From Candidatus Marinacidobacterales bacterium (lineage in GTDB: Bacteria; Acidobacteriota; Vicinamibacteria; Marinacidobacterales; DATDRI01): a stretch of DNA of 64,000 nucleotides. Under the pieces are notes generated by a model, which ran no database searches, was not told where the DNA came from, and saw nothing but the letters and a program-made list of their open reading frames with translations. Below are positions 1 to 64,000 of the stretch, piece after piece (position 1 is the first letter of the stretch; every line of letters starts with the position of its first letter). The position numbers and the translations under genes were made by a program. The stretch spans positions 480,001-544,000 of the forward strand of contig OZ245365.1 in NCBI GenBank assembly GCA_965226495.1, in the 5' to 3' direction.

Positions 1-722
1 GTGACTCGCAAGGAAGCCGGCGCGCGAAAGGGGACTGCCTCCTTCGTACCGAGCGGTCGGTCGCTGGCACCACTCTCGCGGGGAAGGCTCGCCCCGTCCC
101 CCACGAAAGTGATGAGACCGAGCTCAACGAGCTTCTGTCGAATGTGTTCCTGGTTCTCGATACAATCGACGAACTCCCGACCCTCAGTTTCTGAGACATT
201 CTTCCAGAGCAAGGAGCGCTCGAGCACTTTGGGAAGCTCACGACACAGGATGGTCTCCGCCTGGCGTCCGAGAATGTTGCGTCCGGAAGCGGGAAGGCCG
301 ACTTGGATGCGTGCCTCGACCCAGTCCGGCGTCACGCGGAGGGCGGTGCGCTCGAGAACCTCTTGTCCTCCTACGTCGATGGTGACGATGCCGCTCTTGC
401 CAGTCCCTCGCCGCCCCTCCACCTCGCGCCGGATGGCATGGTGCACCTCTCGGCAAAGAAAATCCTGCAGGGCCAGTCGGCGGACGGGGTTATCGAAAAG
501 AGCCGGTGGGACCTGAGACAGTTTTTGCGGCACTCTTAGCCGTACCTTGCTGGGAGTGGCGAAGGGGTCGCCCTGTACGTGGTCGATGTGGAGCGTCCAT
601 CCCTGTTTCTGAGCCTCGCCCTGGCCCTCGCTCTCGTACGTCCCCGCGATTTCCTTATATGCCTTGTAGCCGCGCCCATCGATTCGATCGAGGAGCAGGT
701 GGAGATCGTTCAGGTTCGGCAT
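1..722 (-). CDS. ABC-ATPase domain-containing protein (predicted ATPase of the ABC class), 5' part; runs off the window edge
   Basis: Not in the ORF track. Manual translation from ATG at 722: MPNLNDLHLLLDRIDGRGYKAYKEI...HVQGDPFATPS...GTGKSG...QEVLERTA...FVGDGASLPRESGASDRPL, open to position 1. These motifs are typical of this family's N-terminus. Confidence 0.8.
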   Translation of the reverse strand, partial: MPNLNDLHLLLDRIDGRGYKAYKEIAGTYESEGQGEAQKQGWTLHIDHVQGDPFATPSKVRLRVPQKLSQVPPALFDNPVRRLALQDFLCREVHHAIRREVEGRRGTGKSGIVTIDVGGQEVLERTALRVTPDWVEARIQVGLPASGRNILGRQAETILCRELPKVLERSLLWKNVSETEGREFVDCIENQEHIRQKLVELGLITFVGDGASLPRESGASDRPLGTKEAVPFRAPASLRV

Positions 723-791
723 ATACGCCAGACAGTTTACCCCGTACCGAAACCCCCAGGTTAGATTGTCTAGCGAGGTTTGGTACGGAGT

Positions 792-2930
792 TTACTGGAA
801 TTCGATGGCGCCAGCCTCCTCCGCGTTCGTCAGATATTGCTCGACCTTGGTGAGGGAGGTCTCTCCGTAGTAGAAGGAACCAGCCGATTGGGCCTGGGCG
901 CTCACCGCTAGGAAGATATCGAGGATGCTTCGCTGCCCGTCCACAAAGTTCAAGACTTCCTCTTGCATAAAAGGATGAAGCCCCGGTACCGGTTTGGTAT
1001 GACCCGAGGATTTCAGGTACTCACCGATGGTTCCTACCTTGCGAGGGATCCTCTGATTCAATTGTTTCTCTTGGGGAGTCCGTTCCAGTGAAGGTAGCGG
1101 TCCACCCCCCGAGGCGGCGAGATAGACACTGTCGAGAAGAGTGGTCCACTCGCTCTCCCTTTGCCCGAGTGCGTCGGCCGTCGTCTGGATCAGTCGGCTC
1201 CCCGCACTTCCCGGCGTCGCGAAGACGGAGACCGAGCGCAAGGCGGTCTGCTCTCGTTCCACCGCTTGCGCGATAAGGTTCCGTGCATTTCGATAGGACG
1301 CCGCCCTGTCGTCCGCGTTCGACGTTTGCAACAGCCGGCTCGCCGTCCCCACGTCGCGTCCGATCCTGCCGAGCGCTCTTCCGTAGACCTCCGACGTCAG
1401 CGCGGGAATCTCCGCTTCGCCCGCATCGGCGATGTACAGTGCCGCCGCCGCGACGAGGAGCGCGTTCCGCTTCATCTGGGTCGAGTCCACGTTCCACATG
1501 TCATCGGCCGAGGAGTGAATGAACGGATCCGGCCAGTTGGTGAGCGTGACACCGGGAATACCGATGATCGAGTTCACGAACACGATGTGATCGGTCATGC
1601 CGTGGTAGGGCACCACCATCGCGTTATAGCGATCTCGTGTCCCGAGCGGTGCCAAGACCGGCCGCGAATAACGCGTTCCCCGCGTGAAGTTGCCCGCGGT
1701 CCGAACCGCGAGAAACGCCGTGTTGCCTTGAATCAAAGACTGGGCGATCGATTCCACCACGTCGCTCAGATAGCTCGGCATGGAGTTGGGAGTCCGCGTG
1801 ATCATTTGGACACGGTTTCCATACGACTGGTTCGCTCCGACCATGTCCTGGCTGATGTTGACCAACATCTGTTCGCGCTCTTCGGGATGATCCACAAAGT
1901 AGCGGTACTCGCTCGAAATTTCCGTCGCCCACCAAAAACGAATGTCGCGGCGGGGGCGAGCGAGGCGTCCTTCATCTATCGCCTTCTCTATCACGCGAGC
2001 GATCTCCAGGAGGTTCACACAACCACTACCGTCGTCGTTGGCCGAGGGCTTTTCCTCTTGCAGGTGCGCGGTCAAAACGATGTCTTGATCGTGGATCTCG
2101 CTTCCGGGAATGACGTACTCGATCATTTCCATCCACTGCTCGGGATCGACCCTAGATTCTACCCGCGCCTTCAGGACTACTTTTTGCGGCTCGGCAACGC
2201 TCATATTGAAGACGTCCCCCGAGAAACCACCGTTGACCAGTTTCTGTAACCAGATCCCCGTGCGAGGCGAGATCATGAAGGCGAACGTCGGTTCCTGCTC
2301 GCCGCCCCCCAAGCCTTCCATGAGCCCGATGGAAACCTGATCCGCTCCTTCGATGATTGGGTGGACGCGGCTCGACCAGGACGAAATGACACCCAAGGCG
2401 CCACGTTTCAAAACCGCCTCCGCCATAACCAACGGCGTCAGGCCCGAGGCGAGAACCAGCTTGCCTTCGACTTCCTTCCCCTCGTAGTCCGCATCCGTCG
2501 TGCCGCCGCCCACGTCCACCAGCTCGGCGGTGACGTCGGCCGGACGCGAATGGTCGGCGAGCGCTGTCGCCACTTCCCAGTTGTCGGCCAGCTTGATCTC
2601 CTCCGGCTCCACCATCCAGAGCTCGGAGTGTCCGGGGCTCCAGGCTGGCTGATTGCTTTCCTGGCGAATGAGCTCGATGCCTTCGAGCCCGTACTCCTGG
2701 GCCTTCTCGATGATGAACTGTGCGGCCTCGTGGAACCCCTGGGAGCCTCCCGGCCGGTGGTATCGCGTTACCACCTTCAGGTTGTCCTTGGCGATGTCTC
2801 CCGAGAGCTCGTTATTGAGTAGCCGGAAAGTCTTTTCGTCGACGAACGTCGATTCTTGAGCGGAAACGGAGGTGCCCAGCAAAAAGCCGACAAAGATAAA
2901 CACGGGAACAGTAGGCGAGAATAGTCTCAT
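792..2930 (-). CDS. Secreted M28-family peptidase (PA domain, DUF4910-like)
   Basis: Signal peptide; AHLQEEKPSANDDGSG, TE, QDMVG, TDH and IHSSAD zinc-peptidase motifs. Confidence 0.8.
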   Translation of the reverse strand: MRLFSPTVPVFIFVGFLLGTSVSAQESTFVDEKTFRLLNNELSGDIAKDNLKVVTRYHRPGGSQGFHEAAQFIIEKAQEYGLEGIELIRQESNQPAWSPGHSELWMVEPEEIKLADNWEVATALADHSRPADVTAELVDVGGGTTDADYEGKEVEGKLVLASGLTPLVMAEAVLKRGALGVISSWSSRVHPIIEGADQVSIGLMEGLGGGEQEPTFAFMISPRTGIWLQKLVNGGFSGDVFNMSVAEPQKVVLKARVESRVDPEQWMEMIEYVIPGSEIHDQDIVLTAHLQEEKPSANDDGSGCVNLLEIARVIEKAIDEGRLARPRRDIRFWWATEISSEYRYFVDHPEEREQMLVNISQDMVGANQSYGNRVQMITRTPNSMPSYLSDVVESIAQSLIQGNTAFLAVRTAGNFTRGTRYSRPVLAPLGTRDRYNAMVVPYHGMTDHIVFVNSIIGIPGVTLTNWPDPFIHSSADDMWNVDSTQMKRNALLVAAAALYIADAGEAEIPALTSEVYGRALGRIGRDVGTASRLLQTSNADDRAASYRNARNLIAQAVEREQTALRSVSVFATPGSAGSRLIQTTADALGQRESEWTTLLDSVYLAASGGGPLPSLERTPQEKQLNQRIPRKVGTIGEYLKSSGHTKPVPGLHPFMQEEVLNFVDGQRSILDIFLAVSAQAQSAGSFYYGETSLTKVEQYLTNAEEAGAIEFQ

Positions 2931-2989
2931 AGCAAAGGCTCCAGGATAGGAGTACGTGATTTTCGGAGGAAAAGTTCGAAGCGAGTCAG

Positions 2990-4354
2990 TCAGGAACGGT
3001 CCTCACCGCGCGTTGGCACAGCTAGTGTTAACTCGGAATCCTCGGCCTCTGCAACACGACGTCCCTCTTCGACATCCACCCGGCTCAGGAAAAACATGCC
3101 GCTGGCAAAGAATCCGATGAGAGAGAGGATGGCGAGGCGGCTTCCCCCGGCGAGCTGGCTGACCACCGCGAACACGAGGGGCCCGATGATGTTCCCGAAC
3201 TTTCCGCTGATGCTGTAGAAGCCGAAGAACTCGGACGATTTTCCTCGCGGCACCATCGCAGTAAAGAGAGAACGGCTTAAGGCCTGGCTTCCTCCCTGTA
3301 CCATGCCCACCGCACAAGCGAGTGCCCAGAAGTGCGTGGCGGTGGTCATGAAATAGCCCAAGATCGAAATGCCGGTGTAAACGAAGAGTGCGATATAGAG
3401 GCCATTCTTGGCCCCAATGCGAGATGCCAGCGCGCCATAGGCAAACGTGAAGGGAATACCCATGAACTGAACGAGGAGCATCGCCCCGATCAAATGAGTC
3501 TGGCCAATCCCGATCTCGGCGCCGTAAATCGTCGCCATCTTGATGATGGTCATGATGCCGTCGTTGTAGAGCCAGAACGCGACGAGAAAGAGAAAGATCT
3601 GTCGATGCTGCCGAATCTCTTTAAAGGTTTCTATGACGCGGTTGAAGCCGACTCTGATGGGGTTCATCTTGAGGAGCTCGTCCTGCTCCAGTCGGCGCGG
3701 CGGTTCGGGGACGGTGCGGAAAATGGGAATCGCGAAGATCGCCCACCACAGAGCCACGCTGGCGAAGGCGAACTTGGAGGCTTGGGTTTCATCCGTCATG
3801 CCGAACTTTTCAGGCCACGTGATCCACGCGAGCTGGACGGCAAGCAGCAATCCTCCACCCACGTAACCGATGGCGTAGCCTGCCGTCGAAACGCGATCGA
3901 CTTCGTCGGACTTGGCGACGTGCGGCAGGAGGGACTCGTAGAACACGTTACCGGCCGCGAAACCGATGTTGCCGATAATGAACACGGCGGAAGCGAAGAA
4001 CCACTGCCCCTCGCCGGTAAAGTAAAGGAGAAAAGAGCCCACCACACCCATGCCGGCGAAACCGGCGAGGAATTTCTTTTTGGCACCGAGGTAATCGGCG
4101 GTCGCGCCTAGAACCGGCGAAATGAGGGCGATGATGACGAGCGCCACCGTCTGCGTATAACCCCAGTAGACGGTGCGCAGGTTCTCCGGAAGCGAGTTGG
4201 CGGCGTACCCGTGGTAGAAGATTGGCAGCACGGTAGCCATGATGGAAGTCGCGAAGGCCGAGTTGGCCCAGTCGTACATCGCCCAAGCTCTGAGCTCACG
4301 ACGGTGGAGACCAAGGGTTTCGAGCCAGGAGAGACGCTGAGCCGACGGAGGCAC
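2990..4354 (-). CDS. MFS transporter, UMF1/Atg22 family
   Basis: [23 protein letters not shown] and SSEFFGFY motifs; about 12 hydrophobic segments. Confidence 0.88.
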
Positions 4355-4391
4355 GATGCGACCTATGCTACCAGATCCAGGCTCACTGCTC

Positions 4392-4400
4392 TGGTATAAT
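4392..4400 (+). promoter_or_regulatory. Extended -10 promoter (TGnTATAAT) for the sulfite oxidase operon
   Basis: TGGTATAAT at 4392-4400, followed by a GGAGG RBS just before the 4418 start. Confidence 0.55.
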
Positions 4401-4417
4401 CGCCGTCCATTCGGAGG

Positions 4418-5653
4418 TTGAAGATGACGTGGAATGGGCGAAGAAGATTTCTCGGCGTGCTCGGTTCGAGCACGTTGGGCATGTACTTCTGGGGTGCGAA
4501 AGGGTCTCCGCCTGCAAATGTGGTCCTGGCTCAGGAGCCCGACCCTCTTGCCGTCGAAGACCCGCTCCTAGGGAAAGACCGGCTCACCGTTATGAGCGAC
4601 CGCCCTCTCACCGCCGAGACCCCGGTGACGCTCCTCGACGATGAGGTGACCCCCAACTCGCGCCATTTCGTACGCAACAACGGTCGCCTTCCCGAGCGTG
4701 CCCGCACCGGCGATCTTTCTGATTGGACCCTCACCGTCGACGGCGAAGTCGATGCGCCGCTCTCGCTAGGACTCGATGATTTGAAGCAGCGCTTCGAGAA
4801 TCGGCGGGCGGCGCTGGTTATCGAATGCGCGGGTAACGGCCGCGCCGGGTACAACCCACCGGCCTCGGGCAATCAGTGGACGCTCGGTGCGGTTGGTTGT
4901 GCCAACTACGCGGGGGTGCGACTCAAAGACGTCCTCCAAGAGGCGGGTCTGAAGACGACCGCGGTTTTCGTCGCCTACTATGGCGAAGACCCTCACTTGA
5001 GCGGTGACACCGAAAGGGTGCCCATCTCGCGTGGCATCCCGATCGAAAAGGCGCTTGATGAGAACACTCTGCTGGCGTGGGAAATGAACGGCGTGCCTTT
5101 GCCGCCCGAGCACGGCTTTCCTCTACGTCTGGTGGCACCGGGCCGGCCGGGCTCGGCATCCGGTAAGTGGCTTCGCCGGCTTTGGGTCAGGGACCAGGAG
5201 CACGACGGTCCCAAGATGACCGGGCACTCCTACCGCATGCCCAAGTATCCGGTCGCGCCTGGTACCGAGGTTCCAGAAGAAGACATGAAGATGATCGAGG
5301 CCATGCCGGTGAAGTCCATCATCACCCGACCGGAGACGGGAATGAAGCTTCGATTCGGCGAGCCGCTCGCACTACGAGGGCACGCCTGGTGCGGCGATGG
5401 AGCGGTCAAAGAAATGCACGTGAGTTTCGACTTCGCCGCCACATGGAAACGAGCCTCCCTCGCCGAACCCAGCAACCCTTTCGCTTGGCAGCGGTGGGAG
5501 GCGACCCTTGAGTTCCCCACGCCTGGCTATTACGAAGTCTGGGCCCGTGCGACGGACCACCTGGGTCGACAACAGCCCATGGTGGTCCCGGGCTGGAATC
5601 CACGAGGCTATCTCAATAACGCCATGCAGCGGATCTCGGTGCGGGTGTCCTGA
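4418..5653 (+). CDS. Sulfite oxidase-family molybdopterin enzyme (SorA/SoxC-like) with Tat signal
   Basis: RRRFL Tat motif, FVRNNG, Mo-ligand [21 protein letters not shown]-terminal WNPRGYLNN. Confidence 0.9.
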
Positions 5654-5696
5654 CCGCCCCACAGCCTGACCGCCCCACAGCCTGACAGCTTGACAG
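5649..5696 (+). repeat. Short tandem repeat built on CCTGAC(A/C)G units
   Basis: cctgaccgccccacag x2, then cctgacag and cttgacag; begins at the stop codon of the upstream gene. Confidence 0.7.
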
Positions 5697-5701
5697 AAAC
5701 G

Positions 5702-6079
5702 ATGCGAAAAGTACTCATCGCGGCCGTCGCGGTCGTCCTGCTCGCGGTCGGTATCGTCGCCTTGCTCGAGTTTCGCCCTGCTCCGGAAGACGATCTCGCT
5801 CAGGGTTTGAAGCCCGGCGAAGGCCGGCAGCTGGTCCTGACGCACTGCGTTCCGTGCCATTCGACGACGCTCGTCGTGACGTACCGCACGTCTCGCGAGG
5901 GTTGGGACGAGGTCATTACTCGGATGCAGACAGAAGAAGGCCTTTGGTCGTTCACCACCGAAGATCGGAAGGCGCTTCTCGACTACCTCGAAGCAACACA
6001 AGGCCCGATGGACTCGGAAGAGCTAGTCCGGGCAACTCCCTGGGCCGAGCCTCTCTACAAACCCAATCCCATCTGGTAA
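5702..6079 (+). CDS. Membrane-anchored monoheme cytochrome c (SorB-like partner)
   Basis: N-terminal hydrophobic helix, CVPCH heme motif, W..VITRMQ..GLW pattern, directly downstream of the Mo enzyme. ATG at 5702 preferred over TTG at 5690. Confidence 0.82.
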   Translation: MRKVLIAAVAVVLLAVGIVALLEFRPAPEDDLAQGLKPGEGRQLVLTHCVPCHSTTLVVTYRTSREGWDEVITRMQTEEGLWSFTTEDRKALLDYLEATQGPMDSEELVRATPWAEPLYKPNPIW

Positions 6080-6088
6080 GAGCAGCGC

Positions 6089-6535
6089 TCAGCTCTCTAC
6101 TTCCCGCTCCAAAGACGCGATCGCTTCGCGAATGGAGTCGGGGAGGTCGGCTTTTTTTCCGTTCTCGTAGTCGTAGCACACGACCGAGCCTTCTCCCTCC
6201 GCCGCTACTTTAGCGAGCTTGTGGCTTACGAGGCGATAGTATGTGACGAAACGATCGACCTCTATGTCGTCAACGCGAATGCCGACCGAGACTTGGTCCG
6301 GGAAGACCAGCGGTATTCGAAAATCGCAGCGTGTCGACGCGAGGATAGGACCTAGACCGGTGCGTTCTTTTTCTCCCAGGAAACCGATCCGTTCCAGATA
6401 AACCATGCGGGCACTTTCGAAGTACCGGAAGTAAATAATGTTGTTGACGTGGCCCATCGAATCCATCTCTCCCCAAGCCACTGGAATCTCAATCACCACT
6501 GGGAACTTCGCCAGGAGCCGGCCGAGTTCGTCCAT
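6089..6535 (-). CDS. Acyl-CoA thioesterase (4HBT/YbgC hotdog family)
   Basis: WGEMDSMGHVNNIIYFRYFESAR motif. Confidence 0.9.
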   Translation of the reverse strand: MDELGRLLAKFPVVIEIPVAWGEMDSMGHVNNIIYFRYFESARMVYLERIGFLGEKERTGLGPILASTRCDFRIPLVFPDQVSVGIRVDDIEVDRFVTYYRLVSHKLAKVAAEGEGSVVCYDYENGKKADLPDSIREAIASLEREVES

Positions 6536-6667
6536 GAGTTCTTATCCCTCCCGAGTACCGCCAAAGTATCAAATTGTCTCCGAGTGCTTCAAGCCCTCAA
6601 GTGTACGTATAAGTACATATATCATATATACTTGTGAGGCGCTGCCGTTAGTCGCTTCTCTGCGAGG

Positions 6668-6696
6668 TTGACGAATCGCCGCGTCGAGGCGATAAT
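6668..6696 (+). promoter_or_regulatory. Sigma70-type promoter upstream of the lytic transglycosylase
   Basis: TTGACG (6668-6673), 17 bp spacer, GATAAT (6691-6696). Confidence 0.55.
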
Positions 6697-6904
6697 GACT
6701 GGACCCCAACCTAGAAGAACCCAGTTCCTTAATAATAATTCTGATCTTCCGAAGACCGCATCGTTTTATCGAGAGCTGGTTTGGCTCCCGAAACGAGGCA
6801 CGAGGCAAGTTGACATCGACGTCTCGCAAACGAAGCACGAGAGGAAAGCTTCGTAGGCGGATAGCAGTACGGGAACGCCTCTATCCTGATTCCGGAGGTT
6901 CTGG

Positions 6905-7831
6905 ATGGCAGCTCAGAGAAAAGCGGAAAGCAAGGTTTTCAGTCTTGCGGAAAGAAAGCTTCTCGAGGAGAGCACCGAAACCAGAAATAAGGGGCCCAGA
7001 AAGTCTAAGAAGCGAACCGCGCCGTCGAAAAAGTCGCCAAGTAAGTACGGCTGGCAGTTTGTCGCGCTCGTTTGTGTTTCGCTTCTCCTTTTGACGACGA
7101 GCGTTTTGGCCCTGTACGCGTTTCATTGGGTTGCGACGCTAAGTGAAGAGACCGATCGGATGATGGCGCACGTAGAATCGAGAATGCAGAAGCTCGACTC
7201 GGCGGTCCGATTCGATTCCAAACGGCAGCAAATGTTGTTAGGGATCAGGGATGCGATCATGGAGTCCAATCCGAGGATCGGTCTCAATCAGGCCTACCAG
7301 TACTCCGACTGGATTCTCGGCGCCAGCGAAAAATATCCATCTTTGGACCCGCTCATGTTCCTCTCGATTGGCATTGTGGAGAGCGGATACAGGACTAACG
7401 CGGTCAGCGGTTCCGACGCCAAGGGCCTCTACCAGATTTGGCCATCCACCGGCAGAATGCTGGCAAGGGTCAGGGGCTGGGAATACACCGAGGACATGCT
7501 CTTCGACCCCGAGAAGAACACAGAGTTAGCCGCCCTCTACTTGGACATTCTTTTTTCCGCCTACAACGACGAACGACTGGTCCTCGCCGAATACAACGGT
7601 GGTCCTTTGAACGCCGGTTACTTTCGAGCTGGCAGTGGTCGCACCGCGACGGAAACCCGTCAGTACGTCGCCAAAGTCCTCGATGCTTACGAAGGGCTGA
7701 AGGAACGATTCGAGCGCGGATCCGATGTCAAGCTCGAGTTCATGCACAAAGACCGGGCTCGAGACAGTAAGCGCCTCTGGGTACCGCTCCGCGAGGTTCG
7801 ACCCGACACCTCGACCCAGGCCGGCAACTAG
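6905..7831 (+). CDS. Membrane-anchored lytic transglycosylase (SLT domain)
   Basis: TM helix, then VES, AKGLYQI.PSTG, LFDPEKN, AEYNGGP and ETRQYVAKV motifs. Confidence 0.88.
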   Translation: MAAQRKAESKVFSLAERKLLEESTETRNKGPRKSKKRTAPSKKSPSKYGWQFVALVCVSLLLLTTSVLALYAFHWVATLSEETDRMMAHVESRMQKLDSAVRFDSKRQQMLLGIRDAIMESNPRIGLNQAYQYSDWILGASEKYPSLDPLMFLSIGIVESGYRTNAVSGSDAKGLYQIWPSTGRMLARVRGWEYTEDMLFDPEKNTELAALYLDILFSAYNDERLVLAEYNGGPLNAGYFRAGSGRTATETRQYVAKVLDAYEGLKERFERGSDVKLEFMHKDRARDSKRLWVPLREVRPDTSTQAGN

Positions 7832-7895
7832 GTTCGTTCCAACCAATCTCGCCAGGCACGACCTGGCAGCGCCGAGAGTGAGTTCGGCTGATCTG

Positions 7896-7935
7896 CCCCC
7901 TCACCCTACCCTCTCCCCCAAAGGGGGCGAGGGAA
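7896..7935 (+). repeat. REP-like palindromic element (CCCCTCACCC...CCCTCTCCCC-AAA-GGGG..AGGG), copy 1
   Basis: Closely similar to the copies at 20531-20570 and 23547-23586. Confidence 0.75.
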
Positions 7936-8070
7936 TGAAGGAACAAGAGCTTTCATTTCGCCGAGTGGTGTTCTCATCACCTCGGGGGTACAATCACGTC
8001 CAAAACCGGATCTCGATTGCCGGGGATTTTCCTGCCTTGAGGGCGGCAGAGTGTCTCCAGAGGGTGCCGA

Positions 8071-9282
8071 ATGAGCGATTTCTACCAGACCGGTGTCGTG
8101 ACGACGCTGCACCGGCTCGGGCCTCCCAACGTAGAGCGGCTAGAGCGGGAGTTGGTCCCGCTCGTCCGGGAGCGGCCGGTGGCGCTCGTCCTGCCTTCAC
8201 TCTTCAGCGAGCTCGAAGGCCCCGCCCTCGGACATATTGTGGACGAGGTGTCCAAAGTCCCCTACGTTCACCAGATCGTGATCAGCCTAGACCGGGCCGA
8301 CCGCCGGCAGTTCGAGCGCGCCCGAGAGTTCTTCAGCCGCTTGCCGCAGGAGCACCGCATCATCTGGAACGACGGGCCCCGCATGCAGAGTCTCTTCGAG
8401 CTGCTCTCCAAGCATGAGCTGACGATTGGCGAGCAGGGGAAGGGACGAGGGACTTGGTTGGCCTACGGCTACATCCTTGCTCGTGGCCAAGCCGAGGTCA
8501 TCGCGCTTCACGACTGCGATATTGTGTCGTACGACCGTGAGATGCTCGCACGCCTCGTTTTTCCTGTGGTCAACCCTAATTTCGACTACCGTTTCTGCAA
8601 GGGCTTTTACAGTCGGATCACCAACCGCATGCACGGTCGCGTGACACGGCTCATGATGACGCCCCTCATCAGGGGGCTGCAGGGGATCGTGGGACCCTTG
8701 GCGATTCTCGACTACCTGGACAGCTTCCGCTACATCCTCGCCGGTGAGTTCTCGATGGATGCCGACCTCGCGCGGGTGAACCGCATCCCATCCGACTGGG
8801 GGCTGGAGGTCGGCATGTTGGCGGAGGTGTTTCGGAACGTTGCGGTGCAGCGGGTTTGTCAGGTCGATATAGCCGGCCACTACGAGCACAAGCACCAGCC
8901 CCTATCGGAGCAAGATCCCGATGCAGGCCTCAAGAAGATGGCGATCGATATTTCGAAATCTTTGTTCCGCACGCTTGCCGCGGAAGGGGTCATACTCTCC
9001 GAGGGTTTGTTTCGCACCCTTTGGGCAAGCTACCAGCGGACCGCCGAGGACACCATCGAGCGTTTCCACGCCGACGCCGCTATCAACGGCCTCGAGTTCG
9101 ATCGCGACGACGAAGAAAAAGCCGTCGAAACGTTCGCACACGCCATGCAAATTGCTGGCGAGCAATTTCTGAACGATCCCCTTCGCACTCCACTCATCCC
9201 CACCTGGAACCGCGTCACCGCCGCGATCCCGGGCTTCCTCTCTAACATGCTAGAGGCGGTCGAGAGCGACAATAAGAGCTGA
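8071..9282 (+). CDS. gpgS: Glucosyl-3-phosphoglycerate synthase-like glycosyltransferase
   Basis: MSDFYQTGVVTTLH N-terminus, GKGR, LHDCDI, FCKGFYSR, GRVTRL, LAGEF, DWGLEVG and YEHKHQ motifs. Confidence 0.8.
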   Translation: MSDFYQTGVVTTLHRLGPPNVERLERELVPLVRERPVALVLPSLFSELEGPALGHIVDEVSKVPYVHQIVISLDRADRRQFERAREFFSRLPQEHRIIWNDGPRMQSLFELLSKHELTIGEQGKGRGTWLAYGYILARGQAEVIALHDCDIVSYDREMLARLVFPVVNPNFDYRFCKGFYSRITNRMHGRVTRLMMTPLIRGLQGIVGPLAILDYLDSFRYILAGEFSMDADLARVNRIPSDWGLEVGMLAEVFRNVAVQRVCQVDIAGHYEHKHQPLSEQDPDAGLKKMAIDISKSLFRTLAAEGVILSEGLFRTLWASYQRTAEDTIERFHADAAINGLEFDRDDEEKAVETFAHAMQIAGEQFLNDPLRTPLIPTWNRVTAAIPGFLSNMLEAVESDNKS

Positions 9283-9311
9283 GGACCCTAAGGCTCACTC
9301 GGCTTACGGAT

Positions 9312-10109
9312 TCAAGGCACTAGCCAGCCGCGCCGGCCGTAGACCCAAAGGCCGACGATCTCATGCAGGATGGGCCCGAAGGATTCGAGTCGTTCGTCGG
9401 GTTTTTCGAGCGTTTCCAAGTCGAAGTCCATCTCGATCGATGGGTAGCAAACGACTTCCATTCCCTCTTTCTCGAAAGCCGCGCAGGCGCGCCGCGAGTG
9501 GACGGGAGACGTCACGACCAGTATGCGCTTCCAATCTCGGTCTCGATAAAGACCGCCTACCAAGACCGCTTCGCTCCGGGTGCTCTCGCCCTCGCCGACC
9601 GAGAGGATCGGCTGCTCCATTCCCAGGCCGTCCATGATTCTCCGGCAAGCCTCTGAGTGCGAAGGGTAGGGAGGTGGAAGCTCGGAAACGGCCAACACCG
9701 GAGCCATTCCCTGTTGGAGCAGTTCGAGCCCGCCGAGCAGCCGGCTCGTGGCTTCCCCGGTTGGCTCGCCATCCTTCTGCACACTGGAACCAAGGATGTA
9801 GGCGGCGTCGGCAGGTTGAAGCGGGTCGCGGCGCGTCAAGTCTTTCGCTAGCCAGGGGCAAATAGGCGTAAAGGCAACTGCGAGCCACAGCGTGCCGAGT
9901 GCCACCACGCCCACGCCCAGTAGCCAGCGTAGTCGTGTGCCCCAAATAGCGGCTCCAGCGATCGCAGCTCCCACGACCCAAGGAGCGCGGTCGTCCCAAT
10001 AAGAGATGAGAGAAAGGAGGTTCAGCTCCTTGGCCAAAAGGCCTAGTAGGGCACCCAAGGCGAAGCCAACGCCGATCCCTGTGATTGTTGTCGCGCGCTC
10101 TGTTGTCAT
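9312..10109 (-). CDS. YdcF/DUF218 family membrane protein
   Basis: N-terminal TM helices, ESTRSEA, LVVTSPVHSRRA, HEIVGL.VY. True start is ATG 10109, just after the aminotransferase stop. Confidence 0.8.
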   Translation of the reverse strand: MTTERATTITGIGVGFALGALLGLLAKELNLLSLISYWDDRAPWVVGAAIAGAAIWGTRLRWLLGVGVVALGTLWLAVAFTPICPWLAKDLTRRDPLQPADAAYILGSSVQKDGEPTGEATSRLLGGLELLQQGMAPVLAVSELPPPYPSHSEACRRIMDGLGMEQPILSVGEGESTRSEAVLVGGLYRDRDWKRILVVTSPVHSRRACAAFEKEGMEVVCYPSIEMDFDLETLEKPDERLESFGPILHEIVGLWVYGRRGWLVP

Positions 10110-10111
10110 TG

Positions 10112-11296
10112 TCAGATCGCGGCCACGGTTGCCTCGACGCGCCCCAGCGTGCGCCGAATACCTCGTTCGAAGATCTTGGTCGGCGGCAAGAGGCTCACCA
10201 CGAAGAACGCGTCGGTGGAGAAGTCGAACAAATGTCCGGGATAGACAAGAGTATCGTCGTAACGGAGAAACGCGAGCGCCCACTCTTCGGAGCTCTGAAC
10301 CTCGGGACAGCGCAGGACCGCGTACCAACCTCCTTCCGTCGGTAGTGCTTCGAGCGGTGAGAGGGTGGGGATGGCACTCCTGAGGAGCTCGCTGTTCTCG
10401 ACGAGGCGTTCCCGGATCACAGTCTGCAAGGAAGGAGCCAGGTCGAGCAGTTTTGCCGCGGCGTGTTGGACTTGAGCGCCTACGGAAAGAAACACATCAC
10501 CCACTTGTTCCAACCGCGCCAAAGTCTCGCGCCTCTTGTCTTCGGGACCGCCGGTCCAAATCCAAGCGAGCTTCATTTGCGGGAGCGCGGCGATCTTGGA
10601 GAGTCCGCTCAGGACGAAAGTCAACACATTGTTCGTTCCGACGAATGTGGAAGCACGATCCGGATCTTCTCCAAAACCATAGTCCGCGAAGACCTCATCG
10701 ACGACGAGTGCGACGTCATGCTCGCCGCACAGTGCGGTGAGCGCGGCGATCTCGGCCTGCTTCACATAGGAGCCGGTGGGGTTGTTCGGATGAACGAGTA
10801 GCAGCGCCCGGGTCCGGGGCCCCAGCTTGCTCCGAATCGTTTCGAGGTCGATGCTCCAGGAACCATCGTAGACGAGAGAGTACGAATCCGTTTCGACCGA
10901 TTCGAGGCTCGCGAGATAGTCGAAAAGGGGATAGCTGGGTCGGGGCAGGAGCACTCGATCACCCGGATCGCAGAGCACCTTGAAGAGGAAACTGTACGCC
11001 TCGCTGGTACTGGCGGTGAGGGCGACGTGCTCTGGAGAGACGATTTGCCCGCGCCGCGCGTAGTATCCGGCCACCGCCTCCCGCGCGGTGGGGAGGCCGA
11101 GGGGGGCCGGTTCGTAAGCCAATGCCCGGGGGTCGTTCAGGCTGGCCAGGATCGCATCAGACGGGTAGTCGAATCCCGCTCGTGTGGGGTTCGACTCCGT
11201 GAGGTCGAGAATCTCTGCCGCCGCACGCCGCTTTTCCTCTAGCAGAAGGGTCAGCCGGTTCGAGGCGAAGCTCCAACTCAATCGCCGGGAAAACAT
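10112..11296 (-). CDS. PLP-dependent aminotransferase class I/II
   Basis: PNNPTG, VDEVF, SGLSK (PLP lysine). Confidence 0.9.
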   Translation of the reverse strand: MFSRRLSWSFASNRLTLLLEEKRRAAAEILDLTESNPTRAGFDYPSDAILASLNDPRALAYEPAPLGLPTAREAVAGYYARRGQIVSPEHVALTASTSEAYSFLFKVLCDPGDRVLLPRPSYPLFDYLASLESVETDSYSLVYDGSWSIDLETIRSKLGPRTRALLLVHPNNPTGSYVKQAEIAALTALCGEHDVALVVDEVFADYGFGEDPDRASTFVGTNNVLTFVLSGLSKIAALPQMKLAWIWTGGPEDKRRETLARLEQVGDVFLSVGAQVQHAAAKLLDLAPSLQTVIRERLVENSELLRSAIPTLSPLEALPTEGGWYAVLRCPEVQSSEEWALAFLRYDDTLVYPGHLFDFSTDAFFVVSLLPPTKIFERGIRRTLGRVEATVAAI

Positions 11297-11329
11297 CCGA
11301 GACAGGATAGCACTTCGGCGCCCGCGCTC

Positions 11330-14300
11330 TCATGAGCTCGTGGTCACGGTGCGCGCCAGGTAGTCGCGTGCTTCTTGAAGCTCGGGAAGCCCGGGATCGG
11401 CATCCTTCCAAAGACTCAGGAATCGCTCGTATTCGGCGCGCGCCGCGACCGTGTCCCCGTTCTCCGCCAGCAGGCGAGCCAACTCCAACACGTAGCGAGG
11501 CTCGAGCATAGGGGTGAACTTGGAGGCGATATGAGGTTTGAGGAGCTTGCGGTAGATATCGATCGCCCCCTCGATGTCTCCCCGCGCCCTCCTTACTCGG
11601 GCCAGGCCGTCGCGGAGAGGGGGATTGTTGGCCGCCAGGCTCTGGACCGGCTGCGTCATGTGCAGGTGCATCTTGATTTCTGGCTCACCGGCAAGAAAAG
11701 CCTGTTCGGCGGCAGCGACATCTCCCGCCGCCAGCGCAATCTCTCCTTCGAGCGCGTGATAAGCCCACCTTTGTAAATCCCTGGCAGCATCGTGGTCGGC
11801 TTTCTGAGCTCCCAGCCGAGTGCGAGCCGCCTCGAGATTTCCTGAGCGCGCCTCCGCCGTTCCCGCCAGCAGGTCCACGAACAGTGATTGCGCTTTTCTC
11901 TGGCCTTCGTTCTCTAGCTTCGGGAGGTGCTGTCGCGCCTGCTCGGTGATCTCTACCACCTCGGGATAATCTTCTCTTTCCAGGGCCAGGGCGGCCGACA
12001 GGAGCTCGAGCGGAATAGCCACACCGAACTGTTCCAGGTCCACTGCCAGCCCAGTATTCTCGCGAATGACCTTTTCTGCTTCCTGGTTGCGACCGGTTCG
12101 AGAGAGGAGATATGCGGTCACGAACTCTCTCGAAGGTTTCAAGTTCTGAAAGCCCGCCTCGTCGATCGCCTTTTGTACCTGGGCCATTTCATTGATGGCC
12201 TCATCGTAGCGACCCAGCATCGCGAGGCCCCAAGCCCTGCCGCTATTGGCGTTGAAGAACGAGGGGTCGACCTCGAGAGCTCGCTGGTAGTTGTCGAGCG
12301 ACTTCTGCGGCTCGGCGGTAAAAAGATACGCTTCGCCCATGCTGTCGAAGGGGTTGGGCTCTTCGGGGTTGATCTCGGCGTACGTTTCCAGCTCTCGGAA
12401 GGCTTCTGGATAGCGGCCCTGGTAGAGCAAGTAGTACCCGTATTGATTGTGAAGCGCTCCGGCGCGCGGTACATTCGCCGTTCCCTGCGATAGGGTCGCC
12501 AAAGCCTCTTCCGGCTGATTGAGCGGACCCTCGTAAATGATGGAAAGAGTGAGATAGGCATCTTCCTCGTCGGGATAACGGGCGACAAGGTCCTCCAGAA
12601 TATCCCGAGCTTTCTCGGGATCTTGCTCACTCTGCCAGGCATAGGTCGCTTCGATGAGCAGACGACGCCTTTCCGGCAAACGGTCGACGTGTTCGCGCAC
12701 CTTGGCACGGTATCCTTCTTGTACCGAATCGTCGGCCCAGAGGCCCGAGATGTTGGAGAGCTCGAAGTAGCCCAGCGCGAACTGAGGATCGATCTGGATC
12801 GCCTTTTCCAGATGCTCTCGAGCGTCCGCCCAACGGAAGAGTCGGATGGCCTCCCGACCTTCGGTGTAAAGCCGATAGGCTTCCAGTGAAGCGGTCGTCA
12901 CCTCGGCGATACCCCGCTCGAGCGGAGCGTCCGTCATGTTCAAGCTGGCTCGGATACGACCGGTCAGCTCATCCACCAGCGGAAAGACGTCGTCTCCTCT
13001 CACACTGTGCGCCGACAGAATTCTTCCACTTCCGACGTCCTCGACTTGGACGTCGATACGGATTTCATCGCCGAGCTTGTAGATGCTCCCGCTGACGACG
13101 GCCCCCGCCCCGGCTCGCCGGGCGATCTCCGGTACCAGGCTGGCGTCGAGCGCGCCGAGCTGTTCCTCTCCGACTTGCATGAGGAGCTCCTGAATCCGCT
13201 GCCGGCTCACGACGTCGAGACCGGGCGTCCGCGCCAGATCGGTCAGCAACATGTTCGGCAGCCCTTTAGAGAGCCAGCGGATCTCCTCCGAGCCGGTGTT
13301 GTCCTCGAAGTACATCACGGCGATGGCGGGTCGGCCCGAGGCTCCGATACCGGTGGGCTCAGAGCTCCGCGACACAAAATAAATCGACAGGGTGGCGAGG
13401 ACAATCGCACTCACCGCGACAAAGGCGGCGCGAATCTCCTTCGGCAATCTGAGGGCAAAAGCCGGCCGAGTCCCACTTCCCAAACGGTCACGAACTTCGC
13501 GAAGCTCCTGAGCAACGTCTCTCATCCGTTGATAGCGGCTGTCGGGCTCCTTGCTCAGAGACGTTCGCAAGATGCGAGGAAGTTCGGGAACGAGAGAGGT
13601 GATGTCGTCGGGGAGGGGAGCCGGACTTTCTTTCAGAATGGCGCTCAAAGTCTCCGCCACGCTGGCTCTCTTGAACGGTGGCTCGCCCGCCAGCATCTCG
13701 TGGAAGACAACCCCAAAGGAAAAGACATCGGTCCGCGCATCGACGGCTTTGGCTCGCGCCTGCTCGGGCGACATGTAGGCCACGGTTCCGAGGACCAGGC
13801 CGTCTTGGGTCCGGACGAGAGTCTCCGCTTCGTGCTCGACGGTATTGCCATCCGGCGACGGAACCGGCTCGCCCAGTTTGGCTAGACCGAAGTCGATGAT
13901 CTTGGCGTAGCCGTCCTCCGATAGAAGAACATTCTCCGGCTTCAAGTCGCGATGAACGACGCCTCGCTCATGCGCTTTGGCGAGCCCCTCGGCGATTTGA
14001 TGCGCTAGCTCGAGCGACTTCCGAAGACGTAGCTTTCCATCGCGGATCGCGTCACGGAGGCTCTCACCCCGCACGTACTCCATCGCGATGAACGTATGCC
14101 CATCGACTTCGTCGATATCGTAAATCGCCGCGATGTTGGGATGCTCCATCGCCGCCGCGGCCCGCGCCTCCTGCATGAAGCGTTGCCGTCGTGATTCGTC
14201 TTTAGTGAGCTCGATGGGAAGGAACTTGAGAGCGACTTTACGCTGAAGCTTCGTATCCTCGGCGAGATAGACTGCCCCCATTCCGCCCTCGCCTAGTTTC

Positions 14301-14338
14301 TCGAGGATTTGGTAGTGACTGACGGTTTTTCCGAGCAT
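11330..14338 (-). CDS. Ser/Thr protein kinase - TM - TolB_N-like domain - TPR repeats (paralog 1)
   Basis: GEGGMG, VALK, HRDLKPEN, DFG, YMSPEQ; single TM; AIAVMYFED domain; TPRs. Start taken at ATG 14338 by analogy with the paralogs. Confidence 0.92.
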   Translation of the reverse strand: MLGKTVSHYQILEKLGEGGMGAVYLAEDTKLQRKVALKFLPIELTKDESRRQRFMQEARAAAAMEHPNIAAIYDIDEVDGHTFIAMEYVRGESLRDAIRDGKLRLRKSLELAHQIAEGLAKAHERGVVHRDLKPENVLLSEDGYAKIIDFGLAKLGEPVPSPDGNTVEHEAETLVRTQDGLVLGTVAYMSPEQARAKAVDARTDVFSFGVVFHEMLAGEPPFKRASVAETLSAILKESPAPLPDDITSLVPELPRILRTSLSKEPDSRYQRMRDVAQELREVRDRLGSGTRPAFALRLPKEIRAAFVAVSAIVLATLSIYFVSRSSEPTGIGASGRPAIAVMYFEDNTGSEEIRWLSKGLPNMLLTDLARTPGLDVVSRQRIQELLMQVGEEQLGALDASLVPEIARRAGAGAVVSGSIYKLGDEIRIDVQVEDVGSGRILSAHSVRGDDVFPLVDELTGRIRASLNMTDAPLERGIAEVTTASLEAYRLYTEGREAIRLFRWADAREHLEKAIQIDPQFALGYFELSNISGLWADDSVQEGYRAKVREHVDRLPERRRLLIEATYAWQSEQDPEKARDILEDLVARYPDEEDAYLTLSIIYEGPLNQPEEALATLSQGTANVPRAGALHNQYGYYLLYQGRYPEAFRELETYAEINPEEPNPFDSMGEAYLFTAEPQKSLDNYQRALEVDPSFFNANSGRAWGLAMLGRYDEAINEMAQVQKAIDEAGFQNLKPSREFVTAYLLSRTGRNQEAEKVIRENTGLAVDLEQFGVAIPLELLSAALALEREDYPEVVEITEQARQHLPKLENEGQRKAQSLFVDLLAGTAEARSGNLEAARTRLGAQKADHDAARDLQRWAYHALEGEIALAAGDVAAAEQAFLAGEPEIKMHLHMTQPVQSLAANNPPLRDGLARVRRARGDIEGAIDIYRKLLKPHIASKFTPMLEPRYVLELARLLAENGDTVAARAEYERFLSLWKDADPGLPELQEARDYLARTVTTSS

Positions 14339-14444
14339 ACGGGGGCCTCTGACCACGTCCGGACCGTGGCACTCCCATTATAGAAATGTGCTTCCCACCT
14401 ATCAAGGAAAGCTGTTCGCGATTATGCGATCCAGAAGGTTGGAG

Positions 14445-17420
14445 TCAGCTGGCGAGATAGGACTGGGCTTCTTGGAGCTCGGGAAGCCCTTGGTCGGCGT
14501 CCTTCCATAAATCCAGGAAACGCTGGTACTCCTGGCGCGCGGCGCCGGTATCTCCTGATTTCTCGAGCAAACGCGCCAACTCCAGCACGTAGCGCGGCTC
14601 GAGCGCGGCCGTCCACTTGGAATCGATGCCTGGAACGAGGAGATTCCGGTAGATCTCGATGGCTCCGGCTAAATCTCCCTGGATTTCCTTGATACGGGCT
14701 CGAGCGTCGCGGAAGGGGAGGTTGTTCGCGAAAGCGGACCAACTACCTTGGCTGTTGCTGAACCATGCTTTGTGCTCCGGCAAACCGGCGACGAAAGCCG
14801 TTTCCGCGGCCTCGAGATCTCCGGCGGCGATGTCGATCTCTGCCTCGAGCGCATAGAGCCACCAGTCTCCAAAGACATCGTTGGGATTGTGGATCTCCTT
14901 CTGAGCCTCGTGGTGCGCCCGGGCGGCATCGAGTCTACCCAATCGGGTTTCGGCCACACCCGCCAGGAGGTGTGCCAATACCGCCCCCCGGCTCTTCAGA
15001 TACTCATCGGGCAAGCCTTCCTTGGCCTGGCTCAAGCTCTCGAGCGCCAGCTCGTAGTCGCCTTGCTCGATCGCCACCTGAGCGGCCAGCAATAGAAGTT
15101 GGGCACGAAGATTCTTCTGCCCTTCCTCCTGCGCCTGCTCGATCCCTTTGCGCAGACGCTCTTCCGCTTCGGCGTAACGCCCGATCCGGGACAACGCGAA
15201 CGCCCAGCCGAACTGGTTTCCTGCGGTCGGCAGACCGCTATCGGTAATGACGCTCTCGTTCTCGGTCAGCTCTTCGAGGGCGTCATCGTAGCGGCCGAGG
15301 ATCGCGAAGGCCCAAGCGCGACCTCCGTGCGAGGCGAAAAAGGTCGGGTCCACCTCGAGCGCGCGTGTGTATTCTTCGGCCGCTTTCAGGGGCTGGCCGC
15401 TGATCAAATAAGCCTCTGCCAAGCTGTCGTGGGGATTGGGTTCGTTTGGCTTCAACCGCGCATAGGTCTCGAATTGATGGATAGCCTCCTCGTGACGGCC
15501 TGTCCCCAAAAGGTGGTAGCCATACTGGTTGCGAAGAAGACCCGAGTCGGGGACCGCGGCGACGCCGCGTTCGAGCGCGGCGCCATATTTCTCGGTCTGA
15601 TTTCCCTCTCCGTAGAGCTCGGCCAGCAGGAAGTACGCTTCCTCCTCATCTGGATAGCGAGCGAGCAATGTTTCCAGGAGCTCTTCGGCTTTCTCGGGAT
15701 CTTTGTCCTCTTGGACCGCTTTGGCGGCATCAACCAGCAGCCTTTTCCGTTCCGGCAGCCGATCCATGTACTCGAGAACCTTGCGACGGTACTCGTCGTT
15801 CGAGCCCGACTCGCCCACGCGCTCCGGAGTCTTCGCGAGCTCGTAGTAGGCCATCGCAAAAGCGGGGTCGATCTCGATCGCTTTCTCGAGCAGGTCCCGA
15901 GCATCCACCCGACGCAGGTTTCTTCGGGCTTCGACGCCCTCGGAGTACAAGCGGTAGGCCTCGAGAGACGCCGTCGTCACCTCGGCGATGCCGCGGCCGA
16001 CTGGCGCGTCGGTCATGTCGAGACTGCGGCGAATCTGTCCCGAGAGCTCGTCGACAAGTGGGAAGACGTCGTTTCCTCTTACGCTGTGCGCGGACAAGAT
16101 CCGGCCGCTCCCGACGTCTTCCACCTGGACGTCGATGCGGATGTCGTCGCCTACCTTATATATACTCCCTCCGACGACCGCTCCCGCCCCCGCCTGGCGA
16201 GCGACCTCGGGTATCAAGCTGGCATCGATCGCTTCCAGGTCGTCCTGTCCCACTTGCTTCAGGATCTCTAGGATGCGCTGACGGCTCACCACGTCCAGAC
16301 CGGGCGTTTGCGCGAGATCTGTGAGGAGCATGTTGGGGAGCCCTTTTGAGAGCCATCGGATTTCTTCCGAGCCGGTGTTGTCTTCGAAATACATCACCGC
16401 GATGGCCGGCCGGCCCGCGGCTCCGATGCCTCGCGGGGTATTATCACGAAGCAGCAACCAGGATACGGCTGCCAGGGCGACCGCAACCACGGCCAGCGCC
16501 GCGACCTGAAGCCACTTCGGTAGCCTCAACCCGCCGAGCGCGGGATGTACTCCGCTCCCCAATTCCTCCCGGATCTCTTTGAGGTGGGCGGCGAGATCCT
16601 TCATCTGTGCGTATCGGCTTTCGGGATCCTTCGCCAGCGATTTTTTCAGGACCGGTTGAAGCTCCGGCGCGGTCCCGGTGACCTCTGCAGGCAGTGCCGG
16701 TGGGCTCTCCTTCAGGATGGCGCTCAAAGTTTCGGCGACGCTCCCGCGATTGAACGGTGCCTTTCCGGTCAGCATCTCCTGGAGCACGACCCCAAGCGAA
16801 AAGATGTCGGTTCGAGCGTCGACCGGATTGGCGCGCGCCTGCTCCGGGGACATATACGCGATCGTCCCGAGGACAAGGCCTTCCTGGGTCTTGACCAGTG
16901 TCTCGGCGTCATGGCCCACTTCAGGCTCGCCACCGGGAGTCGAGTGCGGCCCTGCCAGCTTGGCGAGGCCGAAGTCGATGATCTTGGCGAAGCCATCTTC
17001 CGAGAGGAGGACGTTTTCCGGCTTGAGGTCGCGGTGAATGACGCCCCGTTCGTGAGCCTTGGCCAGCCCGTCGGCCATCTGGCTGCCGAGCTCCAGGGCC
17101 CGGCGAACACTGAGATGGCCCTCGCGGATAACCTGGCGGAGACTCTTGCCCCGCACGAACTCCATGGCGATGAAGGTCCGGCCGTCGATCTCGTCGATGT
17201 CGTAGATGGCGGCGATGTTGGGGTGCTCCATGGACGCCGCGGCCCGTGCTTCCTGGATGAAGCGCTGCTTCCGGGACTCGTCCTTGGTGAGATCGGACGG
17301 GAGGAACTTGAGGGCGACCCTCCTCTGGAGCTTGGTATCCTCGGCCAGGAAGATCTCTCCCATACCGCCTTCGCCGATTTTCTCCAGAATCTTGTAGTGG
17401 AGGACGGTAGTCCCTATCAT
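14445..17420 (-). CDS. Ser/Thr protein kinase - TM - TolB_N-like - TPR (paralog 2)
   Basis: Same motif set and architecture; start MIGTTVLHY at 17420. Confidence 0.92.
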   Translation of the reverse strand: MIGTTVLHYKILEKIGEGGMGEIFLAEDTKLQRRVALKFLPSDLTKDESRKQRFIQEARAAASMEHPNIAAIYDIDEIDGRTFIAMEFVRGKSLRQVIREGHLSVRRALELGSQMADGLAKAHERGVIHRDLKPENVLLSEDGFAKIIDFGLAKLAGPHSTPGGEPEVGHDAETLVKTQEGLVLGTIAYMSPEQARANPVDARTDIFSLGVVLQEMLTGKAPFNRGSVAETLSAILKESPPALPAEVTGTAPELQPVLKKSLAKDPESRYAQMKDLAAHLKEIREELGSGVHPALGGLRLPKWLQVAALAVVAVALAAVSWLLLRDNTPRGIGAAGRPAIAVMYFEDNTGSEEIRWLSKGLPNMLLTDLAQTPGLDVVSRQRILEILKQVGQDDLEAIDASLIPEVARQAGAGAVVGGSIYKVGDDIRIDVQVEDVGSGRILSAHSVRGNDVFPLVDELSGQIRRSLDMTDAPVGRGIAEVTTASLEAYRLYSEGVEARRNLRRVDARDLLEKAIEIDPAFAMAYYELAKTPERVGESGSNDEYRRKVLEYMDRLPERKRLLVDAAKAVQEDKDPEKAEELLETLLARYPDEEEAYFLLAELYGEGNQTEKYGAALERGVAAVPDSGLLRNQYGYHLLGTGRHEEAIHQFETYARLKPNEPNPHDSLAEAYLISGQPLKAAEEYTRALEVDPTFFASHGGRAWAFAILGRYDDALEELTENESVITDSGLPTAGNQFGWAFALSRIGRYAEAEERLRKGIEQAQEEGQKNLRAQLLLLAAQVAIEQGDYELALESLSQAKEGLPDEYLKSRGAVLAHLLAGVAETRLGRLDAARAHHEAQKEIHNPNDVFGDWWLYALEAEIDIAAGDLEAAETAFVAGLPEHKAWFSNSQGSWSAFANNLPFRDARARIKEIQGDLAGAIEIYRNLLVPGIDSKWTAALEPRYVLELARLLEKSGDTGAARQEYQRFLDLWKDADQGLPELQEAQSYLAS

Positions 17421-17487
17421 CGCCGCAGAATACCTCCCCAATAGATACGGATCCAGGCCCAGTGTGGTTCCCTGGGTGGTACCAAAT

Positions 17488-17543
17488 GCACATTTTTAGA
17501 TCAGACCCCACCGATAGGACTGGGGTCTGATCTAAAAATGTGC
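17488..17543. repeat. Perfect 23-bp inverted repeat with 10-nt loop (GATCAGACCCC core)
   Basis: gcacatttttagatcagacccca-ccgataggac-tggggtctgatctaaaaatgtgc between kinase paralogs 3 and 2. Confidence 0.85.
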
Positions 17544-17561
17544 GGAGCCAGAACCCCGTTT

Positions 17562-20525
17562 CTATTGCAGGTAGGCTTGGGCTTCGGCGAGCTCAGGCAG
17601 TCCTGGGTCGGCGTTCTTCCATAACTCGAGGAATCGCTGGTACTCGGCTCGCGCTCCCGCTTTGTCGCCGGTCTCGTCCAGAAGCCGCGCCAACTCTAGG
17701 ACATAGCGCGGCTCCAGCATGGCGACCCACTTCGAGCTCATGTCGGCGGTGAGTAGCGCCCGATAGATTCTAATGGCGCCGGCTAAATCTCCCTGCGCTT
17801 TCTTCACTCTGGCTAGTCCATCCCGCGACGGGGTGTGATTGGAAAAAAGGCTCACCATCGGGAAACCGTTGCTGAACACCATCTTGAACTCGGGTTCACC
17901 CTCTGAAAACGCCGTTTCGGCGACCTCGAGCTCGCCCGAGGCAAGTGCGATCTCCCCCCGCAACGCCTGGTAGAACCAGCTTTCGAATTCGACTTGCGCG
18001 TCGTGGACTTCCCGTAGGGTGTCTAGAATCTTGCGGGCCGCGTCCAAGTCGCCCCTTCGAGTTTCCGCTACCCCTTCCCATAACTCGACGGCGACGCTCA
18101 GGGTGTCCTGATGTATCGCGGTGGCAACTTGTGGGATCAACTCGCGGGCTCGCCTCGCGCTTTCGATGCACTCAGAATATTCCCCGAGCTCCAGCGACAG
18201 CGCAGCTGACAGCAGATGGAGGTAGGCTCGGGCGTTGGGGGCGGGGTTTTTCGCCAGAAGCTCGCGGCTTCGCGCTATCTTTGCCTTTGCATCGACGTAC
18301 CGACCCACTCGAGATAGGGAGAATGCCTCCAGGGACAGAATGCCGCTGGGGGCAAAAGGATTATCCTCCGCCTCAAGAACCTTGTTCCACTCATCGAGCG
18401 ACTCTTCGTACCGCCCCAAAATGGCGAAGGACCAAGCGCGCCCGGAATGAGAGGGGCCAAAGTCGGGTTCGAGCTCGAGGACGGCCGCGTATTTCTCCAA
18501 GGCTTTTTCCGCTTGGCCGGTATAGAGGTAAGCCTCGGCCAAACTATCCCGTGGGTTGGGCTCCCCCGGAGTCAGCGCGGCATACTTTTCCATTTGACGC
18601 AATCCTTCCGCGTACCGGCCCTGATAGAGCAGGCTGTACCCATAGTCGTTGCGAAGATGCCCGACGTCGGGAGCGACCTCGATGGCTCGTTCCAATAGGG
18701 CGAGGTTCTTATCGAGGTTGGGTTCGATTCGGATGTGCTCCGAGTAAGCATCCGTCTCATCGGGATAACGTTCGATGAGTGTCTCGAGGAGTTCGAGCGC
18801 CTTCTCGGTGTCTCCCTCGAACCGATTCGCGTACTGGGCCTGGACTAACAGCTTCTGTCTCTCCGGCAAGCGATCGAGGTTCTCCAGCACTTTTTCTCGA
18901 TGTCCTTCGGCCAGCGTCGTTTCTCCCAGGCTCAGAGCCAGCGTCGAGAGTTCGTAATGGGCCATGGCGAACGACGGGTCGACTTTCACGGCTTGCTCGA
19001 AAAGCTTCTTCGCTCCGTCGTAATGGAAATTCCTGCGCTTGTCGACACCTTCGCTATAAAGCTGAAAAGCTTCCAGCGAAGGGGTGGTCACGTCGGCCAG
19101 TGGGCGATCAGCGGCGCTGTCTCCTATTTGGAGGCTGGCGCGGATCCGCGCGGTGAGCTCGTCAACGAGCGGGAAAACATCTTGGCCTTGCACGCGGTCC
19201 GCGGAAAGAATGCGGCCGGTGCTGACATCTTGCACTTGAACGTCGATGCGGACCTCGTCGCCGGACTTGAAAATGCTTCCCACGACCACGGCGCCCGCCC
19301 CAGCCTTGCGCGCGATCTCATCGACCAGGCCCTTGTCGATATTCTCAAGATCCTCTTGTCCGATCTGCTTGAGGATCTTCTGGATACGCTCGCTGCTCAC
19401 GACGTCAAGGCCTGGGGTCTGCGCGAGATCGGTGATCAACATGTTGGGCAGTCCTTTGGAGAGCCAACGGACTTCCTCGTCGCCGCTCATACTCTCGAAA
19501 TACAGGACCGCGACCGCCGGGCGACCCGAGGCGCCGATTCCGGTAGGTTCGGGATCGCCGCGGAAGATTGACCAGCCCACGACGACACCGAGTAACGCCA
19601 CCGCGGCGACCGCAACCCACTGCCACGGGAACCTGCCCGCGGCAGGAGCCGCGACGGCTTCCCGCGACGTGCTCAAGAGCTCTTCCCGAAGCTCCTTCAG
19701 ATCGATCGCTAGGTCCTTCATGCTCTGGTAGCGTTCATTGAGCTCCTTGGCCATGGCCTTTTTCAAGACCCGGCGGACATCGGGCTGGAGCTCGGCGGAA
19801 GACTTGAGGGCTGGCGGTGTTTCGTTCAGGACCGCACTCATGCTTTCGGCGAGGCTCTTCTTGCGAAAGGGGGAGTTGCCCGCGAGCATTTCGTAGAGCA
19901 CCACCCCGAAAGAAAAGATGTCGGTCCGGGCGTCGATGGCTTCGCCCCGTGCCTGCTCGGGCGACATGTAGGAGATGGTCCCCATGACCAAGCCCTCTTT
20001 CGTTTTGAGCTTGGTCTCGGAGTCCTCGGTGGCGTCGGCCCCCGGAACGAAGGGCTCGAGGAGTTTGGCCAGGCCGAAGTCGATAATTTTGGCGTATCCG
20101 TCTTCCGAGACGAGGAGGTTGTCTGGCTTGATGTCGCGGTGGACGACGCCCCGTTCGTGCGCCTTCGCCAGCCCGTCGGCGATCTGGAATCCGAGCTCGA
20201 GCGAACGACGGAGGTTGAGCTTGTCGGATTCGATGAGCTCCTTGAGACTTTGTCCCGGGATGTACTCCATGGCGATGAACGTACGCCCATCGGCTTCGTC
20301 GATGTCATAGACCGCGGCGATGTGAGGATGTTGGATGGCAGCAGCGGCGCGTGCTTCCTGGATGAAGCGCTGCTTCCGTTCATCGTCTCGGGTGAGTGCC
20401 TCGGATAGAAACTTGAGCGACACCTGGCGCTTCAGCTTGGTGTCCTCGGCGAGGTACACCGCGCCCATGCCCCCTTCCCCGATCTTCTCGAGGATTTTGT
20501 AATGCGAGACCGTAGTGCCTATCAT
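17562..20525 (-). CDS. Ser/Thr protein kinase - TM - TolB_N-like - TPR (paralog 3)
   Basis: GEGGMG, VSLK, HRDIKPDN, DFG, YMSPEQ; TM; TPRs. Confidence 0.92.
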   Translation of the reverse strand: MIGTTVSHYKILEKIGEGGMGAVYLAEDTKLKRQVSLKFLSEALTRDDERKQRFIQEARAAAAIQHPHIAAVYDIDEADGRTFIAMEYIPGQSLKELIESDKLNLRRSLELGFQIADGLAKAHERGVVHRDIKPDNLLVSEDGYAKIIDFGLAKLLEPFVPGADATEDSETKLKTKEGLVMGTISYMSPEQARGEAIDARTDIFSFGVVLYEMLAGNSPFRKKSLAESMSAVLNETPPALKSSAELQPDVRRVLKKAMAKELNERYQSMKDLAIDLKELREELLSTSREAVAAPAAGRFPWQWVAVAAVALLGVVVGWSIFRGDPEPTGIGASGRPAVAVLYFESMSGDEEVRWLSKGLPNMLITDLAQTPGLDVVSSERIQKILKQIGQEDLENIDKGLVDEIARKAGAGAVVVGSIFKSGDEVRIDVQVQDVSTGRILSADRVQGQDVFPLVDELTARIRASLQIGDSAADRPLADVTTPSLEAFQLYSEGVDKRRNFHYDGAKKLFEQAVKVDPSFAMAHYELSTLALSLGETTLAEGHREKVLENLDRLPERQKLLVQAQYANRFEGDTEKALELLETLIERYPDETDAYSEHIRIEPNLDKNLALLERAIEVAPDVGHLRNDYGYSLLYQGRYAEGLRQMEKYAALTPGEPNPRDSLAEAYLYTGQAEKALEKYAAVLELEPDFGPSHSGRAWSFAILGRYEESLDEWNKVLEAEDNPFAPSGILSLEAFSLSRVGRYVDAKAKIARSRELLAKNPAPNARAYLHLLSAALSLELGEYSECIESARRARELIPQVATAIHQDTLSVAVELWEGVAETRRGDLDAARKILDTLREVHDAQVEFESWFYQALRGEIALASGELEVAETAFSEGEPEFKMVFSNGFPMVSLFSNHTPSRDGLARVKKAQGDLAGAIRIYRALLTADMSSKWVAMLEPRYVLELARLLDETGDKAGARAEYQRFLELWKNADPGLPELAEAQAYLQ

Positions 20526-20530
20526 TTTCT

Positions 20531-20570
20531 TTCTCCCTCTCCCCTTTGGGGAGAGGGTTGGGGTGAGGGG
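20531..20570 (-). repeat. REP-like element, copy 2 (fills the paralog 4/3 spacer)
   Basis: Minus-strand cccctcaccccaaccctctccccaaaggggagagggagaa, identical over 40 bp to 23547-23586. Confidence 0.85.
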
Positions 20571-20573
20571 GGC

Positions 20574-23543
20574 CTATTTCGCCACATAGGCTCGCGCCTC
20601 TTTCAACTCTGGTAATCCCTCATCCGCGTCCTTCCAATATTCGAGAAACCGCTCGTACTCCGCCCGAGCGCCGTCTTTGTCGCCCGACGCATCGAGCAGC
20701 CGCGCCGTCTCGAGCACGAAAAGCGGCTCGAACATCGCGACCCACTTGTTGGCCACGTCGGGCTTGTTGAGCTTTCGGTAGATGGCAATCGCACCCGCCA
20801 GGTCGCCACGCGCCTTCCTGATTCGCGCCAGGCCGTCGCGGAACGGGAGATGGTTTCCGAACAGGCTGAACACCGGTCCGCCCGCGCTGAAGCCCATCTT
20901 GATCACCGGTTCCGCTTCGGTGAAGGCCGACTCGGCGGCATCGAGGTCGGATGCTGCAAGAGCGTTCTCACCGCGGAGTGATTCATAAACGAAGTTCTCC
21001 CATCGATCTCCGGGATCATAGAGCTCCGCCGCGGCTTCCTCATACCCCCTTGCTTTTTCCAGATTCCCGCGGCGTGCCTCTGACGCACCGCGGAACAGAT
21101 TGGATCCAAGCGAAACGTTACGACTGGGCGTCGGAAGTTGGGCGTTCAATCCCTCCGCGAGACCCGACTCTCTGAAGCTCCGGTCGAAATCTCCTCTTTC
21201 GAATGCCAGCCAACCGGACAACTGGCGCGCGCTGATTTGCGCCAACAAGTTGCCTTGCGCAACTCCGAGATCGAGCCCCTCTCGCAATTTCCCTTCCGCT
21301 TCCCGAAAGCGGCCCTGACGAGAGAGCGTATAGGCGTCCATGAAGAAATAGGTTGTCGCCGGAAAATAGGGATCCGCTGACTCGGCCCCCTTGGCCCGTT
21401 CGGCAAGGGCTTCATCGAACCGGCCCAGCATCGCAAAGGCCCAAGCCCGGTTGGCCCGCATCACTCCCAACGAATCATCTACCTCGAGCGCGCGGGCATA
21501 CTTTTCGAGCGCCTCTTCCGGCTGACCCATGATGAGGTAGGCCTCCGCGAGGCTGTCGTAAGGGTTGGCCACGTCCGGTTCGAGCTCGACATACATCTCG
21601 AACTGCCGGATCGCCTGAGGATAGCGGCCCCGTGCGAGCAGCACATAGGCGTAGTCGTTACGCAAAACTCCCGAGCGGGGCAACGCCTCGACACCTCGCT
21701 CTCGCGTTTCCAGAACCTTGTCGAACTGGTTGAGACGAAGGTAGAGCCTGGAAAGGATGATGTAGGCATCTTGCTCATCGGGATACTGAGAGACGAGGGT
21801 CTCCAAGAGCTCGACGGCCTTGTCCAAGTCGCCCTCGAGCGTCTGAGCGAACCGGGCTTGAACGAGAAGTTTCTGTCTTTCCGGTAGCCGATCCAGGTGC
21901 TCCGCTAGTTTTTTCCGGTACGGTTCACTGAGATGGACGTCTCCCCGTCGCCGCGCCTCATCCCAGAGCTCGTAGTGGGCCATGGCGAAGGACGAGTCGA
22001 TGGCAACGGCCTGTTCGAATAATTTTCTGGCATCCTCCCTGCGCATTTGCCTTCGTGCTTCCAAGCCCTCGCTGTAGAGCTGGAAGGCTTCGAGAGACGG
22101 CGTCGTAACGTCGGCGACCGGACGGACGTTGGGCTGATCGCCTAAATCGAGGCTGTCGCGGATCCGGCTGGTAAGCTGGTCGACGAGCGGAAAGACGTCC
22201 TGGCCCTGGACGCTTTCCGCAGAAAGTACGCGTCCCGTCCTGACGTCCTGCAATTGAACGTCGATGCGAATGTTGTCTCCGGACTTGAAGATGCTTCCGA
22301 CGACGACCGCCCCCGCCCCCGCTTTGCGCGCGACCTCATCGACCAGGCTCAGATCGATGCTGTCTAGGTCGTCTTGTCCAATGTCCTTCAGAATCTTTTG
22401 GATTCGCTGGCTGCTGACCACATCGAGTCCGGGCGTTTGCGCCAGGTTGGTGATCAGCATGTTGGGCAGTCCTTTGGAGAGCCAACGGACTTCCTCGTCG
22501 CCGCTCATACTCTCGAAATACAGGACCGCGACCGCCGGGCGACCCGAGGCGCCGATTCCGGTAGGTTCGGGATCTCCGCGGAAGATTGACCAGCCCACGA
22601 CGACACCGAGTAACGCCACCGCGGCGACCGCAACCCACTGCCACGGGAACCTGCCCGCGGCAGGAGCCGCGACGGCTTCCCGCGACGTGCTCAAGAGCTC
22701 TTCGCGAAGCTCTTTCAGATCGATCGCTAGGTCCTTCATGCTCTGGTAGCGTTCGTTGAGCTCCTTGGCCATGGCCTTTTTCAAGACGCGGCGGACGTCA
22801 GGCTGGAGCTCGGCGGAAGACTTGAGGGCTGGCGGTGTTTCGTTCAGGACCGCACTCATGCTTTCGGCGAGGCTCTTCTTGCGAAAGGGGGAGTTGCCCG
22901 CGAGCATTTCGTAGAGCACCACCCCGAAAGAAAAGATGTCGGTCCGGGCATCGATGGCCTCGCCCCGCGCCTGCTCGGGCGACATGTAGGAGATGGTTCC
23001 CATCACCGAGCCATCTTTCGTCTTGAGCTTGGTCTCGGCATCTTCCCGCGCTTCGGCGCCCGGGACGAATGGCTCGAGGAGCTTCGCCAGACCGAAGTCG
23101 ATAATCTTGGCGTAACCGTCTTCAGAGACCAAGATGTTATCGGGCTTGATATCGCGGTGCACGACACCTCGGTCGTGCGCCTTAGCCAACCCGTCGGCGA
23201 TTTGGTGTCCGAGCTCGAGCGAACGACGGAGGTTGAGCCTGTTGGATTCGATGAGCTCCTTGAGACTTTGTCCCGGGATGTACTCCATGGCGATGAACGT
23301 ACGCCCATCGGCTTCGTCGATGTCATAGACCGCGGCGATGTGAGGATGTTGGATGGCAGCAGCGGCCCGAGCTTCCTGAATGAAGCGCTGCTTTCGTTCG
23401 TCGTCGCGGGTGAGGTCTTCAGAGAGGAACTTGAGGGACACCTGACGCTTCAGCTTGGTGTCCTCGGCGAGGTACACCGCGCCCATACCACCTTCCCCGA
23501 TCTTCTCGAGGATCTTGTAGTGCGAAACGGTTGTGCCGATCAC
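20574..23543 (-). CDS. Ser/Thr protein kinase - TM - TolB_N-like - TPR (paralog 4)
   Basis: Same motifs. Start GTG 23543 (VIGTTVSHY); the ORF-track extension MHSPSPLWGEGWGEG is translated REP sequence. Confidence 0.92.
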   Translation of the reverse strand: MIGTTVSHYKILEKIGEGGMGAVYLAEDTKLKRQVSLKFLSEDLTRDDERKQRFIQEARAAAAIQHPHIAAVYDIDEADGRTFIAMEYIPGQSLKELIESNRLNLRRSLELGHQIADGLAKAHDRGVVHRDIKPDNILVSEDGYAKIIDFGLAKLLEPFVPGAEAREDAETKLKTKDGSVMGTISYMSPEQARGEAIDARTDIFSFGVVLYEMLAGNSPFRKKSLAESMSAVLNETPPALKSSAELQPDVRRVLKKAMAKELNERYQSMKDLAIDLKELREELLSTSREAVAAPAAGRFPWQWVAVAAVALLGVVVGWSIFRGDPEPTGIGASGRPAVAVLYFESMSGDEEVRWLSKGLPNMLITNLAQTPGLDVVSSQRIQKILKDIGQDDLDSIDLSLVDEVARKAGAGAVVVGSIFKSGDNIRIDVQLQDVRTGRVLSAESVQGQDVFPLVDQLTSRIRDSLDLGDQPNVRPVADVTTPSLEAFQLYSEGLEARRQMRREDARKLFEQAVAIDSSFAMAHYELWDEARRRGDVHLSEPYRKKLAEHLDRLPERQKLLVQARFAQTLEGDLDKAVELLETLVSQYPDEQDAYIILSRLYLRLNQFDKVLETRERGVEALPRSGVLRNDYAYVLLARGRYPQAIRQFEMYVELEPDVANPYDSLAEAYLIMGQPEEALEKYARALEVDDSLGVMRANRAWAFAMLGRFDEALAERAKGAESADPYFPATTYFFMDAYTLSRQGRFREAEGKLREGLDLGVAQGNLLAQISARQLSGWLAFERGDFDRSFRESGLAEGLNAQLPTPSRNVSLGSNLFRGASEARRGNLEKARGYEEAAAELYDPGDRWENFVYESLRGENALAASDLDAAESAFTEAEPVIKMGFSAGGPVFSLFGNHLPFRDGLARIRKARGDLAGAIAIYRKLNKPDVANKWVAMFEPLFVLETARLLDASGDKDGARAEYERFLEYWKDADEGLPELKEARAYVAK

Positions 23544-23546
23544 GAG

Positions 23547-23637
23547 CCCCTCACCCCAACCCTCTCCCCAAAGGGGAGAGGGAGAATGCAATTCCCGAAT
23601 GTCGTCTTTCTCCCTCTCCCCCTCGGGGGTGAGGGGG
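23547..23637. repeat. Inverted doublet of REP-like elements (full copy plus shorter inverted copy)
   Basis: cccctcaccccaaccctctccccaaaggggagagggagaa (23547-23586) ... ttctccctctccccctcgggggtgaggggg (23608-23637). Confidence 0.8.
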
Positions 23638-23641
23638 TCGC

Positions 23642-25370
23642 TTATTTAGCAACATACGCCCTCGCTTCTTTCAATTCCGGTAACCCCTCATCGGCATCCT
23701 TCCAGAGCGCCAGAAACCGCTCGTACTCGGTGCGCGCTCCGTCCTTGTCGTCCATCTCGTCGAGTAACCGCGCCATCTCCAGCACGTAGCGGGGCTCCAA
23801 CATGGAAGTCCACTTGGCGTCGAGTCCAGGCTTATTGAGCTTGGCGTAGAGCTGGACCGCGCCAGGCAGATCGCCCTGCGCTTTCTTCACGCGGGCTACA
23901 CCGTCGCGAAACGGGAGGTTGTTCCGAAATGCACTTCTGCGAACCTGACCCATACTGAACCACATTTTCCCCTCCGGCTCCCCGGCCAAAAACGCGATCT
24001 CAGCGGCCGCGAGGTCGCTCTCTCCGAGAGAGATCTCCCCCGCCAGCGAGTGGTGGAACCAGTTCTCCCAAACACTCTGATCGTTGTACAGGCTTTGCTG
24101 AGCCTCGAGACGGGTGCGAGCCGCATCGATATCACCGGATCGGGCTTCCGCCGTGCCTCTTAGCAGATAGGCGATCAACGTCAGATGGTGTCGCGTATCG
24201 CCGGTGAGCTCCGCAAGAACCCGCTCCGCCCGCTCGGCACTCGCGATCGCTTTGGCGTAGTCTTCTCTCTCCAGCAACAACGTGGAGTAAAGAAGCTCGA
24301 GCTGCGCCTGGATTTCGAAATCGTCACCACTCTTCGCGAGCTGGATACCCTGTTGCAGACCGGCCTCGGCCTCACGGTAGCGGCCGACCCGAGATTGAGC
24401 CAAGGCGTTCAGAAAAAGAATTTCCGTGGGCGGAAGGCCTTCCCTCATCTGCAAGTCGAGGACACTCCCCCATTCGTCGAGGGTCTCATCGAAAAGACCC
24501 AGCATTCCGAATGCCCAGCCACGACTCTGGTGGGAAAGGTAGAAAGATGGATCCAATTCCAGTGTCCTCGCGTACTCTTCGAGCGCCCTCTCCGGTTGAC
24601 CTGAGATGAGATACGCCTCGGCCAAGCTGTCGTGTGGATTCGCCTCGGTGGGACTGAGCTCAGCATACTTCTGAAACTCTCGTATCGCGTCCATGTAGCG
24701 ACCATGCCAGATCAGCTCGTAACCGTAGGCGTTGCGGAGGAATCCGGAATTCGGCAAAGCTTGCAGAGCTTGTTCCGCGGCAGCCAGCGATTCGTCGAAC
24801 CTGCCCGAGTCACGGTAGAAGTTCGCAAGCTGGTTGTGGGCCTCTTCCTCGTCCGGATAGAGGGAAACGAGATCCTCCAGCAATCGCACGGCCTCGTTGG
24901 CGTCACCAACGATCTCCCAGGCATGCACCGCTTGCACCAAGAGCACTTGGCGATCCGGTAGCCGGTCGATATGTTGAAGCGCTTTTTCCAGATAGCGGTT
25001 CGCATCACCCGACTGGCCGAGTCTGCGTGTGACGATCGACAGCTCGAGGTAGGCCAAGGCGAACCAGGGATCGATCTTCACCGCTTCCTCTAGAAGTCGG
25101 CGCGCATCGACCCAGCGCACGTTGGTACGTGCGGCTAGCCCCTCGGAGTAGAGTTTGAAGGCTTCCGGCGAATCCGTGGTCACATCGGCGATGGGGCGAT
25201 CGGCTGCTTGATCGGCAATGTCGAGGCTCGACCGAATGCGATCGGAGAGCTGGTCGACGAGTGGGAACACGTCCTTGCCACGCACGCTTTCTGCCGAAAG
25301 GACTCGCCCGCTATTGACATCCTCGATCTGGACGTCGATCCTTATTTCCTCGCCAAGCTTGAAGATACCG
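23642..25370 (-). pseudogene. 5'-truncated fifth kinase-TPR paralog (kinase, TM and most of the TolB_N domain missing)
   Basis: Homology to the paralogs starts abruptly at GIFKLGEEIRIDVQ; the C-terminus WKDADEGLPELKEARAYVAK is identical to paralog 4. Confidence 0.8.
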
Positions 25371-26863
25371 TGCTCCATACGTGGCGGGCGCTCCTCAATC
25401 TTCTTCTCGGCTGGGGGCTCTACCGAGCGGTGCGCCGCACTTTTGTCGGCGAGTCACTGAATATCCTTGGCGCCGCCTTCGGCGTGGGCCTCGCCGTGGC
25501 GCTAGTTTTCGGCTTGGCCGAGCATGCGGGACTCGTCGACCTGGGCTCCTATCGGGCCATCGGAGGCCCGCTCTACGAGACGCGGCTACATTCCTTCTTT
25601 TTCCATTCCGGATGGTTCGCTGAATATGTTGTGGTGGCCTTGCCCTTCGCCGTCGCGTCCACGATGGTGGGAGGTGCTCGGAGAAGAAGACTCGGGTTGG
25701 CCCTCCTCGTCCTCGCTTTGGTGGCCCTGCCCTTCACCGAACAACGTGGCGCGTGGTTTGCGGCGCTTGCGCAACTGGCTGTGCTAGCGAGCTTCTCCGG
25801 CGCTCGGTTGCTTCGCGACCGCCGTGGGCTCTGGCCTATCGTCACGGTAGCGCTGGGTGTGGTCGCGGTCGGCTCGGTTCTGATGATCTCGCGGCCGGAG
25901 ACAGCCTCGCCCTTGCTCAATCGCCTGGGTGAGAGCACAGCGAATCTGTCGGGAAGGCCTCACCTGTGGTCGGTTTCCGCTCGGATGCTGGCGGAGCGTC
26001 CGTTGCTGGGATGGGGGCTCGGCGCTTTCGCGCCAGCCTACGATCTCGTTCATCCTCGAGGGTCGACCGAAGCTTGGCCTTACCGCGACACTTCTCACAG
26101 CTTGTATTTCCATGTCGGAGCGGAGCGGGGTTTACTCGGACTGCTGGCCCTGGGTGTACTTGTGTGCGCTCTGGTTATAGGTTTTCGTTACTGCGTCAAG
26201 AGCAACAGACATTCCGAGAGTGCCATTGCAGTGGGTTTGTTGATCAGTGCTGTTGGATTCGCGGTCAACGGACTGGTTCAATACATGTTCTATTTAAGGA
26301 ACATCGAGTGGCTCTTCTGGATTTTCCTCGGCGCGGCCTCACTGCTCTCCGGATCCCACCGGCCTCGTTGGTTGGACCGAATTGCTCAGATGCTGATCAT
26401 TGCGACCGTGATGCTTCTGCCGTGGCGAGCGTTCTGGCTGGAAGCAATCCCCGGCCCTGGAGACCGGAGCTTTGGTTTTCATGAGCTCGAGCCGAGCAAC
26501 GGTGGGAACGTGCAGTGGTCCAGCAGTCATGCGGCGAGATGGCTGCGCTGGGAGGATGAGATCCTGGTTGTGAAGCTCGCGAATGGGCATCCTCGGGCGA
26601 GCGAACACCCGGCCGAGGTGATCCTTCGAATCGACGGTCGCGAGCAGTTCAGAGAGACACTGCGAGGTGGCTGGCAGGAGCACCGGGTGGAGCTCGGACC
26701 TCCTCGGAGGGATGGCGTTGTCGTGGAATGGGAGGTCCAACCCACCTTTCGTCCTTTTGTTGAGTTCAGAAACTACCCTGACCTTACGCCTTCTATCGAC
26801 GTCCGCGCTCTTGGGATCGCGGTGGGTGAGATTCGATGGGAATCCGCGACGAGTCCTGATTAA
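25370..26863 (+). pseudogene. O-antigen ligase (Wzy_C)-like membrane protein, 5'-truncated
   Basis: RLHSFFFHSGWFAEY, TEQRGAW, GR..LW...ML.ERPLLGWGLGAF, HSLYFHVGAERGLLGL. No credible start: the ORF-track N-terminus (25208-25370) is the antisense of the kinase paralog. Confidence 0.7.
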
Positions 26864-26884
26864 GGAAAACTCGAAGTGCTCTAG
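26787..26884 (+). repeat. About 100-bp direct repeat, left copy
   Basis: cgccttctatcgac...gggatcgcggtgggtgagattcg...cctgattaagg..aactcgaagtg.tctag recurs at 28184-28279. Confidence 0.85.
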
Positions 26885-28152
26885 TGTGGTACCATGTCGC
26901 TCTATCCGGCTTCCATTCCAAGCCTATCACTTCCGAGAGAGAGATCCGCTCCATGGTAAGAGGCCATTTGCTACGAGGGCACCTCGATATTTGCCATAAG
27001 GAAGGTGGTCAGCTTGAGCTTCTCGGTTGGGTCTTTCACGAGACCGAACGGTTGACTCATGTTTCTGTTCTGGTGGATTCGGTCGAATGGGTCTCCGATT
27101 TGGAATTGCGAGAAGATCGTCCCGATGTGCAAAAGATATTTCACCAGTGTCGAACCGCGTCTCGATGTAGCATCAAGGTCGTTGCACCGGCAGGCAGTGT
27201 GGAGCTGGAAGATTCCAGGACAGTCATATCGTTTGTCGCGAAGCAGGGGGAACGGGAGATTGGGAACATCGATTTACTTTACTGCGACCCAGCCCTAGAA
27301 ACGCGGACGCCTCCATTGCCTCCGCAGGTGCTGAGGGAGCGGGTTCGCGGTACTGGCGCACGCGACGCGGAATTCCTTCAAAATGGCTGGCGCATCTACT
27401 CGGATCTCCGCCGTGTTCTCGACCGTCACAGCAGGGTCGAGGATTTCGGGCGCATACTCGATTGGGGTTGCGGCTGCGGCCGTGTCTCCCGTCACTTCAT
27501 GAATGCGGTGCCCCATTCCAGTTTCTTTGGCTGCGACATCGACAGCGATGCCATCGACTGGATGGAGCAGGTCTACCCGACGTCCCGGTTCGATGCCATT
27601 CGACCCCTTCCTCCCACCCCTTACCAGAACGAATTCTTCGACTTGGTCTACGGCGTCTCCATTCTTACCCATCTCGATGAGGCCACCCAGTTCCGGTGGC
27701 TCGATGAGCTTCGGCGCATCATTACCAAGGACGGTGTTGTCGCGGTCTCGATCCTTGACGAATCATCGTGTCCAACCGAATTGCTCCCGCTGGTGAAAGC
27801 GAAGGGCTTCTTTGATGAGCCAAGTCGACAGAGCGCTGACTTTGCCCCTTTCTCGGACGAGGACTACTACCGAGCGACCTATCACAGCAAAGCTTATGTC
27901 ATGGAACGATGGTCGAAAGGCTTCGAAATCCTCGAGTATGTGGAGGGGGGAATCGTATCCCACCAGTCGCTGGTCCTTATGCGCCGGCGGGACGAGGGTT
28001 CGAGTGTGGATGTGTCTCGCGAGGTTGAGTGGCGGGGAAAAACAAGCGCCCTCGAGTCATTAAGGATCTTCTATTGCCTAACTTGGTATCGCGTCCGGCG
28101 TCTTCTTGGAAGGCTGTGGAGGAAGCTCGGCTGGGCTCGAGAGCATCCATAA
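26884..28152 (+). CDS. Class I SAM-dependent methyltransferase (glycan-locus type); start may be ATG 26953
   Basis: ILDWGCGCGR, GCDID, FDLVYGVSILTHL, WLDEL.RI motifs. Confidence 0.85.
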   Translation: MWYHVALSGFHSKPITSEREIRSMVRGHLLRGHLDICHKEGGQLELLGWVFHETERLTHVSVLVDSVEWVSDLELREDRPDVQKIFHQCRTASRCSIKVVAPAGSVELEDSRTVISFVAKQGEREIGNIDLLYCDPALETRTPPLPPQVLRERVRGTGARDAEFLQNGWRIYSDLRRVLDRHSRVEDFGRILDWGCGCGRVSRHFMNAVPHSSFFGCDIDSDAIDWMEQVYPTSRFDAIRPLPPTPYQNEFFDLVYGVSILTHLDEATQFRWLDELRRIITKDGVVAVSILDESSCPTELLPLVKAKGFFDEPSRQSADFAPFSDEDYYRATYHSKAYVMERWSKGFEILEYVEGGIVSHQSLVLMRRRDEGSSVDVSREVEWRGKTSALESLRIFYCLTWYRVRRLLGRLWRKLGWAREHP

Positions 28153-28183
28153 GGTGAGACCAACCTTTCATGCCACTCCGACC

Positions 28184-28279
28184 CGCCTTCTATCGACATC
28201 CGCGCTTGGGATCGCGGTGGGTGAGATTCGGTGGGAATCTGCCGACGGGTCCTGATTAAGGCAACTCGAAGTGTTCTAG
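28184..28279 (+). repeat. About 100-bp direct repeat, right copy
   Basis: Matches 26787-26884 with a few substitutions and small indels; includes the true 3' end of the E2 gene. Confidence 0.85.
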
Positions 28280-29728
28280 ATTCAATCTGACGCGCTCGAT
28301 GAATTGAAACCCGGTGGCTCCATCGATGATGCGGTGGTCGAGCGTCAGAGCGAGGACCATGATGGGCCGGATGCCGATCGCATCCTCGATAACCACAGGT
28401 TTCTTCTGGATGGCTCCGAGGCCCAGAATTGCCACCTGGGGCTGAACGATCATCGGGGTTCCGGTGAGGCCCCCGAACATGCCGGGGTTGGTGACGGTGA
28501 AGGTCGCCCCCTGCACTTCGTCGACGGAGAGCTCTTTGTTACGGGCGCGGGTGGCGACGTCGTGCATAGCGCGGGCCAAGCCCACGAAATTCATCTCATC
28601 GGCGTTATGAATGACGGGGACGATGAGTCCCTCGTCGAGGGCGACCGCGATTCCAAGATGGACGTGCTTTTTCATCACGATCTTCCCGGGTAGCGCCGAG
28701 GCATTGAAGATGGGGAACTCCTTGATGGCCTTGATGGTAGCTTCGGCCACGAAGGGGAGAAAGGTGAGAGGAACTCCCTCGGCGGCCTCGAAGTCGCCTT
28801 TGTGCTCATTGCGGTAAGTGACGATGCGATGCATGTCGCATTCGCTGAAAGACGTCACCTGAGCCGAGATCCGCTGGCTCCACATCATGTGCTCGGCGAT
28901 CTTCTTGCGCATCGTGCTCATGGGCACGATGGTGTCTTCGGGCTCGGGTTTATAGAGATACTCCTTGGGAGTCTCGTCGGTCTCGCGCGCCGCGGGTAGC
29001 GCCTCCGCGGGTGGGGCGGGGACCAAAGCCTGAGGCGGGTAAGGCGACGGCACGGCGAAGGGATTCGGTGCGTGCGGGTAGTAGGTCGGCGGCCAGGAGT
29101 AGGCCGCCGTTGGAGGCGGATAGCCTGGCGGCGGGCCAGCCGCGGGTTGCTGCGGAGCCGGCGGTTGAGCGTGAGCTCGCTGTTCTAGGTAGCTTCTCAC
29201 ATCCTTTTTGCGGATGCGGCCACCGATTCCGGTTCCGGGAATCCTTAGGAGCTCTTCCATCGGGATCTGGTTGTCGGCGGCCAGAGCCAGGACCGCTGGC
29301 GACAAGGTGCCTTTCTTTTCTCCTGTGCTTGCAGTTGGCCGACTCGGGGCAGCCTGTCTTCTTTGAAACGTTGTGGGCCTGTGCGGCTCACTGAAATGCC
29401 CGCTGTCCGAGCCACCACCGGAGGGCGGGGCGTCTTCCTTTGCTTCTCTGGAAGGCGTTTCAGGTGCCGGCACGGTTTCTGACGCCGCACCACCTGAACC
29501 GATGACGCCGACCACGGTCTCGACGGCGACGGTCTCGCCTTCTTGAACGAGGATCTTCTCGAGGACGCCCGCCGCGGGTGCAGGGATTTCGGTGTCGACT
29601 TTATCGGTCGAGATCTCGAACAACGGCTCGTCCCGCTCGACTCTTTCTCCTACCTTCTTGTACCACTTGGTGACCGTTCCTTCGGAAAGGCTTTCGCCCA
29701 TCTGGGGCATGACAACGGGTGTTGGCAT
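28256..29728 (-). CDS. 2-oxoacid dehydrogenase E2, dihydrolipoamide acyltransferase
   Basis: Lipoyl motif STDKVDTE, E3-binding GTGIGGRIRKKDV, catalytic DHRIIDG. Confidence 0.93.
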   Translation of the reverse strand: MPTPVVMPQMGESLSEGTVTKWYKKVGERVERDEPLFEISTDKVDTEIPAPAAGVLEKILVQEGETVAVETVVGVIGSGGAASETVPAPETPSREAKEDAPPSGGGSDSGHFSEPHRPTTFQRRQAAPSRPTASTGEKKGTLSPAVLALAADNQIPMEELLRIPGTGIGGRIRKKDVRSYLEQRAHAQPPAPQQPAAGPPPGYPPPTAAYSWPPTYYPHAPNPFAVPSPYPPQALVPAPPAEALPAARETDETPKEYLYKPEPEDTIVPMSTMRKKIAEHMMWSQRISAQVTSFSECDMHRIVTYRNEHKGDFEAAEGVPLTFLPFVAEATIKAIKEFPIFNASALPGKIVMKKHVHLGIAVALDEGLIVPVIHNADEMNFVGLARAMHDVATRARNKELSVDEVQGATFTVTNPGMFGGLTGTPMIVQPQVAILGLGAIQKKPVVIEDAIGIRPIMVLALTLDHRIIDGATGFQFIERVRLNLEHFELP

Positions 29729-29742
29729 CCTTCGTATTCTCC

Positions 29743-30717
29743 TCAGTAATCCAAAAGCTCACGAGCGGCGGTCTCGATCTTTTCTGTGCTTGGCAAGACG
29801 GCGTCTTCGAGTGGCGGGCTAAAAGGCACCGGAACGTCGAGCGATCCGATGCGCTTGACGGGTGCATCGAGGGACTCGAAGGCCTCCTCGACGATGATCG
29901 CCGCGACTTCGCCGCCGAAGCCCGATGTCAGGTGTGCCTCGTGAACGACGAGAGCCTTCGATGTTTTGCGCACGCTTTCGAGGAAACATTCTTTGTCGAG
30001 CGGGACCAAGGTGCGGAGATCAATGACTTCGCACTCGGCGCCCTCCTCGGAAAGTTTTTCCGCTATTTCGAGGCATTCGTGGACCATGGAACCATAAGTA
30101 ATGATGGTGAGGTCGTCACCCTCGCGTTTCACGTCCGCGACCCCGATGGGCACCTCGAAGTCCTCTTCCGGAACGTCCTCGCGGACCCTTCGGTAAAGGT
30201 GTTTGTGCTCGAAGTAGATCACCGGGTTGTTGTCGCGGATGGCTGCCTTGAGAAGACCCTTGGCGTCATAGGGAGTCGAGGGTTGTACGACCTTGAGCCC
30301 TGGGACGTGAGTGAACCAGGCCTCAGGGTTTTGAGAATGAAAGGGGCCGCCTCGGAACCCTCCGCCCGAGGGGCCGCGGAAGACGACTGGCATCGGAATG
30401 CCCCAACGGTAATGGCACTTGGCGGAGAAATTCACAATCTGATCGAAGGCGCAGGCGATGAAGTCGGCGAACTGAAACTCGACCACGGGCCGGAAGCCCT
30501 CGATCGCAGCACCGCAGGCGACGCCGACGAAGCCCGATTCCGAGATCGGAGTATCGATGACGCGTTCTTCTCCGAACTCATCGAGGAAACCTTTCGTGAT
30601 ACGGAAGGCTCCACCAAAGACTCCGATGTCTTCACCCATGAGAAAAACGGTCGGATCGCGGCGCATCTCTTCACGGAGAGCGTGGCTGATGGCATCTAGG
30701 TACGTTATGACAGGCAT
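29743..30717 (-). CDS. 2-oxoacid dehydrogenase E1 beta subunit
   Basis: GEDIGVFGGAFR, DTPISE, EFQFADF, HSQ, DLRTL. Start MPVITYLDA at 30717. Confidence 0.93.
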   Translation of the reverse strand: MPVITYLDAISHALREEMRRDPTVFLMGEDIGVFGGAFRITKGFLDEFGEERVIDTPISESGFVGVACGAAIEGFRPVVEFQFADFIACAFDQIVNFSAKCHYRWGIPMPVVFRGPSGGGFRGGPFHSQNPEAWFTHVPGLKVVQPSTPYDAKGLLKAAIRDNNPVIYFEHKHLYRRVREDVPEEDFEVPIGVADVKREGDDLTIITYGSMVHECLEIAEKLSEEGAECEVIDLRTLVPLDKECFLESVRKTSKALVVHEAHLTSGFGGEVAAIIVEEAFESLDAPVKRIGSLDVPVPFSPPLEDAVLPSTEKIETAARELLDY

Positions 30718-30728
30718 TTCGATGGCTC

Positions 30729-31784
30729 TCAGGGAGCGAAGAGTCCTTGGGTTACGGTGCTCGGGTCGGGATAGGGTAGGGCCTCCGCGTATTCGACGGC
30801 TTCGTCCATGCTCCCTTTGCAATCGGCATCGATCGCCTCGATCTCTTCTTTGGGGAAGCCACCCTTGCCGAGGAGGTATTTGGTGTAGAGGTCGACCGGG
30901 TCCCGCGCTTCCCAGTACTCGCGCATTTCTTTGGGAACGTAAGAGGCGTCGTCGTGCTCTCCGTGTCCACGCTGGCGAAACGTCTTGTACTCGACGAGGT
31001 ACGGGCCGTTGCCGGCCCGCGCGTGGTCGATGGCGCGGCGAGCGGCCTGGATCACGGTGAAAATGCAATTGCCGAAGGCGATCTCGCAAGGAATGTTGAA
31101 AGCGGGGGCCCGGTCGGCGACGTTTTCGACTGGCATCTGCCGTTCGTTGCCTGTCGAGTAACCGAAATGGTTGTTCTCGACGATGACGACGAGGGGTAAT
31201 TTGTGAATGGCGGCGAAGTTCAGGCCCTCGTAGAAATCTCCCGGGCTCGTGGCACCGTCGCCGGTGAAAGCGACGTAGACCCGCGGCTCTTTCCGCATCT
31301 TGAAGGCAAGCGCGAAGCCCGCGCCGGACGGAATCCAGGAAGCCATCGAGCCATTGTGATAGGGGGCGATGCCGAAGTTATTGAGATCGGCGAGAAAGAG
31401 TCCGAGGTCCCGGCCGTGACAAGGCTGCTCGTCTTTTCCGAGCCACCGGGCGAGAACGTGCTTGGGCTCGACGCCGCGGTAGAACCACGCCGCAAGGTTT
31501 CGGCCGACGGTACTAAGGTAGTCATCCTTATTAAGGATGCTCGTGACCCCGGTGCAGATGGCCTCCTGGCCCATTCCCAAGTAGACGGCTCCCACCACGC
31601 GGCCCTGGCGGTAGAGCGATGCGAGTCGGTGCTCGAACGTCCGGCTCATGCGCATCGCTCGGTAGAGCTTGATGAGGTCTTCGCGGGAGAGGGTGAGGGA
31701 GCCGGGGTCGAGCTCGGTGCGGTCCATCTCGGGATCGAGCGGCTTGAACTTCCAGCTCAGGGTCTTGGCTTTGGTGGTCCCCAT
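30729..31784 (-). CDS. 2-oxoacid dehydrogenase E1 alpha subunit
   Basis: GQEA, TPP-binding GDGATS...ENN, R.RGHGEHDD. Start MGTTKAK at 31784. Confidence 0.9.
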   Translation of the reverse strand: MGTTKAKTLSWKFKPLDPEMDRTELDPGSLTLSREDLIKLYRAMRMSRTFEHRLASLYRQGRVVGAVYLGMGQEAICTGVTSILNKDDYLSTVGRNLAAWFYRGVEPKHVLARWLGKDEQPCHGRDLGLFLADLNNFGIAPYHNGSMASWIPSGAGFALAFKMRKEPRVYVAFTGDGATSPGDFYEGLNFAAIHKLPLVVIVENNHFGYSTGNERQMPVENVADRAPAFNIPCEIAFGNCIFTVIQAARRAIDHARAGNGPYLVEYKTFRQRGHGEHDDASYVPKEMREYWEARDPVDLYTKYLLGKGGFPKEEIEAIDADCKGSMDEAVEYAEALPYPDPSTVTQGLFAP

Positions 31785-31954
31785 GTCGGGCTCCTCGAAG
31801 TCGGCCGCAGGTCGCGGCGCTAAAGCCAGGAGAGTATAGCACTCTCGATGGAGAGCCCGGAACATGGGTGCGCGGGCGAGCAGACTGCGGCGGGAAAGGA
31901 GGGAGGGGTGAAACGGAGGACGGGTTGGGGGGCCCGTCCGTCCTCCAAGTTTGG

Positions 31955-32217
31955 TTAGCAGCGGCTAAACATGTCGAACCAAGCGGTTTCCTTGCCACCG
32001 CCCGAACCGCCTCGAGTGACCTTGTAGTTCGAGGTGACTTTGTAGTAGCCGGGACGGATTTCATGGGGATCGATTTCACAGGTGAGCAGCCAAAAGTCGG
32101 AGGTGTTGACGTCGAAGGTACAACTGAATGTTCCTCCTCCATTGTTGAGCTTGTGTTGTACCTGGACCTCGATAGGGCCGCCACCATTGAAGATCAAGTG
32201 ACCAAAGAACATGGGGG
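31955..32217 (-). pseudogene. Probable C-terminal remnant (or short gene) of an unknown beta-rich protein
   Basis: Protein-like sequence FFGHLIFNGGGPIEVQVQH...YYKVTSNYKVTRGG...WFDMFSRC begins right at the 50-bp palindrome; a hairpin at 31915-31946 follows the stop. Confidence 0.4.
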
Positions 32218-32218
32218 C

Positions 32219-32268
32219 AGGGGTCAGATCCAATATTGTGCACGTGCACAATATTGGATCTGACCCCT
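32219..32268. repeat. Perfect 50-bp loopless palindrome (GGGGTCAGATC...GATCTGACCCC)
   Basis: aggggtcagatccaatattgtgcac|gtgcacaatattggatctgacccct. Confidence 0.9.
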
Positions 32269-32419
32269 TTTCTGTGCATTCCCCGCAATTCCCGATAACT
32301 TCCGTGCCGCCGCATAATCCCAAGGTTTCGAGGGCTCGAAAAAGCGTCTCTGATCGGAGAAGCGTCGTTTCGGAATCAGGACATTGATGGGAGAGCACAT
32401 TAACAATATAATAGTCAAT

Positions 32420-32653
32420 ATGAAGACAATAGCCATTACTGTAGACGACGAGACGCTGGCCTTGATCGACGACCTCGGCTCCTCCGCCAAGTTCCGGAGT
32501 CGCTCCGCGCTCGTGCGGGCAGCGATTCGGGAGTACGCCCAGCAGGTGCAGAGGAGCCGCGAGGAGGAGCGAGAGCGGGAGATCATTCGCAAGAACAAAG
32601 ACGCCTTGGACCGGGAATTGAAAGCGTTGATTACAGAACAGGCGCGGAAGTGA
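32420..32653 (+). CDS. Ribbon-helix-helix (CopG-like) antitoxin
   Basis: MKTIAITVD beta-strand, SRSALVRAAIREY; overlaps the toxin start (GTGA). Confidence 0.8.
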   Translation: MKTIAITVDDETLALIDDLGSSAKFRSRSALVRAAIREYAQQVQRSREEEREREIIRKNKDALDRELKALITEQARK

Positions 32654-32979
32654 AACGAGGAGAAATCTATCGTACGAAGGAATCTGTACCCGAGCGGGGC
32701 GGCAAGCCCGGTTTTTACGTGGTGGTATCGCGGGCCTTCATCGCCGCGAACGACGACGTCGGGACGGTTATTTGTGCCCCCGTCTACAGCAACGTCCTGG
32801 GTCTTTCGACCGAGGTCATCGTCGGTCCTGACGAGGGCCTTCCCAAGACGTGTTCGATACGCTGCGACTTTCTCACCTTGATATTCAAATCCAAGCTAAC
32901 GGGTTACGTGTCCAGACTGGCGGGAACTAGACTGGGGGAACTCAATAGAGCGCTGGCGCAGGTACTCGAAATCAACTAA
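32650..32979 (+). CDS. PemK/MazF-family toxin
   Basis: MKRGEIY, VVVSR, VICAPV, EGLPK.CSIRCD, L...L pattern; 109 aa; downstream of an RHH gene. Confidence 0.8.
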   Translation: MKRGEIYRTKESVPERGGKPGFYVVVSRAFIAANDDVGTVICAPVYSNVLGLSTEVIVGPDEGLPKTCSIRCDFLTLIFKSKLTGYVSRLAGTRLGELNRALAQVLEIN

Positions 32980-33124
32980 CTCATTGGTTTCAACAGAGGG
33001 TTTGAGACCCGGGTATGCCATCTCAATTCGTGGCGTGGCGTGCGGCAGCGGGTGTTCTCCATGGGTGTGCCAGCAATCGATTTGAACTAGGCGACGGCCG
33101 CTGCACCGAATGACGTGCGCGGTT

Positions 33125-33601
33125 TTATTTGAACAACCCCACCACGAGCACGACCACGCAAGCAATCACGAGTCCCGATCCAATCACTGCCAGCCCTTGA
33201 GTCACGCTGCTGAACGCGAGAGTCTGAGCCAGCACTCCCAGCGTAAAGACCAGGCTCCCCACGATGAAGAGCCGGGCGATGAGCAGCTTCCTCCCGTCAT
33301 CCCAGCCGATCCGGTGCGCGAAGAGGGGAATGATGAGCGCCAAGGTGCCGAGCTCGATGACGTGGGCGTGGAAGCTCACCTCGCGTATGTACTCGAAGGA
33401 GTTAGCGCGGAACGTCTCTATGCTCTCGGAAACGCCGGCTTGGTTACCGCCCGCGGCCTCGAAGAAGGACTGCGCGAAGGCCATGCCCATCGCCACGAGC
33501 GTTTGGTGCTCATCGAAGATTGCGTAGTAGACGCCGAAGATGAGCCCGATGAGCACGAGCAGAAGACCACCCACGATGTAGGTCTTGTTGGCGGATGTCA
33601 T
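33125..33601 (-). CDS. Four-TM membrane protein with HAH motif
   Basis: Start MTSANKTY at 33601 overlaps the upstream stop (ATGA); SFHAHVIELG motif; four hydrophobic helices. Confidence 0.75.
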   Translation of the reverse strand: MTSANKTYIVGGLLLVLIGLIFGVYYAIFDEHQTLVAMGMAFAQSFFEAAGGNQAGVSESIETFRANSFEYIREVSFHAHVIELGTLALIIPLFAHRIGWDDGRKLLIARLFIVGSLVFTLGVLAQTLAFSSVTQGLAVIGSGLVIACVVVLVVGLFK

Positions 33602-34692
33602 GACGTTCCTCCCCGGGCGTCGACGGCACCGGTATGTCGGATGACGCCCAACAGCATGCCCAAGAGCGCGGTGATCACGATGAATCCCGCGAGGTCGGCA
33701 ACGGCTCCGCCGTAAAGGCCCGACCAAAGCTCCGACTGCACCGCCACGGGCAGGAGAAAGCCGCCTACGACTAGCCACCGTGCCCAACGGAGCTTCCACT
33801 TGTCGGACAAGAAGACGAAACGCTGGGCGAATGCCAGGAGGATCGCCATCAGTCCGAACGCGATGAAATGGGCGTGGGTCGCGATGTAGATGGCCTTTTC
33901 GGCCTGGAGCCAATTGTAGTCGTGCACCGCTTGCGTGGCTGCGGGAACGTCATTGGCCATGGCGTGGGTGAGCGAGGCCTGCAACAAGCTCACATCCTTC
34001 TCCGCGTTGTCGTAAAGGCCGGTCGCCGCGTAGTAGGCGCCGTTGAGCAACCCAATCAGAATCAGCACCGCTCCCCATCGAAGCAGAAAACTCTTTGCGG
34101 GCTCGGCTTCATCGTCCTTGGCTACGGCTTCCACCTCGCCCTTACATCGGAAGTGACGGACCGCACCCGCGAATTGGGCGACCACGCCGACGATGAAGAC
34201 CGCGCCGGCGGTGTCGGCCACGATGCTTCCCCAGCCGATGGTCTCGAAGGGAGATTTCCAGAGGCCCAAGTAATAGATGGCGAAGACGCCAACCGGGAGG
34301 ATGAAAGAGGACGCCACCAGAACGATCGCCCATCTTCTTTTCCACGTCGGCCCGATGGCGATATAGGGCTGGACGAGCCCCAGAATCAGGCACAGATACG
34401 CGAGCTGGATCCAGTGCGTGTGGGTGTCCTTCTTGGTGCCCATGTTCTCGAGCATCTTGCCGATTCTCTCCATCGATCCGCCGATGGGCTCGCTGTTGCC
34501 AGCCGCCACAGCTTTTACGGCGTTCAGCATCTCCGCCTCGATGGTCATGCCGCTCTGGTGCAGGTGAAAGATCGCGAAGTATTCCCCGAAGAACATGCCG
34601 ACGATCGCGATCAGGATTCCACCCAAGATGAGGATGCGTGCGGGGGACAGCGGCTCGTTGAGAGTCAGCCTTTCGGATACGCCTCCTTGCAT
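33598..34692 (-). CDS. Eight-TM membrane protein made of two HxH four-helix repeats
   Basis: DTHTHWIQL and ATHAHFIAFG in equivalent positions; internal repeat W..RWA..LV...F.LPV; GAGG RBS before ATG 34692. Confidence 0.8.
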   Translation of the reverse strand: MQGGVSERLTLNEPLSPARILILGGILIAIVGMFFGEYFAIFHLHQSGMTIEAEMLNAVKAVAAGNSEPIGGSMERIGKMLENMGTKKDTHTHWIQLAYLCLILGLVQPYIAIGPTWKRRWAIVLVASSFILPVGVFAIYYLGLWKSPFETIGWGSIVADTAGAVFIVGVVAQFAGAVRHFRCKGEVEAVAKDDEAEPAKSFLLRWGAVLILIGLLNGAYYAATGLYDNAEKDVSLLQASLTHAMANDVPAATQAVHDYNWLQAEKAIYIATHAHFIAFGLMAILLAFAQRFVFLSDKWKLRWARWLVVGGFLLPVAVQSELWSGLYGGAVADLAGFIVITALLGMLLGVIRHTGAVDARGGTS

Positions 34693-34753
34693 GGACACCT
34701 CCTACGCTGGGGCTTCTATATCATCTTTTGTGCGACCGATCATGACTACCTGG

Positions 34754-35239
34754 TCACCGGTCGATGGCCTGCTGGAACCTTTCTGGCTCCTGGCTGCCGA
34801 GGAGCAGCCGCCGCGTACGGAAGAACAAGAAGCGTGCGTCTTTTGTCAAAATCAGCAAGAGCCTCCGGTTTCCTTTCATGGAATAGACTCCGGTGAACTC
34901 TCCTCGAAACTTTCCGCCACGAATTCCCCAACCTCCGAACTCACGAATCGGTCGATAGGTAACGACCTCGGTGCTTTCGACATCCTCGAGCGGTACGACT
35001 CGCTTCGGCCACCCCACGTACCCGAAACGGATCCGGATCGTTTCCTCCTCGACTTCGAACACCAGACGCCCGAAGAGGAGGGGGATGGCGATGAGCATCG
35101 CGCCGATCGGAAGAAGGACCAACAAAACACGTGGCTCACCCGGGTCGGCCAAGGTGACCACGAAGACCACGAGCATCGCAAGGTAAGCGATCTTCACGAT
35201 GGGATGGACCGAAACCTGCTCTTCGTATCGATAGGCCAT
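34754..35239 (-). CDS. Small membrane protein with PH-like domain (DUF6141-like)
   Basis: Two TM helices then YRPIREFGGWGIR and LLLGSQEPE. Confidence 0.7.
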   Translation of the reverse strand: MAYRYEEQVSVHPIVKIAYLAMLVVFVVTLADPGEPRVLLVLLPIGAMLIAIPLLFGRLVFEVEEETIRIRFGYVGWPKRVVPLEDVESTEVVTYRPIREFGGWGIRGGKFRGEFTGVYSMKGNRRLLLILTKDARFLFFRTRRLLLGSQEPERFQQAIDR

Positions 35240-35342
35240 AGAACTCGTGGCGCTTGAGCCGGCGCGCCTGGCGGGAGTTTACCATTTCTCCTTGACGCCT
35301 CCGAGATCGCCAAAGTAGTGTAGTGACCCTAAAGGAGAGGAA

Positions 35343-35738
35343 ATGGAAAAGACTCAGGTCAACCCGTGGAAGTGGCAGGACCAATACGGTTTCTCTCAGT
35401 GTTGGAAAGTAGACGGTGCCAAGTCACTCATCGTCGTGTCCGGGCAATCGAGCATGTCGGCGGACGGCGCGGTTCTACACCCTGGGGATTTCAAGGCCCA
35501 GGCACGGCTGACGTTCGAGAACATGCACACCGTTTTGGAACACTCCGGTGCGTCGCTCGAGGATGTCGTGAAGCTGGGCGCGTACTTCGTCGGCATCGAC
35601 ATGCAGAAGTTAATGGATTACGGCGCCGTGCAAGCGGAGTTCTTCAAGGGCAAGATGCCGGCGCAGACCTTGGTGGGCGTGGCACAGCTGGCTCTGCCCG
35701 ACATGATGCTCGAGGTAGAGGCATTCGCCGTCGTCTAA
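35343..35738 (+). CDS. RidA/YjgF family protein
   Basis: VSGQ, Q..LTFEN...VL...GASLEDVVK, PAQTLVGVAQLA..DMMLEVEA; AAGGAG RBS. Confidence 0.9.
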   Translation: MEKTQVNPWKWQDQYGFSQCWKVDGAKSLIVVSGQSSMSADGAVLHPGDFKAQARLTFENMHTVLEHSGASLEDVVKLGAYFVGIDMQKLMDYGAVQAEFFKGKMPAQTLVGVAQLALPDMMLEVEAFAVV

Positions 35739-35852
35739 GCCCCTCGATGGGCACCGCCGCCCGCAGATCGCATCCGCCGGACACGATGAGCAGATCTCCC
35801 ATTTTGCCTCCTTAGACTTTCTTGTGCTACGTTCACTTCGGGTCCAACCCGC

Positions 35853-36385
35853 ATGGAAGACATTTACAACTACGTGAACGGCCGCCTAGATCCGGGCGTT
35901 ACCTCGAGAATGTCGAGCCGGCAACGGGACAGGTGTACTCGAGGATTCCCGATTCCGACAAGGAAGATTTGAACGAGGCCATCGCCGCGGCACAAGCTTT
36001 TCCCGTTTGGAGCGAGACGCCGTCGATGGAGCGCAGCAGGGTGATGCTCCACATCGCGTAGCGGATCGAGGCGGTGAGCGAAGAGTTGGTCCGCGCGGAG
36101 TCCATCGATACGGGCAAGCCGATCTCTCTGGCCCGCGACGTCGACGTTCCCAGAGCGTCATCCAATCTCCGGTTTTTCGCTGGTGCGGCGACGCAGTTTT
36201 TCAGCGAGTCGCATGCGATGGAAGGCGGAGCCATCAACTACACGTTGCGCTAACCCCACGGGGTGGTGGCGTGCATTTCGCCCTGGAACCTGCCCCTCTA
36301 TCTGCTGACATGGAAGGTGGCGCCGGCTCTCGCCGCGGGTAACTGCGTGATTGCCAAGCCGTCCGAGCTAACACCCATGACGGCT
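35853..36385 (+). pseudogene. Aldehyde dehydrogenase remnant (2-aminomuconic semialdehyde dehydrogenase-like)
   Basis: [50 protein letters not shown]. Frameshift near 35890, TAG at 36059, TAA at 36251, truncated after about 36385. Confidence 0.85.
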
Positions 36386-36672
36386 GTCGAGAATCTTTTC
36401 TTCAGGTACAGGCGCACGCTGGGCGACAGCCTTCGTGCGTGCGGCTACGAATCCCAGAAGCGCGAGGCGATGATCGGGTCGCAACGTATTGAACCGGATG
36501 GCTGAGCTGGGCAAGCCCTGAGTCCCAAGCGATCGTCGAGGAGTAAATTGAACCGCCGAAAGTGAAGACCTGCGCCCGCACCGATTCATGCAACAACGCC
36601 CCTCGGAGGCCCCACACGTGATAAAAGAGAGGCCGAGTCGCGCGTCTCTATTTCATGGCAGGAGACACACAC

Positions 36673-37692
36673 ATGGGCGAGGAAAAAGGGAAGCTAACCC
36701 TCGAGGAGTTCGTGACCAGCCTCTACCATGGGGCGCGGGCGGACAATACCTTCAAGTTCCTCTACGGACAGCCGGAAGAAAAGCTTGACGCCTTTTTTCA
36801 AAAGCTTCTCCGGCAAGTGGTGGGAGCCGTCGATAGCGGTGACAGCGGGGCCTTAGGGGACTTTCTGCAGCAATCTCAGGTCGGCGGTTACACGTTTCCA
36901 CTCGACAAGCCTCCCTTCTGGGCTCCCAAGGTGCCGCAGGCCCCGGTCCCACTCGCCCGACTACGCAAGCCACTCTCGGAGGCGAGAGTCGCCTTGTTCT
37001 CGAGCGCGGCGGCGCGTCTCCCCGAGCAACCGACATTTCTGCCCGACGGGTTGGATCTGCCGGCCGCGACTCGGGACCCGATGAAATCGTTCGAACGATT
37101 TCCGAGCCTGCGCGAGATTCCGGCCGGTACCAATCCCGCACGCCTGGTCTTCGAGCACATCGCCTACGATTTGAACGCGGCGCAGCAAGACCCCAACGTC
37201 GTCTTTCCGCTGGATCGCTTCCGTACGCTTGCCGAGCAAGGTGTCATCAAGGTGGCGCCCAAGGCGTACTCCTACAAAGGGCTTTCCAACGTGCAGCACC
37301 TGGTCGAGACCACGGGGCCGGAATGGGCGGAGAAGGTGCGAGCGGACGGCGCGGATGCGGTGCTGTTGGTGCCCGGCTGACCCGTTTGTCACCTGTCCGT
37401 GGGACAGCTCGCGCGCGCCATCGAGACTAGTGGCATACCTACCGTGACGTTGTACATCGAAGCCTGGGAACCGATGGCCCGCTTGGTCCGTCCGCCTCGG
37501 GTGGTCACGACGCGATTCTTGCAAGGTCGGATCGTTGGCCCGCCGAATCGTAAGAACACCCAGCTGCGCGTTCTCGGGGACGCGTTGGAGTTCCTCAAGA
37601 ACGCCACCATGGACAACTGGTTGCTCCCGCTTCCTTTTACCTGGTCCGAAGCGCTTCGGGAGGGGACGCCAAGAAACGCCGGTCTAATTTAG
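36673..37692 (+). CDS. GrdB/PrdB-like (glycine/sarcosine/betaine/proline reductase selenoprotein B family) selenoprotein; Sec at TGA 37378-37380
   Basis: Continuous frame ...DPNVVFPLDR...DAVLLVPG-U-PVCHLSVGQLARAIETSGIPTV...PPR; UxxC motif; hairpin right after the UGA; GGAGA RBS before ATG 36673. Confidence 0.85.
37381..37410 (+). promoter_or_regulatory. Putative bacterial SECIS element
   Basis: CTGTCC-GTG-GGACAG stem-loop at 37393-37407, 12 nt after the UGA, with G in the apical loop. Confidence 0.65.
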
Positions 37693-37714
37693 GCACTAGG
37701 GAGGAGTAAGAACG

Positions 37715-38776
37715 ATGGGAAGATCATCGGTCATTTTGGAGAGTCTGCCACTGCCTATGCTCACCGATTTCGCTCAGAAAGCCGATGAGCACGGCTACGA
37801 CACGGTTTGGAAGCCGGAGATCATTTTCTCCGATACATTTGTTCCTTCGACTGCGTTTGCGTTGAAGACGAAACGTGTCCATATCGGCTCGTGCATTGCG
37901 GGCATTTGGGGGCGGAGTCCGGTGGTCACCGCCTTGTCGGCGAGCGCGCTCGCCGAGCTATCGGGCAACCGGCTAATCCTTGGGCTCGGAACGCAGGCGC
38001 GTTCGTACGTCGAAGGTTGGCACGGTTTGTCTTATGACAGACCACTCACTCGTGCTCGAGAGCTCATCACTGTCATTAAGAAGATTCTCTCCGGCGAAGT
38101 CGTATCGTTCGAAGGAAAGACGATGAGCCTCCAGCATTTTCAGCTTGCCCTAACGGGGCCGCCTCCCAAAGTACCCATCTACTTGGCGGCGATTGGGCCC
38201 AAGATGACGCAGCTCGCTGGCGAGATCGCGGACGGGGTGATCGGCTACTTTCAGCCCATCAACTACTTCCGTGACACCTTCCTCAAAAATCTCGAGATCG
38301 GGGCCAAGAAGGCCGGGAGGACGCTCGACGACATAGACATCGTCGTCGGACACCCGGCTTTGGTCTCGGACGATCCGAAGGCGGTGGAGTGGATTAAGCC
38401 GCACGTTGTCATGTTCGCCACCGCCGGCGGCTCCTCGCCGACTTACGCAGGTATGGTGAAGTCAGCCGGTTTCGAGAAAAACCTGGAGGGAATGTTAGCG
38501 GGCATCGCCAACGGGAGCATGGATGAAGCGGCGAGCCACGTGAGCGACGAGATGGTCGAAGCGATGACGCTTTGTGGCACCGCGCAACACGTCGCCGACC
38601 GCATGGACGATTACCATCAGGCGGGCGTGAAGATGACGCTGATGAATCCCGTTCCACCGAAGGCATACTTTCCGCTCTTCGCGGGGCATTTTCCGGAGAC
38701 GATGGAGTTCCCCCAATCGGACGTCGAGGCCTTCGTTCAGAACGTGGACGATATCGTGACCAAGGTGCCCCTGTAA
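37715..38776 (+). CDS. LLM-class (luciferase-like) flavin- or F420-dependent oxidoreductase
   Basis: GYDTVW.PE, RSPVVTA, LSGNRLILGLG, IYLAAIGPKMTQLAGEIADG. Confidence 0.88.
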   Translation: MGRSSVILESLPLPMLTDFAQKADEHGYDTVWKPEIIFSDTFVPSTAFALKTKRVHIGSCIAGIWGRSPVVTALSASALAELSGNRLILGLGTQARSYVEGWHGLSYDRPLTRARELITVIKKILSGEVVSFEGKTMSLQHFQLALTGPPPKVPIYLAAIGPKMTQLAGEIADGVIGYFQPINYFRDTFLKNLEIGAKKAGRTLDDIDIVVGHPALVSDDPKAVEWIKPHVVMFATAGGSSPTYAGMVKSAGFEKNLEGMLAGIANGSMDEAASHVSDEMVEAMTLCGTAQHVADRMDDYHQAGVKMTLMNPVPPKAYFPLFAGHFPETMEFPQSDVEAFVQNVDDIVTKVPL

Positions 38777-38796
38777 AACTGTAAGCCTGTCGGCTT

Positions 38797-39660
38797 CTAA
38801 TGTGATTTGTGCGAACGCCGCGTGCGGGTCGGCGTGCGGGCATGGACTCCCTCGAACCCATAGTCCGTCTTCGCCAAGATGACGTGCGTAGGGCTGACCG
38901 CGTGCTTGTCTTCGAGGTAGGCGTTCAACATGGCCTGACCGGCCAGAATATTGATCTCCCGCGGGAATCCACCAGTGAATTCATATATCGTGTCACCGGC
39001 CTCTTTGGAAAAGACTCGACCGGGTTTTATGCTGCCCGCCGCCTTGAGTCGGTAAGATAGGTACTCAGTCGTCTCCCCTCGTGTCAGTGGTTTGAGCTCA
39101 TAACGCAAGCCGATTCTTTGGCGAAGCTGTCTGAGGCGTGGTCTTCTAAGACGCGTTACCAGCTCGGGCTGCCCCACCAAGCAGATGAGGATCAGCGGTC
39201 GTCCGTCTTCTTCCAAGTTGGACAACAGACGCACCTCCTCGAGAACCGAGTCGGTGAGGAGGTGAGCCTCGTCGAAGAACACAACCGGCCGCCGGCTTTC
39301 ACTCCCGTTGATAGCCAGGAACGTTTGTAGCCTTCGGACCAGTTTCGGCTTTGGCTCTCGGCTCACTGGGTCGAGGCCGAAGCAAACGCCCATCTCCTCC
39401 AAGAGCTCGCGCGGCTTGACGGTATTGTGGCTTATCACCGCAGTCGGTACGTCCGGGGGCGTCTTTTCGAGGATGGCTCTGATGGCGGTGGTTTTTCCTG
39501 TACCGACCTCGCCGGTCAGCAGGAAGAAGGCTTCCCCCATCTCTTGTGCGTAGCGGAAGTGTGCGCAGATCTCTTCTATTTCTTGGCTTGGATAGATGAA
39601 GTCGGATCGAGAGGCCGAGCCGAAAGGGTTCCTCCGAAGGTGAAAATGGGCCTCATGCAT
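38797..39660 (-). CDS. ExeA/GspA-family AAA ATPase
   Basis: HF.L..NPF, TGEVGTGKTT, DEAH, LVGQPEL, QLRQRI, GFPREIN. Confidence 0.9.
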   Translation of the reverse strand: MHEAHFHLRRNPFGSASRSDFIYPSQEIEEICAHFRYAQEMGEAFFLLTGEVGTGKTTAIRAILEKTPPDVPTAVISHNTVKPRELLEEMGVCFGLDPVSREPKPKLVRRLQTFLAINGSESRRPVVFFDEAHLLTDSVLEEVRLLSNLEEDGRPLILICLVGQPELVTRLRRPRLRQLRQRIGLRYELKPLTRGETTEYLSYRLKAAGSIKPGRVFSKEAGDTIYEFTGGFPREINILAGQAMLNAYLEDKHAVSPTHVILAKTDYGFEGVHARTPTRTRRSHKSH

Positions 39661-39883
39661 CGGGGCCTCGCCTCTCGTTTTCGCTGATTAAAGAGGAGGG
39701 TTTTCGCGGCAATCCTGCGGACAGGATGCCGAATTCTGCCCCCCTCGAAGCTAGTTCGTCTACCTGGGTGGGGCGAAGTTAGCACATCTGAGCCCGCGAG
39801 AAAAGCGCTCGTTCCGCTATCCAGAGATACCCCCAACTGAAAGCCACACGCCGTTCATGGTGACAGTCTTCACTGCGTACGGC

Positions 39884-40408
39884 TCATCGAATCAGGAAGA
39901 CTTCCTCATTGGGGGGCTGAATAAATTCAACACCTTTGTTGGTGATTATCTGAGGGTTTGAAATATTAAAGGCTAGTGGATAACCGGGCCTTTCCTTAAT
40001 ATTTTTATGGACCATATATTCAAAGGCGAAGAGATGATTCTCCTGTATTTTTAAGTGGTGTGTGTATGCTCGAAATGGCCCCATGGACGGGCCTTCTGTT
40101 CTAATATCCCATTCAACTTCCCCGGTATCGATGTTGTTATTGCCCATGCTGTGATTATCAACGGAAAATCCCGGTTTATCAGTATTCGCGAGAACCCTCT
40201 GGAGCATTTCGTAGTCTTTTTCTCCTCTATCGGTGAAAGGCGTATAGATATAGCCAGCCTTTTCCATAGCTTTCAGACGGAGTGCGTCCCGATCGGTCTT
40301 GGCCGTACGCGCCGGCAGTGGGCTGATGGAAACGGCACTCTCCTGCGCATTGACAGCAGGCACTATGAACATCAGAGAAATTAGAAAGCTTGTAAATCGA
40401 GATAACAT
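39884..40408 (-). CDS. AT-rich exported hypothetical protein; possibly an internally deleted M24 peptidase
   Basis: Signal peptide ending AVNA-QES; the C-terminus ...FAFEY...IITNKGVEFIQPPNEEVFLIR resembles M24 C-termini; visibly lower GC than the flanks. Confidence 0.45.
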   Translation of the reverse strand: MLSRFTSFLISLMFIVPAVNAQESAVSISPLPARTAKTDRDALRLKAMEKAGYIYTPFTDRGEKDYEMLQRVLANTDKPGFSVDNHSMGNNNIDTGEVEWDIRTEGPSMGPFRAYTHHLKIQENHLFAFEYMVHKNIKERPGYPLAFNISNPQIITNKGVEFIQPPNEEVFLIR

Positions 40409-40422
40409 GACTCCCTCCAAGA

Positions 40423-40872
40423 TCACCTGGATTGGTAGTTCGGCGCATCGATATAGACGAAATCTCTCATGATCTTTTCTTCATCAAAGTAGATGAAGTA
40501 GATCATGTCTCCCGCTTCGAAGATTCGGACGACCGGCCACGTGCGGCCGTTGGTGAGAATCTCGTCCCGTTTCTGGTCTCCCCATTCGGAGACCCATTGG
40601 GCAAGCTCCTCCTCTCCTTCGGGAGAGGCGATGAGAGGGGCCTTCTCTTTGAGGCCCTCGACGACCTGGTATAGCGACGGTTCCTGGTCCAGAACCCCTT
40701 GGAGTCGAGCTTGGTGGAGTGTCATGCGGCGGACGTGGTAACCGTAAACGCCCAAGACCAGGGCGATGATCAGTCCAGCCGCGGCCAAGGCAAGGCCGAA
40801 AGTGCCCGCGAGGACGAGAAGCTTCTTGTTGCGCTCGCGTTCGTCGGTGGCCTTCGGAAGAGCCTCGAACAC
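40423..40872 (-). CDS. Hypothetical single-TM protein
   Basis: One strong hydrophobic helix followed by a soluble domain; fits between co-oriented genes. Confidence 0.6.
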   Translation of the reverse strand: MFEALPKATDERERNKKLLVLAGTFGLALAAAGLIIALVLGVYGYHVRRMTLHQARLQGVLDQEPSLYQVVEGLKEKAPLIASPEGEEELAQWVSEWGDQKRDEILTNGRTWPVVRIFEAGDMIYFIYFDEEKIMRDFVYIDAPNYQSR

Positions 40873-40902
40873 TGTCGTGTAGCTAAGAGTGGCAGGACCG
40901 AG

Positions 40903-42180
40903 TCAAGACGTTAGCTCCATCTTCGTCTCGCGAGCCACGCGCTCGACTTCTCGCCAAACACGTAGCAGGTTGCCGCCCCAGAGTTTTTCGATGTCTTCCT
41001 CGGTGTAGCCGCGTCGCACCAGTTCAATGGTAACGTTCAAGGTTTCACTGGCATTGTTCCACCCGTTGATGCCGCCGCCTCCGTCGAAATCGGAGCTGAT
41101 GCCGACATGGTCGATGCCGATGAGCGCGACGGCGTGATCGATGTGGTCGACGAAATCAGAGACGGTGGCCTTGGGCCACTTCTCGTCGAGCTCCACCATC
41201 TTCCTCCGGATCTCTTCCCTCTGTGCGTCGGTGCGGTCACTGCTCGCGCCGGCGTTCCCCATTTCCTCGAACAGCGCCCGCCGCGCAGCGGCTTTTTCGG
41301 GCTGCTTCTTGACGAAACTATCGAGCGCCACCATTTGGATCACGCCGCCGTTCTCCTTGAGTGCAAGCAACTGTTCGTCGTCCATATTACGAGCCACGTC
41401 GGACAACGCTTTCGTGCTCGAGTGCGAGCCGATGACCGGCGCACGGCTAAGCTGGGCCGCTTCGAGCATTGCTTTTTTCGAGATGTGCGAGACGTCGACC
41501 ATGATACCGATCCGATTCATTTCCGCGATGACTTGTTCGCCGAACTCGCTGATGCCGCCATGCTCCTCTTCTGCGTCGCCGAGCCGTTCCCGAGGCGTCG
41601 AGGAGTCGGCGATGTCGTTATGCCCGCCGTGCGCGAGGGTGATGTAGCGTGCTCCGAGCGCATGGTACTTTTCGAGCAAGCTCAAGTCCTTACCGATGAC
41701 GTAGCCGTTCTCGATACCGATACAGGCAACGAGCTTGCCGTCGGCGTGGATTTGCTCGACTTCGTCCGCGGTATAGGCAAGCTCGATCTCGTCCGGATAC
41801 ATCTCTTCCGTCATGCGGTGGATAGCGTCGAATTTCACCATCGCATCGGCCTTCGCTTTTTCGTAGTTCTCGGCAGTCCTCTCCGTCTGGCCGACGTAGA
41901 CGATGAAAAAGCCCGCGTCGAGCCCGCCTTCCTTCATTTTCGGGATGTCCACCTGTCGTTCCCCACGGACTCCGGGGTCGACTTCGGCGGTCGCGAAGTT
42001 CTCGGGAATATCGTCGTGGGTATCGATGGTGAGGACGCGCTCGTGAATCGCCTTGGCCTTGGCGACGATTTCCTCCTCGGTGAGTTCTTGGACGTCACCC
42101 GTGGTGGTGGATTCTTGGGAACCGCTTTCACACGCGACAACCGCGAGGATGAAGCTTAGAAGAAAGGCTTTATGCAGCAT
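40903..42180 (-). CDS. Membrane dipeptidase (M19) lipoprotein
   Basis: Lipobox-like VVAC, IDTHDD, GIENG, DVSH, SHS, GISSDFDG, KLWGGNLLRV; GGGAG RBS before ATG 42180. Confidence 0.9.
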   Translation of the reverse strand: MLHKAFLLSFILAVVACESGSQESTTTGDVQELTEEEIVAKAKAIHERVLTIDTHDDIPENFATAEVDPGVRGERQVDIPKMKEGGLDAGFFIVYVGQTERTAENYEKAKADAMVKFDAIHRMTEEMYPDEIELAYTADEVEQIHADGKLVACIGIENGYVIGKDLSLLEKYHALGARYITLAHGGHNDIADSSTPRERLGDAEEEHGGISEFGEQVIAEMNRIGIMVDVSHISKKAMLEAAQLSRAPVIGSHSSTKALSDVARNMDDEQLLALKENGGVIQMVALDSFVKKQPEKAAARRALFEEMGNAGASSDRTDAQREEIRRKMVELDEKWPKATVSDFVDHIDHAVALIGIDHVGISSDFDGGGGINGWNNASETLNVTIELVRRGYTEEDIEKLWGGNLLRVWREVERVARETKMELTS

Positions 42181-42199
42181 GAGTGTCTCCCTTTTATCG

Positions 42200-42270
42200 G
42201 AGGCCTGGGGCCCCACCCCCAGGCCTCGCGCTTCGTCGGCGGGCGACTGCGCGCGGGCTGAAGGCTCCGA
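42200..42270. repeat. Hairpin element TGGGG-CCCCAC-CCCCA, copy 1
   Basis: gaggcctgggg-ccccac-ccccaggcctc then ttcgtcggcg; related copy at 50538. Confidence 0.65.
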
Positions 42271-42375
42271 CCGAAGGCGCGCCGATTCTAAAGCCGGAAT
42301 CACGCCACTGCAAGTCGGGCGACTTGAGAAAGAGAGCCAAAACCTCTAAGTTATAGTGCTTCAAAGGGAGTACGC

Positions 42376-43647
42376 ATGCCGAATCAAGTTGACAGCAAGC
42401 TCGTCGCAAAGGCAGTGGACAAGATCGATCGGTCCCGACTGGTCGACCTGGTGGTTGAGCTCACCAACGTCCCGAGCCCGACCGGTCACGAGGCCGAGGT
42501 GGCCCACACGTTTCACGAGGTTCTGGGAGGGGCGGGGTTTCGCCCGACTCTCCAGCCCATCGGGGACGGTCGTTACAACGCCATCGGGATTCTAGAAGGA
42601 GCCGGCGGTGGCAAGTCTTTGCTGTTCAACGGCCATCTCGACACGTCTTTCGGTGCGGAGTTGGCCGACCGCGGCATCGGTTACCGGACCGAGGCCACCA
42701 TCGTCGATGACGAGTGGATTTACGGCATGGGCTCGTTCAACATGAAGAGCGCTCTAGCTGCTTATACTGTTGCATCCCAGGCGATCCAGGCGGCGGGCAT
42801 TCGTCTCGCTGGAGACATCGTGATCGCGGGCGTGGCCGGTGAGATCGAGAAAGCCCCCACTGGCGAGTACGACGACCCCAAGTACCAGGGTTACGGTGTG
42901 GGCACGAAGTTCGCCATTACCCATGGCGCGGCGGCCGATTATTGCATCCTGGGAGAGCCCACGAACATGAAGGTCATCCCGCGTCATTGCGGGACGACCT
43001 GGCTCAAGATCAAGATTCCGGGCGTTTTGATCCATACCGCCTGGAGCGAGCTCGAGCAGAACGCCATCCTCCATGCCGGACTCGTGCTGAGCGCCCTCAA
43101 CGAATGGATCGACCAATATCGCGCGAAACATGCGATCGGCGAATTTCGACCCAAGGTCAATATCGCGGCGATTGAAGGAGGCTGGCCCTGGCGGGGAGCG
43201 CGGTCACCGGACTCTTGTTCGATCTACATGGACGTGCGTACGGTGCCTGGTGTTTGGCCAGTGGAGGTTTATCGCGAGGTCAGAGAGGTTATTCGAGCGT
43301 TGGTGAAGAAGCACTCGAAGCTCGAGGGTACGATTGTCGACCTTTACGTATCGGCTCCCGGAACTTCCATCCCTGATGACCACGAACTGATCCAAACGGT
43401 GGTTCAGGCGCATACCGATCAGCTCGGCAAGGCGCCGGAGCTCGGAATCGAGAACTGGTATAGCGATGCCGCGCACATGAACCGCTACGGGATCCCGACC
43501 GTGAACTACGGCTCCGCAGGACGGATCCGGACCGGCGGCGGGGGCTTCTCGACTCATCAAGGGGAGCACGTCCATATCGGCGATCTCTACGACATCGTCA
43601 AGGTTTACATCCAAGCCGCGATGTCTCTCTGCGGCGTCGCAAGCTAA
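42376..43647 (+). CDS. M20 family metallo-hydrolase (ArgE/DapE-like)
   Basis: SPTGHE, LLFNGHLDT, YGMGSFNMKS, AGEIE, ILGEPT, SDA, GEHV. Confidence 0.85.
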   Translation: MPNQVDSKLVAKAVDKIDRSRLVDLVVELTNVPSPTGHEAEVAHTFHEVLGGAGFRPTLQPIGDGRYNAIGILEGAGGGKSLLFNGHLDTSFGAELADRGIGYRTEATIVDDEWIYGMGSFNMKSALAAYTVASQAIQAAGIRLAGDIVIAGVAGEIEKAPTGEYDDPKYQGYGVGTKFAITHGAAADYCILGEPTNMKVIPRHCGTTWLKIKIPGVLIHTAWSELEQNAILHAGLVLSALNEWIDQYRAKHAIGEFRPKVNIAAIEGGWPWRGARSPDSCSIYMDVRTVPGVWPVEVYREVREVIRALVKKHSKLEGTIVDLYVSAPGTSIPDDHELIQTVVQAHTDQLGKAPELGIENWYSDAAHMNRYGIPTVNYGSAGRIRTGGGGFSTHQGEHVHIGDLYDIVKVYIQAAMSLCGVAS

Positions 43648-43675
43648 ACTCAAGTCCCAGCTTGGGAGGTGTTCT

Positions 43676-45608
43676 ATGACCCGCCAGTCTTGGCTTTATG
43701 GGCTTTCCATGCTGTTCGCTTGCATGCTGGCGTCCTGCGCGCCTGCAGTCGAGGAACGAGTGGTTCCGATCTACGACGCAGCGACTTTTCACGAGACGAC
43801 CACCATTTCGGGTGCCTCGTTTTCTGCCGACGAATCGCAGCTCCTCATGAGCTCCGACGAGTCGGGCATCTTCAACGTGTATGCACAGCCGTTTGCGGGA
43901 GGTGATCCGAAACAGCTGACTCACTCCACCACGGATGCGCATTTCGCAGTCAGTTGGTTCCCCGAAGACGACCGGTTTCTCTTCAGAGCTGACAAAGGTG
44001 GGGACGAACTGGACCACCTGTTCGTGCAGGATGCCGACGGCAACGTAACCGATCTGACTCCCGGCGAGAACCTGAAGGCCTCGTTCGCTGGCTGGAGCAA
44101 GGACCAACAGTCCTTCTAGGTACAGACCAACGAGCGGGATCCAAAGTTCTTCGATGTCTATCGCTACTCGGCGAGCGACTACGAGCGGAGTCTCGTCTTC
44201 CAGAACGAGGACGGTTGGCAGGTTGGCGCGGTGAGCGACGATGGGCGATGGCTCGCGCTCAACCAGGTGATCGACAACGCCGACAGCAATCTCTTCGTGG
44301 CCGATCTCGAGTCGCCGGATGCATCTCCCAATCTGATCACCGAGCACGAGGGGGCCGATTGTTCATCAGCCGATGGGATTCGGTCCCGAGAACCGAAGCC
44401 TCTACTACCTCACCGACGGCTATGGCGAGTTCATGCAGGCGTGGTCCTACGAGCTCGAAAACGGCGAGCATCAGCCGGTGGTCGAGGCGGACTGGGACGT
44501 CATGTATGTCTACTTCTCCGAGGAAGGGCGCTATCGCGTCACCGCGCTCAACGAAGACGCACAAACGGTCTTATCGATCCTGGACACCGAGACCGGAGAG
44601 GATCTCGCTCTGCCCGAGTTGCCGGACGGGGATGTCACCGGGGTTCGGATCTCGCGTAGCGAAGAACGTATGACGTTTTACGTGAATAGCGATACATCTC
44701 CTTCGAATCTCTACGCGTTCGACATCGCGGCCCACGAGCATCGGAGCCTGACCAACACGTTGAATCCCGCCATCGATCGGACGAATTTGGTCGAAGGGGA
44801 CGTCGTTCGGTACGAGAGCTACGACGGGCTGAAGATTCCATCGGTGCTCTATCGTCCGCATCAAGCCTCTCCCGCAGCACCCGTTCCGGCCATGGTCTGG
44901 GTCCACGGCGGGCCGGGTGGGCAGAGTCGGAAGGGCTACCGCGCGACGATTCAGCATCTTGCGAATCACGGCTATGCGGTCCTCGCCGTCAACAACCGTG
45001 GCTCGTCCGGCTACGGGAAAACGTTCTACCACTTGGACGATAAGAAACATGGCGAGGTGGATCTACAGGACGTTGTCTGGTCGCGGAAGTATCTCGAGTC
45101 ACTCGACTGGGTGGACGGCACCCGCGTCGGCATCATCGGCGGCAGCTACGGTGGCTATATGGTCGCCGCCGCCCTTGCCTTCGAGCCCGAGGTCTTCGAC
45201 GTTGGGGTGGACATCTTCGGAGTGACCAACTGGGTCCGGACGATCAAGAGCATTCCGCCCTGGTGGACGGCCCAGAAGGACCGGCTCTACGCGGAGCTTG
45301 GGAATCCGTATGAGGAGGAAGAGCGACTCCGCGGGATTTCTCCTTTGTTTCATGCCGGCAACATTACGAAGCCGCTCCTCGTCGTTCAAGGGGCGAACGA
45401 CCCTCGGGTCCTCCAGGTGGAGAGCGATGAGCTCGTCGCCGCGGTCGAGGCGAACGGCATCCCGGTGGAGTACATCATTTTTCCGGACGAAGGGCATGGT
45501 TTCGACAACAAGGCCAACCGCGTCACTGCCTCCGACCGTTACGTGGCTTTCTTGGACAAATACTTGAAGGGCGAGGGCGCCGAGTCTTCCGCGCCTGCCA
45601 CAGAGTAA
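43676..45608 (+). pseudogene. S9 prolyl oligopeptidase-family lipoprotein, disrupted
   Basis: Lipobox LASC, WVHGGPG, GGSYGG, NDPRV, DEGHGF. In-frame TAG at 44117 (probably TGG) and a +1 G frameshift in the G run near 44350-44354. Confidence 0.85.
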
Positions 45609-45643
45609 CTCGCCAGGCTGCCTGGAGTTTGACACTTGAGGGC

Positions 45644-45661
45644 GTCTTGACATGTCAAGAC
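45644..45661. promoter_or_regulatory. Perfect 18-bp palindrome, probable TA autoregulatory operator
   Basis: GTCTTGACA|TGTCAAGAC overlapping the antitoxin start; another TTGACA lies at 45629. Confidence 0.6.
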
Positions 45662-45876
45662 CATGGCGCCCACTCAAAATTAGCTCCAAAGTAGACGAAT
45701 CGGTCTGGAACGACCTGAAACAGGTAGCCTCGGATTCTCACCAGAGCATCTCAGGCCTACTCACCGAGGCGATCCGGGAGTACCTTCGGCGCCGAAGGGT
45801 CCGGCCGGACGTCCTCCGGGACCTCGACGCTTCCATAGCGGAGAACGAGAAGCTGGGCCGCCTCCTTGCCGACTAA
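45652..45876 (+). CDS. Putative RHH-type antitoxin
   Basis: KISSKVD, SISGLLTEAIREYL; overlaps the Fic/Doc gene; start uncertain. Confidence 0.65.
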   Translation: MSRPWRPLKISSKVDESVWNDLKQVASDSHQSISGLLTEAIREYLRRRRVRPDVLRDLDASIAENEKLGRLLAD

Positions 45877-46253
45877 GTCGGTTGTTTTCCTAACCGTCGA
45901 TGAAGCTCTGGCGATTCACGACCGGCTCATTCAAGAGTTCGGCGGACCGGTTGGAGTCCGCGATTTAGGCCTTCTCGAAAGCGCCCTGTTCCGGCCGCAG
46001 ACCGGCTACTACGATGACATCGCCGAGATGGCCACGGCTCTTTTCGAATCTTTGCTAATGAATCATCCCTTCGACGGGAACAAGCGGGTGGCCTTCTTTG
46101 CGACGGACGTATTTCTCACTGAACGGCTGGAAACTCGAAGTAGATCCTGACGAAGCCCACCGTCGTCTCATCGGTCTCCTCGAGCAGGGTCGGTGTGACT
46201 TCGAGCATTTGCTGCCATGGCTCCGAGAGTCGTTGGTGCGGCGACGAGGTTGA
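45866..46253 (+). pseudogene. doc: Fic/Doc (death-on-curing) toxin, disrupted
   Basis: GVRDLGLLESAL.RP; the active-site HPF-DGNKR lacks the residue of HPFxDGNKR; a frameshift near 46118 continues as LNGWKLEVD...RRG* at 46251-46253. Confidence 0.8.
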
Positions 46254-46319
46254 ATCGGACCGCGTGGATTCGCTAGTATTGCCCCCGGTCATGAATGGTC
46301 AGGTGACGGGGGGGGATCG

Positions 46320-47129
46320 ATGGCACAGCAAGCGCTCCATGAGCTCTTAAGAAACGCGAAGGTCTACGACCTCGGTCAGCCCTATTGGCCCGGAATGCCG
46401 GTCCATCCCTTCGATCCGCCGTTCCAGTTCTACCTCTATCGGTACCATGAGTACGTCGCGAAGCTTTTCGAAGAGATCGAGCCGGGGTTCGCTGATGCTA
46501 TCAGCCTGATCATTACTTCCATGCACTCCGGAACGCACTTCGACGTACCGGTGCACATGTCGCAGGATCTGAAGGTCCTCGGCATTGATCCCACGCCCTA
46601 CCAGCGCGACACCGGTTTCGTCGATCTACCCGAGCCGCTCCACAGCATGGAAAAAGTTCCTCCGCTCATTCTCAAGGCGGTACTGCTGGACGTGCCCGCT
46701 TACAAAGAGGTGGACATTCTGCCCGAACGCTACGCCATCACTCCCGAGGATCTGGAGGGCGCGGCCAAAGCGGCGAACGTCCCGATCCAAGAGGGCGATT
46801 GCGTTTTGATCCGGACCGGGTATTCGCGGTTTTTCGAGACCGACGGGGAGAAGTACCTCTACAAGTGGGCGGGGCTGAACGACGCCGCGGCGCAATGGGT
46901 GGCGGACAAGAAGCCGCGCCTGGTAGGTACGGACAATCTTTCGATTGGAGTCCCCGCACCATTTGCCGCGCACCGAATCTTGATGGTCGAAAACGGCATC
47001 TATGTGATGAAGAGCCTGAAGCTCGAGGAGATGTCGAAAGACGCTCGTTTCGACTCGACGGTGATCGTGCTGCCCTTGAAGCTCAAGGGTGGCGAGGCGT
47101 CGCTGGTGCGACCGATAGCCCTGGCCTGA
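46320..47129 (+). CDS. Cyclase family protein (kynurenine formamidase-like metal hydrolase)
   Basis: HSGTHFDVPVH, GDCVLIRTG, VGTDN, LPLKLKGG.ASLVRPIA. Confidence 0.88.
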   Translation: MAQQALHELLRNAKVYDLGQPYWPGMPVHPFDPPFQFYLYRYHEYVAKLFEEIEPGFADAISLIITSMHSGTHFDVPVHMSQDLKVLGIDPTPYQRDTGFVDLPEPLHSMEKVPPLILKAVLLDVPAYKEVDILPERYAITPEDLEGAAKAANVPIQEGDCVLIRTGYSRFFETDGEKYLYKWAGLNDAAAQWVADKKPRLVGTDNLSIGVPAPFAAHRILMVENGIYVMKSLKLEEMSKDARFDSTVIVLPLKLKGGEASLVRPIALA

Positions 47130-47160
47130 CAGCCTGACAGCCTGACAGGTTGACAGCCTG
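47125..47160 (+). repeat. CCTGACAG tandem repeat
   Basis: cctgacag x3, gttgacag, cctg; begins at the cyclase stop codon. Confidence 0.75.
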
Positions 47161-47288
47161 CCCCGCGATCGGGCGTCGCACCGTCTTTATTATTATAATG
47201 GGTTGGGTTGGGGGCGGCGTTACGCTCCTCCCACGGCTAAATAGCTACCCTGTCAAATACTACTGGGACTTTCTGAGAGGCAGCCAAA

Positions 47289-48485
47289 ATGAACACCGGA
47301 GTATCGCCGGATCAAATCTGGATAAGTGATCTGAACAAGGACGAGGAGATTCAGTCGCCTTTCGACCGCACGACCCCCGTCCGCTTTTACGACACCACGT
47401 TGCGGGACGGCGAGCAGACGGTGGGTGTGGTCTTCACGCCGGATGAAAAGGTCGAGATCGCCCGAAAGCTCTCAGACCTCAAGGTCGGCCGTATCGAAGC
47501 GGGGTTCCCGAGGGTCTCCGAGGCGGACACGGAAGCGGTGAAGCGCATCGCGGAGGCTGGACTGGAATCGGAGATCTATGGATTTTCACGGGCGGTGATC
47601 CAAGATCTGGATGCCCTCATTGAGCTCGGGCTGAAGGGGACCGTCATCGAGATCTCCACCAGTGACATCAAGATGAAGGCGTATGGTTTCACGCGCGAAA
47701 AGGTTATCCAACGCGCGACAGACGCCATCAAGCACGCCCGTGCACACGACATGAAGGTTACCTTTTTTCCGGTAGACAGCACGCGGAGCGATCTTGCGTT
47801 CTTGCGCGACGTCTACGCGGCCGCGATCGACGCCGGAGCAGAAGAAGTCGCCATTGTTGACACCATCGGGGCTTGCTCCCCGGAAGCAGTGGAAACGCTA
47901 GTACGCGTAGTGCGGAGTTGGGTGGGGCCGGACATTCCGGTCCACTTTCATGGGCACGACGACTTCGGCCTGGCGACGGCATCCGCCATTGCCGCGGTGA
48001 GGGGTGGTGCTCGCTGGATACAAGGCACTATTAACGGAATGGGCGAGCGCGCCGGCAATGCCGACATCGTGGAAGTCGCCTTGGCACTCCAATGTCTTTA
48101 CAACGTTCCCGTCGAGCTGGACCTGAAGAAAGCTCGGGAAGTCTCGCAAGTCGTGCAGAAGGCCGGAGGTTATCGTGTCGATAGTTGGAAGCCGGCGGTC
48201 GGCGAGAATCTCTTTGTGCGTGAAAGCGGGGCGGTGGCCAGCCAGTTCCATATCCCCGAAGCCATCGAGCCATACTCGTCCGACATCGTGTCCGCAGATC
48301 GGAAGATCGTACTGGGCAAGAAGAGCGGCGTCGCCAGCGTCCAGCTGAAGGTGAAGGAGCTGGGACTCGATGTCCCCGAGGATAAAATCGCCCCGATTTT
48401 GGCCGAGGTCAAGAGCCAAGGAACCCAAAAGGGTCGACTGATTACGGACGACGAGTTTAGAAAGGTAGTCCAAGAGCTGTCATGA
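47289..48485 (+). CDS. DRE-TIM metallolyase (homocitrate/isopropylmalate synthase-like) without regulatory domain
   Basis: DTTLRDGEQ, IEAGFP, HFHGHDDFGLA, NGMGERAGN, LGKKSG. Confidence 0.85.
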   Translation: MNTGVSPDQIWISDLNKDEEIQSPFDRTTPVRFYDTTLRDGEQTVGVVFTPDEKVEIARKLSDLKVGRIEAGFPRVSEADTEAVKRIAEAGLESEIYGFSRAVIQDLDALIELGLKGTVIEISTSDIKMKAYGFTREKVIQRATDAIKHARAHDMKVTFFPVDSTRSDLAFLRDVYAAAIDAGAEEVAIVDTIGACSPEAVETLVRVVRSWVGPDIPVHFHGHDDFGLATASAIAAVRGGARWIQGTINGMGERAGNADIVEVALALQCLYNVPVELDLKKAREVSQVVQKAGGYRVDSWKPAVGENLFVRESGAVASQFHIPEAIEPYSSDIVSADRKIVLGKKSGVASVQLKVKELGLDVPEDKIAPILAEVKSQGTQKGRLITDDEFRKVVQELS

Positions 48486-49549
48486 TGAGCGTGAAAGTAG
48501 GTATCATTTTCAAGTCGTACGAGCCGATGTCCGCCATCCAGGCGTATGCCCGGCAAACCGAGGAGTCGAACCTGAGTGGCGGATTTTGGATCGCGGAGGC
48601 CTACCACTGGTTTCGTAAGTACGGTCACGAGTCGCGCGGGTGTATGGCCACCTTGGCGGCAGCGGTTACCGCGACCAAGAAGATTCCCATCGGCCTCGGT
48701 ATCACCTCCCCATACGTCCGGCATCCGACCGCCCAGGCGTCCGAGGCGGTGGCTTTGGACGAGCTTTCGGGTGGACGGTTCACCATGGGTCTCGGTGCCG
48801 GTAAAGTCGGGATCGTTTATTTGGAGGTCGACCTCAAGAAGCAGTCGCCGGTCAAGGTTCATCGAGAGTCGATCGAGATCTTCCGTGGCATCGTGAAGGG
48901 CGAGAAGTTCACCTACAAAGGAGATCTCTATCAGGCCGATGTTCCGGCCATGGATCGGGCCGGCCGGGGGCTTCGGACGTACATCCCGGTTTACATCGGA
49001 GCGACCGGACCGTACTTGCAGCAGCTTGCTGGCAAGATCGCGGACGGCCTGCTCTTGCCCGGTTTGACCAATCCCGGATTCGTCAGCTACGCCAAAGACA
49101 ACCTCGCCAAGGGTTTCGAAAAAGCGGGCCGCAAAGCGGATCCGGACTATCCGGTGGGCGGCGTGATCCTGGCGGCTTGCTCGCGGGATGGCGCCAAGGC
49201 TCGTGATGCGGCGCGCAGCTACACCGGCACCTACATCATCAACAAGCTTCGGAATATCCAGAACGATGTCATTCTGAGCAGCTCTGGACTGCCGGATGAG
49301 ACCTGGAAACCGTTCCGAGCCGCCATCGAAGCCGGCACTGAGGACAACGTGACCTCGTTGGTGAGCGACGACGTGATGCGAAAGTTTACGGTGATCGCCG
49401 GGACACCCGACGACTGTCTGGAACTCTTGCAGCAACTCGTTGATGCGGGGCTCAATTTGCCGCTCATGGAAGTGGTGGGCGCTAGCCAAGAAGACAACTT
49501 GGAGACCATTCGTCTCTTAGGCGAAGAAGTGGTCCCCAAGCTCAAATAG
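48482..49549 (+). CDS. LLM-class flavin- or F420-dependent oxidoreductase
   Basis: FWIAE, SPYVRHP, LDELSGGRF.MGLG, YIGATGP, AGKIADG; overlaps the upstream gene. Confidence 0.88.
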   Translation: MMSVKVGIIFKSYEPMSAIQAYARQTEESNLSGGFWIAEAYHWFRKYGHESRGCMATLAAAVTATKKIPIGLGITSPYVRHPTAQASEAVALDELSGGRFTMGLGAGKVGIVYLEVDLKKQSPVKVHRESIEIFRGIVKGEKFTYKGDLYQADVPAMDRAGRGLRTYIPVYIGATGPYLQQLAGKIADGLLLPGLTNPGFVSYAKDNLAKGFEKAGRKADPDYPVGGVILAACSRDGAKARDAARSYTGTYIINKLRNIQNDVILSSSGLPDETWKPFRAAIEAGTEDNVTSLVSDDVMRKFTVIAGTPDDCLELLQQLVDAGLNLPLMEVVGASQEDNLETIRLLGEEVVPKLK

Positions 49550-49564
49550 GGGAGTGGACGTCAG

Positions 49565-50524
49565 ATGAAGTTAGCGACATTCAAGAAGAAGGGCGACGAC
49601 AAGCCGACCACCGGTGCTTTTCTGGAAGATCTCTATATCGATCTGCCCGCGTTGACAGACGGTGAGATCCCCTCGGCAATGTTGGATTTTCTCTGGGCAG
49701 GAGACGCGGCGATGCGTAAGGCGCGTTCGGCACTCGAGGGGCTGGGGGGAGAGCTCAAGAAGGGGAGTCCGGATGCGCTCACGACCTCGAGCGGCAAGCG
49801 GTACGCGTACCGTCCCGACGAGATCGAGCTCATGGCTCCGGTTCCGCGCCCCGGCAAGATCATCCACACCGCGTGTAATTTCCCCGCGCACCTCAAAGAG
49901 CTGACGACCTGGAGTGAGCCGGAATGGAAGTCTCACGATTGGAAGACCTTTAGCTTCGAGCACCCCACGGGTTTCCTGCAGGCTCCCTCCTCGGTCTCGG
50001 CCTCGGGAGCCAAAGTGCCGGTGCCACATTTCACGAAGCAGCTCGACTATGAAGTCGAAGTGGCTACCATCATCGGTAAGGAAGCGTTCCGGGTGAGTGT
50101 CGAAGACGCCCTCGACTACGTTGCCGGCTTCGCGGTTTTCAACGATCTGTCGGCGCGCGATATCCAGGCGCGCGAGCACTCTAACCGCGTGATTTATCTT
50201 GGCAAGAGCTTCAACGGATCGTGCCCGCTGGGTCCGCACCTCGTGACCAAGGACGAGATTTCTGATCCCGTGAACCTCAGCATGAAGTTATTCGTGAACG
50301 GCGAAGTGCGTCAGGATTCGAACACTTCGCAGATGCAGTACAAGTTTGCGGAGATGGTCTCCTGGTGGTCGAACACGACTCTCGAGCCTGGAGACGTGAT
50401 CACGAGCGGGAGCCCTCCGGGAGTTGCGGCCGGAATGGAGAGCCCACGTTGGCTGCAGCCTGGGGACGTCGTCGAGGGTGTGGTCGAGGGACTCGGCACG
50501 CTGACGAGCCATATCGTCAAGTAG
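49565..50524 (+). CDS. Fumarylacetoacetate hydrolase family protein
   Basis: LDYEVE, NDLSARD.Q, GKSF, PLGP, LEPGDVITSGSPPGV. Confidence 0.9.
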   Translation: MKLATFKKKGDDKPTTGAFLEDLYIDLPALTDGEIPSAMLDFLWAGDAAMRKARSALEGLGGELKKGSPDALTTSSGKRYAYRPDEIELMAPVPRPGKIIHTACNFPAHLKELTTWSEPEWKSHDWKTFSFEHPTGFLQAPSSVSASGAKVPVPHFTKQLDYEVEVATIIGKEAFRVSVEDALDYVAGFAVFNDLSARDIQAREHSNRVIYLGKSFNGSCPLGPHLVTKDEISDPVNLSMKLFVNGEVRQDSNTSQMQYKFAEMVSWWSNTTLEPGDVITSGSPPGVAAGMESPRWLQPGDVVEGVVEGLGTLTSHIVK

Positions 50525-50537
50525 GAAATTGGTGTTA

Positions 50538-50605
50538 AGCCGTGGGGCCCCACCCCCACGGCTCGGTTTCGTCGGCGCTACGCGCCGGGCTCCCTCCGGT
50601 CGCGC
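50538..50605. repeat. Hairpin element TGGGG-CCCCAC-CCCCA, copy 2
   Basis: agccgtgggg-ccccac-ccccacggct then ttcgtcggcg. Confidence 0.65.
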
Positions 50606-50907
50606 AGGCCGATCCGTTTTTCATCAGCCTGCTAGTCTTTGTCACGCGCTTCCCGGAATTGGGCGCGCACCCGTCCCGCGGCTACCGCCATCACAATCGA
50701 CTGCGCCGCACCGATCTCTTCATCGGTTAACCCCTCGTCTTTGGCGACGCCAAAGTAGTGCTTCATTCAGGGATAGCAGCCAAGAGCCAAGGCGGAGGCG
50801 AAATGAATGAGCACGGTCTCTTTCGGCGTTAAGAACTTGTTGCGCCTTGCCGAGCGATAGAACTGGTTGAAAGCGTTTTTCTGTTCTTCTGGCAGCATCC
50901 CTTCACC

Positions 50908-53331
50908 TCATTCGAATCTGAGCGCTTCCAGTGGATCGATGGAAGCCGCCCTACGTGCAGGAAAGAACATGGCCAGCAGGCTGACCCCCACCAAAATCAA
51001 CGAGACGAACGCGATGGTCCTCGGATCGAATGAGTCGACTTCGAATAGAAGCGGCGCTAGCATCGGGTTCGCGGCGACGGTGCAGCCGAGTCCGACGAGG
51101 AGACCGATGAAAGTCAGGCTCAAGCCGCGGAGGACGACCAACCGCGCGACGTCTCCCTTTCCTGCTCCGAGCGCCACGCGGATCCCAATCTCTTTCGTGC
51201 GCAGAGCCATCGTATAAGCAACGACGCCGTAGAGACCGGCGGCAGACAAGAGCACCGCCGCGGCGACGAGCGCGGTGAAGAGTCGAGCTAGGGCCCGCTC
51301 CTGCGCGACGTCCTCGGACAAGGCCTGCGCCACAGTCTCGATGGAGTAGAGTGCCTGACTGTTGTCGACGGCGGCCACGGCCGACCGTATTGCTGGCACT
51401 AGGCCGGCAGGATTTTTTTCGGTCCGCACGGCCAGACTGGTCGTTAAGGGTGGCCGCTGTCGGTAGGAGTAGTAGATGGACGGCCGGATCGGCTCGCGGG
51501 GTCCCGCCTGCCTGACGTCCGCCACCACGGCGATGATCTGAGCGGAGCCTTCCCGACCACGGACGCTCAGGAACTTGCCCACCGCATCCTCGGTTGGGAA
51601 ATGCTGAGCGGCGAGCGTCTCGTTGATGACGATGACGTCGGGCTCGTCGATTCGATCGTCGCTCGAAAAGTCTCGCCCCGCGAGGAGATCGATTCCCATC
51701 GTGTGGAAGTAGTCTGGGCCGATGGTCCGGACTTGGCAGATGTACTCTTGCCCGGTCAGCGGCGGTGGACGACCGTCGACGGTGAACTGCGCCGCCCAAT
51801 TGATGTAGCCGGTGGCCGGTAGCTCGTTGATCACCGCGGCGGACCGGACGCCCGGTAGCGCACGGAGCTCCTCGACAATTTGCTCCAGGTGTGTCACCAG
51901 CTCGACCTCCCCCGGAAACTTCTTCTCGGGCACCGTCAAACGGACCGCGAGCACGTTCTCCGCTCGAATGCCGCGATCGAGGTTTTGCAGCTTGCCGAAG
52001 CTTTGGATCAACACTCCGGCGGCGACCAGCAGTGAGAAGGCGAGCGCAACCTGAAAGACGACGAGTCCGGTACGTGCTGCCTGGGTCGCGCGACTGGGGC
52101 TGGTTCGGCCGCCGTCGTTGAGTGCAGGCGCCAAGCTGTGGCGGGCGGTGAGGAGAATCGCGGGAAGCGATCCCGAGAGCATCGCGGTAAGGATGGTTAG
52201 GAATCCTGTGAATGCGACGACCGAGTGGTCAAGTCTCACCGCGTCGGCGCGAGGCAGCTCCGGCGGAATGAGAGCGGTTACCAAGGAGATTCCCCAGAAG
52301 TGGCTAAGGGCGAGTGCAACGAGGCATCCGAGCGCCGCCAGGCTCGTCGCCTCGGCCAAGAATTGTCGGAGTATTTGTAGCCGACTCGCACCGAGGATCG
52401 ACCGGATGACGAGCTCTCTCTGCCGCACCGTCGCCTGAGTTAGAAAAAGGCTGGCCACGTTAGCGCATGAGATCAGGAGCAGACTGAGGACCGACGCGAA
52501 CGCGACCATCCAGGTACGAGCGAAGTGTTCTCCAAAGAGGCTCTCGTAAAGGGGAACGACGTGCGCTTCGAAATCTGTGTTCGAGTCCGGGTACTGGTCT
52601 TCGAGACGCAACGCTATCGCCGCCATCTCCGCGCGTGCCTCGGCAAGGGTGGCCTTGGGCTTTAGACGACCGACCGCCCGGAATCGTCGGATGCGTCGCG
52701 ACTGCGCCGCGAGATCGAGCTCGAGTGGTAGCCAGACATCGATCTCCGAAGAGGGAAAGGTGACACCGGGCGGCAGGACACCGATGACGGTGTAGGGCAC
52801 GTCATCCAAGAGCATCGCGCGACCGACGACGAGCCGGTCGGCGCCAAACTCCCGCTTCCATAGCCGATCGCTGAGGATGAGAACCGGTGGGGAGCTCGGA
52901 CCTTGCTCGTCGGGCGCAAAAGTACGACCGAGTGAGGGCTTGACGCCGAGGACATCGAAGAGATTCGCCGTCACACGCCGGCCGGGAATCCGCGCCGGTT
53001 CATCGTCCCCTCTCGAGTTGAACGTTTCGGTGGCGCCTCCGTAGGCGGCGATGTCCTCGAAGAGCCTGCTCTGCTCCCGATAGTCCAGGTACTCGGCGGT
53101 GGAGATGGCGAAGGTTGGGATGCCGCGGGTCGGGATGGAAGACTGGAGATGGATCAGGCGATCGGGATTTTCGTAGTTCAAGGGCTCCAGAACCAGCGCG
53201 TTGACGACGCTGAAGATGCAAGCGGTAGCCGCGATGCCGAGGGCGAGGATCGAGACCACGGTCAACGAGAAGACCGGACGTCTTCGCATGCCGCGCCACG
53301 CGTATCTAAAATCTCTCGAGAAAGTGTCCAT
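50908..53331 (-). CDS. ADOP-type duplicated MacB/FtsX ABC permease (no ATPase partner nearby)
   Basis: D.RYA.R, LALGI.A...IFSVVNA, LLISCANVASL, RQRELVIR..LGASR, RTKEIGIRVALGA, PARRAASIDP.EALR.E. Confidence 0.9.
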   Translation of the reverse strand: MDTFSRDFRYAWRGMRRRPVFSLTVVSILALGIAATACIFSVVNALVLEPLNYENPDRLIHLQSSIPTRGIPTFAISTAEYLDYREQSRLFEDIAAYGGATETFNSRGDDEPARIPGRRVTANLFDVLGVKPSLGRTFAPDEQGPSSPPVLILSDRLWKREFGADRLVVGRAMLLDDVPYTVIGVLPPGVTFPSSEIDVWLPLELDLAAQSRRIRRFRAVGRLKPKATLAEARAEMAAIALRLEDQYPDSNTDFEAHVVPLYESLFGEHFARTWMVAFASVLSLLLISCANVASLFLTQATVRQRELVIRSILGASRLQILRQFLAEATSLAALGCLVALALSHFWGISLVTALIPPELPRADAVRLDHSVVAFTGFLTILTAMLSGSLPAILLTARHSLAPALNDGGRTSPSRATQAARTGLVVFQVALAFSLLVAAGVLIQSFGKLQNLDRGIRAENVLAVRLTVPEKKFPGEVELVTHLEQIVEELRALPGVRSAAVINELPATGYINWAAQFTVDGRPPPLTGQEYICQVRTIGPDYFHTMGIDLLAGRDFSSDDRIDEPDVIVINETLAAQHFPTEDAVGKFLSVRGREGSAQIIAVVADVRQAGPREPIRPSIYYSYRQRPPLTTSLAVRTEKNPAGLVPAIRSAVAAVDNSQALYSIETVAQALSEDVAQERALARLFTALVAAAVLLSAAGLYGVVAYTMALRTKEIGIRVALGAGKGDVARLVVLRGLSLTFIGLLVGLGCTVAANPMLAPLLFEVDSFDPRTIAFVSLILVGVSLLAMFFPARRAASIDPLEALRFE

Positions 53332-53344
53332 GGGGTTTCTTTTT

Positions 53345-53360
53345 ATCGTGGTTTTACGAT
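53345..53360. promoter_or_regulatory. Putative ArsR operator 2 (ATCGT-N6-ACGAT) upstream of the permease
   Basis: ATCGTGGTTTTACGAT, 13 bp upstream of the permease ATG. Confidence 0.65.
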
Positions 53361-53379
53361 TATGAAAGACAAAAAAACT

Positions 53380-53724
53380 CTAGAAAACGTCCTCCACTTT
53401 CTTCCGGAACCAGGCGATGCGATCCGAGTGCAGGCAGTAATTCGTCGCCGGTCCGTCGATGGTGCCTTGGATCCACCCGGCATCCCTCAAGACCTTCAAG
53501 TGCTGAGATACCGTTGATTGGGCGAGCCCGACCTCGTCGACGATGTCACCGGTGATGCATCCGGGGTGGGTTAGAAGGAACTTCATGATCCCGAACCGCA
53601 CCGGATTGCCGAGCGCCTTGAACATCGCGACGAGATCATCCTGCTGGCTCCCGCGGATATCGAGCGTGCAGCATTGACTTGGAACGATCGGTTTTTTGCG
53701 TGCTTTCTGGCCACGATTAATCAT
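53380..53724 (-). CDS. ArsR/SmtB-family transcriptional regulator
   Basis: FKALGNPVR, GCITGDIV, LAQSTVSQHLKVL, NYCL; N-terminal CC pair. Start ATG 53724. Confidence 0.88.
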   Translation of the reverse strand: MINRGQKARKKPIVPSQCCTLDIRGSQQDDLVAMFKALGNPVRFGIMKFLLTHPGCITGDIVDEVGLAQSTVSQHLKVLRDAGWIQGTIDGPATNYCLHSDRIAWFRKKVEDVF

Positions 53725-53762
53725 CGTAATACTACGATATAGAAATGTGTTTCTGGAGTCAA
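53723..53762 (-). promoter_or_regulatory. arsR promoter and operator 1
   Basis: Minus strand TTGACT-17 bp-TATCGT; the -10 overlaps the palindrome ATCGTAATACTACGAT (53723-53738). Confidence 0.65.
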
Positions 53763-53801
53763 GTCGTGAGTTCCAAGGCTTGAAGGAGAGAGGGCGGTGC
53801 T

Positions 53802-55130
53802 CTAGGCGCGGACGCGAATGCGGTCTTCCTTCTCGCTTAGATCGGCTTTTCCTAGCTGACCCTCGGATGCCGCAACGATGGTGGCGACCAAACAATCTCC
53901 GGTGACGTTGGTGGCGGTGCGGAGCATATCTAGGATCCGATCGATGCCGAGAATCAATGCGATGCCGGCGATCGGCACGCCAATAGCCTCGAGGATGATC
54001 ACCAACATGATGATCCCCGCTCCCGGGACGGCAGCGGTTCCGATGGAGGCGAGCACCGCGGTCAGCACGATCGTCAGTTGTTGGCCGATGTCGAGTCCCA
54101 TCCCCAGTGTTTGAGCGATGAACACCGCTGCCACCGCCTGGTAGAGCGCGGTCCCATCCATATTGATCGTCGCTCCGAGCGGTATGACGAACGAGGAGAC
54201 TTCTTCCGAGATCCCGAGCTTCTCCTCGCAGCGTTCCATCGTGACCGGTATCGTCGCCCCGCTCGAGCTCGTGGAAAAGGCGACGAGCTGGGCCGGTGCG
54301 ATGCCGGCGAAAAACGTGCGGATCTTCATGGGAGTGAAAAGCCTCAAAAGGGCAGCGTAGGTGACGCCCATTTGGATGGCGAGACCGGCGATCACTGTAA
54401 ATCCGTAGAAACCGAGGGCACCCAGGAGCTCGACGACGCCGCTCAAGTTGTCGCCTGCGACGCTCGTAATCGTGCTCGCGATCAAAGAAAAGACTCCGAG
54501 CGGAGCGATCAACATGATGAGGTCGACGAGGCGTATGATGACCGCGCTCAAGCCTTCGAAGACGGCTAGCAAGGGTTTCGCGGTTTTCGACGGTACTTGG
54601 ATAAGCCCGACGCCGAGAAAAAGCGACACGAAAACGACCTGGAGCATGTTGCGGTTGCTGGACGCCGCGCCGAAGAAATTTGCCGGCACCATGTCGACGA
54701 AGATCTGGAGAGGGCCTCTTTGCTTGGCTTCGTCCGCCGCTGCCTCGCCTGCCGAAACGTCCGCGGCAAACGCACCTTGAAGCTGCGCTTGCACCTCCGC
54801 CGGCACTCGATCGCCCGGTCGGAGGGTGTTGACGATCAGAAGACCGATGGTCACCGAGATTGCGGTCGTCGCCACATAGATGAAGATGGTCTTGCCGCCA
54901 ATTCGGGAGAGCTTTTTGAGATCGCTCAGCGAGGCCACGCCGGTGACCAGGGATGCGATGACCAGCGGGACGGCGATGAGCTGGAGGCTATTAATGAAGA
55001 TGGTACCGAACGGCTGGATCCAGTCCGCGGTGAACTCGGACCAACCGGCTGCCGCAGCGACGATACCGTAGACGACTCCCGACAGGAGACCAACGATTAT
55101 TTGCCAGTGGAGCTTTCGGTACCAGGCCAT
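53802..55130 (-). CDS. Dicarboxylate/amino acid:cation symporter (DAACS)
   Basis: AFSTSSSGAT, PLGATINMDGTALY, ASIGTAAVPG, DRILDMLRT.TNVTGD. Start MAWYRKLHW at 55130. Confidence 0.92.
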   Translation of the reverse strand: MAWYRKLHWQIIVGLLSGVVYGIVAAAAGWSEFTADWIQPFGTIFINSLQLIAVPLVIASLVTGVASLSDLKKLSRIGGKTIFIYVATTAISVTIGLLIVNTLRPGDRVPAEVQAQLQGAFAADVSAGEAAADEAKQRGPLQIFVDMVPANFFGAASSNRNMLQVVFVSLFLGVGLIQVPSKTAKPLLAVFEGLSAVIIRLVDLIMLIAPLGVFSLIASTITSVAGDNLSGVVELLGALGFYGFTVIAGLAIQMGVTYAALLRLFTPMKIRTFFAGIAPAQLVAFSTSSSGATIPVTMERCEEKLGISEEVSSFVIPLGATINMDGTALYQAVAAVFIAQTLGMGLDIGQQLTIVLTAVLASIGTAAVPGAGIIMLVIILEAIGVPIAGIALILGIDRILDMLRTATNVTGDCLVATIVAASEGQLGKADLSEKEDRIRVRA

Positions 55131-55256
55131 GCCAGTGAGGGGCAGTTTAAGGGGCCGGATCCGAAAATGCCACCGGTGTCTGTGCATGCAGACTTTCCCT
55201 GGGTAGCTCGGGTGTGTTATTTTCGGCGTTCGGTTTTCATATATGGCGTAGAAGAA

Positions 55257-56234
55257 ATGGAAGACATCAAAAGGGTATGCATCGTCGGGGCCGGGGCCAT
55301 CGGCAGCCTCTTCGCCGGGCATCTCGCCTCTATTGTCGAGGTAACCGTCCTTGCGCGGCGAAAGTCCCATGCCGAGGCGCTGAGGTCCGAAGGGCTCCGT
55401 ATTAGTGGAAAGAGCGAGCTCAAGGCCAAGGTGAAGGCCTCGACCGATCCGGCGGAGCTCGGTGATCCGGACCTCGTCATCCTTGCTGCCAAAGCGGCCG
55501 GTGTCGAGGATTGCGCGAAACAAGTGTCGGGGCATTTCCCGCATGCCATCGTCATGACGGTGCAAAACGGCCTGGGATTCGAAGACCTCGTAGCCGCCAA
55601 TGGCGACTGGCCGATCCTGTCCTCGGTGACTTTCATGAGCGGGACTCGTCACTCCGATATCCACGTGGAGTACGAGCTCGATACGGCCACCTGGACCGGA
55701 CCCTGGGCTCAGGGTAGCGCGACGTACGAGCAAGCGAAGCAGGTTGCTTCGCTGATCAACGAGTCCGGACTCATTGCCGAAGCGTTTCCGGATCTTCTTC
55801 CAGCCCAATGGTCGAAACTGGTCTTCAACTCGGTGGTCAACAGCATTTCTGCGTTGACGGATCTAGGACATGTGAAACCGTTCGCGGTGCGTGACAAGCC
55901 TGCCGACTTGGGACATCTCGTATTTGCGATGATGAACGAAGGCAAAGAGGTCGCCAAGGCGAGCGGCGTGACTCTATTCGAGGATCCCTGGGAGATGAAC
56001 GTCCAGGCGGTCGGACAGGGACAAACCGGGGGAGACGATTACGCACATGTGCCCTCGATGCTCAGCGACGTACGCGCCCGTCGCAATACCGAGATCGATT
56101 GGATCACCGGGGCGATCGTACGGGCAGGCAACAAGGCGGGAGTTCCGGTGCCGATCCACGAGACATTGTACCGGCTCGTGAAGGCGCTGGAGATGGGCTG
56201 GGCCTCGCCGAAGCTAACCGGTCGTCAGGATTAA
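55257..56234 (+). CDS. Ketopantoate reductase-family (PanE/ApbA) protein, paralog A
   Basis: GAGAIG, VQNGLG, QWSKLVFN, PSMLSD...RNTEID. Confidence 0.85.
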   Translation: MEDIKRVCIVGAGAIGSLFAGHLASIVEVTVLARRKSHAEALRSEGLRISGKSELKAKVKASTDPAELGDPDLVILAAKAAGVEDCAKQVSGHFPHAIVMTVQNGLGFEDLVAANGDWPILSSVTFMSGTRHSDIHVEYELDTATWTGPWAQGSATYEQAKQVASLINESGLIAEAFPDLLPAQWSKLVFNSVVNSISALTDLGHVKPFAVRDKPADLGHLVFAMMNEGKEVAKASGVTLFEDPWEMNVQAVGQGQTGGDDYAHVPSMLSDVRARRNTEIDWITGAIVRAGNKAGVPVPIHETLYRLVKALEMGWASPKLTGRQD

Positions 56235-56248
56235 CGAGGGAGAAGGTA

Positions 56249-57181
56249 ATGAAAGTATGTGTCGTTGGATGTGGCGCGGTGGGAAGTCTATTCGCCGCTC
56301 ATCTGGCACGGCTCGACGACGTCGAGGTGTGGGCCTATGACTTGGACGAACGCCATTGCAGCGCGATCAATTCCGGAGGCTTGCGCTTGTCCGGTCTCGC
56401 CGATTTCACTTCGAAGCTCCAAGCGAGTAGCGATGCCTCCAAGATACCCGCGTGTGATTACGGCATCGTCGCCACCAAGTCGTACCATACGCGAACCGCA
56501 ATCGAGGCGACCGCCAGCATCTTCAAGGACGGTGCGGTCGCTTCGGTTCAAAACGGCGTCGGCAGCGAAGAGATCATCGCCGAGTACGTGCCGCGGGTCA
56601 TTCGAGGGACGACATTCCCGGCCGGTCACATCCTAGAGCCGGGGCACATCCAGCAAGATGCGGTCGGTCAGACCTGGATCGGTCCTTTCGAGCCGAAACC
56701 GGCCACCATGGATGAGGTGGAGCTCCTCGCAGAAGCGCTCACGCGCTCCGGCATGGAAACGCTGGCGATGAAGGATGCCCGGGGCGCGCAATGGACCAAA
56801 CTGGTCTTCAATGCGTCGACCAATCCGATCGGCGCGCTAACGCAACTGACCCACGGTCAAGTCTGCGACCAGAAAGACGTGCGCGCCCTCGTGACCGGAC
56901 TGGTCAAGGAGGCGGTGGCGGTTGCGGACAAGCTAGGCATTACCTTGGACAGCGATCCGGAAAAGCTGATCGATCATGCGCGCGAGGTCGCCTACGATCA
57001 CAAGGCGAGCATGTTGCAGGACGTGCTCGGACGACGCAAGACCGAGATCGAAGCCTTGAACGGCGGGATCGTCGAGTTTGGACGCGAGACCGGTGTGCCG
57101 ACCCCACTCAACGAAGCGATAAGGGCACTCATTCTGGGGCTCGAGGAAGCATGGACACGCGACAAAGGAGAGACTAAATGA
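56249..57181 (+). CDS. Ketopantoate reductase-family protein, paralog B
   Basis: GCGAVG, VQNGVG, QWTKLVFN, SMLQD...RKTEIEALNG. Confidence 0.88.
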   Translation: MKVCVVGCGAVGSLFAAHLARLDDVEVWAYDLDERHCSAINSGGLRLSGLADFTSKLQASSDASKIPACDYGIVATKSYHTRTAIEATASIFKDGAVASVQNGVGSEEIIAEYVPRVIRGTTFPAGHILEPGHIQQDAVGQTWIGPFEPKPATMDEVELLAEALTRSGMETLAMKDARGAQWTKLVFNASTNPIGALTQLTHGQVCDQKDVRALVTGLVKEAVAVADKLGITLDSDPEKLIDHAREVAYDHKASMLQDVLGRRKTEIEALNGGIVEFGRETGVPTPLNEAIRALILGLEEAWTRDKGETK

Positions 57182-58335
57182 CCGACAGGAGCAACCCGTT
57201 TCGGCCGAGCCAGGCAGAGATCGATCGCCGCTACAAGAATGTCCGCGCGGCGATGAAGGCCGCCGACCTCGAAGCCCTGATCGTGAGCGGGAGTGAGTAC
57301 ACCGGTTTCGAAGGCGCCGTTCAATATATGTGCGGTTTCCACATTCTCCATCGATACGCGTATGTGCTGGTGCCCATTGAAGGCGAGCCCATTTGTGTGT
57401 TTCCCCGGGAAGCCACCTGGGTGGGGGATCACTCCAAAACGTTCCTGGACAACCGGGAGTTTCCAGCCATCTGCGGGCAATGGATGGCGGACCACCTGAA
57501 GGGAAAAGGCATCAAGCGCGTGGGCGTCTTCGGCTACAACTTCATCATGAACGTTCGCGACTACCGCGCGCTGGTCGACACCGGACTCGAGGTCGTCGAC
57601 TTCGACGAGCCTTTCGATCTCGCCCGGGCGCAGAAGAGCGAGGAGGAGCTCAAATCCGTGCGCAACTCGATGGATATCAACAAGGGCGCGGTCCTGGCCG
57701 TCATCAAGGCCTACCAGCCTGGCAAGAGCGAGGCCGAGCTGATGGCGGTGGCCGAGCATGCCTTCGCGCAACGAGGGACGGCGCGATCGACCATGAACAT
57801 GGTTCTTACCGGCCCCAACGGGTCGATCCATCCGCAGATGGTCTTTGCCGACCCGCAACGCAAAGTTCAGGATAGCGATGGCCTCCTCTATGGTCTGGAG
57901 GGGGCGGGTCAGGGCGGTCACTGGGTCGAGTTTTCTCGTGTGATCGCGCCGAAGGGGCTCGACGACATGACCAAGCGTTTGCTGGAAGCCTATCAGGAGT
58001 ACGATGAGCTCCTGTTGACACACCTCAAGGAGGGCGCAACCGCCGAGCACGTTCACACCGAAACCGTGAAACCCTTTACAAAGCTCGGCCTGCGCTTTGG
58101 GCATGTCTCGGGACATTCGATCGGGATGACGATGATCGAAGCGCCCCGCATTGGCGAGGGGTCGGAATTCCCTCTACCGGAGAACATGGTTGTCTCGATG
58201 CATCCGCACGTCATGACCGAAGATCGCAAGCATTGTTTTTATATGCAGGATACCTACCGCGTCGGGAAGGACAAGGGGGAGCGTCTGTCGTGCGTGCCGA
58301 TGCGGTTTTATGACGGAACGGAATCGGAACTCTAG
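57178..58335 (+). CDS. M24/creatinase-fold protein (atypical metal site)
   Basis: Creatinase-like N-terminus, RAQKSEEEL, GHSIG, ENMVVSMHP. Confidence 0.8.
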   Translation: MTDRSNPFRPSQAEIDRRYKNVRAAMKAADLEALIVSGSEYTGFEGAVQYMCGFHILHRYAYVLVPIEGEPICVFPREATWVGDHSKTFLDNREFPAICGQWMADHLKGKGIKRVGVFGYNFIMNVRDYRALVDTGLEVVDFDEPFDLARAQKSEEELKSVRNSMDINKGAVLAVIKAYQPGKSEAELMAVAEHAFAQRGTARSTMNMVLTGPNGSIHPQMVFADPQRKVQDSDGLLYGLEGAGQGGHWVEFSRVIAPKGLDDMTKRLLEAYQEYDELLLTHLKEGATAEHVHTETVKPFTKLGLRFGHVSGHSIGMTMIEAPRIGEGSEFPLPENMVVSMHPHVMTEDRKHCFYMQDTYRVGKDKGERLSCVPMRFYDGTESEL

Positions 58336-58347
58336 GGGGAGGTCTCC

Positions 58348-58977
58348 ATGAGCAAGGACACGGCAAAAACGATCGCCGACGCGACGACTTTGAGAGATTC
58401 GGTGGGCACCCCGCACCCCATCGCGGCGACGAAGGATATGCCTCGCCTCGACCCGCACTGTAAGCACTTCATCTCGCTGTCGCCCTTTCTCTGTCTGAGC
58501 ACGATGAGCGTGGACGGGAAGGCCGACGTGAGTCCTCGTGGCGATCCGCCGGGTTTCGTGACCGTGCTCGACGATCGAACGATTCTGATCCCCGATCGGC
58601 CGGGCAATCGACGCGTGGACTCGATGGAGAACATCGTCGAGAATCCCTCGGTCGGCATCATTTTCTTCGTTCCCGGGGTCGAGGAGACGCTGCGTCTCAA
58701 CGGCCGCGCCAGCATCGTGGACGACGAGGGGCTTCTCTCTGAAATGACGGTCCGCGGGCACACACCCAAGCTCGGTATCAAGGTCGAGCTCGAGTCGGTC
58801 TTCTTCCATTGTGCGAAGGCGCTGAAACGCGCACACCTGTGGGACCTGAGCTCACAAATCGACCGCAAGGACTTCCCGACTTTAGGTCAAATCATTCACG
58901 ACCAGCGTATGCCCGAAACGCCCGCCGTGGAAGTCGAGCGGCGCGTAGAGGAAGACTACGAGAAGGACTTGTACTGA
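58348..58977 (+). CDS. Pyridoxamine 5'-phosphate oxidase-like FMN-binding protein (MSMEG_1061 type)
   Basis: DVSPRGDPPGFV, PDRPGNRR.DS..N, ETLRLNG, FFHCAKA. Confidence 0.9.
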   Translation: MSKDTAKTIADATTLRDSVGTPHPIAATKDMPRLDPHCKHFISLSPFLCLSTMSVDGKADVSPRGDPPGFVTVLDDRTILIPDRPGNRRVDSMENIVENPSVGIIFFVPGVEETLRLNGRASIVDDEGLLSEMTVRGHTPKLGIKVELESVFFHCAKALKRAHLWDLSSQIDRKDFPTLGQIIHDQRMPETPAVEVERRVEEDYEKDLY

Positions 58978-59127
58978 TTTCGAGTCCGCTGCCAATGAAC
59001 TGGCGCACCAACGTCGTAGCCTTCTTGTCGTAAGCGACAACAACTTCTCCGAAAGGCAACGGACCGTATTCTCGCTCTTCCGCCTAACGGGGAAGCCAGG
59101 CAAGTCTCGATCGTCCTGTGTGATACG

Positions 59128-60783
59128 TTGACTGCCGTGAGAAAACTGGCGTGGGCGATCGGATTGACGCTAACGGTCGCCCTTGCGGGCGCCGCGGTCT
59201 TCGTCTGGCTCTTTGGGGCACTCGGCATCGAGCTGGGTGAACGGGCGATCTACCTGAGCAGCCCTCTGGAACTGCTCGCCGCCCTCGGCCTGGTAATCGC
59301 TACATTCTTCATCGGTTTTGTCGGCAACAAGCTTTCGCGGGGCGGAATCTGGATCGCTCTCGCCATCTTCCTTCCCGTTGTGATCTACCTCCTGAGCTAC
59401 CTTTATCCGACGCAGCCGGCCGCGGTGGAGCTTGGCGAGCTCACGGCGGCCGTCGACAACAACCGCAAAGTGTTGTTGATCGGTGTCGACGCGATGTCGT
59501 GGAATCGCGTGCTGCCGCTCGTGCGGCAAGGAAAGCTTCCGAACATCGAGCGGCTCATGGAGGAGGGAGCCTATGGAGTGCTTCACTCCTACAAATCTTA
59601 TCGGGCCGACGTGGAGCAGTGGGGGTTTTGGTCTCCGGTGGTTTGGACCACCATTGCGACCGGCGTGTACCCGGAACAGCACGGAATCATAGATTTTCAG
59701 CTTCCTCGAGTCGTGGAGAAAGTCCCCATGACGAAGCGCGCCCCAAGGAAAAGGAAGCTGAAAGTGATGGCTAACTCGCAGCACCGACGCGCGCCCGCCT
59801 TTTGGAACATTTACAGCAACTACGGCAAGTCGGTTGGGCTAGTCGGTTGGTGGGCTTCTTGGCCCGCCGAAGAAGTTGATGGGTTTCTGGTGTCCTCGAA
59901 CCTCGGCTTGCGGGGGCGTCGCCGCACCGGCACGTGGGATCTCAACGTCGCGACATGGTTCACGAAACGCGACCGGCTGACTTATCCTGAAGGCTACGTT
60001 AGAACGATCTTGGACGAAATCGGGCTCCCCGAGGATTCGGAGGCGTTCGTCAACGAAAACATTTTCCCGTTAGAGAAATACCCGTTTCTCAAGGGGCGCG
60101 ACAAGGATCAGTTCTACCAAGTCATGTGGCAAGATCGGCTCTACCAGCGAATCACCGAGCACTTGCTACGGAACGAGGATCTTGCGATCTATGCAACCTA
60201 TTTCGAGGGCGTGGACGGTGCCGGCCACAAGTTTTGGCAGTATATGGCTTCCACCGACCGGGCGGCGCAGATATCGCTCCCCGAGGGTTTCGATCTACAT
60301 CGACGCGTCGTCGACCGATACTACGCGGTCGTGGACTCGTATATCGGTGAGCTTCTCGACGCGGCCGGCGATGAAGTGACTGTCGTGATCTGCTCCGATC
60401 ATGGTTTCCGAGCGACGCCGAATGGAAAAACTCCGGCCGACCACAGCGGCTACGGTGTTCTCATTGTCAAGGGCCCCGGGGTTCGGAAAGGGGGGAATCA
60501 ATTGACGCTCCGTGGGTCGGTGTACAATCTCGTTCACGGTGGTGTCGGTGTGGAGGATGTTCTTCCGACCCTCCTCTACATGCAAGGTCTACCGATTTCA
60601 GCGGAGTTGGATGGAACCGTTCAGGATCGCTTCTTCGAGCGAGCCTACTTGAAGAGTCATGACAAAATTCGAACCGCGTCCTACGAAGAATTTTTCAATC
60701 CCGAGTTGGTCGAGTTCGAGGTCCCGCCAAGCGACCAAGACGAATACCGGGAGCGCCTGCGAAGCCTCGGCTACATCAACTAG
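59128..60783 (+). CDS. Membrane-anchored alkaline phosphatase-superfamily protein (phosphodiesterase/NPP type)
   Basis: Three TM, IGVDA.SW, SPVVWTTIATG..PEQHGI, SDHGF, RLRSLGYI. Confidence 0.85.
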   Translation: MTAVRKLAWAIGLTLTVALAGAAVFVWLFGALGIELGERAIYLSSPLELLAALGLVIATFFIGFVGNKLSRGGIWIALAIFLPVVIYLLSYLYPTQPAAVELGELTAAVDNNRKVLLIGVDAMSWNRVLPLVRQGKLPNIERLMEEGAYGVLHSYKSYRADVEQWGFWSPVVWTTIATGVYPEQHGIIDFQLPRVVEKVPMTKRAPRKRKLKVMANSQHRRAPAFWNIYSNYGKSVGLVGWWASWPAEEVDGFLVSSNLGLRGRRRTGTWDLNVATWFTKRDRLTYPEGYVRTILDEIGLPEDSEAFVNENIFPLEKYPFLKGRDKDQFYQVMWQDRLYQRITEHLLRNEDLAIYATYFEGVDGAGHKFWQYMASTDRAAQISLPEGFDLHRRVVDRYYAVVDSYIGELLDAAGDEVTVVICSDHGFRATPNGKTPADHSGYGVLIVKGPGVRKGGNQLTLRGSVYNLVHGGVGVEDVLPTLLYMQGLPISAELDGTVQDRFFERAYLKSHDKIRTASYEEFFNPELVEFEVPPSDQDEYRERLRSLGYIN

Positions 60784-60817
60784 GCCTTGGCGTCCCCCTC
60801 CGCCATCGATTTCGTTA

Positions 60818-60845
60818 CGGCTACGGCGGGACCTGGCCGTAGCCG
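60818..60845. terminator. Hairpin between convergent genes (terminator or REP-like)
   Basis: cggctacggc-N8-gccgtagccg; no clear U-tract. Confidence 0.4.
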
Positions 60846-60882
60846 GCGATTTTTCTATCAGCGCATCACCGGCGAAGGCCGG

Positions 60883-61341
60883 CTAGGGCGCTACGGAGGC
60901 GGGACAATTCCCGTCGGCGCGGTTATTGTCTTCGTCCGATTCATCGACTTGGAATCGTGAATCGGCAAGGATTGTGAAATCGCAGTCCGGATTGAAACAC
61001 TCTCTGGGAACCGCGACTGGCGAGAGCTGGATCGAGCTGTCGGCTCCGATCTCGGGGATCTGCACGTCGAACGAACCGCCGGGAACGAAAACGATAGTGG
61101 TTATCGAAGCGCCGGCTCTCTCTTGACCGCGATTCTCAACCGCTACCACGACCGTCGGCCCTGCACCGCAAAATACCCCCGGCGCGTCGTTGTCCGACGG
61201 TACCCGAGCGAATCGAAGATCGGGTCGGGTGGTTTCATCCTCAGGGTTGACGACGGACTGGAGAAGATCGAAACCGCTGCAGCCCCAGGCTAATAGAGCC
61301 AAAAGGCCGATGAGTGAAACGAGTGATGGGTTCCTTCGCAA
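60883..61341 (-). CDS. CARDB-domain lipoprotein
   Basis: Lipobox-like AWGC, PDL, V.V.NRG..AGAS, AD....VDESDEDNN. Confidence 0.7.
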   Translation of the reverse strand: MRRNPSLVSLIGLLALLAWGCSGFDLLQSVVNPEDETTRPDLRFARVPSDNDAPGVFCGAGPTVVVAVENRGQERAGASITTIVFVPGGSFDVQIPEIGADSSIQLSPVAVPRECFNPDCDFTILADSRFQVDESDEDNNRADGNCPASVAP

Positions 61342-61417
61342 GTCATGTTATTTAAGTCCAAGAGGGCAGTCATGTCAAGGTTTTAAAGCCGATGCCCAAT
61401 AGAGGCAAGGAGATGCG

Positions 61418-62576
61418 GTGATGCATCGACATTTATTTGGATTCTTAAACTTCGCTTTGGCAGTTACGTTCTCAACCGTCGTTGCGGGAGCGCAGTCCAA
61501 TCCAAGAGCCCGCGATCTCGGCATCCCATTCGACGGAACACCGGGCCCGCTGAATGCGATGACCGACGTCGAGGGGGTGGAAGTGGGTCACGCAACCTTG
61601 ATCTCTGGCGAGGGCGCACTCGAAGTGGGGGAGGGGCCAGTGCGCACTGGCGTGACGGTAGACTTCCCAAAGGACGATCCGCAAAGAACCAGGTCTTCGC
61701 CGCCTGGTTCACGCTCAACGCCAACGGTGAGATGACCGGGACGACGTGGATCGAGGAGTCGGGGATTTTGGAAGGGCCGGTAGCGATCACCAATACACAT
61801 AGCGTGGGCACGGTGCATCAAGCGGTCATCGAATGGTCGGTGCTCCACGTGCACGGTTTGAGATGGAGTCTTCCCGTCGTGGCTGAGACGTGGGACGGTT
61901 ACTTGAACGACATCGACGGCTTTCATGTTCGGCGCGAGGACGTCTTCCGCGCCATCGAGTCGGCCCGCGTTGGAGCGGTCGCCGAAGGCAACGTCGGTGG
62001 CGGAACGGGCATGGTGCTCTATGATTTCAAGGGAGGCGTCGGTACGTCGTCTCGCATCGCGGAGACCGATCACGGGACGTATCGCGTCGGCGTCCTCGTT
62101 CAGGCCAACTATGGCGAGCGCGAGCAGCTCCGTATCTCCGGCGTGCCGTTGGGCCGGGAGATCACCGACTTGATGCCGGAACTCGATCAATCCTCGGAAG
62201 ACGAAGGTTCGATCATTATCGTCGTTGCGACCGACGCTCCTGTCCTACCGCATCAGCTGAAGCGAATCGCCAAACGCGCCAGCTTGGGCTTGGGTCGAAA
62301 CGGTAGCATCGCCGGGAACGGCTCCGGCGACATCTTTATCGCGTTCACAACCGCGCACCCGGAGGTCGGAACCGAGGACGGCGGGCTCTTCGAGCTCCGG
62401 ATGCTCGGCGCCTCAACCCGCTGTTCGAAGCGACAATCGAGGCTACCGAAGAAGCAGTGGTCAATGCCATGGTGGCGGCGGAGACGATGAGCGGTGTGAA
62501 CGAAAATACGGTCTACGCCATCCCTCACCAACGGCTTCGCGAGGTGCTGAGGAAATACAACCGCCTGGTCGAGTAG
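61418..62576 (+). pseudogene. DmpA/S58 (P1) aminopeptidase, two frameshifts
   Basis: RARDLGIPF.G.PG.LNA.TDV.GVEVGH, NGEMTG, PVVAETWDG.LND, EGSIII, NGSGDIF. Shifts near 61662 and 62409; C-terminus ATEEAVVNAM...RLVE* at 62574-62576. Confidence 0.85.
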
Positions 62577-62589
62577 GGAGCAAGGCTGC

Positions 62590-63336
62590 TCAGGCCCGCA
62601 TAATACCGCCGTCGATCCCGATCACAGTGCCGGTCATGAAATCGGATCCTTGTCCGGCCATCAAAACCGCGAGTGGCCCGAGCTCGCTCGGCTGACCCCA
62701 ACGACCCAGTGGGATAGCCGCCTTCAACCCTGCCGCCATCTCGGGTTGATCGAGCGCCGGTTTCGTGAGGTCGGTGTAGAAGGGGCCGGGCGCGATAACG
62801 TTCACGGTGACGGTCGGTGCCCATTCCCAAGCCAGGCTCTTCGACAGGGCGATCAAGCCCCCCTTGCTGGCCGAATAGGCGGCGGCGTTTGCGAAGCCTC
62901 GGATCCCGAGGTCGGTCGACGTATTAATGATTTTTCCTCGGCCCTGCTCGAGCATCCGCTTGCCGAACGCGCGACAACAATAGAAGGCGCCGCTCAGGTT
63001 GACTTCGATGACGCGGTGCCAATCATCGTCGCTGGTATCGAGCGTGGGGCCAAAGAAATTGGTGCCCGCGTTGTTGAAGGCGACGTCGACCGTACCCATT
63101 TCCGACCAGACTCTATTGGCCGCTTCCTCGACCGCGGCCGAATCCGTGACTTCGAGCTCGACCGCCATGCACAAGCGTCCGAGCGAGCGAATGCGATCGG
63201 CAGTGGCATCGAGAGCCGCCTTGTCGCGGCCAGTGATGACGAGGTCGGCGCCCTCCTTGGCGCAGGCGTTGGCGATGGACCCGCCGAGGCCTCGGCTTCC
63301 TCCGGTTACGAGTACGGTCTTACCGTCGAGCTGCAT
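62590..63336 (-). CDS. Short-chain dehydrogenase/reductase (SDR)
   Basis: TGGSRGLG, NNAG, YSASKGG, IAPG, IPLGRWG. Confidence 0.92.
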   Translation of the reverse strand: MQLDGKTVLVTGGSRGLGGSIANACAKEGADLVITGRDKAALDATADRIRSLGRLCMAVELEVTDSAAVEEAANRVWSEMGTVDVAFNNAGTNFFGPTLDTSDDDWHRVIEVNLSGAFYCCRAFGKRMLEQGRGKIINTSTDLGIRGFANAAAYSASKGGLIALSKSLAWEWAPTVTVNVIAPGPFYTDLTKPALDQPEMAAGLKAAIPLGRWGQPSELGPLAVLMAGQGSDFMTGTVIGIDGGIMRA

Positions 63337-63426
63337 TGAGCACCTCCCATTTTGCGCCGTCCGCGACTGCTCCGGGATTGTAACGGTGTCTGACTCGGTT
63401 GACTAGTGGCAACAACGTTGATTGAT

Positions 63427-63467
63427 GCCGGACACGGCCGGACACAGCCGGACACAGCCGCACACAG
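63427..63467 (+). repeat. 10-bp tandem repeat (GCCGGACACA x4, degenerate)
   Basis: gccggacacg gccggacaca gccggacaca gccgcacaca in the divergent intergenic region. Confidence 0.75.
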
Positions 63468-63536
63468 TTTGACGGGCGTCTGCTTGATGTCTCCAGCACT
63501 GCGCGGCTAGAATCGCGGGGTCCTAAGGGGGTGTCC

Positions 63537-64000
63537 ATGCGGTCTTCCGCGTTCTCGCGGCGCAACTTTCTGTTGGGTACCGGTGCACTGGCGGTGGGTT
63601 TGGGCAGAGACGTAGCCGGTGAGCCAGGCCCGAAGAGAACGGGCGGAACTCGACTGATCTTGTTGGGGACCGGAGGGGGGCCGCGGCCAATGGCCGAGCG
63701 AGCAGGGCCCTCGCACGTCATTCTCGTTGACGGCGTTCCTTACGTCGTGGATTGCGGGGAAGGAGTCGCACGCCAACTCGTGCGGGCCCGCATCAACCCC
63801 GGCCTCCTCGCGAAGATTTTCATCACCCACCAACACTCGGATCACAACGTCGACTATGGAAACTTGACTCTGCTGGCCTCGGCGAGCGGTCTATCGACCC
63901 GAGTCGATGCCTATGGTCCTCCACCGATCGAGAGAATGACGAAGCTGTTCTTCGATAGGAACGCCTACGATATCGAGACGCGGGGCGCCGACAAAAGCCG
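63537..64000 (+). CDS. Tat-exported MBL-fold metallo-hydrolase (RNase Z/arylsulfatase-like), runs off the window edge
   Basis: Not in the ORF track. Manual translation MRSSAFSRRNFL...LILLGTGGGPRP...VVDCGEG...IFITHQHSDH. Confidence 0.85.
   Translation, partial: MRSSAFSRRNFLLGTGALAVGLGRDVAGEPGPKRTGGTRLILLGTGGGPRPMAERAGPSHVILVDGVPYVVDCGEGVARQLVRARINPGLLAKIFITHQHSDHNVDYGNLTLLASASGLSTRVDAYGPPPIERMTKLFFDRNAYDIETRGADKS

Follow-up and report, generated by a model that had tools for sequence, protein, structure and literature searches.

The window that we analyzed, a 64,000-nucleotide stretch of a marine Acidobacteriota genome (G000), carries on its forward strand two apparent genes that become a single 339-aa frame (36673-37692) once the TGA at 37378-37380 is read through. 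The peptide around this codon is L-V-P-G-U-P-V-C-H, with the motif U236-P-V-C239, and 103 codons lie beyond the TGA, ahead of the stop TAG at 37690-37692. An LLM-class oxidoreductase gene begins at ATG 37715, 22 nt past that stop. A preliminary description had joined the two frames over the TGA to give PG-U-PVCH and had placed the LLM gene, with a GGAGGA ribosome-binding site, 22 nt downstream; both sets of coordinates were confirmed, and the TIGR04483 profile crosses the TGA. The features are:

35343..35738, + strand: RidA/Rid-family gene, context only (upstream in all three genus genomes)
36660..36664, + strand: Shine-Dalgarno-like AGGAG, 8 nt ahead of ATG 36673 (sequence)
36673..37692, + strand: predicted PrdB-like selenoprotein gene, 339 aa with UGA as Sec (frame, profile matches, structure model)
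36700..36891, + strand: N-terminal four-helix domain, residues about 10-73, subfamily marker (homologue comparison; F13, S16, R22, D24, F27, K28, F29, L30, F41, D54, Q69 and Y73 conserved)
36934..37644, + strand: PrdB/GrdB-like alpha/beta core, residues 88-324 (TIGR04483, PF07355)
37378..37380, + strand: in-frame UGA, predicted Sec236 (TGA in related loci, Cys in full-length homologues)
37387..37389, + strand: Cys239, predicted resolving residue of UxxC (sole cysteine of the protein)
37393..37407, + strand: bacterial SECIS hairpin, 6-bp stem, GUG loop (position and covariation)
37700..37705, + strand: GGAGGA ribosome-binding site of the LLM gene (sequence)
37715..38776, + strand: LLM-class oxidoreductase, Mer-like, probably F420-dependent (PF00296, 212 bits)

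The selenoprotein gene likely starts at ATG 36673, given the AGGAG upstream and a homologue (P0002) that begins at the same place. An alternative start is ATG 36655.

Decoding of the in-frame UGA

The two apparent genes are predicted, with good support from sequence comparison, to be one selenium-containing enzyme related to PrdB. Of 80 related metagenome loci, 79 have TGA at the Sec236 column (78 directly, and L107 after allowing for an upstream frameshift; the 80th, L110, stops short of the column), and neither TAA nor TAG was ever seen there among these loci. Cysteine occupies the column in the homologues P0003, P0007-P0010 and P0243 and in three Acidobacteriota loci. Residue 239 is cysteine in all 54 distinct SECIS regions, and the protein has no Sec or Cys besides U236 and C239. 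The AlphaFold2 model of the read-through product has a pLDDT of 94.7 and a pTM of 0.91. A profile search of the genome retrieved selA (570 bits), selB (378) and selD (333), and a tRNA-Sec (selC) reaches the Rfam threshold. The preliminary description had proposed homologues at the UGA column and the Sec machinery of the genome as checks, and both bear out its reading. A second tRNA-SeC call by aragorn (C1 176351) fell below the Rfam threshold and was rejected. The selD gene of this genome has one in-frame TGA of its own.

The hairpin that had been proposed downstream of the UGA (CTGTCC-GTG-GGACAG) was confirmed, with stems at 37393-37398 and 37402-37407 and the loop at 37399-37401; the stem begins 12 nt and the loop 18 nt past the UGA. 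Bacterial SECIS rules, as given in the part of the source drawn on here, ask for a loop of 3-9 nt, a stem of 4-16 bp, a G in the first two loop positions, a distance of 16-37 nt from the UGA and a minimum free energy of at most -7.5 (PMC13188914). The hairpin fits them with its 3-nt GUG loop, 6 bp and 18 nt, and folds at -7.4 kcal/mol in a 23-nt cut and at -11.6 in a 40-nt cut. Its folding energy is not unusual against shuffles (z = 0.92, 0.06 and -1.16 for three cuts), so that we credit it as a SECIS because of its position and covariation. The stem is paired in 97.6% of cells versus 86.8% in shuffled data (0 of 500 shuffles were as high, and slid controls gave 20-54%); C-G, G-C and A-U alternate at one pair and U-A and A-U at another, and these compensatory pairs alter the encoded residues. 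Being very short and covarying even at a cost in amino acids, the element is a clean example for SECIS models. A rule derived post hoc from this site, requiring a 6-bp stem that begins 12 nt past a TGA and a GT loop, is satisfied by 31 of the 169,872 TGAs in the genome. A looser genome-wide scan for UxxC/CxxU plus a hairpin returned 451 of 2,322 sites and was too noisy for a selenoproteome list to be drawn.

Might the UGA nonetheless be a real stop, in a split gene or pseudogene with a chance hairpin? The unexceptional folding energy, the decayed DNA upstream and the orthologue in one same-genus genome (G002), which is frameshifted near codon 47, would agree with this. We find it barely credible against the near-invariant TGA without TAA or TAG, the compensatory SECIS pairs that change residues, the cysteine in full-length homologues and the full Sec machinery.

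Family assignment and the N-terminal domain

TIGR04483, the D-proline reductase PrdB model, aligns to residues 88-324 across the TGA (1.5e-33; model positions 13-234 of 238) and matches each half separately (2.5e-16 and 1.6e-9), although its 116.2 bits do not reach the equivalog cut-off of 300. PF07355 scores 35.2 bits against a gathering threshold of 22, which places the protein in the superfamily, and the genome holds a single PF07355 gene. All protein B models score below their NCBIfam cut-offs (TIGR01918, 37.7 versus 65.45; TIGR01917, 30.5 versus 602; NF040795, 52.8 versus 775; NF040794, 38.2 versus 800), the second-best NCBIfam match being betaine reductase GrdH, with 52.8 bits against 775. 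The UxxCxxC motif is absent (U-P-V-C-H-L-S). The earlier claim of a concealed UxxC selenoprotein belonging to the PrdB/GrdB superfamily, with a SECIS, is upheld.

The pyruvoyl proprotein of the PrdA/GrdE type (PF09338) was found in none of 45 Acidobacteriota genomes with a PrdB-like match, G000 included, in a search that gave no match in control genomes either, and GrdA (PF04723) in none of five, searched without a positive control. The lack of grd/prd partners reported for the 64-kb window therefore extends to the whole genome, within the same limit on the searches. These results bear on whether the protein is a true Stickland-type subunit of D-proline or glycine reductase, with partners encoded somewhere else in the genome. 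PrdB is the family model that fits best, and subfamily members are publicly annotated as 'D-proline reductase (dithiol) PrdB'. We regard this as very improbable, however, since the match stays far from the PrdB cut-off and the GrdB/F/H models further still, neither partner domain was found (no positive control), and the genome is 94.8% complete.

The extra N-terminal helical segment noted earlier corresponds to the four-helix domain. It has no Pfam match and no PDB fold match above Z 4.5 (VIA best 4.5). For the whole model, a PDB sequence search gave no match at E 1, Foldseek at E 0.001 returned nothing (nor did it for the N-domain), and VIA reached Z 8.7 with LacI-type/periplasmic-binding and Rossmann-like alpha/beta folds, none standing out. 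A new fold is not established by these negative searches. At least 149 proteins belong to the N-domain subfamily, most of them called only as far as the UGA; in a quick tree, 38 of 40 N-domain rows form one group (support 88), with P0008 and P0052 apart. Through this locus a subfamily of considerable size can be defined, almost wholly Sec-containing, whose N-terminal domain no family model covers and for which there is a confident structure model. In databases such orphan PrdB-like proteins end at the UGA and carry the label D-proline reductase.

Gene neighbors within the genus and beyond

The LLM protein has F420 LLM families as its best NCBIfam matches, all below cut-off (best 188 versus 345 bits), and Mer (methylene-H4MPT reductase) as its best PDB match (3e-39). 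The genome carries cofD and cofE for F420 synthesis, and the enzyme is probably F420-dependent, in keeping with the flavin/F420-type LLM first described. It is one of 16 LLM genes in the genome, and its homologues P0277 and P0278 are 64-65% identical to it.

An LLM gene follows the selenoprotein gene at 14-22 nt, co-oriented, in G000, in two same-genus genomes (G001 and G002) and in one metagenome contig that is 91% identical (L067). The adjacency foreseen in the preliminary description therefore holds among close relatives but is seen in none of 56 other, more distant loci whose sequence continues for at least 300 nt past the stop, a count that leaves out the homologues P0002 (82%) and P0003 (52%). 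Among the other 79 loci, an LLM gene lies nearby in only two: in L139 it is on the opposite strand, about 1 kb upstream, and in L085 it is 4.3 kb distant. A further 39 Acidobacteriota PrdB-like loci showed none within 1.5 kb. In the genomes searched, both genes at this similarity turned up only in that genus (in 2 of 60 relatives and in 2 of 300 genomes of the class), and a single-protein scan of genome contigs found only the two same-genus loci. Within the genus, the block 36600-38775 is intact while both flanks vary, including decayed DNA between the RidA gene and the selenoprotein gene, as expected of a real operon. The syntenic flanking M19 and M20 peptidase genes are kept as well. A promoter and terminator scan gave nothing above chance, with no terminator-like site in the 22-nt gap. 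The sole RNA run holds only small fragments (share 0.05) and so does not show co-transcription; in a single 256-nt contig, which has a depth of 2.1 and may be a chimera, the end of ridA (35745) runs on into the start region of the LLM gene (37682), with the selenoprotein gene skipped.

The preliminary description had inferred a two-gene selenium plus flavin/F420 module, which as a conserved unit is not supported, the pairing being restricted to the genus and one contig, and perhaps a reductive C-N cleavage powered by the LLM enzyme, for which nothing was found beyond adjacency. A narrower version is that the two enzymes act on one substrate in this genus, either in consecutive steps (for example C-N cleavage, then imine or carbonyl reduction, with RidA upstream) or with the LLM as electron feed. 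The tight co-oriented spacing, the shared confinement to the genus, F420 synthesis and the RidA gene in all three genus genomes agree with it. We nevertheless consider it rather unlikely, because the pairing is missing from all 56 distant loci, LLM genes are numerous in this genome, the flanking peptidases are retained too and the RNA contig, if genuine, bypasses the selenoprotein gene. Moreover, luciferase-like hydride transferases (LLHTs) are described as passing hydride directly to organic substrates (PMC8498797), which would make the LLM a poor candidate for re-reducing a selenenylsulfide. It is likely a genus-level operon partner and not an obligatory electron donor. Because the selenium-F420 module does not generalize, we treat the locus as a variant and not as a new system.

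More distant loci often carry genes for glutaredoxin-like proteins, disulfide reductases, AhpD/Prx or TrsS-like radical-SAM proteins and methyltransferases. When loci are grouped at 85% identity, 10 of the 19 informative groups have a thiol-redox gene no farther than 4 kb away (13 of 29 at 95%), against 2.7% of random 9-kb G000 windows under the same BLAST rule. This enrichment is overstated because the labels were chosen after the loci were seen, a single positive locus suffices for the largest 85% group, which merges 41 of them, to score as positive, the baseline organism differs from the hosts, and mobile islands may be shared. The other 9 of the 19 groups have no redox neighbor. Some arrangements are tight: a Grx-like gene ends 3-5 nt ahead of the selenoprotein gene in three loci (L118, L122 and L123), a disulfide reductase starts 45 nt past it in L144, and a Prx gene lies 39 nt past it in L138, L140 and L143. 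A TrsS/Tes-like radical SAM gene and a DVU_1556/ArsM-like methyltransferase gene each occur in 6 of 19 groups and in both sub-clades; MetE-like genes recur, and MerR-like regulators and one true MerA were found near relatives' loci. In G000, no redox partner sits beside the selenoprotein gene, Grx, Trx-like and class-I disulfide reductase genes occur elsewhere in the genome, and a close TrsS-like gene was not found (best 119 bits).

Possible function and comparison with known systems

Our best explanation, to which we give an even chance on the basis of sequence and gene context, is that the selenoprotein acts alone as a selenol/thiol oxidoreductase, presumably on an electrophilic small molecule, with the LLM likely its operon partner in this genus. 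In favor of this reading are U236 and C239 as the sole Sec and Cys, PF09338 and GrdA not having been found, the single PF07355 gene and the redox neighbors in relatives. SelB and tRNA-Sec would decode UGA 37378. The Sec236 selenolate would attack an oxidized sulfur center, or a metal(loid)-organic or alkylating compound, and Cys239 would resolve the adduct to a selenenylsulfide. Glutaredoxin or thioredoxin, with an NAD(P)H-dependent class-I disulfide reductase, could then restore the active form, and the N-domain may stand in for a PrdA/GrdE partner by binding substrate or making oligomer contacts.

The same residues could instead retain GrdB/PrdB chemistry in a partner-free C-X lyase or reductase, in which the selenolate attacks carbon to form a selenoether that the cysteine releases. 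Its substrate would be an activated onium or organometal(loid) compound (quaternary N, sulfonium, methyl-As/Hg), bound by the N-domain without a pyruvoyl Schiff base. Betaine reductase is not known to need a Schiff base, and its GrdH is the second-best family match here, if far under the cut-off. The PrdB core and U-P-x-C are retained, and relatives repeatedly have ArsM/DVU_1556-like methyltransferase, TrsS-like radical SAM, MetE-like and Mer genes as neighbors. Also in its favor, both glycine and proline reductase have been described as working through a selenoether (PMC10298544). We think it unlikely, though, as a GrdA-type acceptor was not found in five genomes (no positive control), the neighbors include no conserved transporter or substrate-specific gene, and the redox neighbors also fit plain thiol chemistry. 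More doubtful still is the full proposal that the N-domain subfamily is a partner-free selenoenzyme with the carbon-selenium chemistry of glycine and proline reductase, cleaving betaine-, sulfonium-, methyl-arsenic- or methyl-mercury-type carbon bonds without a pyruvoyl subunit, with glutaredoxin and a disulfide reductase recharging it and its product passing, in this marine genus, to the F420-dependent LLM. If true, it would give a first reaction to long-misnamed environmental 'PrdB' proteins. The relatives' neighborhoods narrow tests of the selenoprotein to thiol-redox and methyl/organometal(loid) chemistry.

Compared with known systems, the protein shares the core domain alignment and UxxC with D-proline reductase PrdB but has about 85 extra N-terminal residues, and the prd operon and PrdA proprotein were not found (PrdA searched without a positive control). 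With GrdB, GrdF and GrdH (PF07355, TIGR01917/01918, NF040794/5) it shares the C-terminal catalytic part (PF07355 positions 268-345), whereas it has UxxC in place of the UxxCxxC of GrdB, lacks the GrdB N-terminal half and comes without detected GrdA or GrdE (no positive control). The LLM resembles Mer-like F420-dependent LLHTs in its best PDB and NCBIfam matches and in the presence of cofD and cofE, but lies below every family cut-off. It also resembles the 'proline reductase PrdB' of ocean surveys, with 42 genes for UxxC selenoproteins from the Sargasso Sea (PMC1088965) and 235 sequences in 38 GOS samples, under pfam07355 (PMC2398784); both list it among thiol-dependent redox selenoproteins. 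As there, a pfam07355 domain with UxxC occurs here in a non-clostridial environmental bacterium, with a bSECIS after the UGA. These proteins are among the commonest selenoproteins of the surveys, whose relevant sections give no reaction for them and make no mention of an N-terminal domain, neighbors or a tested function; nor did the portions of the literature searched yield anything on an N-domain subfamily or a PrdB-LLM link. Orphan 'PrdB' selenoproteins were already published in 2005; the new elements are the N-domain subfamily and its neighborhood.

Decoding of the in-frame UGA

A renewed reading of the sequence bore out the preliminary description of two open frames joined across a TGA, a hairpin behind it, and a luciferase-like (LLM) gene with its spacing and ribosome-binding site:

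36673-37692, + strand: PrdB-like selenoprotein gene, 339 residues in one frame with UGA as Sec
37393-37407, + strand: SECIS hairpin CTGTCC-GTG-GGACAG, loop 18 nt from the UGA
37715 (start), + strand: LLM gene, 22 nt past the selenoprotein stop, GGAGGA ahead

AGGAG lies 8 nt upstream of ATG 36673, and numbering from this codon the read-through active-site stretch is L-V-P-G-U236-P-V-C239-H. TIGR04483 (PrdB) covers residues 88-324 and so spans the UGA (116 bits against a cut-off of 300); each half of the split frame also matches it separately. The protein exceeds the PF07355 threshold (35 bits vs 22) and falls far under the cut-offs of the GrdB, GrdF and GrdH models.

The Sec machinery is present in the source genome (a single 6.34-Mb contig, 94.8% complete): selA, selB and selD, the last with its own in-frame TGA, are all above cut-offs, and a tRNA-Sec scores 70.9 bits. 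Aragorn reports two tRNA-SeC genes on this contig (173953-174050 and 176351-176447), of which only the first passes Rfam RF01852. Codon and context counts rest on the 80 best of 267 related loci from a metagenome scan. The codon aligned to the UGA is TGA in 79 of these 80 (78, plus L107 if an upstream frameshift is allowed), and L110 leaves the column uncovered.

By folding energy alone, the hairpin is no better than shuffled sequences. In a set of 55 distinct sequences, however, stem cells are paired in 97.6% of cases, compared with 86.8% after shuffling (0 of 500 as high) and 20-54% in slid controls. The outer stem pair is G-C in 48 sequences, A-U in 4, C-G in 2 and G-U in 1, and the fourth is A-U in 28, U-A in 25 and U-G in 2. 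Kinship among the sequences may inflate these covariation scores, but the paired changes alter the encoded residues in step (the outer pair gives V/H, M/H and, in the window, L/Q; S vs T). Val is encoded by the loop codon in every one of the 54 Sec forms vs 13 of 38 Cys-form proteins, the latter from a motif search. The hairpin also fits the bSECIS rules as quoted in the accessible text of PMC13188914. Taken together, the machinery, the conserved TGA and the SECIS evidence (pairing, covariation, loop Val and rule fit) make it very likely, on sequence grounds, that UGA 37378 is read as Sec; we give almost no probability to a real stop.

Three candidate Prx/Trx-like UxxC selenoproteins lie elsewhere on the contig (2426820, 3549060 and 4273437, all +); in each, P-F-C comes directly after an in-frame TGA, the frame stays open for long on both sides, and a hairpin is present. 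In one same-genus genome (G002), the orthologous selenoprotein gene is frameshifted near codon 47 (L035, 6001-6150), by sequencing error or decay.

The N-terminal domain and its subfamily

The extra N-terminal helical segment noticed earlier forms a domain of its own and marks a subfamily. In an AlphaFold2 model (pLDDT 94.7), the whole protein opens with four helices, which a proline-rich linker joins to an alpha/beta core; there the Sec begins a helix that follows a strand. No Pfam model matched the N-domain, and solved structures offered no clear relative of the whole protein or of the N-domain alone.

Among 1.84 billion representatives, a sequence search found 748 matches, with the N-domain in 30 of the best 150; a profile search gave 1399, with the N-domain in all of the best 120. 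All but one of these 120 have 225-269 residues, consistent with gene calls halting at the UGA. Among the best matches are 149 distinct N-domain proteins. By pattern, 138 end at the Sec site; inspection by eye added two and showed one of those counted, P0099, to be a fragment. Six are Cys forms of full length. Anaerolineae, KSB3 and Acidobacteriota are among the source labels, and many entries carry the database name 'D-proline reductase PrdB'.

A quick tree built from the core domain only places 38 of its 40 N-domain rows in one cluster (support 88) and puts the window's protein in a sub-clade with P0003, P0004, P0011 and loci 43-53% identical (support 99). Homologues P0002 and P0003 are 82% and 52% identical to the window's protein. 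The N-domain form is rare within Acidobacteriota: among 60 close relatives two have it, both of the same genus, and of 400 genomes scanned across the phylum, 35 have some PrdB-like match and one has full coverage. In four proteins (P0047, P0117, P0084, P0134), a PrdB-like Cys domain follows an AMP-binding (acyl-CoA ligase-like) or HTH_3 domain as a fusion; the ligase fusions may be assembly read-throughs.

The LLM neighbour and the surrounding locus

The LLM protein is Mer-like (best PDB match 3e-39); its top NCBIfam matches are F420 families, below cut-off, and its homologues include proteins at 64-65% identity. The source genome has cofD and cofE, and 16 LLM genes. The block 36600-38775 is conserved in both same-genus genomes and, within contig reach, in L067, a 91%-identical contig, at 88-89% DNA identity; the gap between the genes is 14-22 nt, and both flanks vary. 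Selenoprotein and LLM genes thus likely form an operon in this genus.

The adjacency proposed earlier as a two-gene selenium plus LLM module holds in these relatives, but it vanishes beyond the genus: an LLM gene lies directly downstream in none of the 56 loci (from the best 80 of 267) whose sequence runs on for 300 nt or more past the stop. Among the other 79 of these best 80, the only loci with one nearby are L139 (about 1 kb upstream, on the opposite strand) and L085 (4.3 kb downstream); a further 39 Acidobacteriota PrdB-like loci showed none within 1.5 kb. Judged from these sequences, the module is local, not general. A genus-specific pathway of selenoprotein with LLM would fit the conserved block, and we consider it quite unlikely. 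According to the accessible text of PMC8498797, LLHT enzymes transfer hydride directly between F420 and substrate, whereas F420-dependent disulfide reduction runs via the flavin enzyme DFTR; the LLM is thus an unlikely reductant for a selenenylsulfide.

In RNA run X20, one 256-nt contig joins the ridA end (35745) to 37682, skipping 1,936 nt, such that the LLM gene keeps its ribosome-binding site and loses the selenoprotein gene; with a depth of 2.1 and a short side of 26 nt it is possibly a chimera, and is a weak hint. Several other elements were observed in the window:

46320-50524, +: operon of cyclase-like, IPMS/homocitrate-synthase-like, second Mer-like LLM and FAA-hydrolase genes
35853-36400, +: aldehyde dehydrogenase-like remnant (by reading the translation alone), broken by in-frame stops and a change of frame, in the stretch that separates ridA from the selenoprotein gene; different decayed fragments lie there in G001 and G002
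36401-36600: repeat-like element, with an 84%-identical second copy at 1911839-1912037 of the contig; contig depth is very high in DNA runs around 36477-36587
33128-34698, -: a pair of overlapping multi-pass membrane proteins that match no Pfam family and have many conserved His (H-x-H-W/F motifs); both same-genus genomes retain them
32384-32979, +: small antitoxin-like gene, then a PemK/MazF-family gene

Redox neighbours, possible chemistry and known systems

We scanned 210 neighbour ORFs (cluster representatives within 3 kb and some extra members) with Pfam and 28 with NCBIfam. The recurring neighbours are:

glutaredoxin/mycoredoxin-like proteins
class-I pyridine nucleotide-disulfide oxidoreductases, one above the MerA cut-off
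Trx/Prx and DsbD with DUF3179
AhpD-like proteins (label from sequence reading, no family match)
MerR regulators
a MetE catalytic-domain protein
a TrsS/Tes-like radical SAM gene accompanied by a DVU_1556/ArsM-like methyltransferase, neither reaching its cut-off

A thiol-redox gene occurs within 4 kb in 10 of 19 informative groups at 85% identity (13 of 29 at 95%, 7 of 13 at 75%) and a radical SAM gene in 6 of 19 at 85%, against a thiol-redox baseline of 2.7% of random 9-kb windows of the source genome, the labels being picked post hoc and the counts inflated by kin and shared islands. Linkage is tight in some relatives: a Grx gene precedes the selenoprotein gene by 3-5 nt, a reductase gene follows it after 45 nt, or a Prx gene after 39 nt. 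None of these redox or radical SAM genes flanks the selenoprotein gene in the source genome.

The TrsS/Tes-like radical SAM gene stands beside N-domain selenoproteins in two sub-clades (L073, L105, L106, L118, L119, L121, L124, L127), usually together with the DVU_1556/ArsM-like methyltransferase; NrtS-like, PEMT-like, Grx or MetE-like genes are frequent there as well. This recurring gene set is a candidate system in its own right.

The likeliest reading, to which we give an even chance, is a selenol/thiol cycle, in which the Sec236 selenolate would attack an electrophilic small molecule, Cys239 would resolve the adduct, and glutaredoxin or thioredoxin with a disulfide reductase would recycle the enzyme. 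Betaine reductase works without a Schiff base. In a more specific version of this reading, which seems unlikely to us, selenoether chemistry, as the accessible text of PMC10298544 describes for glycine and proline reductase, might be kept on an onium or organometal(loid) substrate that needs no pyruvoyl partner.

A true Stickland subunit is very improbable. The source genome has one PF07355 gene; PF09338 (GrdE/PrdA) was not found in 45 genomes holding PrdB-like genes, nor PF04723 (GrdA) in five, both models being silent in control genomes too, such that absence is not proven.

Our literature search found no paper on the N-domain subfamily or on the LLM link, and the accessible text of a 2026 review (PMC13188914) covers clostridial functions only. 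Environmental 'proline reductase PrdB' UxxC selenoproteins are known, with 42 genes in the Sargasso Sea (PMC1088965) and 235 in GOS (PMC2398784), as given in the accessible parts of these surveys, whose sets may include N-domain members. The window's gene very probably encodes a real selenoprotein, a variant of a known but unexplained kind.
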